From assembly GCA_965261735.1 (NCBI GenBank), contig OZ253470.1:4256001-4320000 (forward strand): DNA of 64,000 bases. The letters are read 5' to 3'. Within the stretch, counting starts at the first letter, position 1. The number at the start of each line of letters is the position of its first letter. Shown here in pieces: positions 1-64,000 of the stretch. This stretch comes from Alphaproteobacteria bacterium. Its GTDB lineage: Bacteria; Pseudomonadota; Alphaproteobacteria; SHVV01. Under the pieces are notes generated by a model that ran no database searches, was not told the DNA's origin, and was given only the letters and a program-made list of their open reading frames with translations. Both the position numbers and the translations under genes were made by a program.

Positions 1-1
1 C

Positions 2-52
2 TATCACGGCACCGGCCAGCGCATCTCCGTCGCGTTCAATCTAAGCGTGTGA
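2..52 (+). CDS. 3' end of a putative 2OG-Fe(II) oxygenase (TIGR02466-like), truncated by the window edge
   Basis: Frame from position 2 reads YHGTGQRISVAFNLSV*; RIS-x-AFN is a typical C-terminal strand of this family. Confidence 0.45.
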   Translation, partial: YHGTGQRISVAFNLSV

Positions 53-60
53 GGGAAACG

Positions 61-861
61 GTGGCGGGACGGCTTGAGGACAAGGTCGCGATCGTCACCG
101 GGGCCGGGTCGATCGGCCCCGGCTGGGGCAACGGCAAGGCGGTGGCGGTGCTGTTTGCCCGCGAAGGGGCCAATGTCATGGCCCTCGACATCAATCTGGA
201 GGCGGCGCAGGAAACCGCCGCCATCGTGGCGGCCGAGGGTGGCAGGTGCACGGCGCGGCGCACCGACGTGACGCGGGGCGACGAGGTGGCCGACGCCGTG
301 GCCCACTGCATCGACATTCATGGCCGCATCGACGTGCTCCACAACAATGTCGGCATCGCTGAGGTCGGCGGCCCCATCACTGCCAGCGAGGAAAGCTGGG
401 ACCGGGTCAACGCCGTCAACCTCAAGAGCATGTTCCTGACCTGTAAGCACGTGCTCCCGCACATGGTGGCACGAGGCGCGGGCACGATCGTCAACGTCGC
501 CTCGATCGCCGGCATTCGCTGGATGGGCGTGCCCTACATCTCCTACAGCGCGACCAAGGCGGCCATCCTCGCCTTCAGCCGCTCGGTGGCGCTCGAACAT
601 GCGGGCGACGGCATCCGCTGCAACAGCATCCTGCCCGGGCTCATGGATACGCCGATGGTCGAGCACGCGCTGCGCGATTTCTACGCCGACGGCGACATTG
701 CGCGCATGAAGGAGATTCGCGGCGCGCAATGCCCGACGGGGCGCATGGGCGACGCCTGGGACGTGGCCTTTGCCGCCCTCTACCTCGCTTCCGATGAGGC
801 CAAGTACGTCACCGCCGCCGAGCTCGTCGTCGATGGTGGCGTCAGTGCCAAGAGCGCATGA
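61..861 (+). CDS. Short-chain dehydrogenase/reductase (SDR)
   Basis: TGAGSIGPGWGNG Rossmann motif, NNVG, catalytic YSATK; GTG at 61 follows GAGGGA. Confidence 0.92.
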   Translation: MAGRLEDKVAIVTGAGSIGPGWGNGKAVAVLFAREGANVMALDINLEAAQETAAIVAAEGGRCTARRTDVTRGDEVADAVAHCIDIHGRIDVLHNNVGIAEVGGPITASEESWDRVNAVNLKSMFLTCKHVLPHMVARGAGTIVNVASIAGIRWMGVPYISYSATKAAILAFSRSVALEHAGDGIRCNSILPGLMDTPMVEHALRDFYADGDIARMKEIRGAQCPTGRMGDAWDVAFAALYLASDEAKYVTAAELVVDGGVSAKSA

Positions 862-907
862 GCGCGTGCCGGCCCGGGGTGAAGGGTGTGGCGCCGCGGA
901 CCGGGCG

Positions 908-2148
908 ATGACCGCGCTGACGCGCCGGGCGCTTGCCGCGCTCGATGCCGGCGACCCGCTCGCCGGCTTTCGCCGCGCCTTCGCACTGCCCAAGGGCGTG
1001 ATCTACCTCGACGGCAATTCGCTCGGGCCGCTGCCGAGAGACGCCGCGCGTCGGCTCAACGAGGTCGTGCGCCGCCAATGGGGCGACGATCTGATCCTAA
1101 GCTGAATCGCCACCAATGGATCGATTGGCCGGCGCGAGTCGGCGACAAGATCGCGCGTTTGATCGGCGCCACTCGGGGCGAGGTCGTGGTCGCCGATTCG
1201 ACGTCGATCAATCTGTTCAAGCTGCTCGCGGGGGCGCTGCGTGCGCGCCCCAAACGCTCCGTCATCCTGTCCGAGCAGGGCAACTTCCCGACCGATCTTT
1301 ATGTCGCCCAGGGATTGACCGAGCTCCTTGGCGGCCGTCACGAGCTGCGGCTGGCCGCGAGCGAGGAGATTACGGCGAGCATCGACGAGGACGTTGCCGT
1401 CATCATGTTGACCCACGTCGACTACCGCTCGGGCGCCATGCACGACATGGCGGCCGTCAACGCGGCCGGCCACGCGAAGGGCGCGCTGATGCTGTGGGAC
1501 CTGTCGCATAGTGCCGGTGCCGTGCCGCTCGACATGCGGGCCGCCGGCACCGATCTGGCGGTCGGTTGCGGCTACAAGTACCTGAACGGCGGCCCCGGGG
1601 CGCCGGCCTTCCTGTTCGTCGCCGAGCGTCTGCAGGACGGGTTGCACCAGCCGATCACCGGGTGGATGGGACACGCCGAGCCCTTTGCCTTCGCGCCCGA
1701 CTATCGCCCGGTCACGGGGATCTCCCGCAATCTCGTCGGTACGCCGCCGATCCTCGCGCTTGCCGCGCTCGAGACCGGCGTCGATGTCCTCTTGCGTGCC
1801 GATCCCAGCGCGCTGCGCGAGAAATCGCTCGCTCTCACCGACCTCTTCATGCGCCTCGTCGAGCAAGAATGCCCGGGCCATGGGTTCACCATCGCAACCC
1901 CGCGCGAGACGGCAACACGCGCGAGCCAAGTGGCGCTACGCCACGACGAGGGCCTTCCCATCATGCAGGCGCTGATCGAAGCAGGCGTCATCGGTGATTT
2001 TCGCGCGCCCGACCTGCTACGGTTCGGCTTCGCACCGCTCTACAATCGCTACACCGACGTCTGGGATGCGGTGGCGGCGTTGTCCGAGATCATGCGGACG
2101 CGAGCGTGGGACAGCCCCGCCTTTCGCCGGCGCGCCGTCGTGACCTGA
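908..2148 (+). pseudogene. kynU: Kynureninase, frameshifted near 1104
   Basis: IYLDGNSLGPLP in one frame; WDLSHSAG, GCGYKYLNGGPG and GDFRAPD in the next; 'agc tg aat' lacks one G of the expected S-W-N. Confidence 0.88.
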
Positions 2149-2165
2149 GGCAAACGCAAAGAGTC

Positions 2166-3020
2166 GTGCCGAAATCCCGCAAAGCCGGCAGCACCGGCGA
2201 TAGCCTTCCGGACGGCGCCCACACCGATTTCGGCGACTCGCTGAGCTACGCCGACTATCTCGGCCTCGGCTCGCTGCTGTCGAGCCAGCACCCGCTCTCG
2301 GAGCGCCACGACGAGCTCCTGTTCATCATTATCCACCAGACGACGGAGCTGTGGTTGAAGCTCGCCCTTCATGAGCTCGGGGCGGCAACGGCGTCGATTC
2401 GCGAGGACCGGCTGAAGCCCGCCTTCAAGATGCTGGCACGCTTCTCGCGCATTCAATCGCAGCTCATCCAGTCGTGGGACGTGCTGTCGACCTTGACGCC
2501 CTCGGACTACATGACCTTTCGTCACGTTCTCGGCCGCGCCTCTGGCTTTCAGTCGCACCAATACCGGCTGATCGAGTTCGCGCTCGGCAACAAGAACCGC
2601 GCCCTGTTGGCGCCGCACCGCCACGACGCCGCCGTCCTGAGCCGCCTCGATGCGGCGCTCAACGCGCCGAGCCTCTACGACGAGGTGATCCGCCTGCTGG
2701 CGCGGCGCGGGTTCGCACTCGCGCCCGCCTGCGTCGAGCGCGATTGGAGCGCGCCCTACGCGGCGGACGCCTCCGTCTCCGGCGCCTGGCTCGAGGTTTA
2801 CCGCGATACCGCGACCCATTGGGACCTTTATGAGCTCGCCGAGGAGCTGGTCGATCTCGAGGATTGGTTCCAGCAATGGCGCTTTCGCCACGTCACCACG
2901 GTCGAGCGCATCATCGGCCACAAGCGCGGCACCGGAGGCACCGCTGGCGTGAGCTACTTGCGAAAGGCGCTGGATGTGCGCTTCTTCCCTGAATTGTGGG
3001 ACGTGCGCACGGCTCTCTAG
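2166..3020 (+). CDS. kynA: Tryptophan 2,3-dioxygenase
   Basis: [41 protein letters not shown] motifs; adjacent to kynU. Confidence 0.93.
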
Positions 3021-3046
3021 CGCGCCCAGTACCTCGGATCGGAAGT

Positions 3047-4761
3047 ATGGCCAAAGTCTACCGCCGGACGTTCGAGTGGCGCTTCGACCAGCCGCCCGAG
3101 GCGCTGTGGCCGGCGCTCGCCGATACGGCCAAGTTCAACGAGGCCGCCGGCATCCCCAAACACGCGATCGAGGAGGTGACGCAAGCGGACGGCTCGGTGC
3201 GCTTCTTCGCCGAGGCGCGCCGGGGACCTATTCGCATTGCCTGGGAAGAGATCCCGATGGAGTGGGTCGATGGCCAATGGTTTCGCCATCTCCGCGTGTT
3301 CTCCCGGGGCCCAATCCACAGCCTGTGCGCGACGCTGCGCCTCGAGCCCGACGGCCGCGGCGGCGCCCTCGGCCACTACGAGATCGAGGCCACGGCTGCC
3401 AACTTGCTCGGCACCCTCGCCCTGGCTACCGTTTTCTTTTGGGTCGCACGGCGCATCTTCACCGGCCTCGCCGACACCGCCGGTGACTGGGCGGCAGGGC
3501 GCCGCGAGGCACCCTTCAAGGCGCCGCCGCGGCTCTCGGCTGCGGCCCACGCCCGGCTCGACGCGATGACGGCGCGCATCGACCGGTCCGCCAACGGCCA
3601 CGGCCTCGGTGGCCGGCTGGGCGGCTGGATCGCGGCCGCGCAGGAGGTCGATCTCATGCGCATCCGGCCGGTGGCGCTGGCCCGTCAATGGGGCGAGGAC
3701 GAGCGCGACGTCATCGAGATGTGCCTGCAGGCGGTCTCGGAGGGGCTGCTCGAGTTGCGCTGGGACCTGCTGTGTCCGCGCTGTCGCGGCGCCAAGCTGG
3801 TGGTCGGTGCACTCGACCAACTGCCGCGCGGCGCACACTGCGCTTCGTGCAACATCGACTACGACCGCGAGTTCACCCGCAACGTCGAGCTGACGTTTCA
3901 TCCCGCGCCCGCGGTGCGCGACGTGATCGACGGCGAATTTTGTCTCTTCGGGCCGATGTCCACGCCCCACGTCAAAGTGCAGGCGACGGTCGAGCCCGGC
4001 GAGACGCTGACGCTGCCGCAGCCGCGGTCGCGGTCGCCGCGGGGGAGGTTGCAAAAGAAGGAGAGGTCGCGCTCGTCAACGGTGAGGACCGCCGCCGCAC
4101 CTTCATTATCGAGTCGCGCGAGTGGATGCGCGACGCGCTAACCGCGCATCGCGTCACCACTATGCAGGCCTTTCGCGACCTGTTCGCGGCCGAGGCGCTT
4201 CGGCCCGGCGACGAGGCGGCCATCTCGAACGTCACGCTCATGTTCACCGACCTCAAGGGCTCGACCGAGCTCTACGAGCGGGTCGGCGATGCCGCCGCGT
4301 TCCGCCTCGTGCGCCAGCACTTCGCCTTCTTGGCCCGGGTCGTACGGGCCAACAATGGCGCGATCGTCAAGACCCTCGGCGATGCCATCATGGCCGCGTT
4401 CGCCGATCCCGCGGATGCCGTGCGCGCGGCACAGGCGATTCAAGAAGAGGTGACGGAGTTCAACGAGGCCTCGGGTGGCGAGGACATCGTCATCAAGCTC
4501 GGCCTTCACGGCGGGCCTTGCATCGCGGTGGAGCTGAACGACCGCCTCGACTATTTCGGCTCGACCGTGAACATGGCGGCGCGTCTGCAGGGCGAAAGCG
4601 TCGGCAGTGATATCGTCCTGTCCGAGGCCATCGTCAACGACCCCGCCGTCACGCACCTCCTGAGCGCCGCCGAGCTGACGACCGAGCGCCGGTCGATCAA
4701 GGGCTTCGACGAGCCGATCACGGTGCGCCGCCTAACCGGCAAGAGCCTCCTCGGCGCGTGA
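3047..4761 (+). pseudogene. Class III adenylate/guanylate cyclase with N-terminal SRPBCC-like and Zn-ribbon (DUF5939-like) domains, frameshifted near 4020
   Basis: CPRC...HCASC motif in the first frame; MFTDLKGST, KTLGDAIMA and DYFGSTVNMAARL in the second frame. Confidence 0.8.
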
Positions 4762-5693
4762 GCGAAGGTCGCTCTCCGGGGATCGTCGTCCCGCTGGTGA
4801 TGCTGCTCGCCGCCGGTCTCGCCTGGGGGGCGATCTTTACCGTCAACAGGATCGCCGCCGAAGCCGGCGTACCGCCAGTCGTTTACGCGTTCTGGTCGAT
4901 CCTACTGGCCGGGCTCACCATGGCGGTCGTGTCGCTCGCGGTCGAGGGGCTGCCACGCCTAGGCCCTCGCTTCCTGCTGTTCTATTTCGTCTCCGGCGTC
5001 GCCAATTTCGGCTTCGCGATCATCCTGTTCGCCTATGTGGCCGCCGAGCTGCCCGCCGGTGTGGTGACGCTGGTGATGATGATGACGCCGACCATGACGT
5101 ATGCGTTCGCCTTCGCGCTCCGAATCGAGCGGTTTCGCGTCGCGAGTTTCCTCGGGCTGCTGTTCGGCATCGGTGGCGTGCTGATGATCGTGCTCCCGGA
5201 TTTCAGCCTGCCGTCGCGCGACATGGTGGTCTGGTTCCTGCTCGCCCTGTTGGGGCCGACCTCGTTTGCCGCGGGCAACGTCTATGTGGCGATGTACCGC
5301 CCGCCCGAAGCGCCCGGATTGATGTTGACCGCGGGCCTCTGTCTCGGCGCGTGCGTCTTCATCCTGCCGGCGCTTGTCATCGCCGGCGGCGACCTCGACC
5401 CCTTGGCCCTACGGGCCGAGGGACTCGCCGCGATGGGTCTGGCGGCGCTGATTTACATCGTCACCCTGTCACTGTTTTTCGAGATCATCCGTCGCGTCGG
5501 GCCCCTGTTCTGGAGCCAGATCGGCTACGTCGCCGTGGCCTCCGGGATTGTGTGGGGCGCTGCCGTGTTCGGCGAGCGCCTCAGCGTCGGCATCTGGCTC
5601 GGCGCGGGCCTCATGGGCGTCGGATTGGCGCTCGTCAACCGAGGCGTGCGCGATGCCGCGCGTGAAACAGCGGGCCGCGTGGGGGCGGACTAG
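4758..5693 (+). CDS. DMT/EamA family transporter
   Basis: About 10 hydrophobic helices in two EamA-like repeats; C-terminal VFGERLS motif. Confidence 0.85.
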   Translation: MSEGRSPGIVVPLVMLLAAGLAWGAIFTVNRIAAEAGVPPVVYAFWSILLAGLTMAVVSLAVEGLPRLGPRFLLFYFVSGVANFGFAIILFAYVAAELPAGVVTLVMMMTPTMTYAFAFALRIERFRVASFLGLLFGIGGVLMIVLPDFSLPSRDMVVWFLLALLGPTSFAAGNVYVAMYRPPEAPGLMLTAGLCLGACVFILPALVIAGGDLDPLALRAEGLAAMGLAALIYIVTLSLFFEIIRRVGPLFWSQIGYVAVASGIVWGAAVFGERLSVGIWLGAGLMGVGLALVNRGVRDAARETAGRVGAD

Positions 5694-5714
5694 GGCGGCG
5701 ATGCCGCGAGTACA

Positions 5715-7561
5715 CTAAAGGTAGAAGACGTCGAGCTCGCCGTGCCGCCCGCGAATGGGGTGGCGCCCGGCTTCTTTGGCGACGATCGTGGCGCCCGCGG
5801 CTTGTGCGGTGGTGCCACTCAACAGGATGGTGACGGCGGAGCCGGTGCGCCCGACCTCCTTCGCCAGCTGCTCGAGGCGGTTGGCTGTATTCACGGTGTC
5901 GCCGACGATCGTGTAGTTGATGCGGCCCGGCGCACCGATATTACCGACGATCACCTCGCCGCTGTGCAGCCCGATCCGCACCTCGACCGGCGGCGTCCTC
6001 AATGGGGTCGCGTCCGCGTTGTCGGCCTCGACGGCGGCGCGAATGGCGAGCGCCGCCCGGCACGCGCGCGCCGTGTGGTCGGGCTGGCTCTCGGGAGCGC
6101 CCCAGAACGCCATCACGGCATCGCCGATGAACTTGTCGATGGTCCCGCTCTCGTCCTCGATGCAGGAGCTGAGGACGGCGAAATGGTGGTTGAGGAAGGC
6201 GGCGGTCTCTCCGGCCGTCATGGCCTCCGACTGACTCGTGAATCCGGCGATGTCGGTGAAAATGACGGTTGCCTCGCGGGTGACCGATTCCTGGACCGCG
6301 GATTCGCCGTAGCGCACGAGTCGGCGCACCAGGTTGCGCGGCACGTAGGTCTCGAACCAGCGCAGGCCCGTGACCATGGAGTTGAAGGCCTGCGCCGAAT
6401 CGGTGATCTCGGTGAAGAGGCTGATGGGGAGCCGCGGCACACGCGAGAGCGACAGGTCGCGCACCTGTTGCGCGGCGCCGGCCAGGCGGTTGAGGGGCGT
6501 GCTCAGGTAGCGCGCGAACGCGTAGGCCGCCACAAGCGCAGCAGTACGAGCAGGCCGGCGATCGCCGCCCATCGCAGGCGTAGGAGCTCATCGGTAATTC
6601 GCGCCGCGGGGAAGTAGACGCCGGCGAGCCACGGCGTATCACCGTAGGTGGTGAGGCGGCGCGACAGCACGGCGACACTGTTGCCGCCAACGTCGATGAC
6701 GTTGAAACCGGTGCTGCCGGCGAGCCGCGCGACTCGGCCGACGGCGCGCTGGGGCTCGGTCAAAGCCTGGAGCACCGGGTCCGCCACTTCAGCCAGCGGC
6801 GGCATGGGCTGGGCGGCGGTCGTCGGAAAGGGGGTGTCCACGAGGCGCGGATGCGCCAGCACGAAGTTATCGTCGTAGAGCACGAAGGCAGACCCGTCGA
6901 GCCTGCTGGCGGTCTCGGCGAGCAATGCCGACAGCCGGTCGATGCGCACCGTGGCGGCGAGCAGGCCGAGGTAGCGGCCCCCGCGGTGTACGGCGTAGCG
7001 CGCGTTGATCAGCGTTACATCCGCGGGTTCGGGTTTGATGACCTCGGCCCAATAAAGACCGGCGCGCCCGCGTCCCTCCTCGAAACCGTCGCGGATCACC
7101 GACATCTTCGAAATATCCAGGACCTGGAGGTTGACCCCATCTTCTGTGCGCAGCGCGAACACCATCTTTAGATCGTCGCGGATGAAGACGACGGAGCGGA
7201 CCTGCGGCGTCGCCGCCAGCGCCCCCGAGAGATACTTGCCGAGGTCGGCGTCGACGGTATGGTCGATGGCGCCACTCTCGATCTGCCGGCCGATGTGAGA
7301 GAGCTGTTCCTCGGCCGGCCGCAAGTGCTGGGCGATTCGCCCAACGATCAACTCGATCGTGGCGGCGGACTTGTCGCGCAACAGGTCGAGCGTGTTCTCT
7401 CTGGCGCTCCACATTCTGAGCGCGAGCACAGTGACGACGGCGAGGAGAACCAGACCGCCGAAGCCGAACACGAGGCCCATCGTAATGTTGATCTGAAAGC
7501 GCGAAGGGACCGCCGGCGCGAGGTCGGTGGGCGGCTGCGTGTCTATTGTTTCCTGCGGCAT
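5715..7561 (-). pseudogene. Membrane-bound adenylate/guanylate cyclase (sensor domain + HAMP), frameshifted near 6545
   Basis: N-terminal TM and periplasmic region in ORF 6503..7708; second TM/HAMP, FTDIAGFT, DKFIGDAVMAFW and GDTVNTANRLE in ORF 5715..6572. Confidence 0.82.
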
Positions 7562-7721
7562 CGGCAGTGGCTTCAATGATGTCCTTCGGTGCGGAAGACT
7601 AAGGGAAATGCCCGTGCATTGCATGGAAATCGGTGCCGCGGATTGAGTTCGTTTCCAATGGCCCCACACGTCATGCGCTGGTACAACGGCATAGCGCTGT
7701 AAGCCCAAGGAGGGAGCGGTC

Positions 7722-8444
7722 GTGCACGATGTGAGCCTGCCACGGGAGATCGTCGATGCGGTCGTCGCCGCACGCGGCCGGCGCTATGTTTACGAGGCTA
7801 TAGACCCGCGCACCACGGCCTTGGTCGTCGTCGACATGCAGAATATGTTCGTCGCGGACGAGGCCCCCTTCGAGGTGCCGAGCGCGCGTGACATCGTCCC
7901 CAACATCAACCGCCTGGCCGCTGCCGTGCGCGGCGCCGGCGGTCAGGTCGTGTGGATTCAGGCGACGCAAGGGGCCGAAGGAAGTGGGCAGTTCTTCGCG
8001 CTGTATTTCGACAACTTCGTCCCTTCGGAGCGCCGTCGCGTCTGCCTCGATGCCGCGCGGGAAGGCAGCCCCCATCACGCGCTGTACGCGGGTCTCGACG
8101 TGGCGCCGGGCGACCGCCGGATCAAGAAGTCTCGCTTCAGCGCCTTTATTCAGGGCGCTTCGGACATCGAAAGGCACCTGCGCGAGGGCGGCATCGACAC
8201 GCTTCTCATCGCCGGCACGGCGACCAACGTGTGTTGCGAATCGACGGCGCGCGACGCCATGATGTTGGGCTTCAAGATCACCATGTTGTCGGACGCCACG
8301 GCCTCGCACAGCGATGCTGAGCACTTGGCCGGCCTGCTGACCATGTTTCGCTACTTCGGTGACGTGCGCACGACGGCGGAGGCAATCGCCCTGCTCGAAG
8401 CAGGTGAGGCAAAAGCGCCGGTGCTTGCGGCGGCTACGGCCTAG
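7722..8444 (+). CDS. Isochorismatase-family cysteine hydrolase (RutB-like)
   Basis: VVVDMQN, KSRFSAF, GTATNVCCESTARDA supply the D-K-C triad. Confidence 0.88.
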   Translation: MHDVSLPREIVDAVVAARGRRYVYEAIDPRTTALVVVDMQNMFVADEAPFEVPSARDIVPNINRLAAAVRGAGGQVVWIQATQGAEGSGQFFALYFDNFVPSERRRVCLDAAREGSPHHALYAGLDVAPGDRRIKKSRFSAFIQGASDIERHLREGGIDTLLIAGTATNVCCESTARDAMMLGFKITMLSDATASHSDAEHLAGLLTMFRYFGDVRTTAEAIALLEAGEAKAPVLAAATA

Positions 8445-8484
8445 CGGGGCCGAGGCGCTAGTCCGCGCCACGGGGAGCCGGCAT

Positions 8485-9474
8485 ATGGAACAGAGGCAAT
8501 TGGGTCCCCTCGGATCGGTCAGCGCGCTGGCGCTGGGCGGTGGGGGCCTCGGGCAGGTGTGGGGCGCCACCACCCGCGACGAGGCCGTGGCGACGGCGCG
8601 GGCCGCAGCCAATGCCGGCATCACGCTATTCGACCTCGCGCCGCTCTACGGCAACGGCGAGTCGGAGCGGGTCATCGGCGAGGCGTTCGCGGGACAGCTT
8701 CCGCCGGGCGTGCGCGTGGCCACCAAGGTCATGCTCGGGAACCCGCCCGCCGCCGGCGTCCATGACACTATCGTTCATTCGCTGAACGAGAGCCTGCGAC
8801 TTCTCAAGCTCGATCGCGTAGCGCTCCTTCAACTCCACTCCAATCTTATCCCCGACGGCCTCGTGGTCGACGGCGACACCGAGCGTCAGCACCGCATCAT
8901 GACCCAAATGACGACGTACGCCCGCTATGCGCGACCGGTGTTGGAGCGGCTGCGCGAGCAGGGCCGTATCGACGCCTGGGGTATTTCCGGGATCGGCCGG
9001 CCCGATTGCATCATCGAGGCGATCGCCGACGACCCCCCGCCAGCCACGGTTCAGTGCATCGCAAACCTGCTCGATTCCCCGGGCGGGCTGTACCGATTCG
9101 ATGAACCGCCGCGGCCGCGCGACATCATCGCGGCGGCCCACGCGCGCGGGGTCGGCGTGCTCGGCATCAGGGCGGTGCAGGCGGGCGCGCTTAGCGACGG
9201 TTTCGACCGCGACGTCCCCGACGATTACCCGGAGATGGCCGATTTCCGACGGGCCGCGCCGTTTCGCGCCGTGGCCGCCGAGGTTGGCGAGAATCCCGCC
9301 ATTTTGGCGCACCGTTATGCGCTATCGATGGCGGGCGTCGGGAGCGTGGTGCTCGGCGTCAAGAACCGGTCCGAACTCGAGGACTGCCTCGCCGCCGAGG
9401 CGGCGGGACCGCTCGACGCAGGCGCCATGGCCAGAATCGACGCAGCCGTCGGCCCGGGCGATGAGAGGCCTTAG
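8485..9474 (+). CDS. Aldo/keto reductase
   Basis: GITLFDLAPLYGNGESE, ATKV, LLQLH motifs; ATG after GGGGAG. Confidence 0.88.
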   Translation: MEQRQLGPLGSVSALALGGGGLGQVWGATTRDEAVATARAAANAGITLFDLAPLYGNGESERVIGEAFAGQLPPGVRVATKVMLGNPPAAGVHDTIVHSLNESLRLLKLDRVALLQLHSNLIPDGLVVDGDTERQHRIMTQMTTYARYARPVLERLREQGRIDAWGISGIGRPDCIIEAIADDPPPATVQCIANLLDSPGGLYRFDEPPRPRDIIAAAHARGVGVLGIRAVQAGALSDGFDRDVPDDYPEMADFRRAAPFRAVAAEVGENPAILAHRYALSMAGVGSVVLGVKNRSELEDCLAAEAAGPLDAGAMARIDAAVGPGDERP

Positions 9475-9506
9475 GGACAGGGCGAGTAGAGCAGGGGACT
9501 ATCGCG

Positions 9507-10130
9507 ATGTACTACGATGTCGAGCGCAACGATCACGGCCTGCCGCACGATCCCTTCAAGAGCTGCGTCGTTCCGCGCCCGGTCGGGTGGATCAGCACGC
9601 TGAGCCGCGCCGGCATCGCCAACCTCGCACCGTTCAGCTTTTTCAACGGGGCCGGGCTCAATCCGCCGCAGGTGATGTTCGCGTCGGCGCATCAGCACGT
9701 CGAAGGCGGCGCCACCGATACCCTGATCAACATCGAGGAGACCGGTGAGTTCGTCGTCAACATGGCGACGTGGGAACTACGCGAGCAGATGAACGCGACC
9801 TCCAGGGAGGTTGAGCGATCGGTCGACGAGTTCGTGCTCGCGGGCCTCGAGAAAGTGCCGTCGGTTCAGGTCAAGCCGCCTCGCGTCAAGGCCGCGCCCA
9901 TCCACCTCGAATGCACCTATATCCGCACCATCGACCTCCCCGCCAACGATCCCAAGCAGCCCAACCTGATGGTGATCGGCCGGGTCGTCGGCATTCACAT
10001 CAGTGACGACGTGCTCACCGAGGGCATGATCGACATGAGCAAATTCAAGCCCATCGCCCGCCTCGGTTACCAGGACTACTCCGTGGCCGATAATTTTTTC
10101 ACCATGCCGTTTCCCTACACGCGTGCGTGA
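9507..10130 (+). CDS. Flavin reductase-like FMN-binding protein
   Basis: VVPRPVGWIST, NLAPFSFFN, DTLINIEETGEFVVN, IARLG. Confidence 0.9.
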   Translation: MYYDVERNDHGLPHDPFKSCVVPRPVGWISTLSRAGIANLAPFSFFNGAGLNPPQVMFASAHQHVEGGATDTLINIEETGEFVVNMATWELREQMNATSREVERSVDEFVLAGLEKVPSVQVKPPRVKAAPIHLECTYIRTIDLPANDPKQPNLMVIGRVVGIHISDDVLTEGMIDMSKFKPIARLGYQDYSVADNFFTMPFPYTRA

Positions 10131-10155
10131 GGCGGCCTAGACTCGGAGTCGCGCC

Positions 10156-10557
10156 ATGACCGACGAGAAACGCGGCCTCGGTTCGCTCCTGCGGCGCTTT
10201 ACCGAGCCGCGCGGCGCCGGCCACGTCATGATCGAGGCAAAGGATCTCGAACAACGTGTGAGTCAGCGCGAGGACATCCTCATCATCGACGTGCGCGAAG
10301 CCGACGAGTTCGTCGGTCCATTCGGCCACATTCCGGGAGCCCGCCACATCGCGCTCGGGGACATACAGGGTCGGATCGAGCAGCTCAGCGGCGAAAAGGA
10401 GCGGCCGATTGCGCTGGTATGCCGGACCGACAAGCGCTCGGCATCGGCTGCCGCGCTCCTTGGGGCCGCGGGCTTCAAGCACGTCATGGTACTGCGCAAC
10501 GGCATGGAGCAATGGAACAGAGAGCGCTTTGAGGTCGACAACAGCGCCCCCGGGTGA
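10156..10557 (+). CDS. Rhodanese-like sulfurtransferase
   Basis: IIDVREADEF, GHIPGA, active-site loop CRTDKRS. Confidence 0.88.
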   Translation: MTDEKRGLGSLLRRFTEPRGAGHVMIEAKDLEQRVSQREDILIIDVREADEFVGPFGHIPGARHIALGDIQGRIEQLSGEKERPIALVCRTDKRSASAAALLGAAGFKHVMVLRNGMEQWNRERFEVDNSAPG

Positions 10558-10604
10558 CATGGGCAGCGGCGTTTCGCGGGCCATCACCAGCGAGGAGGAA
10601 GGTC

Positions 10605-10893
10605 CTTGCCTATCCGGTTTACACCCACACCCACTAGGGCTAGAATGGGCGCAACCCGGATATAGGGGAGCGCGCCATGGATGTTCTCGACCGCGCCGAT
10701 CTCCCATTCCCGCATTCGCTACCCGAGTTCCAGCGACTTTTCCCCGATGATGCGGCCTGCGCCGCCTACCTGGAGAAAGCCCGCTGGGGAGACGGCTTTG
10801 CCTGCCCGCACTACGGCACGGCGGGAGAGCCGTTCCACTTTGAAAACCGCCCTGGCGTCCTGCGCTGCCGCAAGTGCCGCCAGAACACCGGGC
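10605..10893 (+). mobile_element. IS1595-family element type A, 5' fragment
   Basis: Left IR CTTGCCTATCCGGTTTAC and transposase start as in the intact copy at 30799; cut off by an IS3 element. Confidence 0.88.
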
Positions 10894-11220
10894 TGTCTGA
10901 CGTCAGCGCCTTTGGGACAAATTGAGGTAATTGCATAACGGAGGATTTCTGGCTCATCGTAGTGACCGAAGGGAACGAAGATGAGACAGAAATCAATGAG
11001 CAAGAACGACCCGGCGGAGAGAGCTGTTCGGGATATTCGCCGCAAGACACGCAAGCAGTATTCGGCTGAGGAGAAGATCCGGATTGTGGTGTCGGGCCTG
11101 CGCGGCGAGGAGAGCATCGCCGCCTTGTGCCGCCGCGAGGGCATCGCCGAGGGTCTGTATTACAGCTGGTCGAAAGAGTTTTTGGAAGCGGGCAAGAAGC
11201 GGCTCGCCGGCGACACCGGC
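10894..11220 (+). mobile_element. IS3-family element, left end and OrfA fragment
   Basis: Begins TG; OrfA from 10981 reads RKQYSAEEKIRIVVSGLRGEESIAALCRREGI. Confidence 0.8.
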
Positions 11221-11361
11221 CGAAATGTCCCGCACCAGACACTCAACCGTCTTGTCGGGGAGCACGAGGGCAGCCGGAGCGCCAATGTTCCAGCGCATGT
11301 AGACGCGCCGTTCGGCGGTGTGCCGCATCACGGTCGTGCGGCTGGTTATTTCATTCGGCAT
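11221..11361 (-). pseudogene. PilZ-domain protein, truncated by the IS3 fragment
   Basis: ERRVYMR (RxxxR) and VRDISAG (DxSxxG) motifs, then runs into IS sequence. Confidence 0.6.
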
Positions 11362-11574
11362 GGCCATGGACCATGGGCCCAACGAGGGTCATTCGCGGCG
11401 CCTACCCTACGGCCCTTGTCTTAAGCTATTCCCAACGCCTCGAGCGGCCGACTAGAAGCCAAATCCCGGAGAGAGTGGCGCCGGGCGGGTAGGGCACAAA
11501 TTTGTGGCGCCCACTACCTTCGGACGGCGTTAGACTCCAACACTGCCCACCACATGAAAGCGCGGGAGGAGAAC

Positions 11575-12234
11575 ATGGCACTGCGAATCAATGACGAAGC
11601 GCCGGACTTCGTGGCCGAGACGACGGAAGGCACGATCAAGTTCCACGAGTGGATCGGCGATGGATGGGCGATCCTGTTTTCGCATCCGAAGGATTTCACG
11701 CCCGTGTGCACGACGGAGCTCGGCTACATGGCCGGCCTGAAGCCCGAGTTCGAGAAACGCAACTGCAAGATCCTCGGCCTCAGCGTCGATCCGGTGACCA
11801 ACCACGCCGAGTGGTCGAAGGACATCGAGGAAACGCAAGGCCACGCCGTCAACTATCCGCTGATCGGCGATCCCGAGCTCAAGACCGCGAAGCTCTTCGA
11901 CATGCTTCCGGCGGGCGCGGGGGACACGTCCGAGGGCAGGACGCCGGCCCATAACGCGACCGTGCGCTCGGTGTTCCTCATCGGGCCCGACAAGAAGATC
12001 AAGGCCATGCTGACCTACCCGATGAGCACCGGCCGAAATTTCGACGAGGTCCTTCGGCTGCTCGATTCCTGCCAGCTGACCGCCAAACACCAGGTCGCGA
12101 CACCGGTCAACTGGAAGCAGGGCGACGACGTCATCATCGTGCCCACGGTATCGGACGAGCAGGCCAAGGAAAAATACCCGGGCGGCTGGAAGGCCCCGAA
12201 ACCGTACCTGCGTATCGTGCCACAACCTAAGTAG
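11575..12234 (+). CDS. 1-Cys peroxiredoxin (Prx6 subfamily)
   Basis: FSHPKDFTPVCTTE, YPMSTGRNFDEVLR; GGAGGAG RBS. Confidence 0.95.
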   Translation: MALRINDEAPDFVAETTEGTIKFHEWIGDGWAILFSHPKDFTPVCTTELGYMAGLKPEFEKRNCKILGLSVDPVTNHAEWSKDIEETQGHAVNYPLIGDPELKTAKLFDMLPAGAGDTSEGRTPAHNATVRSVFLIGPDKKIKAMLTYPMSTGRNFDEVLRLLDSCQLTAKHQVATPVNWKQGDDVIIVPTVSDEQAKEKYPGGWKAPKPYLRIVPQPK

Positions 12235-12262
12235 GGGCCGCGGCTTGCGGGGCAGGCCGCGC

Positions 12263-12284
12263 GGGCGGGTTTTCGAACCCGCCC
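12263..12284. terminator. Hairpin between convergent genes, probable bidirectional terminator
   Basis: GGGCGGGTT-TTCG-AACCCGCCC: perfect 9-bp stem with TTCG loop; no U-tract. Confidence 0.5.
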
Positions 12285-12293
12285 CAGCCGTTG

Positions 12294-12728
12294 TTAGGCG
12301 CCCGGTGCGGCGCCCCAAGGCCACCAGCCGATGATGGCGCCCTTGACGACGAAGCTGATCAGGGTGTGCCCCGCAACGATCACGTGGCTCGCCACGCTGC
12401 GCAATTCGAAGAGCAGCGTCAGGCTGACGGCCGGGGCGGCGAAACCGATCCACACCAAAAGCCCGACCAGGGCGCCGCCGCCCAGTGTTCCGGCATCGGC
12501 CCAACCGATCGTCGCCGCCAACAGGACGGCCATGAGGAGCTGGAAGATCGCCGCCAGGACGTACAGCACCGGCTGGTTGGCGGCGCGAACTTCCTCCTCG
12601 GTCTTGCCGGCGGCTTTCATCCAGGCGTTGCCGACGACACCCGGCATGAAGTACACGGCACCGATCACCATCCCGACGACGGTGGCGACGACGACAGCGA
12701 CGTAGTTGACGTCCCATTCGAGCGACAC
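12294..12728 (-). CDS. DUF1761-like small membrane protein
   Basis: N-terminal VNYVAVVVATVVGMVIGAVYF...GNAWMKAAG and four hydrophobic segments. Confidence 0.75.
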   Translation of the reverse strand: MSLEWDVNYVAVVVATVVGMVIGAVYFMPGVVGNAWMKAAGKTEEEVRAANQPVLYVLAAIFQLLMAVLLAATIGWADAGTLGGGALVGLLVWIGFAAPAVSLTLLFELRSVASHVIVAGHTLISFVVKGAIIGWWPWGAAPGA

Positions 12729-13267
12729 GGCAGCCCCCCCCTTAGGCTAGCGACACGTGCATTCGGGGCCGGATTGTGCGCGGGAGTGCGCTGAGACTCA
12801 AGCAGTTAGGCGCTTTAGGCGTTTTCCGTCGCGCGCGCCTCGAATCCCGTCAGCTCGCAATAGTAGCGCCAGAATCCGCGCACCGGCACTTCGGTCAGGA
12901 TCGTGTCCTGGTCCTCGATCGGCCCGGTGGCGCCCACCTCGACAACCGAGTACGCGTGGCTGCCGGCATGGGCCCTGCGCTGTGCGAGGACGCCGGCCTC
13001 GCCGTCCTCCAGCGACACGAGGCACGCAGAGGTCCGACGAATTGGACCTGGCGCATCCGCGCCGCCCGAGGCGGCCGCTCGACTGGGTTTTGCTTGATAA
13101 TGAGTAGCGTTAACACGACATGACGAGTGGCGTTGACAGGACGCCCGGTCGCCGACATCCTGCGGCCGCCCGCAAGTCGCCGCCGACTTGCGGTCAGGAG
13201 CCGAACTTCGCGCGGTGTGGCTGTGCTTAAGGAATTCAACCGCCGCCATTCGGCACAAGGAGTGTGA

Positions 13268-14123
13268 ATGAGGAGAGGATCGCGCGCTGTTTGTCGGATT
13301 GACGGCGCTGGCGCTCATGGCGGGTGCGGCGCCTGCTGCGGTCGAGGAGCCCCCGGCCCAGGACTGTGACTGGCTCGCAGCCGCGCCGAGCGACGGTTTC
13401 GGCCGCGGGGTCCCGTTCAGCGAACTCGACGGCGATCGCGCCGTTGCTGCGTGCCGGACGGCGGTGAGGGAGCACCCCGACTCGCTGCGCCTCAAGGCCC
13501 ATTTGGGGCGCGCGCTCATCAAGGTCAGCGAGTTCGACGAGGCCCGCACCGTCCTCACCAAGGCGGCGCGCGATGGGCAACCAGGCGCGCAGGCCACCTT
13601 GGGCGCCATCTACTACTTTGCGATCGGAGTGGAGCGCGATTACGGGCGCGCACTCGACTGGTTCGAGAAGGCGGCCAAACAGGGCAACGCGGTGGCCGAG
13701 ACCAATCTTGGCGTCATGCATACCTTCGGCCCCGGTGTCCGATCGAACCCAGACCGCGCCGTCAGGTGGTTCACGAGCGCCGCCGAGAAGGGCCACCCCG
13801 ATGCCCAGGCCAACCTTGGCAACATGTACGAGAAAGGCGAGGGGCTCGGCCGCGACTACGAGGAGGCCGCGCGCTGATACAGCGCCTCGGCGCGGCAAGG
13901 CAATGCCAAGGGTCAAGTGAACCTCGCCCGTATGTACGAAGCCGGGACCGGCCTCGCGATCGACGAGGGCCGGGCGCTGTTCTGGTACGCGCTGGCGACG
14001 GAGTGGGGCGCGGGCGCGGTGCGCAATCTCGCGAGCGAAAGCGTCGACCGCCTAAAACGGTCGCTCGACGAAGACGAAGTGACGCGGATCTACGCGGAGG
14101 TCGCGGCCTGGAAGCCCGAGTAA
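13268..14123 (+). pseudogene. Sel1-repeat protein with signal peptide, premature TGA at 13875
   Basis: Repeated A.LG.MY..G.G...DY..A..W units; ARW codon TGG reads TGA and the frame continues to 14123; the ATG at 13268 is also out of frame. Confidence 0.8.
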
Positions 14124-14184
14124 CCTCCATCATTCGGAGCCACACCCGGGTGCCCGGTAATACGCGTCGCCGCGGCGCGAGCCC

Positions 14185-14757
14185 TCATCTTTGTCGGATG
14201 GCTTTGATCCGAGCATCGAGGACGGCGGCCGCCGCTTCCCGTCCCGTGTCGCGCAGCAGGGCCGCGTAGCCGGACAGGACGGTGGCGAGGCGCAGGTCGC
14301 GCTGGGCCGTCGTCTTTCCCAATATCGTGAGGGCGCGAATGTAGAGCATCTCGGCCTCGACGTGGCGGTCGCTGGCGCTGAGGAGATTCGCTATGTTGTT
14401 GAGGGTCGTAGCCACTCTCGGGTGGTTGTGCCCAAGCGTTCTTTCCTTGATGGTCAGTGCGCGCCTGTAGAGCTTTTCGGCCCGCGCGGGCTGGCCCAGC
14501 GCGTCACGAACGCGCGCCACGCTGTCGAGCACGGTGGCCGTGTTGGGATGCTCGGGGCCGAACTCGCGCTCGCTCAGCCGCAATGTGTATTCGGCGGCCG
14601 GCAGCCCGTTCCGGTAGTCGCGCTTGGCGTAGAGCGCCTCGGCCTGCGCATAGGCGGCCCTAAGCTGCGGCGATTGCGCTGGACTCGCGCCGGACCACAG
14701 AAGCACGCACGCCCACACTACCAGCCATCGGGTGTGTGTCGCACAGTTCCCAGCCAT
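14185..14757 (-). CDS. Secreted tetratricopeptide-repeat protein (kinesin light chain-like TPR)
   Basis: Signal-like N-terminus; GPEHPNTATVL and GHNHPRVATTLNNIA repeats. Confidence 0.8.
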   Translation of the reverse strand: MAGNCATHTRWLVVWACVLLWSGASPAQSPQLRAAYAQAEALYAKRDYRNGLPAAEYTLRLSEREFGPEHPNTATVLDSVARVRDALGQPARAEKLYRRALTIKERTLGHNHPRVATTLNNIANLLSASDRHVEAEMLYIRALTILGKTTAQRDLRLATVLSGYAALLRDTGREAAAAVLDARIKAIRQR

Positions 14758-14869
14758 CGCCCGAGCCGTGACCTCGGTAGCACCTAAATCGATTGCTCTG
14801 CCACGACACCTGCAGCCTAGCACAAAATACAACCTGCTTATCCGTGACACTCCGCCTGTGGGGATGTAT

Positions 14870-14884
14870 GTTCTCAATATGTTC
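14870..14884 (+). promoter_or_regulatory. Alphaproteobacterial LexA (SOS) box inside the IS left end
   Basis: GTTC-TCAATAT-GTTC matches GTTC-N7-GTTC, 21 bp upstream of the transposase ATG; same site at 31908-31922. Confidence 0.6.
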
Positions 14885-14905
14885 TGTATGAGGGGGGTCA
14901 CGGTT

Positions 14906-15841
14906 ATGGGGTTCAAGGTTGCATCGCGCGTGCGTGGTCTGAACGACGAGGCGTTTCGGGAGGCCTTCGGCACCAAGGAGCAGTGCCGCGCGGCGCTGGT
15001 CCGGCTGCGCTGGCCGGGCGGCTTCGTCTGCCCCTGCTGCGGCCATCGGGAGCATTGCGTGTTGGCGGGTCGGGGTCTCTATCAATGCAACCGGTGCAAG
15101 AAGCAGACATCGCCCACGGCGGGCACGATCTTCCACGCGACCAAGCTGCCGCTGACAGTCTGGTTTGCCGCCATCCACCTGATCGTGACGGCGAAGAACG
15201 GCATCTCGTCGGTGGAACTCGGCCGCCGTCTCGGGGTCAAGCAGCCGACGGCCTGGGCCGTGAAGCACAAGATCATGGCGGTGATGGCGCGGCGCGAGGG
15301 GGAGACGGCGCTTACGGGGCGGGTCGAGATGGACGACGCCTATCTCGGCGGGGTGCGCTCCGGCGGCAAGCGGGGCCGCGGCGTGGCGGGCAAAACGCCC
15401 TTCGTGGCGGCGGTCTCGACCAGTCCCGAGGGGCGCCCGCGCAAGCTGAAGCTGGCGCCGGTCAAGGGCTTCCGCAAGCGCGAGATCGCGCGCGGCGCCA
15501 AGCACTGGCTGGCCCCCGGCGCGGCGGTTGTGACGGACCGCCTGGGCTGCTGGAGCGCACTCGAAGAAGCCGCCTGCAGCCACCAGGCGATCCGCACCGG
15601 GTCGGGCCGCCAGGCGGCCCGCATGGCATCGTTCAAATGGGTGAACACGACGCTCGGCAACATCAAAAGCGCGATCACCGGGACTTATCGCAAGCTCGGC
15701 CCCGACCATGCCGGACGCTATCTCGCCAGCTTCGCCTGGCGCTACAACCGGCGCTATCAACTCCAGACAATGATCCCGCGTTTCGTCCATAGCGCCGCAC
15801 GAAACCAGCCCATGCCCTATCGCCTCCTCATCGCCGGATGA
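14906..15841 (+). CDS. IS1595-family transposase
   Basis: CPCC...CNRC zinc ribbon, GTIFHATKLPL, VEMDDAY, VVTD. Confidence 0.93.
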   Translation: MGFKVASRVRGLNDEAFREAFGTKEQCRAALVRLRWPGGFVCPCCGHREHCVLAGRGLYQCNRCKKQTSPTAGTIFHATKLPLTVWFAAIHLIVTAKNGISSVELGRRLGVKQPTAWAVKHKIMAVMARREGETALTGRVEMDDAYLGGVRSGGKRGRGVAGKTPFVAAVSTSPEGRPRKLKLAPVKGFRKREIARGAKHWLAPGAAVVTDRLGCWSALEEAACSHQAIRTGSGRQAARMASFKWVNTTLGNIKSAITGTYRKLGPDHAGRYLASFAWRYNRRYQLQTMIPRFVHSAARNQPMPYRLLIAG

Positions 15842-16250
15842 CTTTCAGGGATAAGCAGGAAATACAATGCACATCATTCGCAGGACCTGCGTGAGGCCCG
15901 TGTCGGGGAAAATTCAATGGCTTGTCAGGATTAACTCACCTACGCGGTAGGAGCGCGAACCATGCCTTGCCCGACGAACGCCTCACATCGCCACTACGAA
16001 AGCATTGCCCGTGAACGCCGCGACGATACATATGACCACGCCGCCCGTTTCCCGAACCTCGCCAGCTTTCGAGCGGCTCTGGTTGGCCAAATCACGGCCG
16101 GACTACCGGCGAAAATCATAGCGCGCGCACTTCGACGCCCGCGCGGCCTCACCCTCGCCCGGTCCCGGCCTCGCCTGCTTGACACGGCGCCGCGTAAGGG
16201 CCGACATTAAGATAAAGCGCTAAACCTCAATGCACACGGAGGTGGAGACG

Positions 16251-17258
16251 ATGGCAGTTCAAACCCAGGAAGCGCTGGCGGTTCGCTTCTCTCCACGGCG
16301 GCTCGGCCATACCAACCTGTTCGTCGGCGAACTCGCTCGCGCGATGGACTTCTACAGCAGGGTCGCCGGCTTCCAGGAGGTGTTCCGCATTCCCCACAAC
16401 AACGCGGGCTTCGTCTCCAACGGCAACACCCATCACGATCTCGGCCTGGTGACCTCGTCCGATCGACCGCGGCTCGGCACCGACTGTAAGCCGCTGCCCT
16501 CGCACGGGCGTTCGATGCAACCCGGGCTCAATCACCTCGGCTGGGAGCTCGAGAACGAGAAGCAGCTGGTCGAAGCCTACCGCCGTGCGCAGGCCCTCGG
16601 CTACCCGCTGCACCGGCTCATCGACCATCAGCTGTCGCACAGCATTTACCTGTTCGATCCGGACGGCCACCAGCACGAGATGTACGCCGACATCATCCAG
16701 GACTGGCGCTCGTTCTTCGATAGCCAGGACAGCCGGCCAGTCACCGGCAGCTGGGACCCCGAGGCCGCCGAGCCCCTCACTGAGCCCCGCTATACGGCAA
16801 ACGCACCGCTGCGCAGGGTGGACGATGCGCTCGTGCATTCGCTCCGCATCACGCATGTCGTGTTCATGACCCGCGACCACGAGGGCATGGTGGACTTCTT
16901 CACCGACGTTGCCGGCCTCGAACCGGTGTTCGAGGCCCCCGACGACGGGTTCGCCTGCTTCGCCGGCAGCGGCGCCGGCTACGCCTGCGACGTGGCGCTG
17001 TTTCGCCAGCCGCCCGGTACGGGGCCTGCGATCCACCATCATAGCTACCAGGTCGACGGCGAGGCCGAGCTAGGACGGGCGGAGGCCGCGCTGATCGAAG
17101 CGGGTATCGCGATCGAGAGGAAGGTCGACAACGCGGGCAAGCTTAGCCTGTTCGTCATGGACCCCGACGAGTTGCGCTGCGAGTTCTACGTCGCGCGGAA
17201 GCCCGACTTCGGCGCGGCCGCGGCCGCGCCGGCCGAGGAGCAGCCGTTCCTCGTTTAG
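16251..17258 (+). CDS. Two-domain VOC family protein (extradiol dioxygenase/glyoxalase-like)
   Basis: RRLGHTNL, HHDLGL, LNHLGWE, YLFDPDG..EMY; start may be 16230. Confidence 0.85.
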   Translation: MAVQTQEALAVRFSPRRLGHTNLFVGELARAMDFYSRVAGFQEVFRIPHNNAGFVSNGNTHHDLGLVTSSDRPRLGTDCKPLPSHGRSMQPGLNHLGWELENEKQLVEAYRRAQALGYPLHRLIDHQLSHSIYLFDPDGHQHEMYADIIQDWRSFFDSQDSRPVTGSWDPEAAEPLTEPRYTANAPLRRVDDALVHSLRITHVVFMTRDHEGMVDFFTDVAGLEPVFEAPDDGFACFAGSGAGYACDVALFRQPPGTGPAIHHHSYQVDGEAELGRAEAALIEAGIAIERKVDNAGKLSLFVMDPDELRCEFYVARKPDFGAAAAAPAEEQPFLV

Positions 17259-17306
17259 GGCAAGATCAGCAGGCTCGCGTCGGCACCTATTGGAGGGGCT
17301 TTGAAA

Positions 17307-18320
17307 ATGGCGGTTGACGTAGATCTAGGCACGGATGCGGCGGTTAAATTTGCCACCCGCCGGGTTGGACACACGAACCTGTTCGTCGCCGAGCTCGCCC
17401 GCTCGATGCAGTTCTATGGCGGCGTCGCGGGTTTCGAGGAGGTGTTCACGGAGCCCGCGATCATCGCCGGCTTCCTGTCGAATGGTAATACCCACCACGA
17501 CCTCGGCCTGATCCAGTGCCGGGAGGGTGACATCATCGGCAAGGGCGGCCGTCGGCACACCTCGAGCGGCCGCGCGATGCAACCGGGGCTCAACCATCTA
17601 GGCTGGGAGACCGAGAACGAGAAGCTGCTGGTCGAGGCGTACGATCGGGCGGTCGCCGCCGGCGTCAACATCCGCGGCTGCACCGATCACCAATCCTCGC
17701 ACAGCATCTATACGTTCGACCCCGATGGATTCGTGCACGAGTACTACGCCGACATGCTCCCCGACTGGCGCTCTTTCTTCAACAACAGCGCCGGCAGCCT
17801 GATCTCGGGAACCTGGGACCCGCACGCCGGAACGCCCACGACAAAGACGGCGTACCCCGTCGATCCCGAGATCCGCCCGGCGCAGGGCGCCCTCATTCCC
17901 TCGCAGCGCTTCACGCACGCGGTCTTTGTCACGCGCCAGCACGAAGCGATGGTGGCCTTCCACCGGGACGTTGCCGGCCTCCGCGTGGTCCACGAATCCA
18001 AGGCGGGCGACTTCATCTGCCTCGCCGGCTCGCACACCAACTTCGCCTGCGATCTCGTCCTGTTCAAGGGCGAGCCCGACCGCGCGGCGTCGGTGCACCA
18101 CTACAGCTATCAGTTGGCCAGTGAGCCCGAGCTCGATGCGGCTGAGCGCGCGATCGAGAAGGCCCGCATCGTGATCGAGAAGCGAATCGACTGCGCGCTC
18201 AAGCGCAGCTTCTTCATCCCCGATCCGGACGGCATCCGGTGCGAGTTCTACGTGGCTCGCGCGCCTGAGTTCGACTTCGTCGAGGAGGCCGAGCCGGCGT
18301 TGCGCCCCTACCTCGTGTAA
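17307..18320 (+). CDS. Two-domain VOC family protein, paralog of the upstream gene
   Basis: Same motifs, collinear with 16251..17258. Confidence 0.85.
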   Translation: MAVDVDLGTDAAVKFATRRVGHTNLFVAELARSMQFYGGVAGFEEVFTEPAIIAGFLSNGNTHHDLGLIQCREGDIIGKGGRRHTSSGRAMQPGLNHLGWETENEKLLVEAYDRAVAAGVNIRGCTDHQSSHSIYTFDPDGFVHEYYADMLPDWRSFFNNSAGSLISGTWDPHAGTPTTKTAYPVDPEIRPAQGALIPSQRFTHAVFVTRQHEAMVAFHRDVAGLRVVHESKAGDFICLAGSHTNFACDLVLFKGEPDRAASVHHYSYQLASEPELDAAERAIEKARIVIEKRIDCALKRSFFIPDPDGIRCEFYVARAPEFDFVEEAEPALRPYLV

Positions 18321-18332
18321 GGCCGAACGAAC

Positions 18333-19438
18333 CTTGCCTATCCGGTTTACACCCACACCCACTAGGGCTAGAATGGGCGCAACCCGGATATAGGGGAGCG
18401 CGCCATGGATGTTCTCGACCGCGCCGATCTCCCATTCCCGCATTCGCTACCCGAGTTCCAGCGACTTTTCCCCGATGATGCGGCCTGCGCCGCCTACCTG
18501 GAGAAAGCCCGCTGGGGAGACGGCTTTGCCTGCCCGCACTGCGGCACGGCGGGAGAGCCGTTCCACTTTGAAAACCGCCCTGGCGTCCTGCGCTGCCGCA
18601 AGTGCCGCCAGAACACCGGGCTGACGGTGGGAACAGTGATGGAGCGTAGCCACACTCCGCTGAACGTCTGGTTCTGGGCCGCTTATCTGGTCGCCAGTCA
18701 GACGCCCGGCATGTCCGCCGTGCAGTTTCAGCGGCAACTTGGTCTTTCGCGCTACGAGACGGCCTTTCAAATTCTCCACAAGCTCCGCTCGGGCATGGTG
18801 CGGCCCAACCAAGACAGGATCGGTGGACAGCCCAAGAACCATGTTGAGGTGGACGAAACCTGGGTTGGCGGGCGAACGCGTGGGGAAGGCCGTGGTGTTC
18901 ACCACAAGGTTCCCGTCTCCTGTGCCATCGAGGTGCGTCATCGAAAGCCGGGCACCAAGCTCGACAACCGGAAAGACGGACGCTATGCCGGACGCGTTCG
19001 GCTCGCCGTCGTGCTCGACCGTAGCGCCGAGTCGCTCTGTGGGTTCGTCGAGAGCACCGTCGCGCCGCGATCGCTGATCGTTACTGACGATTGGAGCGGC
19101 TATGCTGGCCTCGGTAAGCGCGGCTATGAGCACTTCGCTGTTGCCGAGTGTGGTGATCCAGAGGTTGCCGAGCAATACCTGCCGATCATCCATCTGGTTT
19201 TCGCCAACCTGAAGACGTGGCTGATCGGTATCTCACCACGGCGTTAGCCACCAGCACCTACAAGCCTACCTCAACGAGTTCACCTTCCGCTTCAACAGGC
19301 GGTTCTACCCGTTCAACGCCTTCCGCTCATTGCTCGGCATCGCGGGCGACACCTCTGCTCCAACCTATGCCGAGCTTTACTCGGGAGAGTGGCGGCACCC
19401 TACATGTAGCGGTCATGGGCGTTAACCGGATAGGCAAG
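18333..19438 (+). mobile_element. IS1595-family type A, full length, transposase frameshifted near 19231
   Basis: Both IRs present; one extra T relative to the 30799 copy; no TSD. Confidence 0.93.
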
Positions 19439-19486
19439 AAACTCCCTTCCAGCGGACACAAACATAGGAAGGGTGATTACGATGGA

Positions 19487-20880
19487 GGTTGTGTCTCGAA
19501 AGTGGTGGAAATTGGTTTTGGCGCCTCTCCGAGCGGGTTGAGTTTTGCGGCGGTCAGGCTGCGCGGTCAAGGGTTTCGTCGGCGATTAGCTGATCGAGGG
19601 TTTCCCATCCATCGACTTTGCGCATCTGGATTTGGCCGGAAGCGAGGAGTGCCCAGAGGAGCATCGGCACTGTTTCGGGACACGGCAGCACGGTCTGTGT
19701 TTTGATCCGGCGCTTGAACTCCTCGTTGAGACGCTCAATGGCGTTGGTCGTTCGGGCTGATTTCCATTGGCTCTTGGACAGGCGCGTGAAGGTAAAGAGC
19801 TTGTCGCCCGCTTCTGCGAGGCTGTCCGCGACGGCCCTGCATTTCAGCCGCCACTTGCGGACAAACGCCTTGCGGCGGGTTTCCACCTCGGAGGCAGTGT
19901 CGGCATAGATCATATCGCGGTAATCTTCGCTCAGCTCGTCATGCATGTGTTTGGGAGCATGACCCAGAAGGTTGCGGTGCTTGTGCACGGTGCAGCGTTG
20001 AACGGGAAGGTCATCGCCCCAAAGCGCCGACAGAGCCGCCTCCAGTCCCGGCGCGCCATCGACGATGACAAACCCGGGCCGTTTCAGTCCACGCGCATCA
20101 AGGTCGTCGAGGAACTGGCGCCACGCCGCCTGGCTTTCTCCGCCCATATTCCCGATCGAAAGCAAGACCTTCTGGCCATCCCGGCGCACCCCTATAGCCG
20201 CGAGAACCGAGATGTTGGTGGCCTTGCGGTCCAGTCGGGTCTTGATCACAGTGCCGTCAAGGATCAGCCGAACGATATCCTCATCCGCGAGGCCACGGCT
20301 GCACCAGGCGTCCCAATCGACCTTCACCTTGCGCCACGCCCGGCTCACAACGTCCTTGCTCACAGCACCCCGGAAGAGCCCGAACAGCGCGCGTTTCACC
20401 CGCCGCGTGTTGGTTCCGGACAGATACACCGAAGCGATCAGCGCCTCGGCCTTTCTGGTCAGCCGCTGGTAGCGCGGCAGCGCCCGCGAACGCCATTCCG
20501 ACGCCCGACCGTCTTCCTCAACGATCCGCGCACGCGGCACGCTCACCCTCTCGGTCCCGAATGTCCCCGTCAGTTGCCGCTCCCGGTGCCCGTTCCGATA
20601 CCCTTGCCGAAGCGCGTCCTCTCGACCGTATCGGCAGCGCCCGAGAAACTGCGCAAGTTCCTCCTCAAAAACGGCCTCGATCGTGGATCTGATGTTCTCC
20701 CGCAGCCGGTCCTCGAGCGGATCATAGCCGGCGTCATTGGCCAGTAGCGAAAGCGCGGAAGTCTCGGTAGTGTTCTTCATGGCGTGATCTCCTTGGCGGT
20801 GCTAGCCGCCGATTGGGTGGTTGTCTTGTCACCCGGAGATTACGCCATCCTCAAATTTCCACCACTTTCGAGACACAGCC
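19487..20880 (-). mobile_element. IS256-family element, complete
   Basis: IRs GGTTGTGTCTCGAAAGTGGTGGAAATT / AATTTCCACCACTTTCGAGACACAGCC; 8-bp TSD ACGATGGA. Confidence 0.95.
19554..20780 (-). CDS. IS256-family (mutator) transposase
   Basis: GYRNGHR, LILDG, IVDGAPGL, QRCTVHK, RTTNAIERLNEEFKRR. Confidence 0.95.
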   Translation of the reverse strand: MKNTTETSALSLLANDAGYDPLEDRLRENIRSTIEAVFEEELAQFLGRCRYGREDALRQGYRNGHRERQLTGTFGTERVSVPRARIVEEDGRASEWRSRALPRYQRLTRKAEALIASVYLSGTNTRRVKRALFGLFRGAVSKDVVSRAWRKVKVDWDAWCSRGLADEDIVRLILDGTVIKTRLDRKATNISVLAAIGVRRDGQKVLLSIGNMGGESQAAWRQFLDDLDARGLKRPGFVIVDGAPGLEAALSALWGDDLPVQRCTVHKHRNLLGHAPKHMHDELSEDYRDMIYADTASEVETRRKAFVRKWRLKCRAVADSLAEAGDKLFTFTRLSKSQWKSARTTNAIERLNEEFKRRIKTQTVLPCPETVPMLLWALLASGQIQMRKVDGWETLDQLIADETLDRAA

Positions 20881-20989
20881 ACGATGGACGGCGTAGGATT
20901 CTCCCCCTCGGTGTCGAGGAAGGCCGGGCCACGGCCGACGGAGCAATTTCGATAGACACAGAGTATCGCGTCGGGTGAGGTTGGGTCAC

Positions 20990-21478
20990 ATGCTGAGAAT
21001 ATTGGTCATCCTGATCATTGGCGGTGTCATCGGCGCCGGTATCGGATTCGCCGGTGGCTTATTCGTTTATCCCTATATATTTTTAGCTGACGTCGTCGCT
21101 AACGAAACGTTGGATGCGTCCAATCGCCAGGCCGTGGCGGATGGCACTTTCATCCACGCAAATCCGTCGGATCCGGTTCATTATGGCAAAGGGCCGGTGA
21201 CCGTATTTCGCGATCTCGTGCGAATTGAAAATGGGTTCGAGGTCGGCCCTGGTCCAAAATACCACGTCTATCTGGTCAAGAAGAAGGACGTCAAGAATTC
21301 GAGCGACGTCAAGGATGCCGAATTCAAGGACCTTGGACGACTTCGCGCATTTCGCGGCAGCCAGAACTATCCGATCCCCGAGGGCGTTAATCCCCGCGAC
21401 TATGCCAGCGTCGTAATCTGGTGTGAGACGTTTGGCGTCTTGATCTCGCCCGCCAGCCTGACCTTCAAGGGAAGCTGA
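20990..21478 (+). CDS. DM13-domain membrane-anchored protein
   Basis: N-terminal TM; GPGPKYHVYL, DLGRLRAFRGSQNY, SVVIWCETF. Confidence 0.85.
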   Translation: MLRILVILIIGGVIGAGIGFAGGLFVYPYIFLADVVANETLDASNRQAVADGTFIHANPSDPVHYGKGPVTVFRDLVRIENGFEVGPGPKYHVYLVKKKDVKNSSDVKDAEFKDLGRLRAFRGSQNYPIPEGVNPRDYASVVIWCETFGVLISPASLTFKGS

Positions 21479-21510
21479 TTCGGCGGTGGACTAGCTGGGA
21501 TGACGCCTGT

Positions 21511-21890
21511 CCCTGTCCCTCTCATTTATTCCATCTATCGCAGAAACCTTGGAATTTTTCATCACCACCGGATACCCTTTCCGGCATGCATAAGATCATC
21601 GAAATCTTCGTGGGCCGCGCGGCACTCCACACAGAAATCCTTGCCCTGCGATAGCAGGTTGCCCCTTCCATTTATTCCATCGGACATCCGAAGCGATGGC
21701 CGGGACCTTTTCCGCTTCAGGACGGCTCCCTGCTGGCGGAGGGCAAGAAGTTCTGTGTGACGACCGACGAAGAGTTTGCGGAAGACGGTGGGGGGGGGTC
21801 GATGATCTTATGCATGTCGGAAAGGGTATCCGGTGGTGATGAAAAATCCCAAGGTTTCTGCCGCAGATGGAATAAATGGGAGGGACAGGG
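21511..21890. repeat. Inverted pair of MITE-like units forming a ~380-bp quasi-palindrome
   Basis: 92-bp arms 21511-21602 and 21799-21890 with about 6 mismatches; internal third copy of the CATTTATTCCATC terminus at ~21662; related copy at 45270-45465. Confidence 0.8.
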
Positions 21891-22270
21891 CCGCAACACC
21901 AAGCTCCACGCTGTCTGCGATGCGAAAGGCAGGCCCCTCGTCCTGCTCCTGACACCAGGAAACGTCCATGATTGCAAGGTCGCCCAGCGCTATATCGAAG
22001 CCATGCCGCCCGCCGCCGAACTCGTCGCCGACAAGGGCTATGACAGCAAAGCCCTGCGCGACTGGCTGGCAGAACGCGGAACCACGGCCGTCATCCCACC
22101 GCGCAAGAACCGCTAAGGTCCAATACCATTATGACAAGACCGTCTACAGGCAGCGCAACATCATCGAGCGCATGTTTTGCCGCCTCAAGGACTGGCGCCG
22201 TATAGCCACCCGCTTCGACCGCAACATCAAAAACTTCATCGCCGCAATCGCCCTTGCCGCCGCCGTCGTC
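21891..22270 (+). mobile_element. IS5-family (IS427 group) transposase C-terminal fragment
   Basis: TKLHAVCD, ADKGYDS, YRQRNIIERMFCRLKDWRRIATRFD; frameshifted near 22113. Confidence 0.8.
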
Positions 22271-22344
22271 AGAAGGACGCTGACCGCCCCAAGTCTTGAG
22301 ACGAACCGTGCGCAAAGGGCGGCGTGTGGCGCAAAGGAGGCATC

Positions 22345-22867
22345 ATGCTCCGCTCGGACGGCTATTCGCCGCTAGTCTATTGTTCTTCACTGGCTTGCGA
22401 CAATCTTCGTGGTTGCGTTGTTCCTTACCCACGATGGGGAGCGCGGTAGCTCGGCGTATGTCTTTCATGTGAGCGGCGGCGCCATCGTCGGCGCGCTTCT
22501 TCTGTGGCGCGTTTGGCATCGCGTCAGACGCGGCATGATCGATTTGCCGGATCAGGCTTTCCTGCTCAACACCGCCGCGCGAGGGGTGCAGTGGGGGTTT
22601 CTGGCGGCTATCGTTGTCGCAGTGATAACCGGGTACCTGTTGCCCTGGTCGCAGGGGATTCCCCTGGACGTATTTGGTGTGGCCATTCCCTCACCGATTG
22701 CGTCAAGCCGGGGATTCCACGAGCTCATGGAAGAGGTGCATGATGTCTCCGGGCATTTGTTCATACCTCTGCTTGCCCTGCACATTCTGGGAGCGGCCAA
22801 GCACGCGATCGTCGATAAGAGCGGCATAGCCCGTCGCATGTTCAAACCCACAAGCGGCGGTCGTTGA
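22345..22867 (+). pseudogene. Cytochrome b561-like protein, frameshift near 22372
   Basis: AGGAGG-ATG MLRSDGYSP, then shifted frame IVLHWL...FHVSGG...EVH...LHILGAAKH with heme His ligands. Confidence 0.75.
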
Positions 22868-22954
22868 TCATCGATGCTGCCGACTCCGCATTTGGTAACG
22901 GACTGACCGGCTTCGGGGTCCGAGTCTACCTGGCAGCTCGCAGCGGCCAGTTCG

Positions 22955-23547
22955 TTAACATCCAGCACAACTCTCCGAGGCAGCGACGGTGTCCGTCACA
23001 GAGCCGGTCTTGAGGCCGGCGAGTGTGACAATTTCGCCGCCCCGGCACGGTCGACCACGACTCGCTCCAGCTGGCGCGCACGCAGAACCCTTGTGAGGTG
23101 AGTGGGGCCGCCTGTTTCGACCGCGCTTCGGTTTCATTGCGGGAGGGAGCTTCGCCCAGTCCAGTGGCTCACCAACCTCGGCCATGTCGAGATCGACGAT
23201 GTAGATGCTTCCGGCCTCACCGCATTCAGCCAGAGGCTGCACGACCTCGGAGCCCGCCCGCCTCGCCAAAAGCTCATCGCCTTGTGGAGAGAACGCGAAG
23301 GGGTGGGTTCTGCGCCCGTTCGCGTCGCAATGGAGCGTATAGAGAGCGAAGAAGCGGTTCTCCACCGCTCGCAGCCGAAGAACGGACGACCATTTGATAT
23401 CGGTCACATTGTCAAAGCTTGGGTTGACCCAAAGCTGTGCGCCGCACTTGGCAAGAAAGCACGGAAGCAACCCCAAATAGTGATCGTGGCAGATCGTTGC
23501 CCCGGCGCTCACGCCGGCCAGGTCAAAGGTGGGAAGCATGTCGAGCG
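22955..23547 (-). pseudogene. Carbon-nitrogen hydrolase (nitrilase-like) C-terminal fragment
   Basis: GATICHD catalytic Cys motif, LRLRAVEN; 5' part cut at an IS110 end. Confidence 0.6.
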
Positions 23548-23945
23548 TGTGTGGACGCCCCCGTTGATGCAAGCAGTTTTTGGTCGGCTCGGTGCATGCG
23601 GTCAGGTGCTGTCGTGTGTCCGGCCTCTCTATGCGGCAGATGACACGCCGCGGGCCCGTATGGAGATACGCGGATTGGGTCCAAATCGGTTACGCGAGCT
23701 TGAAAGCTCTCCGTTCGGATGCTGGTTTTCCCAACCCGGTCTCGTTGACCTTTGCCCTTACCTGTCCTCCGTCCTGCCCACATCCCCGACGGCTTCCCGC
23801 ACTTCGCCGTTCTCTCAGGCGGTGGCGGGAGCCCGGTAGCTCTCCTTCTTCGTCAGTAGCACCCAGACGATGCGCGCCATCCTGTTGGCCAGCGCCACCG
23901 CGACGAGCATCCTCGGCTTGCGCGCCAGCATCCCGGCCAGCCAGG
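23548..23945 (-). mobile_element. IS110-family (IS1111 group) 3' fragment with non-coding end
   Basis: C-terminus LARKPRMLVAVALANRMARIVW*; subterminal IR GTGGACGCCCCC at 23551 resembles that at 27138. Confidence 0.8.
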
Positions 23946-24374
23946 TGTTAACGGCGGAGGAATAATGCTCCACGCGAGGCGGCCGGGCGGTTTGGTCGCG
24001 GCGGCGCAAAATTGTGCCACTCATGGTCCCTTGTCGGTTGCGACGAGGGGCAGGAGATGTACGGCGTGGAGCTCTATGCGGCGGTTCGACTGGCGGTTGT
24101 CGACGAGGGTCTGAATCATCACGAGGCGGGCCGGCGGTTCGGCATTGACCGTCGCACGGTGAAGAAGATGCTGACCTACTCGGCGCCACCGGGCTACCGC
24201 CGGACGAAGCCGGTCCGGCGGCCCAAGCTGGACGGGTTCACCGGCATCGTCGACGCGATCCTGGAGGCGGACACGGATCCGGACGTGCCGCGCAAGCAGC
24301 GCCACACGGCGCACCGGATATTCGAGCGGCTACGGGACGAGCACGGGTTCACCGGCGGCTATACCATCGTGAAG
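23946..24374 (+). mobile_element. istA: IS21-family left end and istA fragment
   Basis: TGTTAACGGCGG end; MYGVELYAAVR...RKQRHTAHRIFERL; truncated by an IS5 element. Confidence 0.85.
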
Positions 24375-25463
24375 GGCTTTGGTGCATGGACCTAAGGATT
24401 AGTATATCTGGCTCCGCTTCCGTCTTTGAGAGTTTGTCATGCCTTTCAAGTTCCACGCATCGCGTCGCCACCATATCCCCAGAGCCAAGTACCGGGTCAT
24501 GAACTGGCCGGATTATGACCGTGGTTTGGTTCGGCGCGGCGACATTCGTTTCTGGATTGATGAGAGCGCCCTGGAGCAATGGGACGCAGCCAAGCGGCGA
24601 ACTCCTGGTGGCCAGCGGCGGTTTTCAGAGTTGGCGATTTCCACGACACTGATGCTGGGGGTGGTCTTCAGATTGCCGCTGCGCCAGACGGAAGGCTTTG
24701 TGCGTTCCCTCGTGGACTTGATGGGGTGCGATTTGCAGGTAGCGGATCACACCACACTGTCGCGGCGGCGGCGAACGGTGGATGTCGTTGTGGAAACCAG
24801 CACGAACAAGCGGTCTACGGATATCGTGCTGGATTCCACGGGCCTGAAATTCTTTGGCGCTGGCGAGTGGGCTCGCGCCAAGCACGGTGAAACGCGGCGC
24901 TCGTGGCGCAAGCTGCATATCTCGGTTGACCCGGCCAGCAGCGAGATCCGGACGCATGAACTGACCGGTGACGACACGGCCGATGCGACGATGGCGGGAC
25001 CGCTGGTCGCCGGTTCCGGTGGGATGATCCGGCGCGTGTTTGCCGACGGCGCCTATGACGGGGAGCCCGTGACAAAAGCGATCCGAGAAGCTCGGCCACC
25101 GAATTCACCACCTGAAATCATCATCCCGCCACGCGCCACATCCATTCCTCCCCCGGACACGCCTCATGGCGGATCGGAACGGGAGCACCATGCGGCGGAG
25201 ATCGCGTCGAAGGGAAGGATGAACTGGCAGAAACGACAGGGCTACGGATTGAGAGCGCTTGGCGAAACAGCCATGGCTCGCGTCAAGAGGCTCAACGGCG
25301 GCAAGCTCAACGCTCGCACATTCCAATCCCAACAAACCGAAATCGCCATGCAGATCGACGCACTCAATCGCTCTATCCGTGCGGCGAAACCAAACACAAT
25401 CAGGATCCGCTAACCAACCGGGGAATGGGCGATCACACCATCGCAGCTCCATGCACCAAAGCC
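24375..25463 (+). mobile_element. IS5-family (IS903 group) element, copy 1; transposase 24439..25413
   Basis: IRs GGCTTTGGTGCATGGA/TCCATGCACCAAAGCC; NWPDYDRGLVRRG, DSTGLK, RSWRKLH, ADGAYD. Confidence 0.95.
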
Positions 25464-25508
25464 GATTGGCGCGTCTTTACAACTCGTATGGACCAAGACT
25501 GACCGGCT

Positions 25509-26708
25509 TCACTCCTTGCGCGGCAGAAACAACATCGGCACGAAATAGGCGGTAAACAGCGTGAAGGCGACAAACCAACTGCCGGCGGTTGCCCAGAGCA
25601 GACTTAGAGCGGGCACGACCTCGAAGGCTGCGCGTGTGCAGACCGCCAGCGTAGCGAAACCGTATATCGCGACAACCCATGGTCCAGCGTGGAGGTCGCG
25701 CCCGGTATGGCCGAGAACCGCGCGGGTCATGACGGCCAGGGTCATCGTCCCGATCGCGCCGAGTGTAAGTACATGCAGCGCCAACGGCTCCATCACCCAG
25801 TCTACGAGCATCGAGGCCCCGAGAAGGCCGAGGCCCAATGCAAGCCAGAAGTAGCCGGCATGCAACACAGTCACAAGCGGCTCGGCTGCCGTCCTCCAGC
25901 CCCGCCATCGTGCCAGCCGGACGAGGTTCAATGCCCCTGCTAACGTTAGGAGAATGCCGGAAAGCGGGATAGGCGCCGATCCCACCCAGGCCGCGAGCGC
26001 AACCGCTGTCACGGCGAGCGTCGTTTGGTCGAACCGGCCCATCGGCGCTGTGATATTCGGGCCCGCTCGCCGCTCGAACCAGTTGTGCGTGAAGCTCGGA
26101 ACGATGCGCCCGCCGATCAACGTTATTAACAGCGACATGACGGCGATGGAGAGCCGAACACCCGCCTCTCCCACATGAGCCACGCCCGCCGCGGAGAGAT
26201 GGAACAGCACGTTGGCGGTCAACATCAGTATAAGCCCGGCGAGGACCGGCAGATTGCGCCAGTTGCGGCCCGCAACGATCGCGTTACCGACAAGAACCGA
26301 GAGAACTCCCAGATAGGCAAGATCGGCGACCGCCGTTGGCATTGGTCCGACTGCGCCTCCCCACCAGACGGCACCCCGGCCGCAAAGCCAGATCAAGGCG
26401 AGTGCGCCGAGCGGCCAGCCCCTTACTGGAGGGCGCCCGGTCCAGTTCGGCACCGCGGTCAACACGAAGCCACCGAGCGCCGCCCCGACATACCCGAACA
26501 TCATCTCATGGACGTGCCACATCGTCGCATCGCCCAGCCCGGGATATGAGATCGCCCCCGACCAGATCCCGATCCATAGGGGCACAGACAGCGCAGCCCA
26601 CAGCCCGGCCAGGAAGAAAAGCGGGCGAAAACCCTCTCGAAGAAACTCCGGCCCGGAATAGTGGCGTTGCGGTTCTAGCCGTGTCTGGTTCGTTATTTCT
26701 GCCCCCAT
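25509..26708 (-). CDS. nnrS: NnrS family membrane protein
   Basis: GFRPLFF, WHVHEMMFGY, LTAVPNWTG, IGGRIVPSFT, MTRAVLGHTGR. Confidence 0.93.
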   Translation of the reverse strand: MGAEITNQTRLEPQRHYSGPEFLREGFRPLFFLAGLWAALSVPLWIGIWSGAISYPGLGDATMWHVHEMMFGYVGAALGGFVLTAVPNWTGRPPVRGWPLGALALIWLCGRGAVWWGGAVGPMPTAVADLAYLGVLSVLVGNAIVAGRNWRNLPVLAGLILMLTANVLFHLSAAGVAHVGEAGVRLSIAVMSLLITLIGGRIVPSFTHNWFERRAGPNITAPMGRFDQTTLAVTAVALAAWVGSAPIPLSGILLTLAGALNLVRLARWRGWRTAAEPLVTVLHAGYFWLALGLGLLGASMLVDWVMEPLALHVLTLGAIGTMTLAVMTRAVLGHTGRDLHAGPWVVAIYGFATLAVCTRAAFEVVPALSLLWATAGSWFVAFTLFTAYFVPMLFLPRKE

Positions 26709-26710
26709 GA

Positions 26711-26961
26711 GGGTGTGGGTCTGGTATGGAAAATCTAAGTCATTGATTTAGTGCGTTTTTGTGTCGAGACGAACGGCCGAAAACGGCTATTCGTGACAAT
26801 GGGCCGCTCCAAGGCAGGATTTTGTCACGACGGCAGGGTGGAGCAGGGGAGGTGGGAACGCTCCGCACCGCCAGAGGCGGTACGATGCCGTGTCTCGAAA
26901 CCCAACATCGGGAGCATTGCCATGGCAGTATCCCCGCCTCCGGCGCCTTCGTCCATCGATC
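26711..26961 (+). mobile_element. Left end of the ISKra4-like element (same as 57455..60313)
   Basis: GGGTGTGGGTCTGGTATGG end and MAVSPPPAPSSID start are near-identical to the reverse complement of 58686-58899 plus 60273-60313. Confidence 0.8.
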
Positions 26962-27025
26962 CTTGCCTATCCGGTTTACACCCACACCCACTAGGGCTAG
27001 AATGGGCGCAAACCGGATATAGGGG
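26962..27025 (+). mobile_element. IS1595 type A left-end remnant (~64 bp)
   Basis: CTTGCCTATCCGGTTTAC...AAACCGGATATAGGGG. Confidence 0.85.
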
Positions 27026-27120
27026 ATGAAATAGGTCTGCCCAAAGCTGGACGAGAACATCATCAGCATCCCGAAGCTCAGAAAGCCGCGGTTGCGTAGA
27101 ATGAAATGGAAATAGGTCAC
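27026..27120 (-). pseudogene. MFS transporter N-terminal fragment
   Basis: FILRNRGFLSFGMLMMFSSSFGQTYFI resembles MFS helix 1. Confidence 0.6.
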
Positions 27121-27149
27121 AGGAAGGCGTTGTCATGTATGGACGCCCC

Positions 27150-27387
27150 CGGTGTTGCAAGGGGAAAACTGATTTGAATCGGCGGTAGAGCTTGCAGTCA
27201 TGTATCCGGCCTTTTCGCTGCGGTACGCTGACCGCTGGCCCTGATGGAATCCGAAAGATCGACGCCCAGTCAGACTAACGAGCTTGATGCTCGGACAATG
27301 CCTCGGGTTTGGCCGATCTCGGGTGGAACCCTGTTTCGCCATCAAATCGTCGTCACCCTCGCAATTTGATCCCGGTTTGCCAGCTGG
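27150..27387 (-). ncRNA. Predicted bridge RNA/seekRNA of the IS110 element
   Basis: Non-coding region 3' of the transposase with four segments matching target-left, target-right, donor-left and donor-right in order; exact RNA ends unknown. Confidence 0.75.
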
Positions 27388-28425
27388 CTATGCCGGCGTC
27401 GGTCGGTAGATACGCTCGTACCTGAGCAGTGCCCAGGCGACACGGGCTGCCTTATTGGCCATGGCGACCAGCACCACGTTTGTCGGCCGCCGCGCCAGGA
27501 GCCGGTCGGTCCAGCCAGGCCCCGTGCCCGGCTTGGCGCGGCGCCAGCGCAGCACGCTTCGCGCACCATGCACGAGCAAGCGCCTGATATAGCCATCCCC
27601 GCGCTTCGAGATCCGCCCCAGCCTGTCCTTGCCGCCACTCGAGTGTTGTCGGGGCACGAGACCGAGCCAGGCCGAGAGCTGCCGGCCCGAGCGAAACTGC
27701 GCGCCATCTCCGATCGTCGCGACCAGCGCCGTCGCGGTGATGACACCGACGCCGGGGATCGTCGCAAGCCGGCGGCTCGCCTCGTTGGAGCGGTGCCATG
27801 CCATAAGTGTCGCCTCCAGCTGCTTGATCCGGGCCTGAGCAGAGCGGAGCTGCTCAACCAGAGAGCCAAGCGCCTCGCGTGCCAGAGGCGGCAGTCGCAC
27901 ATCGCCGGGATCTTCGATAATGGCAACCAGTTCCTCCACCTTCGACGCCCCCTGAGCGACGATCAGTCCGAACTCCGCACAGTGGCCGCGCAGCGCATTG
28001 ATCACCATCGTGCGTTGACGGACCAACAGCTCTCGGGCCCGGTGCAGCATCAGAACCGACTGCTGCTCGGCGCTTTTCGCCGGTGCAAAGCGCATCGTCG
28101 GACGCGTCACTGCCTCACAGATCGCTTCCGCATCCGCTGCGTCGTTCTTATTCGTTTTGACGAAGGGACGAACGTATTGAGGCGGAATCAGCTGAACTTT
28201 GTGCCCGTGTGCTTGCAGTTCCCGAGCCCAATAGTGCGCAGAGGCACAGGCTTCCATACCGACAAGACAGGATGGCAATCCGGCGAAGAACGCCAGCACC
28301 TTCTGTTGGTAGCGACCGTAAATTTCCCATTTGTAACGACCCAAAATTTCTCACTTTGGGCTTGTCGCTGAAGGCGTCCCGGGCCGCTCTGTTGGCTTTG
28401 CCAACAGAGCGGGATCGGTGCGCGG

Positions 28426-29448
28426 ATGTACAAATGGGAGACCAGGATGTTGTTGAAGCACTATCTGGACCGGGGTGTCTCGAAGGCGGAGCTGTCGAGG
28501 CGGTTCGGGGTGAACCGTCGGACGATCCACAATTGGGTCGATACCGGCCAACTGGACCGGGATCTGGCGGCCGGTGCGCGAGGGTATTCGCCCCGTCCGC
28601 CGGTGGCCCACAAGCTGGACCCCTACAAGGCGATCATCGACGCCCGTCTTGAGGCGTTCCCGAAGCTGTCGGCGAAGCGGCTTTTCGATGAGGTCCGCGC
28701 TGCGGACTACCCGGGCTGCTACTCTCGCGTGAACGACTACGTGCGGGCGACGCGACCGCGCGAACCGGTTGAATCGCTGGTCCGGTTCGAGACGCCGGCG
28801 GGGCGTCAGGGCCAGGTGGACTTCGGTACGTTCACGCTGCCCTGGGGCCGGCGCCATGCCCTGGTGATCGTCCTCGGCTTCACCCGGCTGCTGTGGCTGC
28901 ACTTCTATACTCGGCAGACCATGCCGGTCCTGATGGAAGGTCTGGAGAGCGCCTTCGACCGGTTCGGCGGGGTTCCGGAGGAGCTGCTGTTCGACCAGAT
29001 GCGCGCCGTGGTGCTGTCCGACGACCGCGGGGCCGGCGGCGGCCTGGTGCTGAACGAGGAGTTTCTGCGGTTCGCCGCGCACTGGGGGTTCATGCCGCGC
29101 TCGTGCCGACCCTATCGGGCCCAGACCAAGGGCAAAGTGGAGCGCCCGATCCGCTACATCCGCGAGAGCTTCTTCTACGGCCGCTCGTTTGCGAATGACA
29201 ACGATCTCAACGAGCAGGCCGTGCGCTGGCTGGAGGGCACAGCCAACGTCCGCCGGCATGCCACGACCGGGGAGCGTCCTGTCGACCGCTTCGAGCGCGA
29301 CGAGCGAGCGGTGCTTCTCCCCTTGGCGAACCATCCCTATCGACGTCTCGGCGTCCGGCATGCTCCGGAGCCCGCGCCGCGGCGACTGCCGGCAACCGTG
29401 AAGGTCGAGCAGCGACCGCTTAGTGTCTATGCGGAGGCGCTGCAATGA
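28426..29448 (+). CDS. istA: IS21 transposase IstA
   Basis: N-terminal HTH, RFETPAGRQGQVDF, FDQM, QTKGKVER. Confidence 0.95.
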   Translation: MYKWETRMLLKHYLDRGVSKAELSRRFGVNRRTIHNWVDTGQLDRDLAAGARGYSPRPPVAHKLDPYKAIIDARLEAFPKLSAKRLFDEVRAADYPGCYSRVNDYVRATRPREPVESLVRFETPAGRQGQVDFGTFTLPWGRRHALVIVLGFTRLLWLHFYTRQTMPVLMEGLESAFDRFGGVPEELLFDQMRAVVLSDDRGAGGGLVLNEEFLRFAAHWGFMPRSCRPYRAQTKGKVERPIRYIRESFFYGRSFANDNDLNEQAVRWLEGTANVRRHATTGERPVDRFERDERAVLLPLANHPYRRLGVRHAPEPAPRRLPATVKVEQRPLSVYAEALQ

Positions 29449-30242
29449 ACGCTCCGGCGCCGGCCCGGCGCGACCGGCTGCGGGCAATGCTGGCGGACCT
29501 CAAGATGCCGGGCGCGCTGGAGGCCGTCGACGGCATCCTCTCGGACGCCGACGGCGGCACGATCTCGGCGGCCGAGGCCATCGAGCAGTTGCTGAACGCC
29601 CAGATCGTGCTGCGCAACAACCGCCGTCTCCAGACCGCCATGCGCTCTTCGCGGCTGCCGGCTGTGAAGACGCTCGATCAGTTCGACTTCGCCTTCCAGC
29701 CCAGCATCAAGCGCGAGCAGATCGAGAGCTTGCACGAGCTCGGCTTCCTGGACCGCGGCGAGAACGTGATCCTGCTCGGCCCACCAGGCGTCGGGAAAAC
29801 GCACTTGGCGATCAGCCTCGCGATCGCGGCGGCCGAGGCCGGCCGGCGCGTCTACTACGGCACGCTCGCGGCGCTGATCGAGTCCCTCACCGAGGCCAAG
29901 GCCGCCGGCAATCTGACCCGGCGGCTGCGCGTGCTCACCCATCCGGCCCTGCTGGTGGTCGACGAGATCGGCTACCTGCCGGTCAACCAGGACGGCGCCG
30001 TGCTCTTCTTCCAGCTCATCAACGCCCGGCACGAGAGGGCGTCGACTGTGCTGACGTCGAACAAGGGTTTCGAGGACTGGGGTGGCGTGCTCGGCGACGA
30101 GGTCATGGCGGCGGCTCTCATCGACCGCCTTGTGCACCACTGCCACATCGTCAACATCCGGGGCAACAGCTACCGGATGAAGGAGCATCAGAACCTGCTG
30201 CAGTCCGGCTCGGATCGACGCAGGAAAAGAGCCGCCGCGTGA
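29445..30242 (+). CDS. istB: IS21 helper ATPase IstB
   Basis: Walker A GPPGVGKT, Walker B LLVVDE, LTSN, DRLVHH. Confidence 0.95.
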   Translation: MNAPAPARRDRLRAMLADLKMPGALEAVDGILSDADGGTISAAEAIEQLLNAQIVLRNNRRLQTAMRSSRLPAVKTLDQFDFAFQPSIKREQIESLHELGFLDRGENVILLGPPGVGKTHLAISLAIAAAEAGRRVYYGTLAALIESLTEAKAAGNLTRRLRVLTHPALLVVDEIGYLPVNQDGAVLFFQLINARHERASTVLTSNKGFEDWGGVLGDEVMAAALIDRLVHHCHIVNIRGNSYRMKEHQNLLQSGSDRRRKRAAA

Positions 30243-30798
30243 TCGCCGGCTCAAACGGAGACAGGAGCGGTGACACCCGCCCGCTGTGGATAACCGGGTT
30301 GTCGCCGCCAGACTCTTGGCGGTCGCTGCGCCAACCCGGTTACCTACAGCTCGACCAAGTCCGACACCCCAAACACCGCGTCTGGGGGTACGACCGAACG
30401 CTCAAAGTGAGAAATATTTCGATCGACAAAAGTGGGAAATTTTCAGTCGCAATTGACACCTTCCCGCGGCGCAGCTTCCGCCGTAGTACCGGTCGTCCCT
30501 CACCATCAGCACCGTGAACCTGGAACACCGTCTTTGCCAGATCAAACCCAATTGTCGTAATATCCATCGTGGACGCTCCCTCTGTCTGGGTTGTTCAACA
30601 CACTCCAGTATGGCTCATCGTGAAGCCGTAGGGGGCTTCCATACCATCAGACGAACTGGATAGGATCTGAAGAACCTGCAAACCAGGCCTCTCAGGCTGC
30701 AAGTTGACGCCACTCGGCCAAGGCGGCGGCTCGGGTTTGTTTGAAAATATCGCGGCGGTTGAGATGGCGTTCGTGGCTGAAGTGGTTATGGATTGAGG

Positions 30799-31903
30799 CT
30801 TGCCTATCCGGTTTACACCCACACCCACTAGGGCTAGAATGGGCGCAACCCGGATATAGGGGAGCGCGCCATGGATGTTCTCGACCGCGCCGATCTCCCA
30901 TTCCCGCATTCGCTACCCGAGTTCCAGCGACTTTTCCCCGATGATGCGGCCTGCGCCGCCTACCTGGAGAAAGCCCGCTGGGGAGACGGCTTTGCCTGCC
31001 CGCACTGCGGCACGGCGGGAGAGCCGTTCCACTTTGAAAACCGCCCTGGCGTCCTGCGCTGCCGCAAGTGCCGCCAGAACACCGGGCTGACGGTGGGAAC
31101 AGTGATGGAGCGTAGCCACACTCCGCTGAACGTCTGGTTCTGGGCCGCTTATCTGGTCGCCAGTCAGACGCCCGGCATGTCCGCCGTGCAGTTTCAGCGG
31201 CAACTTGGTCTTTCGCGCTACGAGACGGCCTTTCAAATTCTCCACAAGCTCCGCTCGGGCATGGTGCGGCCCAACCAAGACAGGATCGGTGGACAGCCCA
31301 AGAACCATGTTGAGATGGACGAAACCTGGGTTGGCGGGCGAACGCGTGGGGAAGGCCGTGGTGTTCACCACAAGGTTCCCGTCTCCTGTGCCATCGAGGT
31401 GCGTCATCGAAAGCCGGGCACCAAGCTCGACAACCGGAAAGACGGACGCTATGCCGGACGCGTTCGGCTCGCCGTCGTGCTCGACCGTAGCGCCGAGTCG
31501 CTCTGTGGGTTCGTCGAGAGCACCGTCGCGCCGCGATCGCTGATCGTTACTGACGATTGGAGCGGCTATGCTGGCCTCGGGAAGCGCGGCTATGAGCACT
31601 TCGCTGTTGCCGAGTGTGGTGATCCAGAGGTTGCCGAGCAATACCTGCCGATCATCCATCTGGTTTTCGCCAACCTGAAGACGTGGCTGATCGGTATCCA
31701 CCACGGCGTTAGCCACCAGCACCTACAAGCCTACCTCAACGAGTTCACCTTCCGCTTCAACAGGCGGTTCTACCCGTTCAACGCCTTCCGCTCATTGCTC
31801 GGCATCGCGGGCGACACCTCTGCTCCAACCTATGCCGAGCTTTACTCGGGAGAGTGGCGGCACCCTACATGTAGCGGTCATGGGCGTTAACCGGATAGGC
31901 AAG
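30799..31903 (+). mobile_element. IS1595-family type A, intact; transposase 30871..31890
   Basis: IRs CTTGCCTATCCGGTT / AACCGGATAGGCAAG; CPHC..CRKC, VEMDET, VTDD, YLNEFTFRFNRR. Confidence 0.95.
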
Positions 31904-32896
31904 GTATGTTCTCAATATGTTCTGTATGAGGGGGTCACGGTTATGGGGTTCAAGGTTGCATCGCGCGTGCGTGGTCTGAACGACGAGGCGTTTCGGGAGG
32001 CCTTCGGCACCAAGGAGCAGTGCCGCGCGGCGCTGGTCCGGCTGCGCTGGCCGGGCGGCTTCGTCTGCCCCTGCTGCGGCCATCGGGAGCATTGCGTGTT
32101 GGCGGGTCGGGGTCTCTATCAATGCAACCGGTGCAAGAAGCAGACATCGCCCACGGCGGGCACGATCTTCCACGCGACCAAGCTGCCGCTGACAGTCTGG
32201 TTTGCCGCCATCCACCTGATCGTGACGGCGAAGAACGGCATCTCGTCGGTGGAACTCGGCCGCCGTCTCGGGGTCAAGCAGCCGACGGCCTGGGCCGTGA
32301 AGCACAAGATCATGGCGGTGATGGCGCGGCGCGAGGGGGAGACGGCGCTTACGGGGCGGGTCGAGATGGACGACGCCTATCTCGGCGGGGTGCGCTCCGG
32401 CGGCAAGCGGGGCCGCGGCGCGGCGGGCAAAACGCCCTTCGTGGCGGCGGTCTCGACCAGTCCCGAGGGGCGCCCGCGCAAGCTGAAGCTGGCGTCGGTC
32501 AAGGGCTTCCGCAAGCGCGAGATCGCGCGCGGCGCCAAGCACTGGCTGGCCCCCGGAGCGGCGGTTGTGACGGACGGCCTGGGCTGCTGGAGCGCACTCG
32601 AAGAAGCCGCCTGCAGCCACCAGGCGATCCGCACCGGGTCGGGCCGCCAGGCGGCCCGCATGGCATCGTTCAAATGGGTGAACACGACGCTCGGCAACAT
32701 CAAAAGCGCGATCACCGGGACTTATCGCAAGCTCGGCCCCGACCATGCCGGACGCTATCTCGCCAGCTTCGCCTGGCGCTACAACCGGCGCTATCAACTC
32801 CAGACAATGATCCCGCGTTTCGTCCATAGCGCCGCACGAAACCAGCCCATGCCCTATCGCCTCCTCATCGCCGGATGACTTTCAGGGATGGGCAGG
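31904..32896 (+). mobile_element. IS1595-family type B, left tip lost; transposase 31943..32878
   Basis: Near-identical to 14866-15859; right IR degenerate (GGATGGGCAGG). Confidence 0.92.
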
Positions 32897-33062
32897 TAAG
32901 AATTTGACGCCTCGGACTCTAACGATTTCACTATGTTAGTACGCCGATCGGCGCTGAATACGTACGCCGAATAACACTCGGGTTCCCGGAGCGTCGGGCC
33001 AGCCGGGGCGGGCCGCGGGGGAGCGGAGACGCCGCAACCGTACGGCGCCTCCGCGACCGAGG

Positions 33063-34100
33063 CTAGTTGAGGTGGAAGATGCCCTCGTCGGGGACCTTCT
33101 CGATGATCCCGAGGTCCTTGTAGATTTGGAACTCGGCCATGAATATGTCCTTGAGGTCCTTGGCCGGCACGGCAAACCAGCGCATCGTGCGTCCGGCGAA
33201 GCCATCCTTGTACATCGAGCGCACGACGTGCTCCTTGAGGCTGGCCCCGCCCGAGCCTTGGGCGCCCGTGATCTTGGTCTTGGGACCGAGGATCTTGATG
33301 GCTTCCTCGATGTCGTTGTCGAGCAGGGCCTGAGCCTCCCTAACGGACTGCAGCACGCCCTTCACGACCTGCGGGTTCTTATCGATGAAATCGGCGCGCA
33401 TGGCGGTCGCCTGATACATGCGGCCACGGCCGAGGATTTTGGCCACCTCGTCGTCGGGGAAGAACAGCACCCGGAACTTGCCGGGAGCCTTGCTGAAGAG
33501 GTCGATCGTCTGTCCGGTCAGCACTGTGGCGGCATCGTAGTCGCCGCGCTCGAGCAAGTTGATGGCCTGGATGATGTTGAGGTTGATGACCTTGACGTCC
33601 TTGTCGATATCCAGCCCATGGTGCTTGAGCACCAGCGTCAGGTAGGCCCAGATATACGAGACCTTGGGGAAGCCGACGGTCTTGCCGCGGAGGTCCGAGA
33701 TCTTGTTGATGCCGCTGTCGGCCCGCACCACCACGGGCCATGGGTAGGCCGCGCTGCCGCTGACGATACGGATCGGCACGCCCTTGTTGTACTGTTTCGC
33801 CATGACGTCGAGGCCCGAGAACAGGATGCCGTTGTAGACGCCGGTGAAGAGGTCGTTATAGAACGCGGCGCCCGTGGTGCGGATCTGCCAGTCCAGCGAG
33901 TACCCGTTCTTTTTGTCGTAGCCCTTGGCGAGAATGATCGCGAGGGGGTGCGCACTGACAGAGGGTCCGGGAAAGCTCCCCGAACTGTAGGAAGTCTGGG
34001 CTTGGGCGACCGACGCCCCGAGGACCGCCGCGACGAGCGCGCCAATCCCGCCGAGCACCGCCGAACGCAGCCTCGGCGCACGTCCCGTTCTGTTAAACAT
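33063..34100 (-). CDS. ABC transporter substrate-binding protein (NitT/TauT, SsuA-like), orphan
   Basis: Signal peptide ending AQA; VVVRADSGINKISDLRGKTVG motif. Confidence 0.85.
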   Translation of the reverse strand: MFNRTGRAPRLRSAVLGGIGALVAAVLGASVAQAQTSYSSGSFPGPSVSAHPLAIILAKGYDKKNGYSLDWQIRTTGAAFYNDLFTGVYNGILFSGLDVMAKQYNKGVPIRIVSGSAAYPWPVVVRADSGINKISDLRGKTVGFPKVSYIWAYLTLVLKHHGLDIDKDVKVINLNIIQAINLLERGDYDAATVLTGQTIDLFSKAPGKFRVLFFPDDEVAKILGRGRMYQATAMRADFIDKNPQVVKGVLQSVREAQALLDNDIEEAIKILGPKTKITGAQGSGGASLKEHVVRSMYKDGFAGRTMRWFAVPAKDLKDIFMAEFQIYKDLGIIEKVPDEGIFHLN

Positions 34101-34208
34101 AGGTACCCTCCCTATCCCGTGGAATTATTAGAAAAGAGTATGACGCGTGGCATCATGCTACAGCGACACTGCGATGCGCAACCGTGCGGCGGACCGTGCC
34201 AGCGCACC

Positions 34209-35361
34209 TAGTGGATTGATTCCAACGTTTGGAACCCTCTGTTTCGTGCGGCGATGATATGATCGGGGTCGGCTTTCCAGATGAAGGGTTTTGGGTTTGC
34301 GTCATTGTATTCGCGGACAAATCGGTTGATGGCGTCCTGAAGGTCGACGACGGATTGGAAGACGCCGTATTTGAGCCTGCGCCGCGTTAGTTTGGCGAAG
34401 AAGCCCTCGACGGCATTGAGCCACGAGCACGAGGTTGGCGTGAAGTGGAAGGTCCAGCGTGGATGGCGGGCGAGCCAGGCGCGGACCTTGTCCTTCTTGT
34501 GCGCGGCGTAGTTGTCGAGGATGACGTGGACGGCCTTGTCCGTCGGCACCTCGCGCTCGATGCGGTTGAGGAAGCGGATGAACTCCTGATGGCGGTGGCG
34601 CTGCATGTTCTGTGCGATGACCGTACCGTCCAGCACGTTGAGCGCGGCGAACAGCGTCGTCGTGCCATGCCGTTTGTAATCATAGGTCATCGTACCGGCG
34701 CGGCCCTTCTTCATCGGCAAGCCGGGTTGGGTGCGGTCGAGCGCCTGGATCTGTGATTTCTCATCAACCGACAGCACCACGGCATGGGCCGGCGGATCGA
34801 CATACAAGCCGACGATATCTGTGAGCTTCTCGGCGAAGGCGGGATCATTGGAGAGCTTGAAGTGCCGCCAGCGGTGCGGGCTGAGGCCATGGGCCTTCCA
34901 GATCGCTTGGACCGTCGACGCCGCGACGCCAGCAACCTTCGCCATCGCGCGCAGCGTCCAGTGGGTCGCCTCGTGCGGCGGCGCTTGCTGGGTCAGGCGG
35001 ACGATCTCGGCGACGCGCTCCGGCGGGATCGGCGCTTTGCCAGGCGGACGGGACCTGTCGCGAAGCAAGCCGTTGACACCCTCGTGCATGAACCGCTCCT
35101 GCCAGCGCCAGACACAGGTCTTGGACTTGCCGGTCTCGGCCATGATCGACGAGTTCCCGAGCCCCTCGTCGCTCTTCAGGATGATCCGCGCCCGCCAGAC
35201 ATGTTTCTGCGAGCTCTTCGGGTCCGCGACGATAGCTTGCAATCGCTGACGGTCGCCAGACGTGACAGTAAAATGGATGCCGGTGCGCATAGCACAGACT
35301 CGCATGACACCGCACAATACGGAATCTCAAATCGGACTCTTTCGTTCCGATCAATCCACTA
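34209..35361 (-). mobile_element. IS630-family element, complete; transposase 34208..35290
   Basis: TA-flanked IRs TAGTGGATTGAT/ATCAATCCACTA; DEKSQIQ, YKRHGT, ILDNY, WLNAVE. Confidence 0.95.
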
Positions 35362-35392
35362 GGATCGATCGCGGGACCGCTCCAGCGCCCCC

Positions 35393-36022
35393 CTATCGCG
35401 CCTCGGAGGCCGTGCGCTCGGTATCGGCGCGGGGCGGCCAGATGAGCGGGAACTGGTCGTGATCGGGGGGAAAGGGATCGCCGGGCTTGAGGCCGGGGTC
35501 GCGCAGCGGTTTCGGCCGCCCCGGGCCGCGCTCGGCGTAGGTCGCGTCGTCGCCCGCGAAACGATAGATGATGGCGCGCCGCCGCCGGTCGCTTTGGTTG
35601 CCGGGCGCCGAGTGAATCGTGAGCAGATGGTTGACGATGCAATCGCCCGGCTCGGTGTCGAAGCCGACGATCCGGTACTGGTCGCGGGCCGCATCGAAGT
35701 CGGGCATCGGGTCGAAACCGTCGCTCAGCTCGTAGGCGTCGGAGCCATCGAAGGGCGCCGCCTCGAACCAGCGTCCCCATTTGTGCGAGCCCGTGACCCA
35801 CTCTACGGCGCCGCTCTCCGCGGTGGCGGTGTCGAGCGAGAGCCACATACCGCAGGCCTGGGAGCCGTCGTACCAGTTGTAGGGTTGGTCGTGGTGCCAC
35901 GGCGTCAGCGAGGGCGTGTGCGGCTCTTTGACCAGGATCAGGTCCGCCATCAGGTTGATGCGCGCCGAGCGCATACAGGCGGCGGCGATGGCGCCGCTCG
36001 GTGACTCGAGGGCGAGCGCCCG
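35393..36022 (-). pseudogene. Phytanoyl-CoA dioxygenase (PhyH) family, 5'-truncated
   Basis: TPWHHDQ (HxD), GSHKW, PGD, TIHSA, RRA. Confidence 0.8.
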
Positions 36023-36232
36023 GAGCCGGGGACCACGAAGCTCGCTCTTCTCGTCGCCCATCTCAGTGCCCCGGGCGGCGCGACCATCGCCGAACTCTGT
36101 AAGGCAACGGGCTGGCAGCCCCATTCGGTTCGAGGCGGGCTCGCCGGTGCGCTGCGACGCAAGGGCCACGTCATCCGGTCCGAGAAAGAAGGGGGCCAGC
36201 GGCGCTACCGCATCGAGGAACCGGTGACATGA
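36023..36232 (+). pseudogene. DUF3489-family (wHTH-like) protein, 5'-truncated; not in the ORF track
   Basis: Manual translation TKLALLVAHLSAPGGATIAELCKATGWQPHSVRGGLAG...RRYRI*; stop overlaps the next ATG. Confidence 0.75.
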
Positions 36233-36642
36233 CCGGCGAGGCGCCGCTTGCGGACGAGATCGAGGCGCTCACGCCCCTTGGTCTCGAAGGGCTTCGAGAG
36301 GTTTGGCGCAACCGCTACGGTGTCCCGCCGAAGCTGCGCTCGGCTGCGCTGTTGCGTCATTGTCTGGCCTGGCGGCTGCAGGCAGAGGCTCTCGGCGGTC
36401 TCGATCGTGACACACGGCGCAAGCTCAAGCGCCGCCAGCGGGTCCAGGCAGAAGGTCTTGAGCTCGGGATCGGGACCACGCTGCAGCGCGAATGGCAAGG
36501 GCAGATAGTCCAGGTCACGGTCGAAGAAGAGGGGTTTCGCCACGGGGGTCAACTCTTCAAGAGCCTCTCCGCGGCCGCGACCGCGATCGCGGGCACGCGT
36601 TGGAATGGCCCGCGCTTCTTCGGCCTCCGATCCGCCAAATGA
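36229..36642 (+). CDS. DUF2924-family protein
   Basis: LAWRLQAEALGGL, GTTLQREWQG, SLSAAATAIAGTRWNGPRFFGL. Confidence 0.88.
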   Translation: MTGEAPLADEIEALTPLGLEGLREVWRNRYGVPPKLRSAALLRHCLAWRLQAEALGGLDRDTRRKLKRRQRVQAEGLELGIGTTLQREWQGQIVQVTVEEEGFRHGGQLFKSLSAAATAIAGTRWNGPRFFGLRSAK

Positions 36643-37337
36643 GCCAACCCCGTCTCCACTGTGCCCTCTATACGAGGAAGAGTAGCGAGGAAGGCCTCGA
36701 GCAGGCGTTCAACTCCCTCGATGCGCAGCGCGAAGCCTGCGCGGCGTATGTGAAGAGCCAGGCCGGCGAAGGTTGGAGAGCAGTTCGGGCCCGCTACGAC
36801 GATGGCGGCTTCTCCGGCGCGTCCATGGAGCGCCCGGCGCTCAAGCGGCTTCTCTGCGACATCGTTGTTGTCCGCGCCGAGCTCCACGATCAGTCGCTGC
36901 ACTGCTTGCTGCCGATCGACCGGATCGTCGCGATGCGCCAGCGCCTCGAGCCGCACGAACGCCTCGAGCCGGATCCGGCCGATGCGCGTCTCGCCAGACT
37001 GCATCTGCCCCTTGTCCGGCGTCGTGGCGAGACCTGGGTTCTCAAGGGCCCAAGTGCGGGACACATGCCGGACCCTGTTCTGGTCAAGGCGCTCCGCTCC
37101 GCACACGCCATGCTGCACCACGATGATGGCGGATTGCCCGTGCTCGTCACAGCGCCGGATACGCCCTATCGCCGCCAGCTCGTTCGCCTGGCCTTTCTGG
37201 CGCCGGAGATCCAAAGAGCGATTGTTGAAGGTCGCCAATCCGCAGGCCTGACACTGGCACAGCTCCTCAAGGGCCCGATGCCGCTCGACTGGCCGCAACA
37301 GGCCGTCCGAATCGGCATTGCGGCATCGCTGGAATAG
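36639..37337 (+). pseudogene. Large serine recombinase with in-frame internal deletion
   Basis: CALYTRKSSEEGLEQ.FNSLDAQRE and DDGGFSG..MERPAL; near 36862 jumps directly to the C-terminal LVRLAFLAPEIQRAIVEG. Confidence 0.82.
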
Positions 37338-37434
37338 GGACCAGCACCCACATCCCGCTCACTCGACTACGGCAAGACGGGCCGGATTATTTCCTGTTCC
37401 CTTCATTTGCTTCCCTGATATCGACTGCCCTTCC

Positions 37435-37603
37435 CCCTGTTTTGCAGAAAAGACCCCCTGTTTTGCAGAAAAGAACCCCTGTTCTGCAGAAAAGAACCTC
37501 TGTTCTGCAGAAAAGAACCCCTGTTCTGCAGAAAAGAACCCCTGTTCTGCAGAAAAGAACCCCTGTTCTGCAGAAAAGACCCCCTGTTCTGCAGAAAAAC
37601 AGG
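37435..37603 (+). repeat. Tandem array of eight 21-bp units (CCCTGTTCTGCAGAAAAGAAC)
   Basis: Units start at 37435, 37456, 37477, 37498, 37519, 37540, 37561 and 37582; no variable spacers. Confidence 0.95.
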
Positions 37604-37924
37604 AAAGTTCAGAAGTCATTGATAAAAAAAGATAATTTCTTCATTTTGGTCGGCAGTTCGCTACAATCTCCCTGTTTTGAGGCCGTAATCGCAAAGATTC
37701 CCTGTTGCCACCAAACTCACCCTTGCATCGCGCTCGCGGAGACCGCACGCCGCGAAGCCCGGCAATGGCCGGAAATGCTCCCGGGTTCAGGAGCTCAGAA
37801 TTCCGTTTGACCGCGAAACGGGCCCTGTTTCCCGCGGCTTGGCCGAGCTATGCGATGAAGAGACTGCTTCGCCGGGGTGGCTGGCTGTGCAGGCAGTCTC
37901 CCGCGAACTCGTCTCTGAGGCCAA

Positions 37925-38096
37925 TTCCCTGTTTAACAGGGAAAATACAGGGAAATTTTCTCTTTTGCAGGGATTCAGAAGCTTTCCTGTGTTCAAAACA
38001 TGGCAGAAACGCTAGTGTTTTCGGTCCAATTCCCTAAACCATGTAACAGGGAATTTATTTGAACGAACAGGGATTTTGTTCGGGAGAACAGGGAAT
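37925..38096. repeat. Palindrome TTCCCTGTT-T-AACAGGGAA plus 21-bp-phased AACAGGG boxes
   Basis: Palindrome 37925-37943; boxes at 38045, 38066 and 38087. Confidence 0.8.
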
Positions 38097-38189
38097 TCTA
38101 CTGGTCCACGGCGGCAGCCGAAACATGATCGCGCCCGGCGCCGGCGCCGGGTCGATGTGGTTCATGAGTTGGCGGGAGCCTGAGGCCGC

Positions 38190-39185
38190 TTGGTTGTTGC
38201 ACGGCATCTTCGACGTGCAGCCCTGTTCGAAGGACTTCGAGGCGAAGTTCGCCGACGTGGCGACCGCGTACGGGTCGCCGCTCCCACCACGGGCCCGGCA
38301 GGAGATCCTGCGGATTGCGGAACGGCTGGCACTCGTGGAAGAGCAGATCGCCCGGGTCGAGGCCGAACGTAATGCGTTCGTGCTGTCTGGAGAGGCAACC
38401 TCGATGGTGGATGCGCCCGAGGGAAGCCAAGCGCGGGCGGCGGCGAAGATCGCGGCGTTGACCCGGCTGAAGGCGATCGGTCCGAACGACGCAACCATCC
38501 TGACGCACGAGGTCTTCTACCGCGGGTTCCGCAATCGTCGCGAACTCGCGAGCTGGGTCGGTGTGACGCCAGCCCCTTGGGCGAGCGGAGACACGTACCG
38601 CGACCAGGGGATCAGCCGCGACGGTCCGGCATGGATCCGGGCACAGCTCATCCAAATGGCGTGGCGTTGGCTGCGCTATCAGCCTGATAGCGCGCTCAGC
38701 AAGTGGTTCAACGAGCGCACTGCGGGGTCCCGCGGGCGGATCCGCCGGGTGATGATCGTGGCGCTCGCCCGCAAGCTGCTCATCGCGCTCTGGCGGTTCT
38801 CCGAGACCGGTCTCGTGCCGACTAGCGCCACGCTCGTCTGATCGCGAGACCGCGCTGTTCCAGACCGGTCGGACGCGGCCGGGGCTGGGCCGGGTGGCGA
38901 GTGGCCGAAGCTCTTCCAGGCTGAAACACGCTGACCGAGAGATGGTCCCCGCCTCCGGAACGCTGCACCCGCAGCAAGCGGGATCGAGGGACGGTTCCGG
39001 CGGACCGTCGCCGAAAAACCTCCCGGATGAGAGTTGGGTATGTGCACAAGCGCGACCGATGCGAAAAGCGTTCCGACCTGGCTACAAGGCAATCAACCAT
39101 CAATCCGATCAACCCAGAAAGCGAGTTCGCCATGCAGTAAACCCAACCAACTTCTCCGCTTGACTGCGTCTGCCCTCATAAGAGC
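38190..39185 (+). mobile_element. IS110-family 3' fragment with long non-coding end
   Basis: FRNRRELASWVG, WASG, DQGISRDG, IVALARKLLIALW* at 38841; ~340-bp tail ending CCCTCATAAGAG. Confidence 0.8.
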
Positions 39186-39272
39186 GAGAGTTTGAGCCAA
39201 AGGCGGGCGAGGGCGGATGCCGAAGAGGGTGCCCCCGCCCGGTTCCGCATTCACGCAATCCCGGAGACTGAA

Positions 39273-40312
39273 ATGCACGACCCCGAACGCGATATCTCTG
39301 ACATCCCGCTGTCCCAACTCGAACTCTCGCCCGACAATGTGCGCAAGACGCCGGCGGATGATTCGGCCTTCACCGAGCTCAAGGCCTCGATCGCCGCCCA
39401 CGGGCTGCTCGAGAACCTGATTGCCCGTTCCATGGGACCCGGCGCGGATGGCCCCGGGCGCTACGCGGTGATCGCCGGCGGACGGCGGCTTGCCGCGATG
39501 CAGGCGCTGGCCGCCGAGGGCACGCTGGACGAGGACCACCCCGTGCCCTGCCGCATGATCGGAAGCATCGTGGCGGCCGAAGAGGTTTCGCTGGCCGAGA
39601 ACAGTGTCCGCGCCGCAATGCACACGGCCGATCAGGTCGAAGCCTTCCGCCGCCTGGCCGATGCGGGTAGCACGGCGGGCGCCATCGCGGCGCGCTTCGG
39701 GGTCTCGGAGCGCACCGTGGAGAAGCGGCTGCGGCTCGGCAACGCCGCACCGGTACTGCTCGAGGCCTACCGCGCGGGCGACATCGATCTGGAAACATTG
39801 ATGGCCTTTGCCGTCACCACGGATCAGGCTCGCCAAAGCACGGTCTGGGCGGCGGTGAGCCAGCAGGGCTACCGGCCCGGCGCCTGGCAGATCAAGCGCC
39901 TGCTGACCGAGGACCGGGTTCCGGCTACGTCCGCCATCGCGCGTTTCGTCGGCATCGAGGCTTACGAGGCGGCGGGCGGCCAGATCGACCGCGACCTGTT
40001 CGCCGAGGAGGACGAGCGGGGGATCTGGTTCGACGATCCCGATCTGTTGAACAAGCTCGCCATGGACAACCTACAGGCCGTGGCGAGGGAACTGGAGACG
40101 CGCGGGAAATGGGCCGAGGCGCGGCTCGACGTGGACTGGAACGCTACCGCGAGCTTTGGGCGGGTCGGCCGAGCCGACGGACGAGGAGAAGGCCGAGATC
40201 GAACGCTTGAGGACCCGCAACGACGAACTCGCCAATATGGAGGACGACGGCTGGACCGAAGAATTGGTCGAGGAAGCCGATGCCAACGAGACGCGCCTGG
40301 ACGAGATCGAGG
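39273..40312 (+). pseudogene. ParB/RepB/Spo0J-family protein of ICE/plasmid type, frameshifted and truncated
   Basis: NVRKT, GLLENL, IAGGRRLAA, SLAENSVR, YEAAGG. Confidence 0.8.
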
Positions 40313-40756
40313 TTCATCGACAGCGATCTCTATCTGCCCTCGATGCACTCGCAGGGCATCGATGCCATCGCCATCATCATCGATACCTCCGCCTCGCTGC
40401 CGGGCGAAACGCTGGCCCTGTTCTGGGCCGAGGTCCGCGAGATCGCCGCCGAACTGCAACCGAACAGCATCTATGTCCTTCAGGTCGACGCGGTGCTGCA
40501 GGACGCGGCCCAATATCCCGCCGGGGAACTACCGGACAGCATCACGATCAAGGGACGCGGCGGGACCGATTTCCGGCCAGGCTTCGCATGGCTCCATGAG
40601 CATGGGGTGCATCCAAGCTGCTGCCTCTACCTGACCGACATGGAATGTGACAGCTACCCCGAGGCCGCGCCCCCATATCCTGTGGCTTGGGTCGTTTGGG
40701 GCGGCGATCGATACCGCCAGCCCTGGGGCGAGCGCATCGACATCGGACCAGCCTGA
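40313..40756 (+). pseudogene. VWA-like domain (DUF2201-type) C-terminal fragment
   Basis: LYLPS, IIDTSAS, GRGGTDFRP, LYLTD. Confidence 0.75.
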
Positions 40757-40929
40757 TACCGCGGGCCGCGCCCGCATAATCCTTCATATCCGTGCCTCCG
40801 CCCGCAAGGAGGCGGGTTGCGCTGAGGCCGGGTGAACCGGGGCCGGGAGAGCGATGACACCGGCTTAACCGGCGGCGAACGCGCCCGCGCGTCCGCCCGT
40901 CGTCCAGCCCAATCCCACATTCCCAGCGA

Positions 40930-41372
40930 ATGCCGATGCCTCAGGCATCCGCTCCAAGCCGGCCGCGTTGCTGGCTGCCGCAATCGCTCTGCTTCTCGAG
41001 CTTGAGGCAGGCCGAGCGCTTGATGCAAAGACCCTGCGCGAAGCCATGAGCGCGGCCTTCGGCGCCAGCGACGGCCAAGGCGCCTGGGTCTGGAAGGACG
41101 CCTACGAAGCGGTCGAAGCCGCAATGGTGCTGTTCATCCAGCGTTACGGCCGCCTCATGCGCCGCGAGGCGGGCGCCGGACAGGGATCCGCCGCCGCCAT
41201 GCTCGCCATGCTGGAAACCCTCGCGGCCCTGGAGCCATCCCAGACGAGGCGGTCGGAAGAACAGCTTGCCCTACAGCAGTTCTCCACCCCCTTGCCGCTC
41301 GCCTACGCCGCGCTGCAAGCCGCCGCCATCCGACCCGGCGACATCGTGCTGGAGCCCTCGGCCGGCACCGGC
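40930..41372 (+). pseudogene. Strawberry-notch/methyltransferase-like protein, N-terminal fragment
   Basis: AFGASDGQGAWVWKDAYEA, RRSEEQLALQQFSTP, VLEPSAGTG. Confidence 0.75.
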
Positions 41373-41435
41373 GGTCACGAAGCGCCGGTCAGTCGCGGCT
41401 ATCTTCCAGCCGTCCGTCAGGCCGGACTGATGTAA
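41373..41435 (+). pseudogene. LytTR-domain C-terminal remnant
   Basis: EAPVSRGYLPAVRQAGLM* resembles the LytTR terminal motif PVSR.Y. Confidence 0.45.
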
Positions 41436-41583
41436 ACGGCCTCTGTGACCTGGTGGGAGGGTCCGACAGGCGCTCTATATTGCAAGAGAACCTTAGTGAC
41501 AGTGCGGCGTCTCTTTTCCGTTGGTGTCTCGGCGTCTCGATTGGCGCGTCTTTACAACTCGTATGGACCAAGACTGACCGGCT

Positions 41584-42440
41584 TCACTCCTTGCGCGGCA
41601 GAAACAACATCGGCACGAAATAGGCGGTAAACAGCGTGAAGGCGACAAACCAACTGCCGGCGGTTGCCCAGAGCAGACTTAGAGCGGGCACGACCTCGAA
41701 GGCTGCGCGTGTGCAGACCGCCAGCGTAGCGAAACCGTATATCGCGACAACCCATGGTCCAGCGTGGAGGTCGCGCCCGGTATGGCCGAGAACCGCGCGG
41801 GTCATGACGGCCAGGGTCATCGTCCCGATCGCGCCGAGTGTAAGTACATGCAGCGCCAACGGCTCCATCACCCAGTCTACGAGCATCGAGGCCCCGAGAA
41901 GGCCGAGGCCCAATGCAAGCCAGAAGTAGCCGGCATGCAACACAGTCACAAGCGGCTCGGCTGCCGTCCTCCAGCCCCGCCATCGTGCCAGCCGGACGAG
42001 GTTCAATGCCCCTGCTAACGTTAGGAGAATGCCGGAAAGCGGGATAGGCGCCGATCCCACCCAGGCCGCGAGCGCAACCGCTGTCACGGCGAGCGTCGTT
42101 TGGTCGAACCGGCCCATCGGCGCTGTGATATTCGGGCCCGCTCGCCGCTCGAACCAGTTGTGCGTGAAGCTCGGAACGATGCGCCCGCCGATCAACGTTA
42201 TTAACAGCGACATGACGGCGATGGAGAGCCGAACACCCGCCTCTCCCACATGAGCCACGCCCGCCGCGGAGAGATGGAACAGCACGTTGGCGGTCAACAT
42301 CAGTATAAGCCCGGCGAGGACCGGCAGATTGCGCCAGTTGCGGCCCGCAACGATCGCGTTACCGACAAGAACCGAGAGAACTCCCAGATAGGCAAGATCG
42401 GCGACCGCCGTTGGCATTGGTCCAGACTGCGCCTCCCCAC
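41584..42440 (-). pseudogene. nnrS: Duplicated 3' part of nnrS, truncated by IS5
   Basis: 41539-42440 is near-identical to 25464-26363. Confidence 0.92.
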
Positions 42441-43507
42441 GGCTTTGGTGCATGGAGCCGCGATGGTGTGATTGCCCATTCCCCGGTTGGTTAGCGGATC
42501 CTGATTGTGTTTGGTTTCGCCGCACGGATAGAGCGATTGAGTGCGTCGATCTGCATGGCGATTTCGGTTTGTTGGTATTGGAATGTGCGAGCGTTGAGCT
42601 TGCCGCCGTTGAGCCTCTTGACGCGCTCTCTCAATCCGTAGCCCTGTCGTTTCTGCCAGTTCATTCTTCCCTTCGACGCGATCTCCGCCGCATGGTGCTC
42701 CCGTTCCGATCCGCCATGAGGCGTGTCCGGGGGAGGAATGGATGTGGCGCGTGGCGGGATGATGATTTCAGGTGGTGAATTCGGTGGCCGAGCTTCTCGG
42801 ATCGCTTTTGTCACGGGCTCCCCGTCATAGGCGCCGTCGGCAAACACGCGCCGGATCATCCCACCGGAACCGGCGACCAGCGGTCCCGCCATCGTCGCAT
42901 CGGCCGTGTCGTCACCGGTCAGTTCATGCGTCCGGATCTCGCTGCTGGCCGGGTCAACCGAGATATGCAGCTTGCGCCACGAGCGCCGCGTTTCACCGTG
43001 CTTGGCGCGAGCCCACTCGCCAGCGCCAAAGAATTTCAGGCCCGTGGAATCCAGCACGATATCCGTAGACCGCTTGTTCGTGCTGGTTTCCACAACGACA
43101 TCCACCGTTCGCCGCCGCCGCGACAGCGTGGTGTGATCCGGCACCGGCAGATCGCACCCCATCAAGTCCACGAGGGAACGCACAAAGCCTTCCGTCTGGC
43201 GCAGCGGCAATCTGAAGACCACCCCCAGCATCAGTGTCGTGGAAATCGCCAACTCTGAAAACCGCCGCTGGCCACCAGGAGTTCGCCGCTTGGCTGCGTC
43301 CATTGCTCCAGGGCGCTCTCATCAATCCAGAAACGAATGTCGCCGCGCCGAACCAAACCACGGTCATAATCCGGCCAGTTCATGACCCGGTACTTGGCTC
43401 TGGGGATATGGTGGCGACGCGATGCGTGGAACTTGAAAGGCATGACAAACTCTCAAAGACGGAAGCGGAGCCAGGTATACTAATCCTTAGGTCCATGCAC
43501 CAAAGCC
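42441..43507 (-). mobile_element. IS5-family (IS903 group) copy 2, damaged
   Basis: Same IRs; one G lost near 43300 and a ~21-bp deletion near 42625. Confidence 0.93.
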
Positions 43508-43738
43508 CATCCACTTCGCTTCGGCCTGTCCGGATGCCGCCCTGTTCCGCCTGCTGGCCGGGCGCCTCGCCGCCGCGGGCCCCTGATCGCCGGGGCGCCG
43601 TGCCCCGCCAACCCGAGCCCATTCAACCCCAAACCCCGACACCGCCAACCTCAAACCCCGGCACCGCAAGGCGCCGAACACAAACCTTCGCGCGCTCAAA
43701 ATCAACCGATAAACTCTGCCTCCGATGAATAAGTCAGG
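43508..43738 (+). mobile_element. IS1380-family 3' remnant
   Basis: IHFASACPDAALFRLLAGRLAAAGP* followed by end GATGAATAAGTCAGG. Confidence 0.65.
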
Positions 43739-43911
43739 CTAGCTGCCGAGCAGGGACTTGCCGACGCCCAGACTTGGCTCGGCCTCATGTACGCCAAACG
43801 GTTGTTAGGCCTTGCGGAATAAGCCTGTATTCAGCGGTTTATGGCACTACACAGGAACTCTCGACGGAGATCAGAACTCAAACATATTTGGATGTTATCT
43901 GGAGGGGCACT

Positions 43912-44244
43912 ATGGGAATACATCGAATTTTCACGGGAAACGACGGTGAAAGCCACATGGAGGAGCTACGATTAGAGGAGCACCCTGAATTGGGCGCATT
44001 GACCGATGTTTCCGAGGTCCGGGTCCAGGAGTTTGACGGAAGCAGAAATAGGGACTTCAATCCGCTACCCGAACGCAGGCTGATCATTCATCTTTCCGGC
44101 GAAGTCGAGATTAGAACTAGTGATGGCGCTAAGCAAGTGTTCAGAGCCGGAGACATTAGACTTATGGAAGATGTTAGCGGTCGCGGTCACGCCCACGTTG
44201 ACCTCAGCCCGTCATCCGCCGTTTACGTCATCCTGAATGACTAG
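43912..44244 (+). CDS. Small cupin-like protein
   Basis: GGAGG RBS; RIFTGNDGESH, LSGEVEI..SDG, GD...EDVSGRGH. Confidence 0.75.
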   Translation: MGIHRIFTGNDGESHMEELRLEEHPELGALTDVSEVRVQEFDGSRNRDFNPLPERRLIIHLSGEVEIRTSDGAKQVFRAGDIRLMEDVSGRGHAHVDLSPSSAVYVILND

Positions 44245-44703
44245 GACCGCCGCCTCTCTCTCCGCGCTTTCGTTTTCGCGTCGCCACTCATCCACACTGG
44301 TGTTGATGGTGATGGACGGGCGGGAGCTACGTCAGAGATACGCCCGCAAGCGCTGGAGTTTGATTGAATTCGCTTGCGTTTCGCTTACGGGAGAAATGAA
44401 AACAAATAAATTATAAATTAAATCAACGGTATGAAATCATGCATCACGAACCCGGTGAGATCGTCGTCCCAATAGAACTTGTCCGGTTTCCTCACGAAAA
44501 TCGAGCGCCGATATGGCGTCTGGAGAGTGCTGCTCGCGTTTTGTGATACCTGTCGCCATGACGGTTTTCCCTTGGTAACCTAACAAGAACATAAAGCGAA
44601 TTTATTCCACAGAATAGTGCAAAAAGTGCTCATTCGTCAGGTCAGGTAAACGAAGTGGCCGTGGTAGGCAAGGTCAAGCACATCTCTGGATCGGGCGCAC
44701 TCT

Positions 44704-44875
44704 CGTTAACGGCGGAGGAATAATGCACCACGCGAGGCGGCCGAGCGGTTCGGTCGTGGCGGCGCAGAATTGCGCCACCTATGTCCCCTTGTCGGTTATA
44801 GCGAGGGCCGGGAGATTTGGGGCGTGGAGCTTTATGTGGCGGTTCGTCTGGCGGTTGTCAATGAGGGTCTGAGCC
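44704..44875 (+). mobile_element. Degenerate IS21 left-end remnant
   Basis: Homologous to 23946-24120. Confidence 0.75.
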
Positions 44876-45253
44876 CACACTGCCGGCGACGGGCGGGGCT
44901 TAGCAATTTCCCTCAAGCGCCTCTTTCAAGATCAACTTATCCAACGTCAGATCCGAGATCGCCTTCCGGAGACGGCCATTCTCCTTCTCCAGGTCCTTCA
45001 GACGCTTGGCCTGGTCAGTACGAAGGCCGCCATATTCCTTGCGCCAGCGATAGTAACTCTGCTCCGATACGCCGAGCGTGCGGCAAGCTTGACCAACGGA
45101 CTGGCCCTGCGCCAAGGCCACCTCGGCTTCGCGCAACATGCTGATAATCTGTTCTGGGGTGTAGCGTTTACGGCTCATTTTGTCCTCCTTTCGGGGGGGC
45201 AAAATGCGCCAAACTCTCTTAACAAATCTGGACCACTTTTAGGGGTCACTCCA
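44876..45253 (-). mobile_element. IS3-family (IS407 group) left end and OrfA (44900..45178)
   Basis: End TGGAGTGACCCC; MSRKRYTPEQIISMLREAE...YYRWRKEYGG...LEKENGRL. Confidence 0.85.
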
Positions 45254-45269
45254 GATGACCCAAAAACCT

Positions 45270-45465
45270 ATCCGCCATCCGAAGCGGTGGCCGGGGCCTT
45301 TTCCGTTTCAGGACAGCTACCTGCTGTCTCAGGGCAAGGATTTCTGTGTGGAGCGCCGCGCGGCCCGCGAAGATTTCGATGATCTTATGCATGCCGGAAA
45401 AGGTATCCGGTGGTGATGAACAATTCTAAGAATTCTGCGATAGATGGAATAAATGGGAGGGACAG
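45270..45465 (+). repeat. Third copy of the MITE-like unit
   Basis: Ends GATGGAATAAATGGGAGGGACAG; homologous to both units at 21511-21890. Confidence 0.8.
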
Positions 45466-47220
45466 CTATTCAGCCTCCAATCCAAAATGCTCGATGACAC
45501 TTGGATCGATCACACCCGCATGCAGCGCCAGTAAAACGAGACGCGCATCCGGTCCATCTTCGGTGCCAAGCGCGACGACGACCCGGGCCTCGACCGCGTT
45601 GACGAGCGTGGCATCGTTGACGGCCTCGAAGTCGCTTCGACCGAGGATACAGTACGCCAATAGGAGTGAGGCATGGGCCGAGGCAGCCTCGGTGACCGGG
45701 CCGATCTCCTTGAGCAGCTTTAGCAGGCTGCTGAAAAAGTCATCATTGCCGGGCCTTGAACTCGGATTCATCGCCGAAATGAAATGAGATTTCGTGTCTT
45801 AGGGTGAAACCGTCTTCAATCTCGACCGATCCGATGCCCTGGGCTTCGTCCAGTTCGATGATCTGCCACTTTGCGGTCAGCGGCGTGCCGGCATCGCCCA
45901 TCATGTTGGCGCCTCCGCCAGCAGTCTGGGTAGTCGGACGAGGTTGTAGGCGGCCAAGGCCAGGGTGAACGAAGCGTCGACCCGGTGGCGGCCCCGGAAT
46001 TTGGTCTTGCTCAATCCCGCGCTCGTCTTGACCCAGCCGAAGACCTCCTCGATGCGCTTGCGGCAACGTTGGCTGACGCCGTAACCGGGATGGCGCGTCG
46101 TGCGCCCGTCTATCTTGGTCTTGCGCCGCTTGCCGGTCTTGGTGACGTGGTCCTGGACGGCGATATGGGGGGTCACCTTGCGGTGCCGCAGTTCCTCGAC
46201 AAAATCCGCGACGTCAAAACCCTTGTCCCCGCCCACCGTGATCCGACGCCGCCCGCCTCTACTCTCCACCGGGCGATGCCTGTCGATCAGATCAAGGGCG
46301 GCTTCGCGTTCCGCCGTGCCCGACGCAATGGTCACGCCGCCGCCGACTGCCAGACCATGGCGGTTCTCCGTCAGCGCATGGCCCATGTAACACAGCTTGC
46401 TTTCCCGGCCATTACCCTTGCGATAAAGCCGGGCGTCCGGATCAGTGGTGCTTGCATGGGTCGCGTTCGAGCGTTTCTCGCCATGAAAATCCCGCGCGGC
46501 GTTGCGCCCCGATCCCCCGTCGCCATCGTCCTCACCTTTGGGACGAAAGCTCTTCATCGACGCCCAGGCCTCGATCAATGTTCCGTCTACCGAAAAATGA
46601 TCCCGGCTCAATAGTCCCCCTACCTTGTGGTGCTGGATAACCCCCGCAAGCAGCTGCCCCGAAACCTCCGCCTCCAGAAGACGGTCCCGGTTGTGGCAGA
46701 ACGCGTTGGCGTCCCACACGCCATCGTCCAGCCCAAGCCCCACAAACCAGCAAAACAGCATGTTGAAGTTTAGCTGCTCCATCAGCTGACGCTGCGAGCG
46801 GATCGAATAAAACGCCTGCAACAGTAACGCTCGAAGAAGCTTCTCCGGCGGGATCGATGGGCGACCCATGTGGGAATAAAGCGTCTCGAACTCCGAAGAT
46901 AGAGACCCCAATACGTCGTTCACGATCTCACGGATCAGACGCAGCGGATGATCATCCGGAACACGCTCTTCCAAGTCTACGTAGCTGAATAAATTGCCAC
47001 TGCTTTGATCTCGACCCCGCATGCCATCCTCCATCACTCGAAGAAATCACAGAATCATGTCACAACTGCAAAGGCGAGGACTTTTTCAGCAGCCTGTTAG
47101 GGCTGTCAGCTTTACCGGCTCTGGCACCAGCGCCGGATGGAGACCCGCGTCACGCAGCTCGCGGTCGAACTGCTGCAGTTCGCGCGAGCGACCAAACAAG
47201 CTAAACATGCCAGCGAACAT
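45466..47220 (-). pseudogene. Small hypothetical protein split by IS5
   Basis: MFAGMFSLFGRSRELQQFD...VKLTAL and KLLKEIGP...HFGLEAE* rejoin in frame after removing the IS and one TSD. Confidence 0.75.
45724..47096 (-). mobile_element. IS5-family (IS5 group) element, copy 1; transposase 45901..47037
   Basis: IRs CAGGCTGCTGAAAAAGTC; 4-bp TSD TTAG; GRPSIPPEKLL, FSVDGTLI, TDPDARL, GDKGFD, RKRIEE. Confidence 0.95.
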
Positions 47221-47261
47221 GGGATCAGCTTGATCCTGGCGGACGCCCGTTGGCTGTATCG

Positions 47262-49166
47262 CTAGGCGACGCCAATTTTGGCGGCACTTTCTAACTCCTC
47301 CTGGCCTGCGATCCAAGCGGCTTCGGCGGCATCGAGATCGCGCTGGAGCCAGCTAATTTTCTGTTGCAGTCGTTTCGACTCCTCCGGTTGCTCGCGATAG
47401 AGAGCGGGATCGGCGAGTTTTTCGAGTATTTCCTGCTTCTCGAGAGTCAGGCGGTCGACCAGTGCTTCGGCCTTCTTGACCTTGTTGGTGAGCGACGAAG
47501 CGTCCCGACGCCGCTCGGCCGACCTGCGACGCTTCTCCTTTTTATTTGTCGTTACCCGACTAGGTGTTGGCATGGCCTCGGTGCGGGAGGACTCATCGGG
47601 TCGAGACTTGCGCTCGAGCGTCAGGGCCCGATAGTCCGCCATATCGCCCTCAAACGACGCCACCCGACTTCCGCTTACAAGCCAGAATCGATCGACGGTT
47701 AGTGCAATCAGGTGAGGGTCATGGCTGACGATCACCACCGCCCCATCGAACTCGTTGATCGCCTCAGCCATAGCATCGCGCGATGCCATGTCGAGATGGT
47801 TTGTCGGTTCATCCAATAACAACACATGCGGTTCGCTGGCTGCGATTTGCGCGAACACCAGACGTGCCCGCTCTCCCCCGGACAACGACCCGATACGGCC
47901 CAAAGCCATGTCGTTGGTAAATCCAAAACGGCCCAGATAGGTGCGCATTTTCTCCGGGGTATCGTCGGGGCGCAGCCGGCCCAGCGACTCAATCGGGCTA
48001 GCCGATGGATCGAGCTGTTCGGTGAGTTGTTGGGAAAAATAGCCGACCCGAAGCCTCGGCGACTTCACCACCTCGCCCGCCATTGGCTTGAGCATGCCAG
48101 CCAGCAACTTGATAAACGTGGTCTTGCCGTTTCCGTTTGCACCGAGCAATGCGATGCGGTCATCGCTATCTAAACGCAACGAGATGTTTGAGAGAACCGG
48201 CGTGTCGTCGTAGCCGACGTCGACCCGATAGAGGCTGTAGAGAGGCGGTGCCAACACCGCGACCTTGGGAAAATGGAAGTTGGGCGCTCGCTCACTGGAC
48301 ATTGCGGTGGGCGGCGCCAGGCGCGCCAACATCTTAATGCGCGATTGTGCCTGTTTGGCCTTCGTGGCCTGCGCGCGAAATCGATCGACGAATTTCTCCA
48401 TATGGTCACGTTGGGCTTCCTGCTTGACACGCAGTTTGCCGTCGAGCTCCAACCGCATTCGGCGATTCGTCTCAAATCGGTCGTAATTGCCCTGGTAATG
48501 GATCAGTTTGGTGTTTTCGAGATGAAGAATTTCTCCGACCGCCCGATTGAGAAGGTCGCGATCGTGGCTGATAATCACGACCGCCCCCTCGTAGCGCGCT
48601 ATGTAGTCCTCCAGCCATAGTGTCGCTTCGAGGTCGAGATGGTTGGTCGGCTCGTCCAGTAGCAACAAATCGGGCGCGGTAAACAGCAGCGAGGCCAGCG
48701 CCACGCGCATACGCCAACCACCCGAAAACGAGGCGCAACTGCGCTGTTGCGCGGCTTCGTCGAAGCCCAAGCCGGCTAGAATACGTGCCGCGCGGGCCGT
48801 CGCGGAATACGCCTGACACCGGGCTAGAAGGTCATGGATCGCAGCGATCCGTGCTGGATCGGTGGCCGTTTCCGCCTCCTGCCATAAGCTCGCCAATTCC
48901 GTATCCGCACCAATCACGGTACCGATCAGGCTGTCGCGACCGTTGGGTGCGTCTTGAGACGTAATCCCCACACGCCAGTGTGGTGGCACCGAGATGCGTC
49001 CGCCGTCGCTGTCAGCCACGCCGGTAATCAGACCAAACAGTGTCGTCTTACCGGCACCGTTGCGGCCGACAACCCCCACCTTGTGGCCGGCGTTAACGAC
49101 GGCGTTTACATCGTCAAAAAGAAGTCGGCCCGCGATGCGGTAAGTGAGGTTTTCAATCTTTAGCAA
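47262..49166 (-). CDS. ABC-F family ATPase (YheS/Uup-like)
   Basis: Two ABC domains (GRNGAGKT/FSGGW/LLDEPTNHLD and GANGNGKT/LSGGE/LLDEPTNHLD), no TM, C-terminal coiled coil; TTG start inferred from GGAG. Confidence 0.92.
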   Translation of the reverse strand: MLKIENLTYRIAGRLLFDDVNAVVNAGHKVGVVGRNGAGKTTLFGLITGVADSDGGRISVPPHWRVGITSQDAPNGRDSLIGTVIGADTELASLWQEAETATDPARIAAIHDLLARCQAYSATARAARILAGLGFDEAAQQRSCASFSGGWRMRVALASLLFTAPDLLLLDEPTNHLDLEATLWLEDYIARYEGAVVIISHDRDLLNRAVGEILHLENTKLIHYQGNYDRFETNRRMRLELDGKLRVKQEAQRDHMEKFVDRFRAQATKAKQAQSRIKMLARLAPPTAMSSERAPNFHFPKVAVLAPPLYSLYRVDVGYDDTPVLSNISLRLDSDDRIALLGANGNGKTTFIKLLAGMLKPMAGEVVKSPRLRVGYFSQQLTEQLDPSASPIESLGRLRPDDTPEKMRTYLGRFGFTNDMALGRIGSLSGGERARLVFAQIAASEPHVLLLDEPTNHLDMASRDAMAEAINEFDGAVVIVSHDPHLIALTVDRFWLVSGSRVASFEGDMADYRALTLERKSRPDESSRTEAMPTPSRVTTNKKEKRRRSAERRRDASSLTNKVKKAEALVDRLTLEKQEILEKLADPALYREQPEESKRLQQKISWLQRDLDAAEAAWIAGQEELESAAKIGVA

Positions 49167-49258
49167 GGCAATGACTCCGCCCGCGGGCGTCTGGGGATAG
49201 CGAGTTTGCGAAACTTGGTGGGCGTAGATTGCCGAAACAACAACCCACCGCAAAAGCT

Positions 49259-49605
49259 ATAGCATTTTGTGATCATTCGGAATCGTGAGGGATTCCGCGG
49301 AGGCTCGTTATGTGATTCAAGGTGCGGGCTGGAAAAGGAGGCCAGCCTGCATGGCGAAATCTCTTTCCAACGATCTTCGAGCGCGGCTTGTCGCGGCGGT
49401 TGAAGGCGTCGCAACGTTTTGGGGTAGCGGCTTCGACAGCGATCAAATGGGTTGATCTGTGGCGACGGAGCGGCGATGTCGGAGAGCGGCCACGGGGCGG
49501 CGATCACCGCTCGTACCGGATCGAGGCCCATGGCGAGGAGATTCTGTCCCTGGTCGAGGTGACGCCGGGCATCACCTTGGCGGAGCTGGCTGAGCATCTC
49601 GATGC
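49259..49605 (+). mobile_element. IS630-family left end and OrfA remnant
   Basis: TATAGCATTTT end; MAKSLSNDLRARLV...RFGVAASTAIKW...PGITLAEL, with a frameshift. Confidence 0.7.
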
Positions 49606-50694
49606 GGCTTTGGTGCATGGACCTAAGGATTAGTATATCTGGCTCCGCTTCCGTCTTTGAGAGTTTGTCATGCCTTTCAAGTTCCACGCATCGCGTCGCC
49701 ACCATATCCCCAGAGCCAAGTACCGGATCATGAACTGGCCGGATTATGACCGTGGTTTGGTTCGGCGCGGCGACATTCGTTTCTGGATTGATGAGAGCGC
49801 CCTGGAGCAATGGGCCGCAGCCAAACGGCGAACTCCTGGTGGCCAGCGGCGGTTTTCAGAGTTGGCGATTTCCACGACACTGATGCTGGGGATGGTCTTC
49901 AGACTTCCGCTGCGCCAGACGGAAGGCTTTGTGCGTTCCCTCGTGGACTTGATGGGGTGCGATCTGCCGGTGCCGGATCACACCACGCTGTCGCGGCGGC
50001 GGCGAACGGTGGATGTCGTTGTGGAAACCAGCACGAACAAGCGGTCTACGGATATCGTGCTGGATTCCACGGGCCTGAAATTCTTTAGCGCTGGCGAGTG
50101 GGCTCGCGCCAAGCACGGTGAAACGCGGCGCTCGTGGCGCAAGCTGCATATCTCGGTTGACCCGGCCAGCAGCGAGATCCGGACGCATGAACTGACCGGT
50201 GACGACACGGCCGATGCGACGATGGCGGGACCGCTGGTCGCCGGTTCCGGTGGGATGATCCGGCGCGTGTTTGCCGACGGCGCCTATGACGGGGAGCCCG
50301 TGACAAAAGCGATCCGAGAAGCTCGGCCACCGAATTCACCACCTGAAATCATCATCCCGCCACGCGCCACATCCATTCCTCCCCCGGACACGCCTCATGG
50401 CGGATCGGAACGGGAGCACCATGCGGCGGAGATCGCGTCGAAGGGAAGGATGAACTGGCAGAAACGACAGGGCTACGGATTGAGAGCGCTTGGCGAAACA
50501 GCCATGGCTCGCGTCAAGAGGCTCAACGGCGGCAAGCTCAACGCTCGCACATTCCAATCCCAACAAACCGAAATCGCCATGCAGATCGACGTACTCAATC
50601 GCTCTATCCGTGCGGCGAAACCAAACACAATCAGGATCCGCTAACCAACCGGGGAATGGGCAATCACACCATCGCGGCTCCATGCACCAAAGCC
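49606..50694 (+). mobile_element. IS5-family (IS903 group) copy 3; transposase 49670..50644
   Basis: Same IRs and ORF as copy 1; no TSD. Confidence 0.95.
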
Positions 50695-50789
50695 ACGTAG
50701 CGGCACTGACGGCTGCGATCATCCGCCAGGCGATACAGTATGGCCTATACGGCTATCGCCGCGTCGAGGCCTTCGAGGCCTACCAGCTG

Positions 50790-51133
50790 TAGAGGCGGGT
50801 GCGCGCGGATTCCCCATTTTGGCACCCCATTACGGACGATGCCGGATAGAGGTTTGCAACTGACCCACGCCCCTCGTGGCGCGCCGGTCCGACCTGTGCA
50901 GCTCATTTCGTCATCGTCTCGCAACCTCGTGGCGGGCCCTCAGCCAGCGGCGCGGTAGGCTTCGCCGCTCCGAAGCACGGCCCAGATGATCCGTGCGTTC
51001 TTGTTGGCGACGGCCACCGTGGCCCGGTTGAAGCCGCGCCGCCGGTGAAGTTTGTTGACCCAGGCGTTGAAGGGATCCGTCTTTGCTGAGGCCGTTCGAA
51101 CGACGGACCTGGCGCCATGCACCAGCAGGGACC
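50790..51133 (-). mobile_element. IS110-family C-terminal remnant with part of the non-coding end
   Basis: LLVHGARSV...RRGFNRATVAVANKNARIIWAVL* with stop at 50940. Confidence 0.75.
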
Positions 51134-52366
51134 CTATCGCGCGGGGAGGGGGTTGAGGCCCAGCCGCGTCTGCCGAAGGTAGATGAACCCGATGGTGCAG
51201 AAATTCATGACCGTGAACCCGCAACCAGCGAGAAAGGCTTGGGAATAGCTGCCCGTGAGGTCGAAAATGTGGCCTCCGAGCCACCCCCCGAGCGCCATGC
51301 CGAGCAACGCGAACATGTAGAAGGTGGCGATGCGCCAGCCGGCCTGGCTGGCCGGGAAGAGCAGCCGGATGATCAGGGGGTAGCACGGCATGATGCCCGC
51401 GAATCCCAGGCCGAACAGCAATGCGGCGACGTACAGGGCAGGCGGGCTGGTTACGATCGAAAAGACCACGAGCATGATGGCCTGACAGGCCGAACCGATG
51501 AGCAGCGTTCGCACCCCGCCGATGCGGTCGGCCAGCATGCCATAGAGAATCCGTGAGACGAAAGCCGCGGCGAACAATACGGTCAATAGTTCGGCGGCGC
51601 GTGCCCGTGGCAAACCCAGGTCGGTGCCGTGGCTGACGAGATGAACCATCGGTATCGCCATCGCCGCGCAGCAACCGATGGTCGCCAGGCACAACAGGCC
51701 CTGCACGGCATTTGCGGGCAGATCGAGAACTCGTCCAAGCACGGCGTGGCCCTCGCGGGCCCAGCCCGGGGGCGTGATGGGCGGCTTGGGGCGCAGCAGC
51801 ATGGCTAGCGGCACCATGGTGCAAAGCGCGAAAACGCCGAATATCAGATAGGTCTCGCGCCAACCGTAGGCGTCGTTGAGGTAGCGGAAGAGGGGAGGCC
51901 CGATGGTTCCGGAGAGCCCTTGGCTCGAGGCGATGATGGAGACCGCCAGTCCCCGCCGACGATCGAACCAGTGCGTCACATTGGCGATCAGCGGTGTGAG
52001 GATCGCGGCTTGACCCATCAAGCCGATCAGCAGCCCGTTGGCGACGTAGAGGCTCCAGCGCCCTTCGGACTGACTGGCGACAAGGGCGCCGATCCCGATC
52101 ATCACGGACCCGAACAGCACCGGCTGCAGCACGCCGCGCTTGTCCATCCACCAACCCATCACGACGCCGCCCACCGCAGCGCCGATCATCATCATCGAAT
52201 AGGCGAGGGAAGGGACCGACCGGGGCCAGTCGAATTCCGCGGCGATCGGCTTGAGCGCGACCCACAGCACGATCGGCGCGCCGATGGCGATGGTGCCAAT
52301 GGAGAGCGAGACGAATACGACTATCCAGCCGTATGGGGTTTCGATACTGCCGTCCCGTTGCGCCAT
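51134..52366 (-). CDS. MFS transporter
   Basis: About 12 TM helices; GWWMDKRG, WFDRRRGLA, GMLADRIG. Confidence 0.9.
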   Translation of the reverse strand: MAQRDGSIETPYGWIVVFVSLSIGTIAIGAPIVLWVALKPIAAEFDWPRSVPSLAYSMMMIGAAVGGVVMGWWMDKRGVLQPVLFGSVMIGIGALVASQSEGRWSLYVANGLLIGLMGQAAILTPLIANVTHWFDRRRGLAVSIIASSQGLSGTIGPPLFRYLNDAYGWRETYLIFGVFALCTMVPLAMLLRPKPPITPPGWAREGHAVLGRVLDLPANAVQGLLCLATIGCCAAMAIPMVHLVSHGTDLGLPRARAAELLTVLFAAAFVSRILYGMLADRIGGVRTLLIGSACQAIMLVVFSIVTSPPALYVAALLFGLGFAGIMPCYPLIIRLLFPASQAGWRIATFYMFALLGMALGGWLGGHIFDLTGSYSQAFLAGCGFTVMNFCTIGFIYLRQTRLGLNPLPAR

Positions 52367-52414
52367 GGGCTCTGGATGTCTGTCGTGCAATTGAGTGGGG
52401 CGGCGGCTACCTAG

Positions 52415-54061
52415 GAGCGTGCGCCGTAGAAGTTTTGATGTTGGGCGATTGGCGCGCGGCCGCCGGAGAGGTGGGATTTTGGCCCGAGTGTGGATATCTG
52501 GCCCGCCCGACTCTGGGATGGAAATCCCAGACCGGAAGGCCGGAAGGGAAGAGATTCGCGTTTCATACGCGGTCGATGGGCACTGCGCGCCCCGGATCAA
52601 GTGCGTTGGCAGGCCAGCACCTGCCTCAGCACGTGGCCACCGTCCCCATCCGCTTGATGTTCAACGCCAAGCACACGAGGTCCCACTCGCCGCGCACCTT
52701 CGCCAAGCCTCGCAGGCTGAATCGTCGGAATCCGAGCACCTCCTTGATCCACCCGTTCGGCGCCTCCGAGAGCCACTTGCGTTGCGCGTACCGGGCTTTG
52801 CCCGCGGGGCTCGCCAGTTTCTCACCCATGCGGTGCGTGGCAGGGAGCCGGGCCGGGTCGACCGCCACCTGGGACTTGCCTTCACGCCCCAGCGCTACGT
52901 GCGCGTCGATGCCGCGATCTTCCAGCTCCAACAGATCCGGCTCGTTGCAGTAGCCCGCATCGGCCAGTACCACCGCAGGCTCGACCCCAAACGTCTCGTT
53001 GATCTCGTCGAGCATCCCCACCAGCTGACCCTGGTCGCTGGCCTGTGGCCCCACCTGAGTCGCGACGATGATCTGGTGCTCCCCATCGACCGCCATCTGC
53101 GCGTTGTAGCACTGCTGGAACCCCTCGCTGCTGGTCTTCATGATCTGGCTCTCGGGATCGGTGAAATTGCTCTGCGCCTTCGGCTCGGGCTCGCCGTAGG
53201 CCCGCTTGTAAGGCCGCCCGCCCCGGGGATTGCGGTCCTGCCCCGGCTCGCGCCCGCGCTCATCGTCGCGCCCGCGTTGCGCCGCCTCCAAACGCGCTTT
53301 GGCTGCCTGGATCGCCGCCAGGCGCTTCTCCCTGCGTTGCAACTCCTCGGGCAACTCGTCGCCCCGGAAATCCTCGCCCCAACGCTCGTCTTCTTCGGCG
53401 TCCACCATCCCCGCCGTCGTCAGCAGCGCCTCGATCTCCGCCTGCAAGCGAGCCGCCTCTTTGCCCATCCGCTCATAGCTCATCGCCTTGCGCTTGCTCG
53501 CGTTCGCTCGCACCTTCGTCCCGTCGACCGAGAGCTTGCCGAACCGCGCCAGTCCCATCTCGCGCGCCACCTGCACCACCCCCACAAACAGCTCGCTGAA
53601 CTCCGCCAGATGTCGGCGTCGGAACTCACATACCGTGCGATGTTGCGGGAAGTTGCCCGCCGCGAGCATCCTAAACGCTACATCCTCCTCCAGCTTCCTC
53701 GCCACCGCGCGCGAGGAGAATGTGCCCGTCGCGTAGGCATAGATCAGCACCTTGACCATCATCGACGGCTCGTAGGGGGCGTTGCGTCGACCGTCCCCCT
53801 CGTAGGGCGCATAGAACGCCGTCAAGTCCAGTGCATCGACCACATCGCTGACGTGATGAGCCAGGTGCCCTGGGGAAACCCACTCCTGCAAGTCCGGCGG
53901 CAAAAGCAAGGGTTGGTCCGGCTGGTAGGCACGAAACGTGGTCGGCATCGGGAGTTCCCACACGCAACTGGCGTATCGGATCATACTTCCCCCTGCGCAA
54001 ATCCACCCACAACCCGTCCGCTATCAACTTTGCCGCGCGGACCTTTCTGCGGCGCACGCTC
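52415..54061 (-). mobile_element. IS1182-family element, complete; transposase 52626..53948
   Basis: IRs GAGCGTGCGCCGTAGAA / TTCTGCGGCGCACGCTC; CTAG duplicated; YAYATGTFSSR, VDGTKVRANAS, TDPES, ADAGY. Confidence 0.93.
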
Positions 54062-54213
54062 CTAGGGAAGCTCTGACCGCCGTGGCACGACCGATGGAGG
54101 GAAGGTCGATGACCGGGGCGCGCGCCCCGGAGGATGGATTCGATAGTCATAGCGCCACCAATCGCGCATGCGCCATCCCGGGTCAAGCAACCCACTACCC
54201 ATGCGCCGCCTTG

Positions 54214-55555
54214 TGAGGTGGCCTCGGTTTGTCGGACAGCTTGGCGGCTTGATTAAGGTGTATTCCAGTTGTCGTTCATGCCGCCAGAATCCCTTTGCAT
54301 CGATCTCCTTGCCGTTGTTGTTGCGCCTGTGGGGATGTGGGCAAGGCGCGTAGCGGCTTGTCCATCATATCCACAGGCGGGGCGCCGCGGTAGGCCTCGG
54401 CCGGCGTTTCCCCCCCGAGCGCCGAGTGCGGCCTCTCGGTGTTGTAGAAGTCGATCCACTCGCCGATGACGCGCCGGGCCTCGAAGCCGTCGGCGAGCTC
54501 GCGCAGATAGACGGCCTCGTATTTGAGCGAGCGCCACAGCCGCTCAATGAAGATGTTGTCCAGGCACCGGCCCCTGCCGTCCATCGAGATCCGGATGCCG
54601 GTCTCCCGCAAGCGCCCGGTGAAGGCGAAGCCGGTGAACTGGCTGCCCTGGTCGGTATTGAAGATCTCCGGCGTGCCATGGCGGGCCAGCGCCTCGTCGA
54701 GCGCGTCTGTGCAGAAGCCCGCATCCAGGGTGTTCGACAGACGCCAAGCCAGCACATGCCGGTTGGCCCAGTCCATGATCGCCACCAGGTAAAGAAAGCC
54801 GCGCCGCACCGGGATGTAGGTGATGTCGGCGCACCAGACATGGTTCGCCCGCTCGATCGTCAAGCCTCTGAGCAGATAGGGGTAGACCCGGTGCTCGGGA
54901 TGCGGATCGCTGGTGCGCGGCGCCCGATAGATCGCCTGAAGCCCCATCAGGCGCATCAGACGACCGGCCCGGCGACGACCGACGCGCACGCCCTCGCGGC
55001 GTAGATGACGGACCATCTGACGGGCGCCGTAGAACGGATACTTCAGGAACAACTCATCAATGCGCCGCATCAGCGCCAGGGTCTCCGGGCTCTCGCCCTT
55101 GGGCGTGTAATAGAGCGAGGAGCGTCCGATCGACAGCAAACGGCATTGACGGCTCAAGCTCAGCGCCGGGTGAGCGCGTATCACCATCGTTCGCCTCTCG
55201 GCCCGGCTCATCGACCGGACCCTCGAGACAAAAAATCCCGCTCCACCGTCAACTCGCCGATCTTCGCGTGAAGATCACGGATCTCGCTCTCATGGTCCCG
55301 ACGGCGGCGCTCGCCCCCGTTCGAAAACACTTCGCCAAGACCATCGATCGCCTGCCGCTTCCATGTGCTCACTTGGTTCGGATGAACCTGGTGCTGCGAG
55401 GCGATCTCCTGAAGCGTCCGGTCGCCACGAAGCGCCTCAAGCGCGATCTTCGCCTTCAGCTCCCCGGAAAACCTGCGTCTCTTACTCATCGCGTATCCCT
55501 CCTCAGTCGGCGGAATACACCTTAAAAACCTGTCCGATTTTCCGGGGCCACCTCA
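54214..55555 (-). mobile_element. IS3-family element, complete; OrfA 55208..55489, OrfB 54276..55211
   Basis: IRs TGAGGTGGCC...GGCCACCTCA; 3-bp TSD TTG; WCADITY, NTDQGSQF, DNIFIERLW. Confidence 0.95.
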
Positions 55556-55570
55556 TTGTGCGGATACGCC

Positions 55571-55634
55571 AATCGTTGTTAACGGCGGAGGAATAATGAT
55601 GGAATCGTTGTTAACGGCGGAGGAATAATGATGG
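55571..55634 (+). repeat. Perfect 32-bp tandem duplication containing the IS21 left IR tip
   Basis: AATCGTTGTTAACGGCGGAGGAATAATGATGG x2. Confidence 0.9.
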
Positions 55635-55685
55635 AGTGGACGCCTCCTCCCGACGGCATCGCAGTGTGCCAAGGTGGTGGTGTGA
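55628..55685 (+). mobile_element. IS1111-group left-end remnant
   Basis: TGATGGAGTGGACGCCTCC...ACGGCATC resembles the left end TGATGGTATGGAAGCCCCCTACGGC of the 27136-30649 element. Confidence 0.6.
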
Positions 55686-56774
55686 GGCTTTGGTGCATGG
55701 ACCTAAGGATTAGTATATCTGGCTCCGCTTCCGTCTTTGAGAGTTTGTCATGCCTTTCAAGTTCCACGCATCGCGTCGCCACCATATCCCCAGAGCCAAG
55801 TACCGGGTCATGAACTGGCCGGATTATGACCGTGGTTTGGTTCGGCGCGACGACATTCGTTTCTGGATTGATGAGAGCGCCCTGGAGCAATGGGACGCAG
55901 CCAAGCGGCGAACTCCTGGTGGCCAGCGGCGGTTTTCAGAGTTGGCGATTTCCACGACACTGATGCTGGGGGTGGTCTTCAGATTGCCGCTGCGCCAGAC
56001 GGAAGGCTTTGTGCGTTCCCTCGTGGACTTGATGGGGTGCGATCTGCCGGTGCCGGATCACACCACGCTGTCGCGGCGGCGGCGAACGGTGGATGTCGTT
56101 GTGGAAACCAGCACGAACAAGCGGTCTACGGATATCGTGCTGGATTCCACGGGCCTGAAATTCTTTGGCGCTGGCGAGTGGGCTCGCGCCAAGCACGGTG
56201 AAACGCGGCGCTCGTGGCGCAAGCTGCATATCTCGGTTGACCCGGCCAGCAGCGAGATCCGGACGCATGAACTGACCGGTGACGACACGGCCGATGCGAC
56301 GATGGCGGGACCGCTGGTCGCCGGTTCCGGTGGGATGATCCGGCGCGTGTTTGCCGACGGCGCCTATGACGGGGAGCCCGTGACAAAAGCGATCCGAGAA
56401 GCTCGGCCATCGAATTCACCACCTGAAATCATCATCCCGCCACGCGCCACATCCATTCCTCCCCCGGACACGCCTCATGGCGGATCGGAACGGGAGCACC
56501 ATGCGGCGGAGATCGCGTCGAAGGGAAGGATGAACTGGCAGAAACGACAGGGCTACGGATTGAGAGCGCTTGGCGAAACAGCCATGGCTCGCGTCAAGAG
56601 GCTCAACGGCGGCAAGCTCAACGCTCGCACATTCCAATCCCAACAAACCGAAATCGCCATGCAGATCGACGTACTCAATCGCTCTATCCGTGCGGCGAAA
56701 CCAAACACAATCAGGATCCGCTAACCAACCGGGGAATGGGCGATCACACCATCGCGGCTCCATGCACCAAAGCC
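55686..56774 (+). mobile_element. IS5-family (IS903 group) copy 4; transposase 55750..56724
   Basis: Same IRs and ORF; no TSD. Confidence 0.95.
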
Positions 56775-56935
56775 CGTTGCTACGGGACCATGCTTGGCAT
56801 CGCGTCGGTAGGCAGCGTCACGCACGGAAATTCGATCCGCAAGCGCAGGTGAGCCCGCTCGCTCGCCGGGCCGCTAAGGTCGCCGACCACGTGGGTACCG
56901 CCTCCAACTCTCGTTGAAGGCGGTGTCCCGCTTGG

Positions 56936-57142
56936 TTATTCGGTGATTGACAGGTTCTCGGCGGAAGACTTGCCGTCCCGACCCGGCTGAAGCTCGTAGG
57001 AGACCTTCTGACCTTCGTCAAGCGAACTCAGTCCGGCGCGCTCGACAGCCGAGATGTGAAGGAACGCATCTTTTGAGCCGTCTTCCGGCTCGATGAATCC
57101 GAAACCCTTAGCTGGGTTGAACCACTTTACGCATGACTGCAA
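56936..57142 (-). CDS. cspA: Cold-shock protein (CspA family), atypical N-terminus
   Basis: VKWFNPAKGFGFI (RNP1) and AFLHISA (RNP2); lacks the usual G-T-V start. Confidence 0.85.
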   Translation of the reverse strand: MQSCVKWFNPAKGFGFIEPEDGSKDAFLHISAVERAGLSSLDEGQKVSYELQPGRDGKSSAENLSITE

Positions 57143-57454
57143 TTGTCGTCTTAACTCTTACGCAAACTCATACCCTGAAGGTCGATGGTTCAAATCCAAC
57201 CCCCGCAACCAAATAAAACGCCACTAGGACAACATCTTAGAGGCGTTTCTGTTTTGGGCAATCCCTTCCAATACACGTTTCGGAATGTCCTCGGAATGGT
57301 TTTTGGGAGAACCCCAGGCATCTCCTGACCTCTCGTGACCTCCGCCGCTGTACTGTACTTCCCTGCGGTTCCCGTAAACATTCCGTTAGGCCGTGGAGAT
57401 CCCCCATCTGAATCGTCGTCCACATCGAATCGAGATCCCGCAAGGGGGCCTTCT

Positions 57455-60313
57455 CGGCGCGGAAGGTCAGAACAGCCTGTCCACCGACGATCCGCCAGCG
57501 CATGCCGGAGCGCTTCATGCGCTGTGTCACCAGGGTCTTGTTGGCAGCCTCGACCACGCCTGAGCCGATGGCGATGCCCTCTTCCTTCAGGGCGTGGTAG
57601 CGCATGCGATGGTGATGCTTGCGGAAGAAGGCGAGTTCCCGCTCGGTCTCGGCCCGGTCCGGCGCAGCGGCGGCATCGCGAAGGTGGCGCAGCGCCCGGA
57701 TCACCTTGGCGACGCCACGGGGATCGTGACGGATGGATCTCGCGGCACTTCTCGAACCAGCCGGGCGCCACGGCATGGTCGGACGCGGTTTGCAGATGTT
57801 CGCAAGCATGCCAGAAGTCGATCACCTCGGTTTCGGGCGACAGGGTCTCCAGGAAGGTCCAGTTGTCGGCGGCGCCATCGGCGATAGCGACGATCCCGAT
57901 CTCGGGGCGTGCTCGCCTGATGTGTGCGACTTCGCTTGCAAGCTGCGCCTTCAGCGTGAGCTTGCCGCTCTCCGGCATGGGGCCGAGATAGAGGGTCTTC
58001 AGGCGCTTGCCCTCGGCGTCGTGGAAGGAGACCGTGCCGCAGGCGGCCTCGCGCCAGGAGGCCTTGGCGCGACCGTCCTCGCCGGGTCTCAGCGGCACCA
58101 TGACGCCGTCGAGGGAGACCGAGGCGGTGGTCGCGTCCTGCGGTATGCCCTCGGCCTCACGGATGCTGCCCAGCGTCTCCGGGCCGAGGCTCTCCCAGCA
58201 TTCGTGCATGCTCAGGGTCAGGCGCTCACCGACGGCGTCATGGCGCCGGTCTTCGCAAAGAACGCCGCCGCTTCCCGGGCCGTGCAGCGACCCATCATCA
58301 GCAGACCGAGCTCGGCCGCCGGCCGCGTCAGGTAATCGTCGACGAGGCCCAGGCTCTCGTCGACCGGCACCGGCGATGCCCCGCTCGCGCCGCTGCGGTA
58401 ACGCGCTCGCCGGTAGGTCACCGGACCGAGCGAGGTCATGATCGTCTTCGGCGTCACCGCGACCCGGAACCAGCTCTGCCCGTCCCGCTCGATCCGGGAA
58501 GCGCCATCGTCCCGGTTCTCGATGACGGCGCCCATGACATCGCGAGCGAACTCGTTCGTGGCCTCACGCACCCGCAACTCGACCTCCTCGGGCGCCTCGG
58601 GGCGCGGCTCGGAACGAAGCTCCTCGCGACACAGTGCGAGCACCCGGGCGACCGCCTCGACGACCCGAGGAGGCAGGCCGGAAAGATCGATGGACGAAGG
58701 CGCCGGAGGCGGGGATACTGCCATGGGAATGCCCCCGATGTTGGGTTTCGAGACACGGCATCGTACCGCTTCTGGCGGTGCGGAGCGTTCCCACCTTCCC
58801 CTGCTCGACCCTGCCGTCGTGACAAAATCCTGCCTTGGAGCGGCCCATTGTCACGAATAGCCGTTTTCGGCCGTTCGTCTCGACACAAAAACGCACTAAC
58901 AGGCTGCTGAAAAAGTCATCATTGCCGGGCCTTGAACTCGGATTCATCGCCGAAATGAAATGAGATTTCGTGTCTTAGGGTGAAACCGTCTTCAATCTCG
59001 ACCGATCCGATGCCCTGGGCTTCGTCCAGTTCGATGATCTGCCACTTTGCGGTCAGCGGCGTGCCGGCATCGCCCGTCATGTTGGCGCCTCCGCCAGCAG
59101 TCTGGGTAGTCGGACGAGGTTGTAGGCGGCCAAGGCCAGGGTGAACGAAGCGTCGACCCGGTGGCGGCCCCGGAATTTGGTCTTGCTCAATCCCGCGCTC
59201 GTCTTGACCCAGCCGAAGACCTCCTCGATGCGCTTGCGGCAACGTTGGCTGACGCCGTAACCGGGATGGCGCGTCGTGCGCCCGTCTATCTTGGTCTTGC
59301 GCCGCTTGCCGGTCTTGGTGACGTGGTCCTGGACGGCGATATGGGGGGTCACCTTGCGGTGCCGCAGTTCCTCGACAAAATCCGCGACGTCAAAACCCTT
59401 GTCCCCGCCCACCGTGATCCGACGCCGCCCGCCTCTACTCTCCACCGGGCGATGCCTGTCGATCAGATCAAGGGCGGCTTCGCGTTCCGCCGTGCCCGAC
59501 GCAATGGTCACGCCGCCGCCGACTGCCAGACCATGGCGGTTCTCCGTCAGCGCATGGCCCATGTAACACAGCTTGCTTTCCCGGCCATTACCCTTGCGAT
59601 AAAGCCGGGCGTCCGGATCAGTGGTGCTTGCATGGGTCGCGTTCGAGCGTTTCTCGCCATGAAAATCCCGCGCGGCGTTGCGCCCCGATCCCCCGTCGCC
59701 ATCGTCCTCACCTTTGGGACGAAAGCTCTTCATCGACGCCCAGGCCTCGATCAATGTTCCGTCTACCGAAAAATGATCCCGGCTCAATAGTCCCCCTACC
59801 TTGTGGTGCTGGATAACCCCCGCAAGCAGCTGCCCCGAAACCTCCGCCTCCAGAAGACGGTCCCGGTTGTGGCAGAACGCGCTGGCGTCCCACACGCCAT
59901 CGTCCAGCCCAAGCCCCACAAACCAGCAAAACAGCATGTTGAAGTTTAGCTGCTCCATCAGCTGACGCTCCGAGCGGATCGAATAAAACGCCTGCAACAG
60001 TAACGCTCGAAGAAGCTTCTCCGGCGGGATCGATGGGCGACCCATGTGGGAATAAAGCGTCTCGAACTCCGAAGATAGAGACCCCAATACGTCGTTCACG
60101 ATCTCACGGATCAGACGCAGCGGATGATCATCCGGAACACGCTCTTCCAAGTCTACGTAGCTGAATAAATTGCCACTGCTTTGATCTCGACCCCGCATGC
60201 CATCCTCCATCACTCGAAGAAATCACAGAATCATGTCACAACTGCAAAGGCGAGGACTTTTTCAGCAGCCTGCTAAATCAAAGACCTAAATTTTCCATAC
60301 CAGACCCACACCC
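57455..60313 (-). mobile_element. ISKra4-like (UPF0236-type) element, frameshifted, right end lost, interrupted by IS5
   Basis: TSLGPVTYRRARY, SLDG, IADGAADNW, IDFWHACEHL, IGSGVVEAANK..RMKRSGMRW spread over three frames; left end at 60313. Confidence 0.75.
58900..60272 (-). mobile_element. IS5-family (IS5 group) copy 2; transposase 59077..60213
   Basis: Same IRs as the 45724 copy; 4-bp TSD CTAA. Confidence 0.95.
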
Positions 60314-61672
60314 GACCAAACTCCAGAATGAACTTTTCCTGCCGTGCTCGCGGCGTAATCTAGCTTCGTAGGTATCATGCGCTACATATGCCCCGAAATC
60401 CTCGATTGCCGAAGCAAGACTCGAACACTCCGTGAGATGTCGTGCGGCATGCTTGTATCGGCTGGAGCGGCTATATGTCAGTGCGAAGTCGATCATCGCG
60501 CGAAGCACCAGCGTCGCGGCCAACGGATACTTGCCAGCCATCGCGCTGGCGGCCGGGGTTAATATCTCATAGTGATTGCCGTCTAAATCCGGCGCCTGCC
60601 GGATAGTGAACGCGGCCGCTCTGTCTAGGGCGGGCCACGATATCGGGAATGACAGCGCCTCGAGTGGGCTGTCGTAGTTCTGCGCATAATCGAGCGCCCG
60701 CTCCTCGGCCTCAAGATCGTCAAAGTCGGCCAAGCGCTTCAGATAGGCGCGCAGATGCGGGATCGACAACGACTGCTCGAAGCACGACCAGCGATCTGCC
60801 TGGGCCTCGTCGCCACGGCCGAGTGCGTCGAGCACATCGATCCGTGCGTCCTTCCACTCTAAAGTCGACCAATCCCTGCTATCCTGTTTGTGCTCGGCAG
60901 CGTCGATCGTATGCAATGCCTCTTCGGGCCTGTCCGCAGCAAGCAGCCGCCGGGCGATTCGCGCAGCAATATTCGGTACCTTTCTCCTTTGCTCGTCATA
61001 TTGGGCTATGAATGCGTCAACGTCGCCCTGGGCATCCGCGATCTCCGTCAGTGCAAGGTGTGACGTGCTGGTCCGGGATCGGCTAGGTTTTTTGGACAGC
61101 GCAATCATCCGCTGTTTCAAGTGCTCCAGGCCTTTCTGCCCCAGGGCTGGTATCAGAACATGGATCAGGGAATCGTACTGGCCATAGCCGTTGTCGACCA
61201 ACGCGTGGAACGCATCGTCGGCGAGCATTTCCTGATCGGGCTTTGCTGCTTTCGCAATCTCGCCGAGGTCGTTTGCTGCGTCGTGGAAGAGGCCGATCAC
61301 GGTTCCACTGCTGTCATAGCAACGCTCGAAGACAGAGCCGGCCAGTGCCATGAAACGCCACATCAGTTCCAGTCCCTCGGTCGGATTGCGTTTGGCCACC
61401 TTGTCGACAATGGCGCGGCGTTGAATTTGCAAATCATCGACCAGGGCCCGTCGGTTCTGCCAGTCGACGAACTCGCGGGAGCGGGCGATCGTCGCCAGCC
61501 GCTTGCGGATTTCTCCCGCAACGGCGGCGGGGCTCTCCTCGCCGGCCAGCTCCAGCCTGAGCCGACGTTTGGCCAAGGTGTTATCGGTGCTGATCTCGAT
61601 CAACAGTTCGGCAAGCCGACGGGCGCCCAGCGCCTCGAGATTCTTCGCGTTCAGTGTCTTCTTCGAAGCCAT
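60278..61672 (-). CDS. DUF6880-like helical protein; last codons replaced by IS sequence
   Basis: MASKKTLNAKNLEALGARRLAELL N-terminus; RYKHAARHL...HGRKSSFW C-terminus. Confidence 0.7.
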   Translation of the reverse strand: MASKKTLNAKNLEALGARRLAELLIEISTDNTLAKRRLRLELAGEESPAAVAGEIRKRLATIARSREFVDWQNRRALVDDLQIQRRAIVDKVAKRNPTEGLELMWRFMALAGSVFERCYDSSGTVIGLFHDAANDLGEIAKAAKPDQEMLADDAFHALVDNGYGQYDSLIHVLIPALGQKGLEHLKQRMIALSKKPSRSRTSTSHLALTEIADAQGDVDAFIAQYDEQRRKVPNIAARIARRLLAADRPEEALHTIDAAEHKQDSRDWSTLEWKDARIDVLDALGRGDEAQADRWSCFEQSLSIPHLRAYLKRLADFDDLEAEERALDYAQNYDSPLEALSFPISWPALDRAAAFTIRQAPDLDGNHYEILTPAASAMAGKYPLAATLVLRAMIDFALTYSRSSRYKHAARHLTECSSLASAIEDFGAYVAHDTYEARLRREHGRKSSFWSLVGCGSGMENLGL

Positions 61673-61732
61673 CAGCTTAGCCATCCCGCCCTGGAATGCC
61701 CCCCAAAAGGAGTCCAAGGTTATGCGGATAAC

Positions 61733-62659
61733 TCAAGCTGCCGCCTTGAATCGCTCGAAGCGCAGTGCAAGCCGGTCGCGATCGGGGCGATCCTTGTCAC
61801 GGTTCGGGAGGTGGATGGTTCCGCCGTTCAGCCGCTTCATGGATTCCAGCATCGGGCCGTCCGTTTGGATCAGCAGCCGCTCGGACACGTGCAGCCGATA
61901 ATTCGGGTCGATACCGATCAGATGCGCGTCGAAGGCGGCGTGATGGATTTTCGACAGGGGGATGCCGTTGGGCACCACGGGCTGGCCGAGCCGCACGTCC
62001 GTGTCGGCAACGATATGGGCGGCGTCCAGAAGCAGCGGCTCGGGAAGTCCCGACAATGCACAGCGGCCGTTGTAGGCGCTGATGACGGCCTCGCGAAACG
62101 ATGCCTGATGTAGCCGCTGCTTGACGGCGCGTAGAGCGTAGCGGCGTTCCAGCGCGTTCTCGGGTGGTGCCAGGGAGGCTTGATCTGGCACACCAAACGC
62201 GACGCGCGCCTTTAGCGCCGTGGCGTCCCACCCCGAAATGAATGCAGGCAGCATGGCCTGGTAGCGGCCAGGCGCGATACCGAGGAAATAGATGATTGGA
62301 ATCCTGTTCTCAAACGCTTCGCGAAGCCACTGGTTATCGGCCGCATCCGGGTTGCCGCTCATAAAGGCGTAGTCGATTGTCTCGTCGCCCTCGAAAATCT
62401 GCCGATGCGCCTCGCGTTGGTCGTCGTCGCAAACCTTGCCACCCGGCTTCGGGAAAACAGTCTTGATGGAAAGCAGGAAGCGCATCTGCCTCGGCTTGAA
62501 GATGCCGCGCTGGGGATTGATGAGCGGAATGCGTTCTCCTTGAAATACGAAGCCCGGCTTGAGTTCGTTCGCGGTCAGGTTACCGTGGATTTCACCGAGC
62601 TTTCGCAAATGCTCGAAAGCCGCCATGCGCATCGGGGTGTCGAGGTCGTCATCGGTCAT
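61733..62659 (-). CDS. HNH endonuclease with N-terminal putative recognition (SRA-like) domain
   Basis: RLHQASFREAVISAYNGRCALSG, LDAAHI, NGIPLSKIHHAAFD. Confidence 0.88.
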   Translation of the reverse strand: MTDDDLDTPMRMAAFEHLRKLGEIHGNLTANELKPGFVFQGERIPLINPQRGIFKPRQMRFLLSIKTVFPKPGGKVCDDDQREAHRQIFEGDETIDYAFMSGNPDAADNQWLREAFENRIPIIYFLGIAPGRYQAMLPAFISGWDATALKARVAFGVPDQASLAPPENALERRYALRAVKQRLHQASFREAVISAYNGRCALSGLPEPLLLDAAHIVADTDVRLGQPVVPNGIPLSKIHHAAFDAHLIGIDPNYRLHVSERLLIQTDGPMLESMKRLNGGTIHLPNRDKDRPDRDRLALRFERFKAAA

Positions 62660-62671
62660 CGGCGTCCCCCG

Positions 62672-63299
62672 TCATTCCTTGAAACAATGCTCGTTGTGCC
62701 AAGTCAGGGCGGCGGCATCCGGGCGCTGGCCGATATCCGAAGGCGCATCGATTTTGCGACCGTGAAGCGCGTAGTAGTGCTTGCCGTTGTCAAACTCCTC
62801 CCGGATGCGCCGGCTGACATCGAAGCGCAGATCGGGTGTCACCGTCACATAGCCGGCGTCGAACAGGCTGTGAATGTCCCGCCGCAGCAATAGTCCGTTC
62901 CGCGCCTCGTGCGCACCGCCATCGCCATAGGGGCGTATATGCGCCGCCTCCAAGGCAGGCAGTGTCCGCTCTTGAGTGACCGCGCAGCGCCGCCAATAGA
63001 TATCCGTGACCAGCACACGGAACGCGCCTTGCCCAAGGCGGGGACGAATGAGATGCGGCTCGCCAAATCGCGCCTGCTCCCCTGCCATGCCCGCCATCTG
63101 TGGCCGGCTGAGGCGATCGTTCACGGCTTCCCACAAAGCCAGTCCTTCGGCACTGTCTGTGTTGTAGGTCTTGAAAGACACAATTCTCGGCGAGAAACTC
63201 GCCGGCACGGGAATCCAGTCGCGTGGGGGTCGGGGGGTAAATGCACCGCAACTGGTGGCAGGCTCCACTGTGCCGCGCGCAGCCGCGATATTCTTCAGC
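62672..63299 (-). pseudogene. Second HNH endonuclease, 5' part lost at IS481
   Basis: RLGQGAFRVLVTDIY..RCAVT, LEAAHIRPY, NGLLLRRDIHSLFD, LTWHNE. Confidence 0.85.
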
Positions 63300-63509
63300 T
63301 GTAGTAATTCAGACCTGATCTGACAGGTACCGGTTTTGAGGCGGCGTCTGTCAGTTTAAGTTCCGGCTACGAACCTTTCCCTCCAGATGGCTTTGCCTTC
63401 CTCCAGGGTCTGCATGGGGGTTCGCCCTTCACAGATTTTGCCCTGATGGGTGCGTTCATTGTTGTAGTGATCGATCCATTCGTCGAGATCATTCTGCAGT
63501 TGCCCGATG
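63300..63509 (-). mobile_element. IS481-family 3' remnant
   Basis: TGT terminus; minus strand reads LQNDLDEWIDHYNNERTHQGKICEGRTPMQT. Confidence 0.75.
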
Positions 63510-64000
63510 CTTGCCTATCCGGTTTACACCCACACCCACTAGGGCTAGAATGGGCGCAACCCGGATATAGGGGAGCGCGCCATGGATGTTCTCGACCGCG
63601 CCGATCTCCCATTCCCGCATTCGCTACCCGAGTTCCAGCGACTTTTCCCCGATGATGCGGCCTGCGCCGCCTACCTGGAGAAAGCCCGCTGGGGAGACGG
63701 CTTTGCCTGCCCGCACTGCGGCACGGCGGGAGAGCCGTTCCACTTTGAAAACCGCCCTGGCGTCCTGCGCTGCCGCAAGTGCCGCCAGAACACCGGGCTG
63801 ACGGTGGGAACAGTGATGGAGCGTAGCCACACTCCGCTGAACGTCTGGTTCTGGGCCGCTTATCTGGTCGCCAGTCAGACGCCCGGCATGTCCGCCGTGC
63901 AGTTTCAGCGGCAACTTGGTCTTTCGCGCTACGAGACGGCCTTTCAAATTCTCCACAAGCTCCGCTCGGGCATGGTGCGGCCCAACCAAGACAGGATCGG
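63510..64000 (+). mobile_element. IS1595 type A copy running off the window
   Basis: Same sequence as the 30799 copy. Confidence 0.93.

What the first reader, a model, noticed from the sequence alone, without database searches (positions are those of the whole stretch)
27126..30660. IS110 bridge RNA with readable guides, programmed against the terminal IR of an IS6 element
Seen: removing 27136-30649 restores GGCGTTG-TCA-GACGAAC, the end of an IS6 remnant, and the excised circle junction would read ...ATACCA-TCA-TGTAT.... The 3' non-coding region, read on the transposase strand, gives four matches in order: GGCATTGTC (27302-27294; 8/9 to target-left GGCGTTGTC), GTTAGTCTGAC (27279-27269; 10/11 complementary to target-right GTCAGACGAAC), ATTCCATCA (27250-27242; 8/9 to donor-left ATACCATCA) and ATACATGA (27205-27198; 8/8 complementary to donor-right TCATGTAT). 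Established: IS110/IS1111 recombinases use a non-coding bridge/seek RNA with left-target, right-target, left-donor and right-donor guides, and IS4321/IS5075 target transposon IRs. Inference: this RNA-guided recombinase has an ideal target GGCATTGTCAGACTAAC, long guides on both arms and a TCA-centred core, making it an IS6-specific hyperparasite. The gene can be rebuilt by deleting the IS21 and one CCTTC.
Basis: partly seen in the sequence, partly recalled or inferred. Interest (0 to 1): 0.88.

Follow-up and report, generated by a model that had tools for sequence, protein, structure and literature searches.

The report
RNA-guided IS1111 element targeting IS6 ends
This is a dead copy of an IS1111-type insertion sequence whose own non-coding RNA carries short guide stretches that match the terminal repeat of an IS6 element, so it is an ordinary member of a known RNA-guided family with a target class I did not find described.

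Summary
Window 27136-30649 (minus strand) is a 1354-bp IS1111-group element of the IS110 family. An IS21 (28304-30458, CCTTC duplicated) splits it, and it sits 10 bp inside the terminal repeat of an IS6 remnant. All four proposed guide segments lie where stated in the 252-nt region downstream of the transposase gene. Genome-wide, the four occur together in order at 9 places, all copies of this element. In relatives of 56-99% transposase identity, both target guides track the flanking DNA: 0 of 10000 permutations reach the observed match. The segment matching the right end tracks seven end variants. A covariation-supported fold puts the two target guides in an internal loop around a hairpin. 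The left-end guide is instead paired with an upstream UGAUGG, so the donor part is a multi-loop, not a second simple internal loop. In the clade of at least 73% identity, an IS6 transposase gene lies just upstream in 16 of 29 insertions, against 0 of 31 in more distant clades. Verdict: a genuine bridge/seek RNA system and a new member of a known kind. The IS6-end specialisation appears undocumented in what I could search. Transcription and activity are unproven, and this copy is dead.

The parts
27126..27135 (+). Outer 10 bp of the IS6 terminal inverted repeat (GGCGTTGTCA). TCA at 27133-27135 is the sequence shared with the element's other junction.
   Evidence: The same right-flank motif abuts 9 of 10 right ends in the genome.
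27136..30649 (-). IS1111-group IS110-family element, 1354 bp without the IS21 insertion.
   Evidence: Six full-length copies elsewhere in the genome are 93.1-98.4% identical.
27136..27150 (-). Right end: 3-nt extension (ACA on the minus strand) and 12-bp subterminal inverted repeat (GGGGGCGTCCAT on the minus strand).
27136..27387 (-). 252-nt non-coding region downstream of the transposase gene, encoding the predicted bridge/long seek RNA.
   Evidence: Fold z-score -3.89. Consensus structure 93.5% paired against 34-41% when slid.
27155..27163 (-). 3' strand of closing helix P0 (CCCUUGCAA). It overlaps TTGCAA, a possible -35 of a promoter formed at the circle junction.
   Evidence: helix 1: 81% paired, 2 pairs with compensatory change. 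The promoter reading is inference from the end sequences.
27197..27205 (-). Right-end donor guide AUACAUGA(C), the same sense as right end plus core. The final C matches the first base of the target's right half.
   Evidence: 8/8 to the right end in nearly all relatives, across 7 end variants. The two bases after TG match the target side in 82/88 and the left end in 31/88.
27206..27241 (-). Hairpin P6/P7 between the two donor-matching segments.
   Evidence: helices 6 and 7: 99% and 98% paired, 2 pairs with compensatory change.
27242..27250 (-). Left-end donor guide candidate AUUCCAUCA, complementary to TGATGGTAT at the left end (8/9). Its 3' six bases are predicted to pair with 27339-27344.
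   Evidence: P1: 99.5% paired, compensatory changes in 12 and 15 of 32 sequences.
27269..27279 (-). Target guide 2 (B guide) GUUAGUCUGAC, the same sense as left flank plus core.
   Evidence: Own-flank match 7.86/10 against 5.50/10 for other elements' flanks. 3' side of the internal loop.
27280..27293 (-). Hairpin P5 inside the target-binding loop.
   Evidence: helix 5: 3 pairs with compensatory change.
27294..27302 (-). Target guide 1 (T guide) GGCAUUGUC, complementary to the top strand of the right flank.
   Evidence: Own-flank match 7.64/9 against 4.86/9. 5' side of the internal loop.
27339..27344 (-). UGAUGG, the 5' strand of helix P1. It is identical to the first six bases of the element's left end.
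27388..28303 (-). Transposase gene, codon 37 to the stop (PF01548 part and PF02371).
28304..30458 (+). IS21 insertion (istA 28426-29448, istB 29445-30242). The 5-bp CCTTC duplication lies at 28299-28303 and 30459-30463.
30464..30567 (-). Transposase gene, first 34 codons and 2 nt of the next (MDITTIGFDLAK...).
30631..30649 (-). Left end: 7-nt extension TGATGGT and a subterminal repeat carrying one substitution (ATGGAAGCCCCC).
30650..30798 (-). Inner part of the IS6 terminal repeat and the last ~33 codons of an IS6 transposase gene, cut off by an IS1595 element at 30799.
   Evidence: Blastn to annotated IS6 family transposase genes, 75-78%. Tblastn aa 200-232, 70%, E 4e-8. IS1595 ends.

Best explanation
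The region is one copy of an IS1111-group insertion sequence (IS110 family), now inactivated. It moves by RNA-guided recombination.

Inferred mechanism, by homology with ISEc11, ISPa11, ISKpn4 and IS621:
- The 252-nt region after the transposase gene is transcribed.
- It folds into a target-binding internal loop and a donor-matching multi-loop, and binds the DEDD transposase.
- Guide 1 (GGCAUUGUC) pairs with the top strand to the right of the crossover.
- Guide 2 (GUUAGUCUGAC) pairs with the bottom strand to its left.
- Together they specify GGCATTGTCAGACTAAC, which is bases 1-17 of the terminal repeat of one IS6 subgroup. Exchange occurs at TG(A), repeat bases 8-10.
- AUACAUGA(C) reads the element's right end.
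- AUUCCAUCA is complementary to the 7-nt left extension.

Shown here: the anatomy, the site and orientation specificity in 10 genomic copies, guide-flank covariation across relatives, covariation-supported RNA helices, and adjacency to IS6 transposase genes.

Inferred: that the RNA is made, binds the protein and directs strand exchange, and that insertion disables the IS6 end.
For: Family and group:
- NF033542 scores 349 bits. PF01548 and PF02371 are found. The C-terminal domain matches the IS621 transposase structure 8wt6 at E 4e-11.
- The element has a 12-13-bp subterminal repeat, 7-nt and 3-nt extensions, a 339-aa transposase and the motif GLVPRQHSSG.

Specificity in this genome:
- 9 of 10 right ends abut TGACA(A/G)(T/C)G(C/T)C. 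5 of the 10 are the exact complement of guide 1.
- 9 of 12 left junctions match at least 5 of the 7 guide-2 bases before TGA.

Covariation in relatives:
- 28 distinct guide pairs were tested. Own flanks match 7.64/9 and 7.86/10. Other elements' flanks match 4.86/9 and 5.50/10. 0 of 10000 permutations reach the observed total.
- Paired changes include GGCGUUGUC with GGCGTTGTC, GGCACUGUC with GGCACTGTC, UAAACUGUC with TAAACTGTC and AUAACGUAC with ATAACGTAC.

Structure, on an alignment not fitted to it:
- 93.5% of cells are paired against 34-41% when slid. The covariation score is 0.294 against 0.05-0.08. 15 pairs show changes on both sides.
- Guides 1 and 2 are the two sides of the loop between P4 and P5.

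IS6 as the target:
- Searches identify the window remnant as IS6.
- 16 of 29 insertions in the clade of at least 73% identity have an IS6 transposase gene upstream. In 9 the gap is 47-53 bp. In the more distant clades the count is 0 of 31.
- L037 holds a 785-bp IS6 interior with an outward-facing copy in each terminal repeat.

Published behaviour of the family:
- IS1111-type seekRNAs are essential, co-purify with the transposase and carry the T match before the B match (PMC11187229, sections 8-10 and 14 read).
Against: - No direct evidence that the RNA exists. Rfam has no matching family: 3 hits at E 1.6-5.4, none in the non-coding region.
- Metatranscriptome contigs from 2 studies cover the element. 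Contigs cannot show transcription, strand or ends, and no circle-junction joint was seen.
- The left-end guide is paired in the consensus fold (P1). Its third base never matches the left end in the main clade.
- Three of 12 left junctions (copies E, F, G) match guide 2 at only 1-3 of 7 bases. These are probably later rearrangements, but I did not show that.
- Copy D's variant guide (GUUAAUCUGAC) fits its own flank no better than the common guide does.
- Several relatives fit poorly. L071 and L075 match guide 2 at 6/10.
- Only the window copy, and weakly copy D, keep any IS6 coding remnant beside them in this genome.
Confidence: 0.9

Rival explanations
1. The target is not IS6 as such. The element recognises a short generic motif, and its association with IS6 ends reflects insertion sequences piling up in the same regions.
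For: In this genome 9 of 10 copies have no IS6 coding sequence within 1.5 kb of the left flank when searched with this genome's own four IS6 types. With the L107 and L108 proteins added, copy D also shows a weak fragment. Thirteen of 29 insertions in the close clade show no IS6 gene upstream.
Against: - The gap to the IS6 gene is fixed at 47-49 bp in the same orientation, or 53 bp in the opposite orientation. That is the geometry of insertion at base 10 of the right or left repeat, pointing outward.
- The IS6 in L037 is occupied at both ends.
- The motif has the G1, G2 and G7 that define IS6/IS26 terminal repeats, and A at position 10 as in their clade III (PMC6807381, passages).
- Sister clades with other guides sit beside ordinary genes.
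- Guide 2 differs between elements found in different IS6 subgroups...UCUGA with L108-like IS6...GUGA with the 234-aa types.
Confidence: 0.06
2. The matches act at the DNA level. They would be recombination sites or a fossil of a captured IS6 end within the element, recognised by protein, with no RNA guide.
For: On the plus strand the non-coding region reads like a permuted IS6 repeat: GTCAGACTAAC, a hairpin, then GACAATGCC. No RNA evidence was obtained.
Against: - A fossil would not keep tracking each relative's own flanks and ends.
- It would not keep helices through compensatory changes, including G-U pairs that exist only in RNA. For example, pair 109/167 is G-C in 21 and G-U in 11 sequences.
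- Experiments on family members show the RNA is essential and reprogrammable.
Confidence: 0.03
3. The four matches are chance similarities in a GC-rich repeat.
For: Each segment is short. The 9-mer at 8/9 has 3250 hits genome-wide.
Against: All four in order within 252 nt occur at 9 places, and all 9 are copies of this element. The permutation test gives 0 of 10000.
Confidence: 0.01

Closest known systems
IS4321 / IS5075 (IS1111 group; published target: terminal repeats of Tn21-family transposons)
   Same: Same group and same lifestyle, namely insertion at a fixed base inside another mobile element's terminal repeat. In an annotated IS4321 (L109) I read by eye the same layout. A segment matches the complement of the right flank at 8/9. 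A hairpin follows. Then a segment matches the left flank running into the right flank at 8/9. Then come a UGAUGA/UCAUCA pair and GGAUAGAU matching the right end.
   Different: The transposase is only 41.5-41.8% identical. The host element is an IS6-family insertion sequence, not a Tn3-family transposon. I saw the published target only as the title of Partridge and Hall 2003 in reference lists. The paper is not held. I did not verify that the L109 flank is a Tn21-type repeat.
ISEc11, ISPa11, ISKpn4 seekRNAs (Siddiquee et al. 2024, PMC11187229)
   Same: IS1111 type, with a transposase of about 339 aa and the RNA encoded downstream. The T match precedes the B match around a stem, and the matches overlap at the insertion point. 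Natural retargeting occurs between relatives.
   Different: Those elements target a short linear site, REP sequences or attC sites. Their 82-96-nt short RNA suffices, and the role of the 145-170-nt long form is open. Here the evidence is comparative only.
IS621 bridge RNA (Durrant et al. 2024, PMC11208160)
   Same: A two-part RNA reading both strands of target and donor. The C-terminal domain is homologous to the solved IS621 transposase.
   Different: IS621 encodes its RNA upstream with the opposite guide order, has two simple internal loops and a CT core. Here the donor part is a multi-loop. Durrant et al. note that as common in IS1111 orthologues (passage).

Membership tests
IS110 family, IS1111 group | DEDD/RuvC-like N-terminal domain plus PF02371 C-terminal domain | tested here: met
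   PF01548 and PF02371. NF033542 scores 349 bits against a cut-off of 140 on the intact copy.
IS110 family, IS1111 group | Transposase of 330-350 aa with a GL-P----S(T)G motif (PMC11187229, section 6) | tested here: met
   339 aa. GLVPRQHSSG is read in the translation.
IS110 family, IS1111 group | Subterminal inverted repeats of about 11-13 bp, with terminal extensions of 7 (or 6) bp on the left and 3 bp on the right (PMC11187229, section 4) | tested here: met
   TGATGGT-ATGGACGCCCCC ... GGGGGCGTCCAT-ACA in the genomic copies. The repeat core is conserved in relatives.
IS110 family, IS1111 group | Long non-coding region downstream of the transposase gene | tested here: met
   252 nt downstream against about 80 nt upstream.
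IS110 family, IS1111 group | One preferred site and one orientation | tested here: met
   9 of 10 right ends and 9 of 12 left junctions fit one motif. The element always points outward from IS6.
IS110 family, IS1111 group | Circular intermediate with a junction promoter | not testable with these tools
   No junction joint in the contigs laid. TTGCAA, then 17 nt, then CATGAT would form on joining the ends. This is my reading and is inference.
Bridge RNA / seekRNA | Two target-matching segments, one per strand, on the two sides of an internal loop around a hairpin | tested here: met
Bridge RNA / seekRNA | Guides covary with insertion sites across relatives | tested here: met
   0 of 10000 permutations reach the observed match.
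Bridge RNA / seekRNA | Donor-binding segments for both element ends in an accessible loop | tested here: inconclusive
   The right-end segment is unpaired and matches 8/8 across 7 end variants. The left-end segment is complementary to the left extension, but 6 of its 9 bases are paired in P1.
Bridge RNA / seekRNA | The RNA is transcribed and bound by the transposase | not testable with these tools
   Contigs from RNA libraries of 2 studies cover the region. That does not show transcription.
IS6/IS26 family (the target element) | Terminal repeat starting GG with G at position 7 (PMC6807381) | tested here: met
   GGCGTTGTCAGAC. A at position 10 as in clade III.
IS6/IS26 family (the target element) | DDE transposase with the PF13610 domain | tested here: not met
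   In the window only the last ~33 codons remain and no Pfam hit is found, so it is a remnant and not an element. Complete IS6 genes sit at the same distance in relatives.

The most novel reading that the evidence does not exclude
A whole clade of RNA-guided IS1111 elements (at least 73% transposase identity, in marine and soil Alphaproteobacteria) lives as a specialist parasite of IS6/IS26-family terminal repeats. It follows different IS6 subgroups by mutating guide 2. It can occupy both ends of one IS6.

The long RNA also carries two features not yet explained for this group:
- A conserved helix in which a copy of the element's own left end (UGAUGG) masks the left-end guide. This may be a donor-mimic switch.
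- A right-end guide whose last two bases read the target side. The same RNA would then recognise the integrated right junction, which is relevant to excision.
Probability: 0.3. Interest if true: 0.6.

Novelty: new member of a known kind. Interest (0 to 1): 0.4.

Why it matters
The mechanism is known, so the finding is mainly a clean, fully readable natural example. It gives target, donor, guides and fold, with many independent insertions to check them.

Three points add value:
- It adds IS6-family terminal repeats to the short list of mobile-element ends that IS1111 elements home to. The family that includes IS26 drives much gene shuffling.
- The family alignment gives comparative support for a donor-reading part of the long IS1111 RNA. 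The experimental paper left the role of that RNA open.
- The masked left-end guide and the target-reading tail of the right-end guide are concrete, testable hypotheses about how these elements tell insertion from excision.

Tried and rejected
- Rfam scan of 26500-31500 at E up to 10. Three weak hits appeared elsewhere and none in the non-coding region, so no curated family applies.
- Single-sequence MFE fold. It pairs UGAUGG with a downstream CGCCGAUUCA stretch. I did not test that pairing on the alignment, where that region is poorly conserved. I used the RNAalifold consensus and my own pair counts instead.
- Translation of 30650-30800 in one frame. This was the wrong frame and is uninformative. 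The IS6 C-terminus was established by tblastn.
- Search for IS6 genes beside the genome's own copies. Only the window copy gave a hit with the genome's four IS6 types. With the L107 and L108 proteins added, copy D also shows a fragment.
- Pattern search for the ideal target. There was no exact site. Two sites have one mismatch and four have two, against 2 for the reversed control. Site 434708 is an unoccupied end of the same IS6 subgroup.
- Sequencing runs. Contigs only. They show no circle junction, no RNA ends and no strand, so they are not evidence of expression either way.
- Sister clades as possible parasites of other elements. Their left flanks hold ordinary genes: an M20 peptidase, a PAS-LuxR regulator and an ABC substrate-binding protein. 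The idea was rejected for the two loci examined.
- Literature for an IS1111 element targeting IS6 ends. I made four full-text searches. A 'find' for IS110 and IS1111 in two IS6 family papers gave 0 occurrences in each (PMC7986276, PMC6807381). Nothing was found. The target logos for more than 300 elements in the source data of PMC11187229, and Supplementary Table 5 of PMC11208160, could already contain such an element.


Full report
**What is in the window**

One search shows GGCGTTGTCA at 27126-27135, then an inserted block at 27136-30649, then GACGAACTGG. The block is read on the minus strand.
- It begins TGATGGT-ATGGAAGCCCCC and ends GGGGGCGTCCAT-ACA.
- It encodes the two halves of an IS110-family transposase (PF01548 and PF02371).
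- An IS21 at 28304-30458 splits the gene within codons 36-37. IS21 carries IstA and IstB (IstB E 9.7e-81) and is flanked by a CCTTC duplication.
- The 252 nt between the stop codon (27388-27390) and the right end are non-coding.
- Beyond the left end, 30650-30798 holds the inner part of a terminal repeat and the last ~33 codons of an IS6 transposase gene. An IS1595 element at 30799-31904 cuts it off.

**The observation**

Singly they are common in the genome: 3250, 42, 408 and 116 hits on both strands. All four in order within 252 nt occur at 9 places. All 9 are copies of this element (against the coordinates). Chance is excluded.

**Copies in the same genome**

The genome (one contig, 5.03 Mb) holds six full-length 1354-bp copies at 93.1-98.4% identity and about eight partial or interrupted ones.

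An intact copy (L006) encodes a 339-aa protein.
- It scores 349 bits on NF033542 'IS110 family RNA-guided transposase' against a cut-off of 140.
- Its C-terminal domain matches the solved IS621 transposase at E 4e-11.

Right ends, read in transposase orientation:
- 9 of 10 abut TGACA(A/G)(T/C)G(C/T)C.
- 5 of the 10 are the exact complement of guide 1.
- The tenth (copy E) abuts an internal part of another copy.

Left junctions:
- 3 of 12 read GTTAGTC before TGA.
- 3 differ from that at one base, and 3 at two.
- Copies E, F and G match only 1-3 of 7 bases.

The guides are identical in 8 of 9 copies aligned. Copy D has GUUAAUCUGAC, which fits its own flank no better. Within this genome there is specificity but no covariation.

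**Family membership**

By the criteria in PMC11187229 (sections 4 and 6 read) this is an IS1111-group element.
- The subterminal inverted repeat is 12-13 bp.
- The terminal extensions are 7 nt on the left and 3 nt on the right.
- The long non-coding region is downstream.
- The transposase falls within 330-350 aa.
- A GL-P----SG motif is present (GLVPRQHSSG).

The guide order also fits. The segment complementary to the top strand comes first, as that paper reports for IS1111-type seekRNAs. IS110-type RNAs have the reverse order.

**Relatives and covariation**

A scan of one genome per species returned 80 loci with 56-99% transposase identity.

How the data set was built:
- From these loci and L006 I extracted 64 insertions distinct by flank.
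- 59 had both flanks complete. This followed dropping L103, whose right end was mis-assigned, and four insertions cut by contig ends.
- L046 was also dropped because its left end is replaced, which left 58.
- The non-coding regions align well with MAFFT.

Target guides (28 distinct guide-1/guide-2 pairs, each with its first insertion):
- Guide 1 matches its own right flank at 7.64 of 9 on average. Guide 2 matches its own left flank at 7.86 of 10.
- The values for other elements' flanks are 4.86 and 5.50.
- 0 of 10000 permutations reach the observed total, with or without wobble.
- Examples of paired change are GGCGUUGUC with GGCGTTGTC (L050), GGCACUGUC with GGCACTGTC (L052), UAAACUGUC with TAAACTGTC (Hoeflea), CAAACCGUC with CAAACCGTC (L070) and AUAACGUAC with ATAACGTAC (L078).
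- For guide 2, examples are GUUAAUGUGA (L051) and the series GCUUUUGA, GCUUCUGA, GCUUGUGA in L076, L085 and L082.
- Misfits exist. L071 and L075 match guide 2 at 6/10. Below 62% identity the register of guide 1 shifts by two bases.

Donor guides:
- The right-end guide matches the element's right end 8/8 in nearly all cases, through seven variants of that end.

**Fold**

I aligned 32 of the 41 distinct non-coding regions, leaving out nine near-duplicates. RNAalifold and my own pair counts agree.
- 93.5% of cells are paired, against 34-41% when the partners are slid.
- The covariation score is 0.294 against 0.05-0.08.
- 15 pairs change on both sides.
- The alignment was not fitted to the structure.

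Layout of the fold:
- Helix P4 closes an internal loop.
- The loop's 5' side is guide 1 and its 3' side is guide 2, around hairpin P5. This is the target-binding loop.
- The two donor-matching segments flank hairpin P6/P7.
- The right-end guide is unpaired.
- The left-end guide's six 3' bases (CCAUCA) pair with an upstream UGAUGG in helix P1. P1 is 99.5% paired, with compensatory changes in 12 and 15 of 32 sequences.

The P1 partner is a copy of the element's own left end. In 12 sequences the pair G:C became A:U while the DNA end kept its G. The RNA-RNA pairing is therefore conserved in its own right.

The left-end guide still tracks the end outside P1, AU with ..AT and AC with ..GT, in most but not all groups. 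In a 51%-identical Klebsiella plasmid element its complement matches the left end at 8/9 (read by eye).

The donor part is thus a multi-loop. Durrant et al. remark on this for many IS1111 orthologues (passage).

**Core**

Among 58 insertions the triplets at the left and right junctions are:
- TGA/TGA in 38
- TGA/TGG in 13
- TGA/GGA in 5
- TGA/TGC in 1
- TGA/TGT in 1

The sequence shared by both junctions is therefore TG in most relatives. In this element the third base happens to be A in both donor and target.

The two bases after TG in the right-end guide match the target's right half in 82 of 88 positions. They match the left end in 31 of 88. That guide reads the integrated right junction. 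I note a possible link with excision, which in ISEc11 needs the correct flanks (section 14). This link is inference.

**The target is an IS6 end**

Evidence from the window and this genome:
- The window remnant matches annotated IS6 family transposase genes of Sulfitobacter and Mesorhizobium plasmids at 75-78% DNA identity.
- Those elements end GGTGCTGTCAGACGAAT... and GGTGCTGTCAGACCAAT....
- The motif has the G1, G2 and G7 that define IS6/IS26 terminal repeats, and A at position 10 as in their clade III (passages of PMC6807381).
- The targeted IS6 subgroup survives in this genome only as fragments.
- The 17 IS6 transposase loci with full-length frames, of other subgroups, end ...TCACGTTAAC...ACACGTTAAG...TCACGGTAAC or ...TGTTGCAAAG where a repeat was found. 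By the coordinates, none lies next to a copy.

Evidence from relatives:
- In the clade of at least 73% identity, an IS6 transposase gene lies just upstream in 16 of 29 insertions.
- In 9 of them the gap is 47-49 bp in the same orientation, or 53 bp in the opposite orientation. That is the geometry of insertion at base 10 of the right or left repeat, pointing outward.
- None of 31 insertions in more distant clades has one.
- L037 carries a 785-bp IS6 interior with a copy in each repeat.
- Elements found in 234-aa-type IS6 carry ...GUGA in guide 2. Those in the L108-like subgroup carry ...UCUGA. This is natural retargeting between IS6 subgroups.
- Two sister-clade loci sit beside ordinary genes.

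**Positive control**

In an annotated IS4321 (L109, 41.8% identical) I read the same arrangement by eye.
- A segment matches the complement of the right flank at 8/9.
- A hairpin follows.
- Then comes a segment matching the left flank running into the right flank at 8/9.

I know its published target only from the paper's title.

**What is not shown**

Nothing here proves that the RNA is made or where it starts and ends.
- Rfam has no model for it.
- Contigs from metatranscriptome libraries of two studies cover the element, including the non-coding region. Such contigs cannot show transcription, and no circle junction appeared.
- A junction promoter (TTGCAA, 17 nt, CATGAT) is my reading of the ends and is inference.
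- That insertion disables the IS6 end is also inference.

**State of the window copy**

The window copy is dead. IS21 splits the gene, and the left repeat has a substitution shared by none of the 9 other copies examined, which have GGACGCC (GGGCGCC in copy D). Its two halves are otherwise colinear with intact copies.

**Novelty**

The mechanism and the group are known. Bridge RNAs are predicted in 93% of catalogued IS1111 elements. Homing to another element's terminal repeat is known for IS4321 and IS5075.

I found no description of IS1111 elements that home to IS6 repeats. This rests on four full-text searches and two IS6 family papers with no mention of IS110 or IS1111. ISfinder, the 2003 survey and all supplements were out of reach.

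I file it as a new member of a known kind. The masked left-end guide and the target-reading tail of the right-end guide are the parts most worth an experiment.

Noticed in passing
window 26955-27026 and 30792-31904: A complete IS1595 element (30799-31904, transposase 30871-31890) cuts off the IS6 remnant. A solo 72-nt copy of its left end (94% identical) lies at 26955-27026 in the same orientation. The two bracket the IS6/IS1111/IS21 nest, which suggests a rearrangement between IS1595 ends.
   Followed up: partly
G000:C1:3095510-3098957 (copy G): A second copy of the IS1111 element is split by the same IS21 (same ends TGTTGGTAGCGACC...CAATTGA) at a different position, near element base 1065. 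Copy H is split by a different ~1.5-kb element with CGCGATTATCAACTTGACACG inverted ends and an 8-bp duplication.
   Followed up: no
G000:C1:2942630-2944361 (copies E and E') and the left flank of copy G: A full copy is joined head-on to the last 378 bp of another copy, whose own right end abuts TGACAGTGCC. Copies E and G share a left flank (...CCCTGATACATT(C/T)C) that matches guide 2 at only 1-2 of 7 bases. Origin unexplained.
   Followed up: no
L037:276-3772: One IS6 (interior 1633-2417, transposase on the minus strand) carries an outward-facing IS1111 copy in each terminal repeat.
   Followed up: yes
L063-L070, L089 (Hoeflea MAGs): A 68%-identical sister clade inserts at ...AAT TT(C/T)GG-TGA / (T/G)GAC(A/G)GTTTACTTAATTC, with matching guides. 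In five copies of one genome the right junction reads GGA where the guide has UGA. The target looks like a dispersed intergenic repeat.
   Followed up: partly
L076, L082, L085-L088, L095-L104 (57% clade): The target is a palindromic, REP-like site (ATGTCCGCT..TGA / TGGCAC..AGCGGACAT). Single-base differences in guide 2 (UUUUGA, UUCUGA, UUGUGA) match single-base differences in the sites.
   Followed up: partly
run X5 on L006 position 1632 (table 7): One metatranscriptome contig leaves the element's non-coding region right beside guide 2 and continues with GGCATTGTCACGTTAAC..., the end of a 234-aa-type IS6. An IS6 may have inserted into, or recombined with, the guide region in that sample. It is a single contig.
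   Followed up: no
G000:C1:434708-434724: An unoccupied end of the targeted IS6 subgroup (GCCGTTGTCAGACTAAC, followed by sequence like the window remnant). It matches guide 2 fully and differs from guide 1 at two bases.
   Followed up: partly
window 25509-26708 (minus strand): An NnrS family gene (E 9.5e-106) lies just left of the insertion-sequence nest.
   Followed up: no
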